Shown here: one piece after another, positions 1 through 5,453 of the stretch | How the letters are laid out: the number at the start of each line of letters is the position of its first letter | Position numbering within the stretch: position 1 is the stretch's first letter | Virus record (IMG/VR): IMGVR_UViG_3300045988_005327 | Strand: one strand, 5' to 3' | Source: a virus | DNA length: 5,453 nt | Program-made: the position numbers and the translations under genes | The notes under the pieces: model-generated | What the model saw: the letters and a program-made list of their open reading frames with translations, nothing else | The model's database searches: none | Told to the model about the DNA's origin: nothing

Positions 1-141
1 ACCAAAGTGTCAAAATAATCCTTTGGCTTTGCTCATCTTCTTAGACATGGACGCTTCTTTGTCTTTTAACTGTTCTGCGTATGGTTTATCGGTTTCCGCG
101 TTTCTTTCGATTAAGGACGCTATAGCTTTTTCTTGTCGATA
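1..141. repeat. Terminal redundancy (left copy), identical to 5313-5453; signature of a circular contig
   Basis: Base-by-base comparison shows 1-141 equals 5313-5453 with no mismatch. Confidence 0.97.
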
Positions 142-1029
142 CTTCTTGATTCTCCATGCCTTTTCTGGATTTTCTGCTTCGAGTTTTCGCCAATAGTACT
201 CCGGTATTGCTGCGTGTCTGCCGTTGGTGAGCTGTATGTATCCTTGCTGCCAGAGTCGTTCTTGGTTGTCTTCAAACCACTTGTCGCCGAGTCCCGGCTT
301 GCGGCTCATGGTGCAAAATGGTGGTGTTAAACCCATTTTTTGGTAACGCTTTTTGTCGTTTCCGTACAGCTTTTTGGTTACATACCCTGCAACATAATTA
401 TATGTCTCTTGTGTTGCTTGTGCGATGTCAACTGTGCCTTGTCCCCAGATTTTTACCAGTTTATCGCTTGTGTAGTGACCGTGTCTTGATAATTTGTGGA
501 TTGGTTTTAAGTCGTTCGGATGCCATCCATATAGTATCATGTGATAGTGCGGTCTCGCTGTGTTGTCTCCGTACTCTCCCGCCAAAAAGTATCTCAGAGG
601 CTCTTTGACGGCCTTTCTGAGCCTTTTTATAAATAGTTGGGTATCCTCTACACTTAGAGTTTGCGCTGTTCTTGGACGCTCTGAGACGCCTTTCCAGATG
701 TTTATGCCACCTTTATAGATTTCTCCTGTCTCTGTGTCCTGTGTTGGCACATGGTCATCATCGTAAGTTAGTGTAATAAACCAGATGGTTTCTTTGTTGT
801 GTCCATATGCTTCCAGTTCCATCCGTGTGCTCCAGTCCTTACGCTTGCGTAGTCTGCATCCGGTGCATTGTCCGCATGGTATCAACATTACATTTTTCCT
901 GTACATTAGGTCTTCGTACCTAAGGTTTGTCTTATGCATCTTATTAAAAGAGGCGAGTGAGTACACTCGCCCGCTCGCCTCTCTGTTGTGAGGTACATAA
1001 AACCGGATTAACGGTTTATTGCATCCCAT
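10..1029 (-). CDS. VP4: VP4 rolling-circle replication initiator (HUH endonuclease, phiX174 gpA-like)
   Basis: 339-aa ORF. RCR motif 1 is FITLTY (res 84-89). The HUH motif is HYH within PHYHMILYG (res 160-168). The two-tyrosine motif YVAGYVTKK (res 212-220) parallels phiX174 gpA YVAKYVNK. A cysteine cluster CGQCTGC lies at res 52-58. SD GAGG sits 7 nt upstream of the ATG. The ATG at 1029-1027 directly abuts the VP2 stop (TAAATG). Confidence 0.93.
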   Translation of the reverse strand: MGCNKPLIRFYVPHNREASGRVYSLASFNKMHKTNLRYEDLMYRKNVMLIPCGQCTGCRLRKRKDWSTRMELEAYGHNKETIWFITLTYDDDHVPTQDTETGEIYKGGINIWKGVSERPRTAQTLSVEDTQLFIKRLRKAVKEPLRYFLAGEYGDNTARPHYHMILYGWHPNDLKPIHKLSRHGHYTSDKLVKIWGQGTVDIAQATQETYNYVAGYVTKKLYGNDKKRYQKMGLTPPFCTMSRKPGLGDKWFEDNQERLWQQGYIQLTNGRHAAIPEYYWRKLEAENPEKAWRIKKYRQEKAIASLIERNAETDKPYAEQLKDKEASMSKKMSKAKGLF

Positions 1030-1908
1030 TTATTTACCTCTTGGATTTATACTCATGTATCCTATCGGAAAGTTTCTTCTTGCGCTTTCAAACTGGTCTC
1101 CCAGCTCTTTTTTTGCTTTGTCTGCTACGGGTAAGGCTGCGAATTTTTCTTTAAGTTTGGCCGCGTTTTCTGCTGCTGTTTCGGCTATGGCCTCCATGTC
1201 TCCTTTGAGTCTCACCGGGCTTGAGCTGCTCGACATGATAGCTTGCTGGATGCTCTGAGCTGCGTTTTCTGCGTGACTCCATGCTTCGCTGTGGCTACTC
1301 CAACTGCCGTCTTGTTTGATTCCCGGTAGTGCTGTTGCGCTTAGTGCACTACTGGACGCCATCCCCATACTTGCACTTCCGATTGTTCCTTGTGCTCCGC
1401 TTGGGGTGCTTGCTCCGCCTTGCGTGTATGCTAGGATAGGATTGATACCTGCTTTTCGCATATCTTCGACGGCTCTTTGGTATGCTGTGTTACTCATTTT
1501 TTCTTGCCAGGCTCTGTTTGCCGCCGCATTTGCTGAGTTGTAGCTCATAGCTGCTTGCTGCTCGATGTGATTGTATATGCCTTGCTGGATTGCTCCTAAG
1601 GTGTTGTATCCCATTTGCATTAGCATGGATTTGCGGTTGTATTTTTGCTGTTCTGTCATGCTGCTTTGACTTAACTGGTTTGCCAGTGCTGCAATGTTTT
1701 TGTTTATTTCGTCGTTTGTGCCGCTGTTGCTGACACTTGCGCTGTCGCTTGAGCCTTGCGACCAGCTTGATCCGCTGCTTTGACTGTTTGCTTGTCCTTG
1801 CTGTCCGTAACTTGAGTTTGTGCCAAACAGTTTATTTGCCGCTGCTCCTATTAGACTTGGCACTGCTGCTTTGAGGAGTCCCAGCCCGAATGTTACTAAA
1901 GGCCCCAT
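1030..1908 (-). CDS. VP2: VP2 minor capsid / DNA pilot protein
   Basis: 292-aa ORF between VP1 and VP4. It has a hydrophobic N-terminus (MGPLVTFGLGLLKAAVPSLIGAAANKLFG) and a long S/G/Q/N-rich low-complexity segment. It carries a KAGINPILAY-type motif that I recall as conserved in gokushovirus VP2 proteins. Confidence 0.8.
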   Translation of the reverse strand: MGPLVTFGLGLLKAAVPSLIGAAANKLFGTNSSYGQQGQANSQSSGSSWSQGSSDSASVSNSGTNDEINKNIAALANQLSQSSMTEQQKYNRKSMLMQMGYNTLGAIQQGIYNHIEQQAAMSYNSANAAANRAWQEKMSNTAYQRAVEDMRKAGINPILAYTQGGASTPSGAQGTIGSASMGMASSSALSATALPGIKQDGSWSSHSEAWSHAENAAQSIQQAIMSSSSSPVRLKGDMEAIAETAAENAAKLKEKFAALPVADKAKKELGDQFESARRNFPIGYMSINPRGK

Positions 1909-1940
1909 AAAAATAGACCCGGGGATTTGCCCCGGGCCTT
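1909..1940 (-). terminator. GC-rich hairpin plus U-tract between VP1 and VP2 (probable leaky intrinsic terminator / attenuator)
   Basis: The minus strand reads TAA AAAGAAAGGGGGGAAGG CCCGGGG CAAAT CCCCGGG TCTATTTTT ATG. The perfect 7-bp G/C stem pairs 1918-1924 with 1930-1936 around a 5-nt loop. It extends to about 10 bp with one G-U pair. TCTATTTTT follows, running straight into the VP2 ATG. Confidence 0.6.
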
Positions 1941-1953
1941 CCCCCCTTTCTTT

Positions 1954-3630
1954 TTAGTGATGATCGACGAGTCCCGGAATACTGTACATGGGCATCGGTC
2001 TGACGCTGGTGTTGTCGATGATTGTGTCCATGATAAATTGCGGTTCGTTGTCTACTGCTAAAGTACGCTGAATCTCGGAGTCTCCTTCTTTCATCCATGC
2101 TTGACTCAGGTTTGGTACACTGGTGTAGTTGTCGCCATAGTGCCAACTGTCCAAAGTTCCGGTTGCGTTACTCCTGAATTTTCCGCTGATGCGATTTGGT
2201 TTCATTCTGTATTCTGCCCAAGCTTCCTGATAGCCAAATGCCTGCTCATCCGTTGCGGTGCCGGTCAGATAGATTTCCTTTTTTAGGATTGCTTGTTCTC
2301 CTAAGTTTGCAAAGACAGGATAGTAGAAGTCGAGATTTGTTTTACGGCTCCACATTTTTTCGAGTCCTTGCTGGTAGGTATGATCATGTCGGATGCAACA
2401 TACGCCGATAACATAGCCGTGTTCTTCGAAACTCTTTGTAAACATGTTGCCGTTGTACGGCGTTACGGATACTGCCGCCGTGTTGCCCTGCGGACTTTCG
2501 GTGGTTGTGCCGCTGGTCTGGATAACTTGATTCATGTTGATGGTGATACGTGTACCGCCCAGATACTCTGGGATTTGTACCGTTTTGTCGCTGATTTTGG
2601 TGTGAAACAGCGAATAGATCATCTCACGGTAACGACTGCCGCCGCGTGCAAGCTCTTCATAGTATTTTTGAACTTGGAAAGCCTGTCTCAGTTGGTTAAT
2701 CGTTGCTCCTTCTATGGAGGTTAAGTCTGCACCAAGGTAGGCTGTTTTGTCCCCTGAGTTCTGATAGATGCCTGTTCCATACGGTACGATTGTGCTTCCG
2801 GGCTTTATTCCCCCTGTGGTTCCCGTCCAGTTGACATATTTGTCTTCACTGACTGTTTTCAAGGTTTCTTCTTTGTACGGAAGGATTCTTGCATTTCCAG
2901 TCAGCGGAATTGTAATAGTTTCTGCTGACTTCTGAGGCGATGGCAACGCTGACGTAAAGTAGTCATGGAATTTGTTTACTGGTAATGGCCTTGAGCCTCT
3001 GAATGCGTTTTTTAGGATATATTCGATGTCCGGTTTGTTTCCGTCCATCCCGAATTCCGGATTGTCGTAGTACGAATGTGTCACGTCTCCGTCTTCGGTG
3101 ATCGCTGGATTGTCTACGTTTTGGTCTCTGAACCATTCTTGCCAAATCATTACGTATGCTCTGATTGGCAGTGCGTTTATTGTAAACGCTGTTTCTTTGT
3201 TTTTGCATACCTTGGTTGGTATGCCCATATAGTCCAATATACTTCCTTCAAAAGGTTCTGCTACAGGTCCTTCTGATGTTTTTTCGATTTTTATTTGCGG
3301 AATTGTGTATTCTTGCTTTTGTGTCCACGGCCCAGTGTCGTTTTCTCCCATAAACCGTTTCCAGTTTTTCCAGAGGATTCGGTTTGGTGCGAAGAAATAA
3401 TAGATGTCCATATAACAATTGTCCATTACGGGGAAGATTGGCGTTGTCATACGGATAATTGCGGCCTGATCGATTGAAAAGGTGTCTCCTGGTAAGACCT
3501 CATCTACGTAGAATGGTATGAGCTGTCCTGCGTTGAGTGTGAGCTTGACGTCTTGTCTCCGCTTGAACCGACTTCGTGTGATGTCCAGTCTTGGGACTTG
3601 GTTGAATCCTGCGTCTTTGTTTCTGTTCAT
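1954..3630 (-). CDS. VP1: VP1 major capsid protein (Microviridae F-protein family)
   Basis: 558-aa ORF. The N-terminal region (FNQVPRLDITRSRF...LNAGQLIPFYVDEVLPGDTF...TTPIFPVMDNCYMDIYYFFAPNRILWKNWKRFMGEN) matches the conserved gokushovirus VP1 pattern. SD GGAGG lies 7 nt upstream. The start overlaps the VP3 stop as ATGA. Confidence 0.95.
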   Translation of the reverse strand: MNRNKDAGFNQVPRLDITRSRFKRRQDVKLTLNAGQLIPFYVDEVLPGDTFSIDQAAIIRMTTPIFPVMDNCYMDIYYFFAPNRILWKNWKRFMGENDTGPWTQKQEYTIPQIKIEKTSEGPVAEPFEGSILDYMGIPTKVCKNKETAFTINALPIRAYVMIWQEWFRDQNVDNPAITEDGDVTHSYYDNPEFGMDGNKPDIEYILKNAFRGSRPLPVNKFHDYFTSALPSPQKSAETITIPLTGNARILPYKEETLKTVSEDKYVNWTGTTGGIKPGSTIVPYGTGIYQNSGDKTAYLGADLTSIEGATINQLRQAFQVQKYYEELARGGSRYREMIYSLFHTKISDKTVQIPEYLGGTRITINMNQVIQTSGTTTESPQGNTAAVSVTPYNGNMFTKSFEEHGYVIGVCCIRHDHTYQQGLEKMWSRKTNLDFYYPVFANLGEQAILKKEIYLTGTATDEQAFGYQEAWAEYRMKPNRISGKFRSNATGTLDSWHYGDNYTSVPNLSQAWMKEGDSEIQRTLAVDNEPQFIMDTIIDNTSVRPMPMYSIPGLVDHH

Positions 3631-4124
3631 TCTTTGGCCTCCGTTGCTTCGGTTGCTTCGGTTGCTTTCGTCGTCTCAGTTTTGTTTTCTGTGTAGATTC
3701 CCAGATTCTTTGCCCATTCGATTGTGCCATACGATGCAACAAACTTATCGACATCGTTGTCAAATTTGAGCTTGATGTCTTTTGGCACTTCTTCCCAGAT
3801 CTGTTCTGCTCTCAGCATGATGTTCTGGAGTTCTGCCAGCGTCTGCGGTGCTTCGGTAAAGTCTTGGATGCCGCCGCCGATGTCCGGCTGGATACGTGCT
3901 GCAATGTTTGGGTCGATGCTTGCTCGCCGAATGATGTTTTCCAGTTTGGTTTCCTCAAGATAGGAGTCGATTTCTGCTTGCTGATCAATGGTCTGGTCGA
4001 GTCTTAGCACCTTTTCGCCTTTTTCGTTGCGTTCCCAGAGGTATGTGCGCCTTACGCTTTCTCCGGCCTCGGTCGGTTTTGCCGTTGCTGTCTCCCTGAA
4101 GTTACTTACAGAGCGAAATGCCAT
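3627..4124 (-). CDS. VP3: VP3 internal scaffolding protein
   Basis: 165-aa acidic ORF directly upstream of VP1. The core DFTEAPQTLAELQNIMLRAEQIWEEVPKDIKLKFDNDVDKFVAS resembles the conserved gokushovirus VP3 scaffold core. SD AAGGAG lies upstream. The C-terminal tail is a TEA repeat. Confidence 0.82.
   Translation of the reverse strand: MAFRSVSNFRETATAKPTEAGESVRRTYLWERNEKGEKVLRLDQTIDQQAEIDSYLEETKLENIIRRASIDPNIAARIQPDIGGGIQDFTEAPQTLAELQNIMLRAEQIWEEVPKDIKLKFDNDVDKFVASYGTIEWAKNLGIYTENKTETTKATEATEATEAKE
3643..3669. repeat. About 3 copies of a 9-nt tandem repeat (GTTGCTTCG) inside the VP3 3' end
   Basis: 3643-3651 and 3652-3660 are identical; 3661-3669 (GTTGCTTTC) is a degenerate third copy. On the coding strand it is in frame and encodes ATEATEATEA. 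Confidence 0.9.
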
Positions 4125-4341
4125 CGTAAATGTTCTCCTTTGCCTCTTCGAAGTTGCCGTCGCGTTCGTCGAATTTTGCGAGTCTTACCAACCTGTAGTC
4201 GCTTGGCGTCTTGCTCATGATGTTGTTTTCGTCCATTAGTGCGATTTTGAAGTTTCGCTCGGCCACCTTGTCGTCTCGCTCACTAAAGGTGGTTACATAG
4301 CTCATTGCACACTGATCATAGATGCCGTATACGTTGATCAC
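4102..4341 (-). CDS. VP5: VP5-like small non-structural protein (gokushovirus ORF5 family), GTG start
   Basis: 79-aa ORF. The pattern VYGIYDQCAMSYVTTF...DKVAERNF...PSDYRLVRLAKFDERDGNF resembles my recollection of the Chlamydia-phage/gokushovirus ORF5 signature (V.D.K...F..PFF....A.R.F.......P.D..L...G.FD...G.F). SD GAGGAGG lies 9 nt upstream of the GTG at 4341-4339. The 3' end overlaps the VP3 start by 23 nt. Confidence 0.65.
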   Translation of the reverse strand: MINVYGIYDQCAMSYVTTFSERDDKVAERNFKIALMDENNIMSKTPSDYRLVRLAKFDERDGNFEEAKENIYDGISLCK

Positions 4342-4457
4342 AGTCTGATGCCTCCTCGCATTGCTCCGCTTCCAAGGTTGATTGCTTTGGTCTTTTTTGC
4401 GGTCTTGTTGTAGATTTTTGCGTCTTTGGATTTGCGGACTTTACTCCTCTTCGCCAT
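4338..4457 (-). CDS. Untracked 39-aa highly basic protein, candidate ssDNA-binding/packaging protein (phiX174 J / gokushovirus ORF8 analogue)
   Basis: Hand translation gives MAKRSKVRKSKDAKIYNKTAKKTKAINLGSGAMRGGIRL*, with 13 K/R in 39 residues. The ATG is at 4457-4455, preceded by AAGGAGA with a 7-nt spacer. The stop TGA (4340-4338) overlaps the VP5-like GTG start (GTGA). The start overlaps the 73-aa ORF end by 17 nt. It falls below the length cutoff of the ORF track. Confidence 0.7.
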   Translation of the reverse strand: MAKRSKVRKSKDAKIYNKTAKKTKAINLGSGAMRGGIRL

Positions 4458-4662
4458 TGTCTATTCTCCTTCGGATTTGTTCCATCTCGATGTCATTCGC
4501 AAAGGCCTTTTTTCTGAATGCTATGTCGATGTAAAATTTTGCGTCTTCTATCGTTGCGGCTGTTCTTATGTGTTTGTAGGTCGTTTCGATCTCCTTGTAA
4601 GTTCTGGCGAGTGTCTTCGCTAGCGTCGTATCGGTCTGGTCTCGTACGTTCCACGTTCTCAT
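4441..4662 (-). CDS. Hypothetical 73-aa protein (predicted helical, charged; no family recognised)
   Basis: ATG at 4662-4660, preceded by AAGGAG with a 7-nt spacer. It is on the same strand and in series with the structural genes. Its composition is plausibly protein-like (MRTWNVRDQTDTTLAKTLARTYKEIETTYKHIR...). Confidence 0.6.
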   Translation of the reverse strand: MRTWNVRDQTDTTLAKTLARTYKEIETTYKHIRTAATIEDAKFYIDIAFRKKAFANDIEMEQIRRRIDNGEEE

Positions 4663-4684
4663 TTGGTTACTCCTTGGTTACTCT
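4663..4684. repeat. Two tandem copies of an 11-mer (TTGGTTACTCC / TTGGTTACTCT)
   Basis: The two 11-mers match at 10 of 11 positions; 4663-4672 equals 4674-4683 exactly. On the coding strand this reads GAGTAACCAAG GAGTAACCAAA followed by ATG. Confidence 0.9.
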
Positions 4685-4791
4685 TCGGGCTTGTTGCCCT
4701 CTACTGCGTGGTAAATTTTGTCCAACATGGACAAGATTTTGCGGATGTTGTTAAACAGCGCGTTAATTTCCTTGAGAGTCAGAGCAAACAC
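4678..4791 (-). CDS. Possible short leader ORF (34-37 codons) with a non-canonical start
   Basis: The frame is open from the TAG at 4797-4795 to the TAA at 4680-4678 and reads (V)FALTLKEINALFNNIRKILSMLDKIYHAVEGNKPEE. A strong SD AGGAGG lies at 4796-4791. The only start-like codons are GTG (4791-4789, fused to the SD) and CTG (4782-4780, 8-nt spacer). The first ATG (4728-4726) has no SD. Confidence 0.3.
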   Translation of the reverse strand: MFALTLKEINALFNNIRKILSMLDKIYHAVEGNKPEE

Positions 4792-4858
4792 CTCCTAAAA
4801 ATTATTTTGTATAAATGGTTTTGCAAAAATAGCACTTTTGTGCTGTTTAACTATTTTC

Positions 4859-4887
4859 TTTATACCAAAAAAAATAGGATTCGTCAA
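4859..4887 (-). promoter_or_regulatory. Sigma70-type promoter driving the minus-strand gene block
   Basis: The minus strand reads TTGACG (4887-4882), then a 17-nt spacer, then TATAAA (4864-4859). A TG lies one base upstream of the -10 hexamer (TGGTATAAA, extended -10). It sits about 60 nt upstream of the first SD. Confidence 0.65.
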
Positions 4888-5029
4888 GAGGTTTTTGACA
4901 CTTTTTATTTGAGGTCATGCGCTAGGCGCGGTGTGCCGTACGAAGAGCATGACGTGACTTTCTGGTTTCGCTCGTCGGACGGCTTTTAATTTCGTTTTCC
5001 ACAGTTTCAACAGGTTTTCCACAAAATGT

Positions 5030-5049
5030 TGCACAAAGGTTTTTGTGCA
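5030..5049. other. Hairpin-forming inverted repeat TGCACAAA-ggtt-TTTGTGCA inside the iteron array
   Basis: 5030-5037 is the reverse complement of 5042-5049, giving an 8-bp stem and a 4-nt loop. The left arm overlaps the DnaA-box-like 9-mer TGTTGCACA. Confidence 0.8.
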
Positions 5050-5071
5050 TATTGCTACACTTTCAACATTT

Positions 5072-5081
5072 CAACAAGTTA
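5072..5081 (+). repeat. Copy 1 of the exact 10-mer CAACAAGTTA (TAACTTGTTG on the coding strand)
   Basis: Identical to 5181-5190. It bridges an iteron and the perfect DnaA box. Confidence 0.9.
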
Positions 5082-5087
5082 TCCACA
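5079..5087 (+). promoter_or_regulatory. Perfect consensus DnaA box TTATCCACA
   Basis: Exact match to the bacterial DnaA-box 9-mer consensus. Two one-mismatch copies (TTTTCCACA) lie at 4995-5003 and 5015-5023 in the same orientation. Confidence 0.6.
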
Positions 5088-5180
5088 AAAGTATCAACAT
5101 TAAAATTAGCTAAAAAATATCGTTCCAAGGATAAAAATTCATAGTATTTAACATTTTAACACTCCCTACTACTACGACTA

Positions 5181-5190
5181 CAACAAGTTA
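5181..5190 (+). repeat. Copy 2 of the exact 10-mer CAACAAGTTA, followed by a very AT-rich tract
   Basis: Identical to 5072-5081. The context is CAACAAGTTAATAATAAAAATGATAATAAT. Confidence 0.9.
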
Positions 5191-5212
5191 ATAATAAAAA
5201 TGATAATAATAT

Positions 5213-5252
5213 CATGCGCGTGTGCGCGCGATTACGTGTGCGCGCGTGCATG
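5213..5252. repeat. Two 18-nt perfectly alternating pyrimidine-purine GC-rich blocks around an ATTA centre, containing a 12-nt direct repeat
   Basis: The blocks are CATGCGCGTGTGCGCGCG (5213-5230) and CGTGTGCGCGCGTGCATG (5235-5252). CGTGTGCGCGCG occurs at 5219-5230 and 5235-5246. The blocks are imperfectly inverse-complementary: 13 Watson-Crick pairs, and the 5 exceptions are all G-T. Confidence 0.9.
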
Positions 5253-5257
5253 TCATT

Positions 5258-5309
5258 ATAAAATAAAATACTCAGCCAAGTACCTTACTTGATAGTTACT
5301 TGGCTGAGT
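5258..5309 (-). terminator. Rho-independent terminator downstream of VP4 (across the circular junction)
   Basis: A perfect 13-bp stem pairs ACTCAGCCAAGTA (5270-5282) with 5297-5309 around a 14-nt loop. On the minus strand it is followed by ATTTTATTTTAT. The stem begins 12 nt after the VP4 stop, counting across the 1/5312 join. Confidence 0.8.
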
Positions 5310-5312
5310 GAC

Positions 5313-5453
5313 ACCAAAGTGTCAAAATAATCCTTTGGCTTTGCTCATCTTCTTAGACATGGACGCTTCTTTGTCTTTTAACTGTTCTGCGTATGGTTTA
5401 TCGGTTTCCGCGTTTCTTTCGATTAAGGACGCTATAGCTTTTTCTTGTCGATA
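5313..5453. repeat. Terminal redundancy (right copy); repeats the 3' end of VP4 (5322-5453) and is not a second gene
   Basis: Exact copy of 1-141. Confidence 0.97.

Follow-up and report, generated by a model that had tools for sequence, protein, structure and literature searches.

The unwinding module of bacterial origins termed BUS was defined in the incC region of Bacillus subtilis (Richardson 2016/2019; Pelliciari 2021, PMC8287927). In its published form it comprises a DnaA box with no more than two mismatches to the (species-specific) consensus, placed 0-16 bp from the first trio, an adjacent tandem box with up to four mismatches and, downstream of the box, at least three DnaA-trios reading 3'-NAN-5' opposite 5'-TTATCCACA-3'; the trio consensus is 3'-GAT-5'. 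The spacer is about 4 bp long and usually GC-rich, with a modal distance of 13 bp from the upstream box. The oriC2 of Clostridioides difficile, in the dnaA-dnaN intergenic region, has the trio string CACCTACTACTATTACTACTATGA, and unwinding in vitro is reported to require oriC1 as well as oriC2 (PMC7561715). The experimental B. subtilis unwinding scaffold consists of ACTTATCCACAAATCCACAGGCCC followed by TACTATTACTTCTACTA, with boxes 6 and 7 offset by 8 nt and the 4-nt spacer GGCC, and a distal DnaA box of incC acts at a distance, with helical phasing and probably via a loop.

Among mobile replicons, P1 oriR, pSC101, R6K and RK2 carry DnaA boxes beside their own initiator, and the DnaA-box hairpin of R6K and pBR322, the A site, serves the ABC primosome. 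We know of no plasmid or phage replicon origin of this kind that has been described with the complete module of box, spacer, trios and AT tract. Microviruses are textbook rolling-circle replicators, which use Rep together with a host helicase and PriA- or DnaG-type priming. Complementary-strand origins include the PriA assembly site of phiX174, the DnaG hairpin of G4 and those of the filamentous phages, and we know of no rolling-circle phage that needs DnaA, a point that weighs against the reading preferred below. Full-text searches of a limited collection of papers returned none linking DnaA with gokushoviruses or Microviridae.

The window analysed here (IMG/VR record IMGVR_UViG_3300045988_005327, 5453 nt) contains a circular gokushovirus genome of 5312 nt followed by a terminal redundancy of 141 nt. 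Every real gene lies on the - strand:

10-1029, - strand: Rep/VP4
1030-1908, - strand: pilot protein VP2
1954-3630, - strand: major capsid protein VP1
3627-4124, - strand: scaffold protein VP3
4102-4341, - strand: VP5
up to 4791, - strand: small ORFs
4792-5312: non-coding region, between the 3' end of rep and the first promoter

The closest relatives in GenBank are gut gokushoviruses of human, monkey and pig, at ~81% nucleotide identity. A preliminary description of this DNA had pointed to a long region without a convincing ORF, and 4792-5312 is indeed such a region: seven small ORFs scanned against PHROG gave no family match (best no lower than E = 0.07), and across it the relatives keep islands of motifs, not reading frames. 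An Rfam scan of 4700-5453 with E up to 1 gave sub-threshold noise only. A near-consensus promoter, TTGACG-17-TATAAA, can be read by eye on the - strand from 4887 to 4859, ~110 nt from the first group of repeats described below (cluster A); it was missed by the automatic promoter scan because that scan accepts a second hexamer only with T as its sixth letter. A nucleotide search of PLSDB with the whole genome as query found no match, and thus no evidence of this phage deposited as a plasmid.

Within the non-coding region, the following elements occur in order along the + strand, with distances given relative to the trios:

4914-4953: GC-rich nested hairpin, the flank on the cluster-A side
4995-5003, + strand: cluster A (distal) box 1, TTTTCCACA
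5004-5012, + strand: cluster A box 2, GTTTCAACA, that is (G)TTTCAACA
5015-5023, + strand: cluster A box 3, TTTTCCACA
5027-5035, + strand: cluster A box 4, TGTTGCACA
5030-5037 and 5042-5049: 8-bp palindrome/hairpin between clusters A and B, TGCACAAA-GGTT-TTTGTGCA
5060-5068, + strand: cluster B box 1, CTTTCAACA, that is (C)TTTCAACA; -106
5068-5076, + strand: cluster B box 2, ATTTCAACA, that is (A)TTTCAACA; -98
5079-5087, + strand: cluster B box 3, perfect, TTATCCACA; -87
5091-5099, + strand: cluster B box 4, GTATCAACA; -75
5100-5144: spacer between clusters, ~45 nt, constant in length and variable in sequence, with a small imperfect palindrome, ATATCGTTCCAAGGATA
5145-5153, + strand: proximal tandem box 1, degenerate, TATTTAACA; -21
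5153-5161, + strand: proximal tandem box 2, degenerate, ATTTTAACA, that is (A)TTTTAACA; -13
5162-5165, + strand: box-trio spacer of 4 nt, CTCC
5166-5187, - strand: DnaA-trios, CTACTACTACGACTAC..., in full CTACTACTACGACTACAACAAG (+ strand CTA CTA CTA CGA CTA CAA CAA G)
5188-5215: AT-rich DNA-unwinding element, TTAATAATAAAAATGATAATAATATCAT
5213-5252: GC-rich alternating pyrimidine-purine tract, (CG/TG)n, an imperfect palindrome, the flank on the AT-tract side

The ten boxes, all of the TTWTCMACA type and all on the + strand, fall into three groups, cluster A (4995-5035), cluster B (5060-5099) and the proximal pair (5145-5161); each copy named in the preliminary description is present, and no inverted copy exists in the window genome. 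TWTCMACA occurs eight times in the window where 0.93 would be expected, a count reached by none of 200 dinucleotide shuffles, and seven of the eight matches lie within 4996-5099 on the same strand. The enrichment expected from the preliminary description is therefore found, although TTATCCACA with up to one mismatch is by itself less striking (five matches against 1.0 expected, with 3/200 shuffles reaching five). The repeats were first described as a helically phased array ending at 5161. The direct, same-strand boxes are confirmed; a uniform helical repeat is not, since successive starts are 8-12 nt apart and grouped in three clusters instead of following a strict 10.5, and the unit predicted to be functional runs on through trios and AT tract to about 5215. 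The repeats themselves are likely DnaA boxes, as initially suspected, and from their sequence the predicted binder is host DnaA in preference to phage Rep.

The part of the cassette next to the trios follows the layout of a BUS closely. Both proximal boxes of the window are degenerate, with a C to T change at box position 5, and are offset from each other by 8 nt. TATTTAACA and ATTTTAACA each have four mismatches to TTATCCACA, two to the relaxed TTWTNCACA and two to the clade consensus TTTTCAACA, so that the published limit of two mismatches is reached only with a relaxed or clade-specific consensus, and this counts against the reading that we prefer below. Across 118 genomes with the cassette, the best proximal box comes within two mismatches of the strict consensus in 62, and the tandem arrangement is general, with boxes at -21 in 104, at -13 in 84 and at -12 in 15. 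Relatives carry TTTTCAACT/TTTTCCACA or TATTCAACA/ATTTCAACA at -21 and -13, and a stronger version of the proximal boxes and trios reads TTTTCAACTTTTCCACATTGC followed by CTACTACTAC.... The box-trio spacer is 4 nt in 90/118 genomes and varies in sequence; compared with bacterial spacers it contains less GC and varies more in this respect, and 12 nt separate the upstream box from the first trio.

The trios have the same orientation as in the B. subtilis scaffold. The - strand presents 3'-GAT-5' three times plus one (+ strand CTA CTA CTA (CGA) CTA), with a central A on the bound strand in only three or four of the seven triplets. Conservation of the distal CTACAACAAG is stronger than is usual for trios, which hints at an additional constraint; the string CAACAAGTTA is present again in cluster B, and such a constraint is therefore possible. 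The + strand of this region also has two overlapping TnnT motifs, and TnnT forms the core of the element that DnaD recognises in B. subtilis. Beyond the trios, 5186-5215 has the lowest duplex stability in the genome (rank 1/5312, with stretches of 20 as well as 30 nt), and nearly all relatives shown also have AT-rich DNA after the trios. The flanking hairpin at 4914-4953 has TCATGCGC in common with 5212-5219.

This arrangement is widely conserved among gut microviruses. A scan of IMG/VR for the trio string found at least 116 microvirus-sized contigs with the cassette at fixed spacing, most of them from one large dataset (3300045988) and the others from more than 12 further datasets. Four large contigs that also matched the trio pattern (L025, L035, L078 and L081) were set aside as apparent chance matches in repetitive sequence, with no adjoining boxes. 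GenBank holds 43 records with the cassette, all of them gokushovirus genomes of gut Microviridae, from six host species; in these the region is unannotated or merely labelled by similarity to hypothetical proteins, and none of the 43 annotates a replication element. The possibility that a single contig is a chimeric assembly or has captured host DNA was rejected because the cassette recurs in >150 independent circular genomes. In the 118 genomes, forward boxes are concentrated, counting from the trios, at -185 to -140 (individual boxes at -180 to -148), at -106/-98/-87/-75 and at -21/-13; a genome has on average 8.8 boxes in the forward and 0.7 in the reverse direction. In 100/113 genomes the anchor of cluster B keeps its position to within 1 nt while the intervening spacers differ in sequence, so the alignment with gokushovirus relatives shows a conserved array with box positions fixed to within 1 nt. 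These fixed cluster positions are compatible with the looping distal box of incC.

Carriers of the cassette are themselves diverse, being 40-79% identical to the window in VP1 and 33-96% in Rep. When 65 relatives were picked by VP1 alone, 56 had the array and trios; those lacking the array include three contigs broken inside it and three distant relatives (VP1 40-50% identical). A second lineage of 4.7 kb, with 36% identity in VP1 and 29% in Rep, has a cassette of its own, in which four perfect TTATCCACA boxes precede TTTCCACATTTCCACA-ATGC-CTACTACTAC... (CTACTACTACTACTAC) and an AT tract. BUS-like modules are thus present in a second microvirus lineage, and they also occur in ~20 larger viral contigs. 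A protein search of PLSDB found only distant prophages, one of them in Pusillibacter faecalis (Oscillospiraceae). This integrated gokushovirus prophage is without the cassette, as are some other gokushoviruses, and the cassette is therefore not essential to the family.

The same layout recurs in bacterial chromosomes. A pattern derived from the phage cassette, TCMACNNNTCMACNNNNNCTACTACTA, has at least 120 matches in bacterial genomes, compared with ~17 expected by chance on our estimate, and 58 of the 120 listed have a DnaA C-terminal signature on the same strand, 170-520 nt upstream, and so occupy the position of a dnaA-dnaN origin. Nearly all of the matches listed read ...TTATCCACATATCCACAGnCCCTACTACTA... 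and continue into AT-rich DNA, and several of the bacterial origins (for example L159, L176 and L242) contain CCCTACTACTACGACTAC, as does the window. A profile of the phage cassette aligns with bacterial origins over ~190 nt (best L205, E = 4e-15), a result that is only partly independent because the loci had been pre-selected with 27 nt of the pattern. The cassette and the B. subtilis BUS share tandem boxes 8 nt apart, a 4-nt spacer, CTA-type trios on the same strand, an AT-rich tract, the orientation of the boxes and further same-strand distal clusters 60-170 bp upstream at fixed distances from the trios. Unlike the B. subtilis module, the cassette lies in a 5.3-kb ssDNA phage beside a rolling-circle rep and not beside dnaA or dnaN; it has mostly TTTTCAACA boxes, a less GC-rich spacer and a fixed distal CTACAACAAG, and it is invertible. 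Its trio string is near-identical to that of clostridial oriC2, which likewise has boxes directly upstream and an unwinding element downstream; both C. difficile regions are needed in vitro (PMC7561715), whereas the phage has one compact 220-bp unit. Situated in a circular gokushovirus genome of 5312 nt and not in a chromosome next to dnaA/dnaN, the cassette would resemble an oriC module in its working, yet it is no oriC proper.

The flavour of the boxes carries some information on the host. A phage cassette has on average 7.1 boxes of the CAACA type and 1.4 of the CCACA type, and the origins of Ruminococcus, Owariibacterium and their relatives likewise have arrays of CAACA-type boxes that all lie on one strand. 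The five origins with the most same-strand boxes of this type belong to three Ruminococcus MAGs, to Owariibacterium (Oscillospiraceae) and to an uncultured Clostridia MAG. The predominance of TTTTCAACA boxes points to hosts in Oscillospiraceae or Ruminococcus, which we consider likely from the sequences compared, and the distant gokushovirus prophage in Pusillibacter faecalis, taken with the box flavour, makes hosts in that family likely; identification of hosts through MAGs is suggestive only.

The cassette has a fixed internal structure and a variable orientation. Relative to the genes it is oriented as in the window in 89 of 117 genomes and inverted in the other 28 (24%). When the contigs L013 and L009 are both placed in coding orientation, they align plus/plus in the flanks and plus/minus in the 212 nt between them, which extend from the first box to the AT tract; the flip in L013 is a clean one that leaves the flanks unaltered. 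Inversion of the cassette does not change how three neighbouring elements are oriented to the genes, namely the GGTGTCAC motif and its hairpin, the GC hairpins and the (CG/CA)n tract; the tract at 5213-5252 is therefore a flank, outside the invertible unit. In the group with gene order VP4-VP1-VP2, the cassette lies between VP2 and Rep. In characterised Microviridae the packaged strand is the coding strand; if the same holds for these phages, one or the other strand of the cassette would be packaged, depending on the genome. Folded as ssDNA, the array was no more structured than its shuffles on either strand (z = +0.14 and -0.30). The 8-bp hairpin at 5030-5049 that had been noted at the outset is real, but it is not accompanied by excess structure in the array, and at the equivalent place other clades have a different palindrome (CGTCAT..ATGACG), conserved in position and not in sequence, which may be a site for an accessory protein. 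An array unstructured as ssDNA with a non-conserved hairpin argues against an ssDNA primosome site and fits an element of the duplex RF; inversion of the cassette likewise fits an element that acts at the duplex level.

Further along, a candidate nick site of the phiX/pC194 type, CTTGATA, is present in a hairpin loop (5285-5296), antisense to the genes; the coding strand at this site has the conserved reading GGTGTCAC with the loop CTATCAAGTAAG. AACTTG, beside the trios on the coding strand, was also considered as a Rep nick site, and cassette inversion argues against it.

These observations bear directly on the function first proposed for the repeats, a complementary-strand origin in the style of the R6K A site, where a hairpin DnaA box on packaged ssDNA would recruit DnaA, DnaB, DnaC and primase. 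The hairpin at 5030-5049 does overlap a near-consensus box, and a coding strand of the window type bears the trios in the polarity bound by DnaA. The A site, however, is a complete box that a conserved template-strand hairpin makes duplex, and here just 6/9 nt of TGTTGCACA are paired, so that this element lies in the stem only in part. Other clades lack the hairpin or have another in its place, and keep GTTGCACAA beside a different palindrome; inverted box copies and excess ssDNA structure are both absent from the array of the window, the cassette is flipped in a quarter of genomes (24%), and the order of box, spacer, trios and AT tract is one defined for double-stranded origins. The DnaA boxes of the original proposal are thus retained and its hairpin mechanism is not, and we consider a single-stranded origin very improbable. 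The complementary-strand origins of phiX174, G4 and the filamentous phages are comparable as non-coding cis elements that recruit host replication proteins, as is proposed for the cassette, yet they are strand-specific ssDNA structures, whereas the cassette is unstructured as ssDNA and found in either orientation. Phage Rep, the alternative binder named in the preliminary description, fares still worse. Direct, one-sided repeats near a rep gene do recall the iterons of iteron plasmids and CRESS-DNA viruses, but the boxes keep the universal DnaA-box sequence while Rep identity ranges from 96% down to 33% (29% for the second lineage); bacterial chromosomes without any such Rep have arrays built in the same way, and inversion changes the distance and orientation of the boxes to the conserved hairpin. 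A binder that stays constant as Rep diverges, with a universal consensus in an unrelated lineage, points to a host protein and not to Rep. The GGTGTCAC motif and its hairpin, separate from the array and fixed in orientation on the coding strand, are a better candidate Rep site than the boxes, and a role of the boxes as Rep (VP4) iterons can hardly be credited.

Two further readings accept DnaA as the binder and dispense with replication at the cassette. The main rival to our own is a sink or sensor, in which multicopy RF, with its mimic of an origin, would soak up ATP-DnaA (and perhaps DnaD) and so block or delay initiation on the host chromosome, or would couple the phage to the initiation potential of the host. 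Each genome has ~9-10 boxes whose flavour matches that of host origins, and in B. subtilis cloned regions with DnaA boxes titrate DnaA and are for this reason incompatible with the chromosome, which counts in its favour. Clusters of DnaA boxes also have roles other than as origins in other phages: the proposed injection-stop signal of T5, with 8 paired DnaA boxes, is like the cassette a conserved and precise set of boxes in non-coding DNA reminiscent of oriC, although T5 is a dsDNA phage, its boxes are arranged as inverted repeats, neither trios nor an unwinding element have been described there and the role proposed is arrest of injection (bioRxiv 10.1101/866236). Boxes alone would be enough for titration, however, and yet the spacer length, the trios and the AT tract, the weakest duplex, are conserved and recur in an independent lineage, which points to selection for unwinding; we therefore hold a sink or sensor to be unlikely. 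DnaA is also a transcription factor in bacteria, and bound to the array it might repress or activate one or more intergenic phage promoters, such as the TTGACG-17-TATAAA promoter close to cluster A. This is improbable, as inversion swaps the end of the cassette that faces the promoter, the cassette lies between VP2 and Rep in the VP4-VP1-VP2 group, and neither trios nor AT tract would be necessary for such control.

We therefore favour, with a probability of about 60%, the reading of 4995-5215 as a DnaA-dependent cassette for origin opening and helicase loading, of the bacterial chromosomal type, that would act on the double-stranded RF and not on packaged ssDNA. Host DnaA would bind clusters A and B together with the tandem proximal boxes at 5145-5161, and ATP-DnaA would oligomerise from the proximal pair across the 4-nt spacer onto the trios of the - strand at 5166-5187. 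The adjacent AT tract at 5188-5215 would then melt, and the opened strands would recruit the helicase-loading and primosome proteins of the host (DnaD/DnaB/DnaI-DnaC in Firmicutes). Synthesis on the RF could in this way start without a Rep nick, in theta mode to amplify or maintain the RF, or by primosome loading for the complementary strand during rolling circle. Following on the predicted binding, unwinding and helicase loading, the benefit to the phage is the least certain step, for which Rep-independent initiation on the RF is favoured. As a mobile replicon predicted to use host DnaA, the phage resembles P1 oriR, pSC101, R6K and RK2, but those origins have one to five boxes that aid an iteron-binding initiator of their own, or a box in an ssDNA hairpin. 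Origin modules of DnaA boxes and trios are known; what is apparently new is a compact, invertible and conserved one in ssDNA phages that replicate by rolling circle.

Gokushoviruses persist as circular episomes without integration, and the cassette would offer a mechanism for this reported persistence. More tentatively, the phage may have two modes of replication, Rep-driven rolling circle and a DnaA-controlled theta mini-chromosome timed by the host initiator, which would permit pseudolysogeny in Oscillospiraceae without integration. Were this so, plasmid-like carriage would be an alternative to the XerCD/dif lysogeny of other gokushoviruses, the cassette would supply a minimal origin for vectors in gut Clostridia that are hard to engineer, and capture of origin-opening modules would be a general phage strategy. 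At ~212 bp the compact cassette may be a portable origin, and, naturally invertible as it is, it represents a bacterial unwinding module pared to a minimum and tested by evolution, to which established oligonucleotide strand-separation assays are directly applicable. The box flavour provides a sequence-based clue to the hosts of uncultured microviruses. If the complete, conserved DnaA module is real, a large group of the most abundant ssDNA phages of the human and animal gut would also use the chromosome initiator of the host.

The DnaA cassette of the window (4995–5215) is bordered on both sides by GC-rich palindromic sequence and contains further conserved elements between its box clusters and at the end of its trios.

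Sequence elements in and around the DnaA cassette of the window.
4859–4887, - strand: near-consensus promoter, TTGACG-17 nt-TATAAA, directed at the first small ORFs
4914–4953: conserved nested GC hairpin, GTCATGCGCTAGGCGCGG...GCATGAC, on the opposite side of the cassette from the 5213–5252 tract
5072–5081 (in cluster B) and 5181–5190 (end of the trios): two copies of CAACAAGTTA
5100–5144: spacer between box clusters B and C, conserved in length, with an equivalent spacer in relatives
5213–5252: GC-rich alternating pyrimidine-purine tract, (CG/TG)n, with the direct repeat GTGTGCGCGCG
5270–5315, coding strand: motif GGTGTCAC followed by a hairpin, the same element being present in the relatives L009–L128

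The (CG/TG)n tract, which is found in most relatives but not all, forms one boundary of the invertible cassette. On the + strand alone, its fold is a hairpin of 18 bp that includes G-T pairs (-18.1 vs -11.6 kcal/mol), and the tract has the potential to adopt Z-DNA or a cruciform. The 8-mer TCATGCGC occurs at both borders (within 4914–4953 and at 5212–5219), and the inversion in the relatives L013, L062 and L096 could take place through these borders, which are short, GC-rich and palindromic. Within the cassette, both copies of CAACAAGTTA are strongly conserved across relatives, and each clade has a small palindrome (ATATCGTTCCAAGGATA, ACGCTTTAGCGTTAAA or AAACGTAGTAACGTT) in its B–C spacer that a protein with an architectural or regulatory role may recognise. 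The promoter at 4859–4887 also carries a TG one base upstream of its second hexamer; it was left unflagged by the automatic scan because of the scan's rule for position 6.

The hairpin element beside rep is always on the coding strand and adjoins the rep stop or start, irrespective of the direction of the DnaA cassette. In the window and L009–L128 its stem is 13–16 bp long and variable in sequence with a conserved loop, CTATCAAGTAAG (in another group, ATAGACAAGGAAG), and it folds much more strongly than shuffled sequences (z about -7). The element is likely to be a Rep nick site or a terminator. CTTGATA, the phiX/pC194 nick motif, lies within the complement of the element, but there it is on the antisense strand. 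An integrated relative, the gokushovirus prophage L303 (VP1 44% identical), is found adjoining xerC at 233–238 kb of Pusillibacter faecalis pMM59_01, an Oscillospiraceae isolate. The prophage is without a box/trio cassette, and at its end a hairpin is followed by GTGACACC on the coding strand, in the orientation opposite to that of the window.

Three linear IMG/VR contigs from close relatives (L250, L252 and L258) terminate within the box array. The repeated boxes appear to break short-read assemblies, so metagenomes probably give too low a count of the cassette.

An independent BUS-type cassette is located immediately after rep in a distant microvirus lineage (L311, L312, L327 and L331; IMG/VR, 4.65–4.79 kb; VP1 ~36% and Rep ~29% identical), in which four perfect TTATCCACA boxes are followed by tandem TTTCCACA boxes, an ATGC spacer, five to six CTA repeats and an AT tract. 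Canonical TTATCCACATATCCACAGnnnCTACTACTAC modules are also present in ~20 viral contigs of 10–275 kb from IMG/VR, many of them GC-rich (L305, L307, L310, L314–L316, L318, L319, L321–L325, L328, L332 and others). Within the stretch retrieved around each module, a DnaA gene signature was found in none of the ~20. These larger contigs may be host fragments, or many dsDNA phages or phage-plasmids may carry modules for origin opening.

Follow-up and report, generated by a model that had tools for sequence, protein, structure and literature searches.

Genome organization and the non-coding region

The window, by which we mean the whole stretch of 5,453 nt analysed here (IMG/VR record IMGVR_UViG_3300045988_005327), holds a complete circular gokushovirus genome; the circle measures 5,312 nt, and the other 141 nt are an assembly overlap (positions 1-141 are the same as 5313-5453). 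Few phages of the mammalian gut are as abundant as the gokushoviruses. The nearest public relatives of this genome, with ~82-86% identity, are gut gokushoviruses that were found uncultured in faeces of humans, monkeys and pigs. Every gene of the window is encoded on the minus strand, including those assigned by Pfam (Table 1). At four-fold sites the coding strand contains 47% A and 9% T. The non-coding region is without skew, and the coding strand of phiMH2K, a phage with its origin hairpin on the coding strand, is similarly A-rich. As a proxy for the packaged strand, base composition is therefore uninformative.

The sole long non-coding region comprises 659 nt (4663-5321) between the stop codon of Rep (5322-5324) and the next gene (4662). 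It contains, in this order, DnaA boxes, a TAC-repeat tract resembling a DnaA-trio, the conserved motif ACAACAAG (with its G at 5187), an AT-rich stretch of ~25 nt, a dyad made up of two GC-rich blocks (referred to as the GC hairpin or the dyad), an AT spacer, a second hairpin (hairpin B) and the Rep stop codon. The cassette of DnaA boxes, trio and AT-rich DNA spans 4994-5212, and its DnaA-box module lies ~125 nt from the dyad within the same non-coding region. The TAC-repeat tract and ACAACAAG precede the left flank of the dyad, which is itself embedded in very AT-rich DNA.

Table 1 Features of the window (coordinates refer to the 5,453-nt stretch).
Feature	Position	Strand	Remarks
Rep/VP4	1029..10	minus	Pfam
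Capsid VP1	3630..1954	minus	Pfam
Scaffold VP3	4124..3627	minus	Pfam
VP5	4341..4102	minus	Pfam
Left flank of the GC hairpin	5187..5212		AT-rich, TTAATAATAAAAATGATAATAATAT; final bases give the stem ~5 extra weak pairs
GC hairpin, arm 1	5213..5230	+	CATGCGCGTGTGCGCGCG; 18 nt of perfect Y-R alternation; A1 columns 7-24, pairing with columns 29-46
GC hairpin, loop	5231..5234	+	ATTA, between the two arms
GC hairpin, arm 2	5235..5252	+	CGTGTGCGCGCGTGCATG; perfect Y-R alternation; pairs with arm 1
Spacer between GC hairpin and hairpin B	5253..5269		AT-rich, 17 nt
Hairpin B	5270..5309	+	stems 5270-5282 and 5297-5309; loop CCTTACTTGATAGT
Hairpin C	5310..5323		GACAC-CAAA-GTGTC; overlaps the Rep stop codon

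Hairpin B carries a presumed Rep nick motif

Hairpin B starts 17 nt downstream of the GC hairpin on the same strand. Its loop holds CTTG/ATA at 5288-5294, the slash marking the presumed Rep nick between G5291 and A5292. The loop includes ACTTGATA, the phiX174 nick core, which matches the origin core of phiX174, CAACTTG/ATA. Among relatives the loop is invariant as ACTTGATAG in 78 loci and the stem covaries, with wobble pairs on the + strand (16 G-T versus 0 A-C among genuine versions); in two further loci (L087 and L088) the loop CTTGATAG is set on a wholly different stem. Similar hairpins are present in Chp2 and phiMH2K, with the loops TCTACTTGAT and ...CCCTACTTGTTGTAA, respectively, on the coding strand. 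In SpV4, copies of CTTGATA occur within coding sequence and without a hairpin, so that this phage is no guide to polarity. Hairpin B is a pan-gokushovirus element (see the survey below) and very probably the Rep origin, and ACTTG/ATA is presumed to be a real nick site by analogy to phiX174 and from its conservation across gokushoviruses. The sequence GTGAC that follows hairpin B is widely conserved as well. Read on the minus strand, hairpin B additionally provides the stem-loop of a structure that follows Rep and resembles a terminator.

The coding strand bears a second ACTTG motif, TAACTTGTTG (reverse complement of 5181-5190), which matches the core of the phiMH2K loop. Due to the resemblance of the second motif to the phiMH2K loop, we keep coding-strand nicking in consideration: the gene-sense strand may be nicked also, or instead.

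Structure and folding of the GC hairpin

The sequence-only reading had described two blocks of 18 nt with perfect pyrimidine-purine (Y-R) alternation separated by ATTA, and its coordinates are correct to the base. The pairing claimed for the two blocks, 13 Watson-Crick and 5 G-T pairs, was reproduced when the 18-nt arms were paired antiparallel; on the gene-sense strand, these G-T pairs turn into C-A mismatches. The second Y-R run extends further, to 5233-5253, which gives run lengths of 18 and 21 nt. The tracts are alternating over at least 12 bp and rich in CG/TG steps, as is typical of Z-DNA. In 2000 shuffles the longest Y-R run was 12.5 nt on average and 22 nt at maximum. One long Y-R run alone is thus possible by chance; it is the conservation of the element that proves its reality.

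Folding against shuffled controls separated the two strands. As ssDNA, the + strand of 5213-5252 folds with −15.8 kcal/mol (z −2.0; 6 of 200 shuffles were as good), whereas the minus strand reaches only −9.6 kcal/mol (z +0.5). With RNA parameters the same order was obtained for 5205-5262, namely −35.7 kcal/mol on the + strand (z −4.5) versus −19.0 kcal/mol on the minus strand (z −1.4).

The 12-mer CGTGTGCGCGCG, earlier pointed out as a direct repeat shared by the two blocks, is indeed present at 5219-5230 and at 5235-5246, but its register is not conserved among relatives, in which the longest k-mer common to both arms varies from 6 to 23 with no fixed register. Low complexity accounts for the shared 12-mer. 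An iteron-like direct repeat was considered and rejected: the consensus sequences of the two arms are the same 18-mer, yet individual genomes do not keep a direct register and the variation follows the antiparallel register.

Conservation and covariation of the GC hairpin

The non-coding regions of GenBank relatives were compared together with 80 IMG/VR loci reached via the adjacent Rep gene. A comparison with the intergenic regions of related microviruses had been named as a check of the element. A dyad of two GC-rich Y-R runs is found at the same place downstream of Rep in 75 of the 91 loci, in 53 distinct versions, and in the 16 loci without it the sequence ends directly after Rep. The dyad is kept in a sub-clade with a Rep of 55% identity, where the arms measure 20-25 nt. 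The loop is ATTA in 32 of 33 close versions; in distant relatives its place is taken by CTT, TTT, CTAT, CTA or TT. Between ACAACAAG and the dyad lie mostly 22-23 nt (range 8-131), and between the end of the dyad and the nick mostly 39-42 nt (range 18-161; 39 nt in the window).

Covariation was analysed in the 33 distinct gapless versions of the ATTA-loop family, which together contain 594 stem cells. All 594 form standard pairs on the + strand of the window. Changes on both sides of a pair were seen in 10 of the 18 pairs and amount to 64 cells, compared with 18 ± 6 in shuffles, none of which reached 64 in 500 trials. When the register was slid by ±2, pairing dropped to 87% and only 3-4 covarying pairs were left.

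The free variation of the arms bears on the proposal that the dyad is a recombination site, either dif-like and used by XerC/XerD or an attP, for integration into the host chromosome. The dyad does lie in a non-coding region, and some enterobacterial gokushoviruses integrate at dif. However, arms that vary freely as long as pairing is kept are the opposite of a core recognized by a protein. A search with the E. coli core and XerD arm gave no dif-like match at ≤3 mismatches, the consensus being of the E. coli type only. In a scan of 185,579 species genomes for the ATTA-type core, all 120 matches listed were due to chance; they fell within GC-rich genes, and neither extended arms nor neighbouring phage genes accompanied them. 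Neither the weak dif flavour nor the integrated prophage copies that had been suggested for this element found a counterpart, the latter, like oriC-like copies, being absent from the 120 matches listed. The dif/attP reading is largely refuted, and we consider it extremely improbable.

Strand specificity of base pairing

In the true register, the 594 cells of the 33 versions consist of 453 Watson-Crick and 141 G-T pairs, with no A-C and no other combination. Nearly all purines of the + strand are G, and any even register pairs pyrimidines with G; the A residues are the informative ones. In these versions 65 of 65 A-containing pairs are A-T in the true register, and in registers shifted by ±2 or ±4 an A stands opposite C ~80% of the time. 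Across all 53 cores we counted 781 Watson-Crick pairs, 213 G-T pairs, 9 A-C and 1 other. Read on the gene-sense strand, 24% of the stem positions are C-A mismatches and 76% are able to pair. That A demands T while T is accepted opposite G is, as far as sequence comparison can tell, the wobble rule of a single strand that folds on the + strand of the window. This well-pairing strand is antisense to the genes.

The terminator-like hairpin between VP1 and VP2 (1909-1953) served as control. It is expected in mRNA, and its wobbles lie on the coding strand with 7 G-U versus 1 A-C, which indicates that the method distinguishes the strands. Two properties by which single-strand origins are recognized were found in the dyad, namely intrastrand pairing under selection and strand specificity. 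By its pattern of base changes, the dyad is a strand-specific single-strand hairpin antisense to all genes, and it is neither primarily a Z-DNA or cruciform element nor a dif site. That the pairing strand is antisense to the genes, which went unnoticed in the sequence-only reading, is the most informative feature of the element.

The same asymmetry decides on a hairpin that would act on the sense strand downstream of Rep, as a terminator or by stabilising the mRNA. A GC-rich dyad followed by a T-rich tract is present on the minus strand, as such a function would require. However, C-A mismatches take up 24% of the stem positions on this strand, its folding does not surpass that of shuffles, the true mRNA-level hairpin of the same genomes shows the opposite wobble asymmetry, and the terminator scan makes no call at the dyad. 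We regard a sense-strand role as scarcely credible; on the strand asymmetry of the compared sequences it is refuted.

A wobble rule suits RNA as well as ssDNA, and the hairpin could accordingly form in a + sense RNA heading for the 3' end of Rep, be it a primer-like RNA or an antisense transcript. The stable fold with RNA parameters on the + strand would be consistent with this, as would the one promoter-like match on that strand (5188-5215). This match is within chance expectation, though (1 found, 2.1 expected), its start would fall inside arm 1, and the promoter and terminator scan as a whole gave nothing above chance at the dyad. The hairpin is not followed by a U-tract on the + strand and matches no Rfam family (best E-values 0.4-0.8). 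Furthermore, an RNA leaves unexplained why the dyad is co-oriented with the nick loop, a DNA signal, and why it is restricted to genomes with an inverted origin (see below). A + sense RNA hairpin is therefore very unlikely in our view.

Constraint on pyrimidine-purine alternation

In all 53 versions each arm alternates between Y and R without a break over 18-25 nt, the differences being transitions only, and not one transversion occurs in the 36 stem columns of the 33 versions. Since hairpin B of the same genomes shows transversion-type compensations, the alternation of the dyad is, on this comparison of sequences, a constraint in its own right beyond the needs of a hairpin. It may originate from (CG)n dinucleotide slippage, or belong to a stem of unusual conformation or to a secondary role as Z-DNA in the replicative form.

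This constraint is an argument for a switch to Z-DNA or a cruciform when the replicative form is supercoiled, by which the dyad would control the opening of the neighbouring AT-rich element or the exposure of the Rep nick loop. The CG/TG blocks would flip to the left-handed form, or extrude with the aid of the AT-rich flanks, and thereby change the local superhelical stress. Its two 18-nt CG/TG-rich Y-R tracts resemble the Z-DNA-forming (CG)n/(TG)n tracts of plasmids, the surroundings are very AT-rich, the nick hairpin adjoins and phiX174-type Rep requires negative supercoiling. However, Z-DNA is strand-symmetric and TG and CA steps should be equally frequent, whereas 141-213 G-T pairs stand against 0-9 A-C. 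Z-DNA alone gives no account of why T is found opposite G 141 times while A is never found opposite C. It does not need the register-specific A-T compensation, nor is it a requirement of Z-DNA that the alternation is always interrupted at the centre. Conservation of the dyad is in these respects strand-asymmetric and register-specific, unlike that expected of the plasmid tracts. A cruciform, on the other hand, needs two hairpins, and the minus-strand partner, with 24% C-A mismatches and the folding energy given above (z +0.5), folds no better than shuffled sequence, which speaks against a cruciform as the main reading. A Z-DNA or cruciform switch thus appears improbable to us as the principal function, and some Z-related or alternation-dependent property of the dyad may exist.

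Origin orientation and distribution of the GC hairpin among gokushoviruses

The orientation of the origin hairpin was surveyed in 80 diverse gokushovirus genomes via a Rep alignment, accepting stems of ≥8 pairs with a loop containing ACTTG(A/T) or CTTGAT. The hairpin was on the coding strand in 64-71 of the 80 genomes and antisense in a handful, and control motifs gave 1-2. In the clade of the window, the origin hairpin is antisense to Rep in 68 of 68 untruncated loci; matches on the coding strand are weak AT-rich pseudo-stems only.

Co-occurrence was analysed in 155 genomes outside the clade of the window (Table 2). GC dyads occur only where the origin hairpin is inverted, in 6 of 12 antisense-origin genomes versus 0 of 142, counts that include related genomes and correspond to about three or four independent lineages, not 80. 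In 78 other gokushoviruses, whose origin hairpin is on the coding strand or undetected, no Y-R run exceeds 14. In dyad-bearing genomes, the T-bearing strand is always the strand of the origin hairpin. Four or five antisense-origin genomes are without a dyad.

Table 2 Co-occurrence of origin-hairpin orientation, GC dyad and DnaA boxes in 155 genomes outside the clade of the window.
Origin hairpin	Genomes	GC dyad	≥2 perfect DnaA boxes
Coding strand only	99	0	0
Undetected	43	0	0
Antisense	12	6 (7 with a shorter dyad in L296)	6
Both strands	1 (L224, 8.8 kb)	0	0

Two of the dyad-bearing genomes, L217 and L218, are as distant from the window as gokushoviruses in general (Rep 35%, VP1 39%). In the L217 group the dyad is located in another intergenic region, 1.3 kb from the origin hairpin, where it forms the tip of a hairpin of ~70 nt with two DnaA boxes in inverted orientation as its basal stem (TTATCCACA/TGTGGGTAA); this hairpin wobbles on the antisense strand. 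L355, with a Rep 49% identical to that of L217, is a further lineage and has no perfect DnaA box. Its dyad folds with −40.6 on the antisense strand versus −20.5 on the coding strand.

Within the clade of the window, the dyad and the DnaA module can be separated. Insertions lie between the DnaA cassette and the dyad in L002, L070 and L089, and in L074 and L085 the module of DnaA boxes and trio is inverted and the strand of the dyad relative to Rep is unchanged. A dyad tied to the strand of the DnaA-trio was ruled out by the inverted module of these two loci.

These data can also be read such that the dyad, in place of a lagging-strand signal, is an accessory belonging to the viral-strand origin of Rep, where a hairpin on the displaced strand would aid Rep in recognition of, or termination at, the regenerated origin, or would keep the origin region open. 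The dyad is always on the strand of the nick hairpin and usually 39-42 nt from the nick, it is restricted to inverted-origin genomes, and its orientation follows Rep and hairpin B and not the DnaA module. However, the spacing is variable, with insertions in between, the dyad of the L217 lineage sits 1.3 kb away in its other intergenic region with DnaA boxes flanking it, and the 99 gokushoviruses with an origin hairpin on the coding strand do without a dyad. Such an accessory role is, in our estimation, unlikely.

Discussion

We propose, with belief and doubt in about equal measure, that the GC hairpin is a single-strand initiation signal on the (+) strand displaced by rolling-circle replication. 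In this scheme Rep would nick the + strand, which would then be displaced by rolling circle and probably be packaged. Due to its position just 5' of the nick, the GC hairpin would be displaced last, and the exposed hairpin would act as, or nucleate, a signal for host enzymes to start the complementary strand. C-to-T changes on the functional strand would be tolerated as G-T pairs, which would explain the TG steps.

The proposal is based on the conservation and covariation of the dyad, its strand rule, the wobble asymmetry of hairpin B, the orientation of the origin hairpin, the co-occurrence of inverted origin and dyad, the DnaA-box hairpin of the L217 group and the position next to the nick. 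It is further based on the finding that the strand of the dyad is independent of the inverted DnaA module in L074 and L085. Dyad and nick motif are on the same strand in all lineages, and in the window the dyad is upstream of the nick. In the intergenic region of f1 and in the sso/dso pairs of plasmids, too, such a site immediately precedes the nick on one and the same strand. Among the functions considered from the sequence at the outset was a structural origin or primase-recognition hairpin, and this option agrees well with what was found, a conserved and covarying single-strand hairpin inside the replication-origin region.

Single-strand initiation signals are strand-specific, and inversion of the origin would therefore require a new one, which would account for the restriction of the dyad to inverted-origin genomes. 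The inversion would leave the old initiation signal on the wrong strand, and a simple (CG)n-derived hairpin would arise as its replacement, combined with DnaA boxes in two of the inverted-origin lineages. Along these lines we consider it a real possibility, slightly less probable than not, that the clade of the window and at least two distant lineages (the L217 group and L355), in all of which the origin hairpin is inverted relative to the genes, roll off and package the non-coding strand, which would make them negative-sense microviruses, and that the GC hairpin is their newly evolved complementary-strand origin.

Several points argue against a role of the GC hairpin in initiation. Cultured Microviridae package the coding strand. 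If this were the case here too, the + strand would be single-stranded only in cruciforms or transcription bubbles. A plain hairpin has no need of the alternation, and the second ACTTG motif is found on the coding strand. Dyad and nick are 18 to 161 nt apart, or 1.3 kb in the L217 lineage, and there are antisense-origin genomes without a dyad. Moreover, no sequence similarity of the dyad to known sso or ssi was found, and it matches no Rfam family.

Known systems resemble the GC hairpin to different degrees. Like the dyad in the role proposed here, the plasmid origins ssoA, ssoU, ssoT and ssoW and the minus-strand origin of f1/M13 are long imperfect hairpins that work in one orientation on the displaced strand. 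They too lie just 5' of the Rep nick, where they are exposed last, and they are non-coding with a sequence that is free to vary if pairing is kept. Unlike them, the dyad has a strictly alternating CG/TG stem, and its sequence is not similar to theirs. Of the CS-6 motif of ssoA, with the consensus TAGCGT/A, neither form (TAGCGT or TAGCGA) was found on direct reading of 5186-5330. Hairpins in the intergenic DNA of microviruses are also known from phiX174 (the n'/PriA site) and from G4 (the complementary-strand origin), where they start complementary-strand synthesis on the packaged strand. These hairpins belong to the packaged strand, which is gene-sense, and have no alternating GC stem, whereas the dyad is antisense to the genes.

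In the A-site of the ABC primosome, the stem of a hairpin of ssDNA contains a DnaA box (Masai et al. 1990 and Masai and Arai 1995, described in PMC6127211). The A-site drives DnaA-dependent priming by letting DnaA load helicase and primase on ssDNA (PMC6127211). The hairpin of the L217 lineage matches it in that it would present a duplex DnaA box on ssDNA. The dyad of the window differs from the A-site: on reading its sequence, no DnaA box was found in the stem.

Papers on microviruses go no further than to mention that hairpins between genes may serve in priming of the complementary strand (PMC9865509). In literature searches, which also covered origin stem-loops and Z-DNA in ssDNA phages, we found no description of the GC dyad, of gokushovirus DnaA boxes or of the orientation of the origin hairpin.

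In conclusion, our analysis provides an origin map for a large uncultured clade, on which the DnaA module, the GC hairpin with its strand specificity and the hairpin bearing the nick motif are placed. The pan-gokushovirus origin hairpin with its TACTTGAT loop can be used to orient any microvirus genome. The orientation of these elements suggests that the phages represented by the window package the strand opposite to their genes. If the antisense strand is indeed packaged in some lineages, the rule that Microviridae are positive-sense would need to be revised, and the GC hairpin would be a replication signal that evolved anew after inversion of the origin.

Probable origin hairpins and neighbouring modules

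A hairpin that carries (N)TACTTGAT in its loop and usually has GTGAC after it is found across the Gokushovirinae and is almost certainly the origin at which the replication protein Rep (VP4) acts. Of the 155 genomes surveyed outside the clade of the window, 99 have it on the coding strand; the window's clade and about 11 other genomes carry it in inverted orientation. No description of this hairpin turned up in the literature searched. The window also holds a second ACTTG motif, this time in gene sense, of which 10 nt (ACTTGTTGTA) are identical to the loop of the phiMH2K origin hairpin. The surroundings of this motif are AT-rich and form no real stem. Rep might use the motif as a second site, or it could be a piece of the DnaA-trio tract.

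Features discussed in the text and their locations
Feature	Genome	Position	Strand
(N)TACTTGAT-loop hairpin	window	5270-5309	+
(N)TACTTGAT-loop hairpin	Chp2 (L094)	about 2905-2950	
(N)TACTTGAT-loop hairpin	phiMH2K (L092)	about 3297-3335	
(N)TACTTGAT-loop hairpin	also in L215-L369		
Second ACTTG motif, TAACTTGTTG	window	5181-5190	minus (gene-sense)
Predicted hairpin TGCACAAAGGTTTTTGTGCA and DnaA-box pairing	window	5031-5050 and 5041-5090	+ (ssDNA)
DnaA-box hairpin, ~70 nt	L217	3040-3170	antisense-strand fold
DnaA-box hairpin, ~70 nt	L218	2975-3100	antisense-strand fold
DnaA-box hairpin, ~70 nt	also in L295-L298		antisense-strand fold
VP1-VP2 intergenic hairpin, then T-run	window	1909-1953	minus

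Five relatives (L002, L067, L070, L087 and L089) have additional GC-rich perfect palindromes, such as AAGGGGTTGACTT-T-AAGTCAACCCCTT and CCCCTTAGCCCTC...GAGGGCTAAGGGG, inserted between the ACAACAAG motif, the GC-rich dyad and the origin hairpin, and because of these insertions the length of the non-coding region varies among relatives. The palindromes could be mobile hairpins or further single-strand signals.

Within the coding part of the window, four-fold degenerate sites consist of 47% A, 24% C, 19% G and 9% T on the coding strand, an extreme skew of A over T that the non-coding region lacks. The hairpin and T-run between VP1 and VP2 are kept in relatives, and the wobbles in the stem are G-U on the mRNA strand by 7 to 1, a pattern that fits a genuine attenuator or terminator of transcription.

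DnaA boxes

The cassette at 4994-5212 in the window combines DnaA boxes with TAC repeats and the ACAACAAG motif. In L074 and L085 it is flipped as a whole relative to the dyad and Rep, and it therefore behaves as an orientation-independent double-strand module. For the + strand of the window as ssDNA, folding predicts a stable hairpin, TGCACAAAGGTTTTTGTGCA, and an inverted imperfect DnaA box (5043-5051) can pair with a perfect one (5079-5087), which would create a duplex DnaA box on ssDNA.

Directly downstream of VP1, a gokushovirus lineage independent of the window's clade (L217, L218 and L295-L298) carries a hairpin with alternating GC at its apex and DnaA boxes as an inverted pair (TTATCCACA/TGTGGGTAA) at its base. 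Perfect DnaA boxes number 2-5 per genome in this lineage, against 0-1 in the 142 genomes whose origin hairpin is on the coding strand or was not detected. The hairpin looks like a natural A-site, the signal of the ABC primosome, in a phage.
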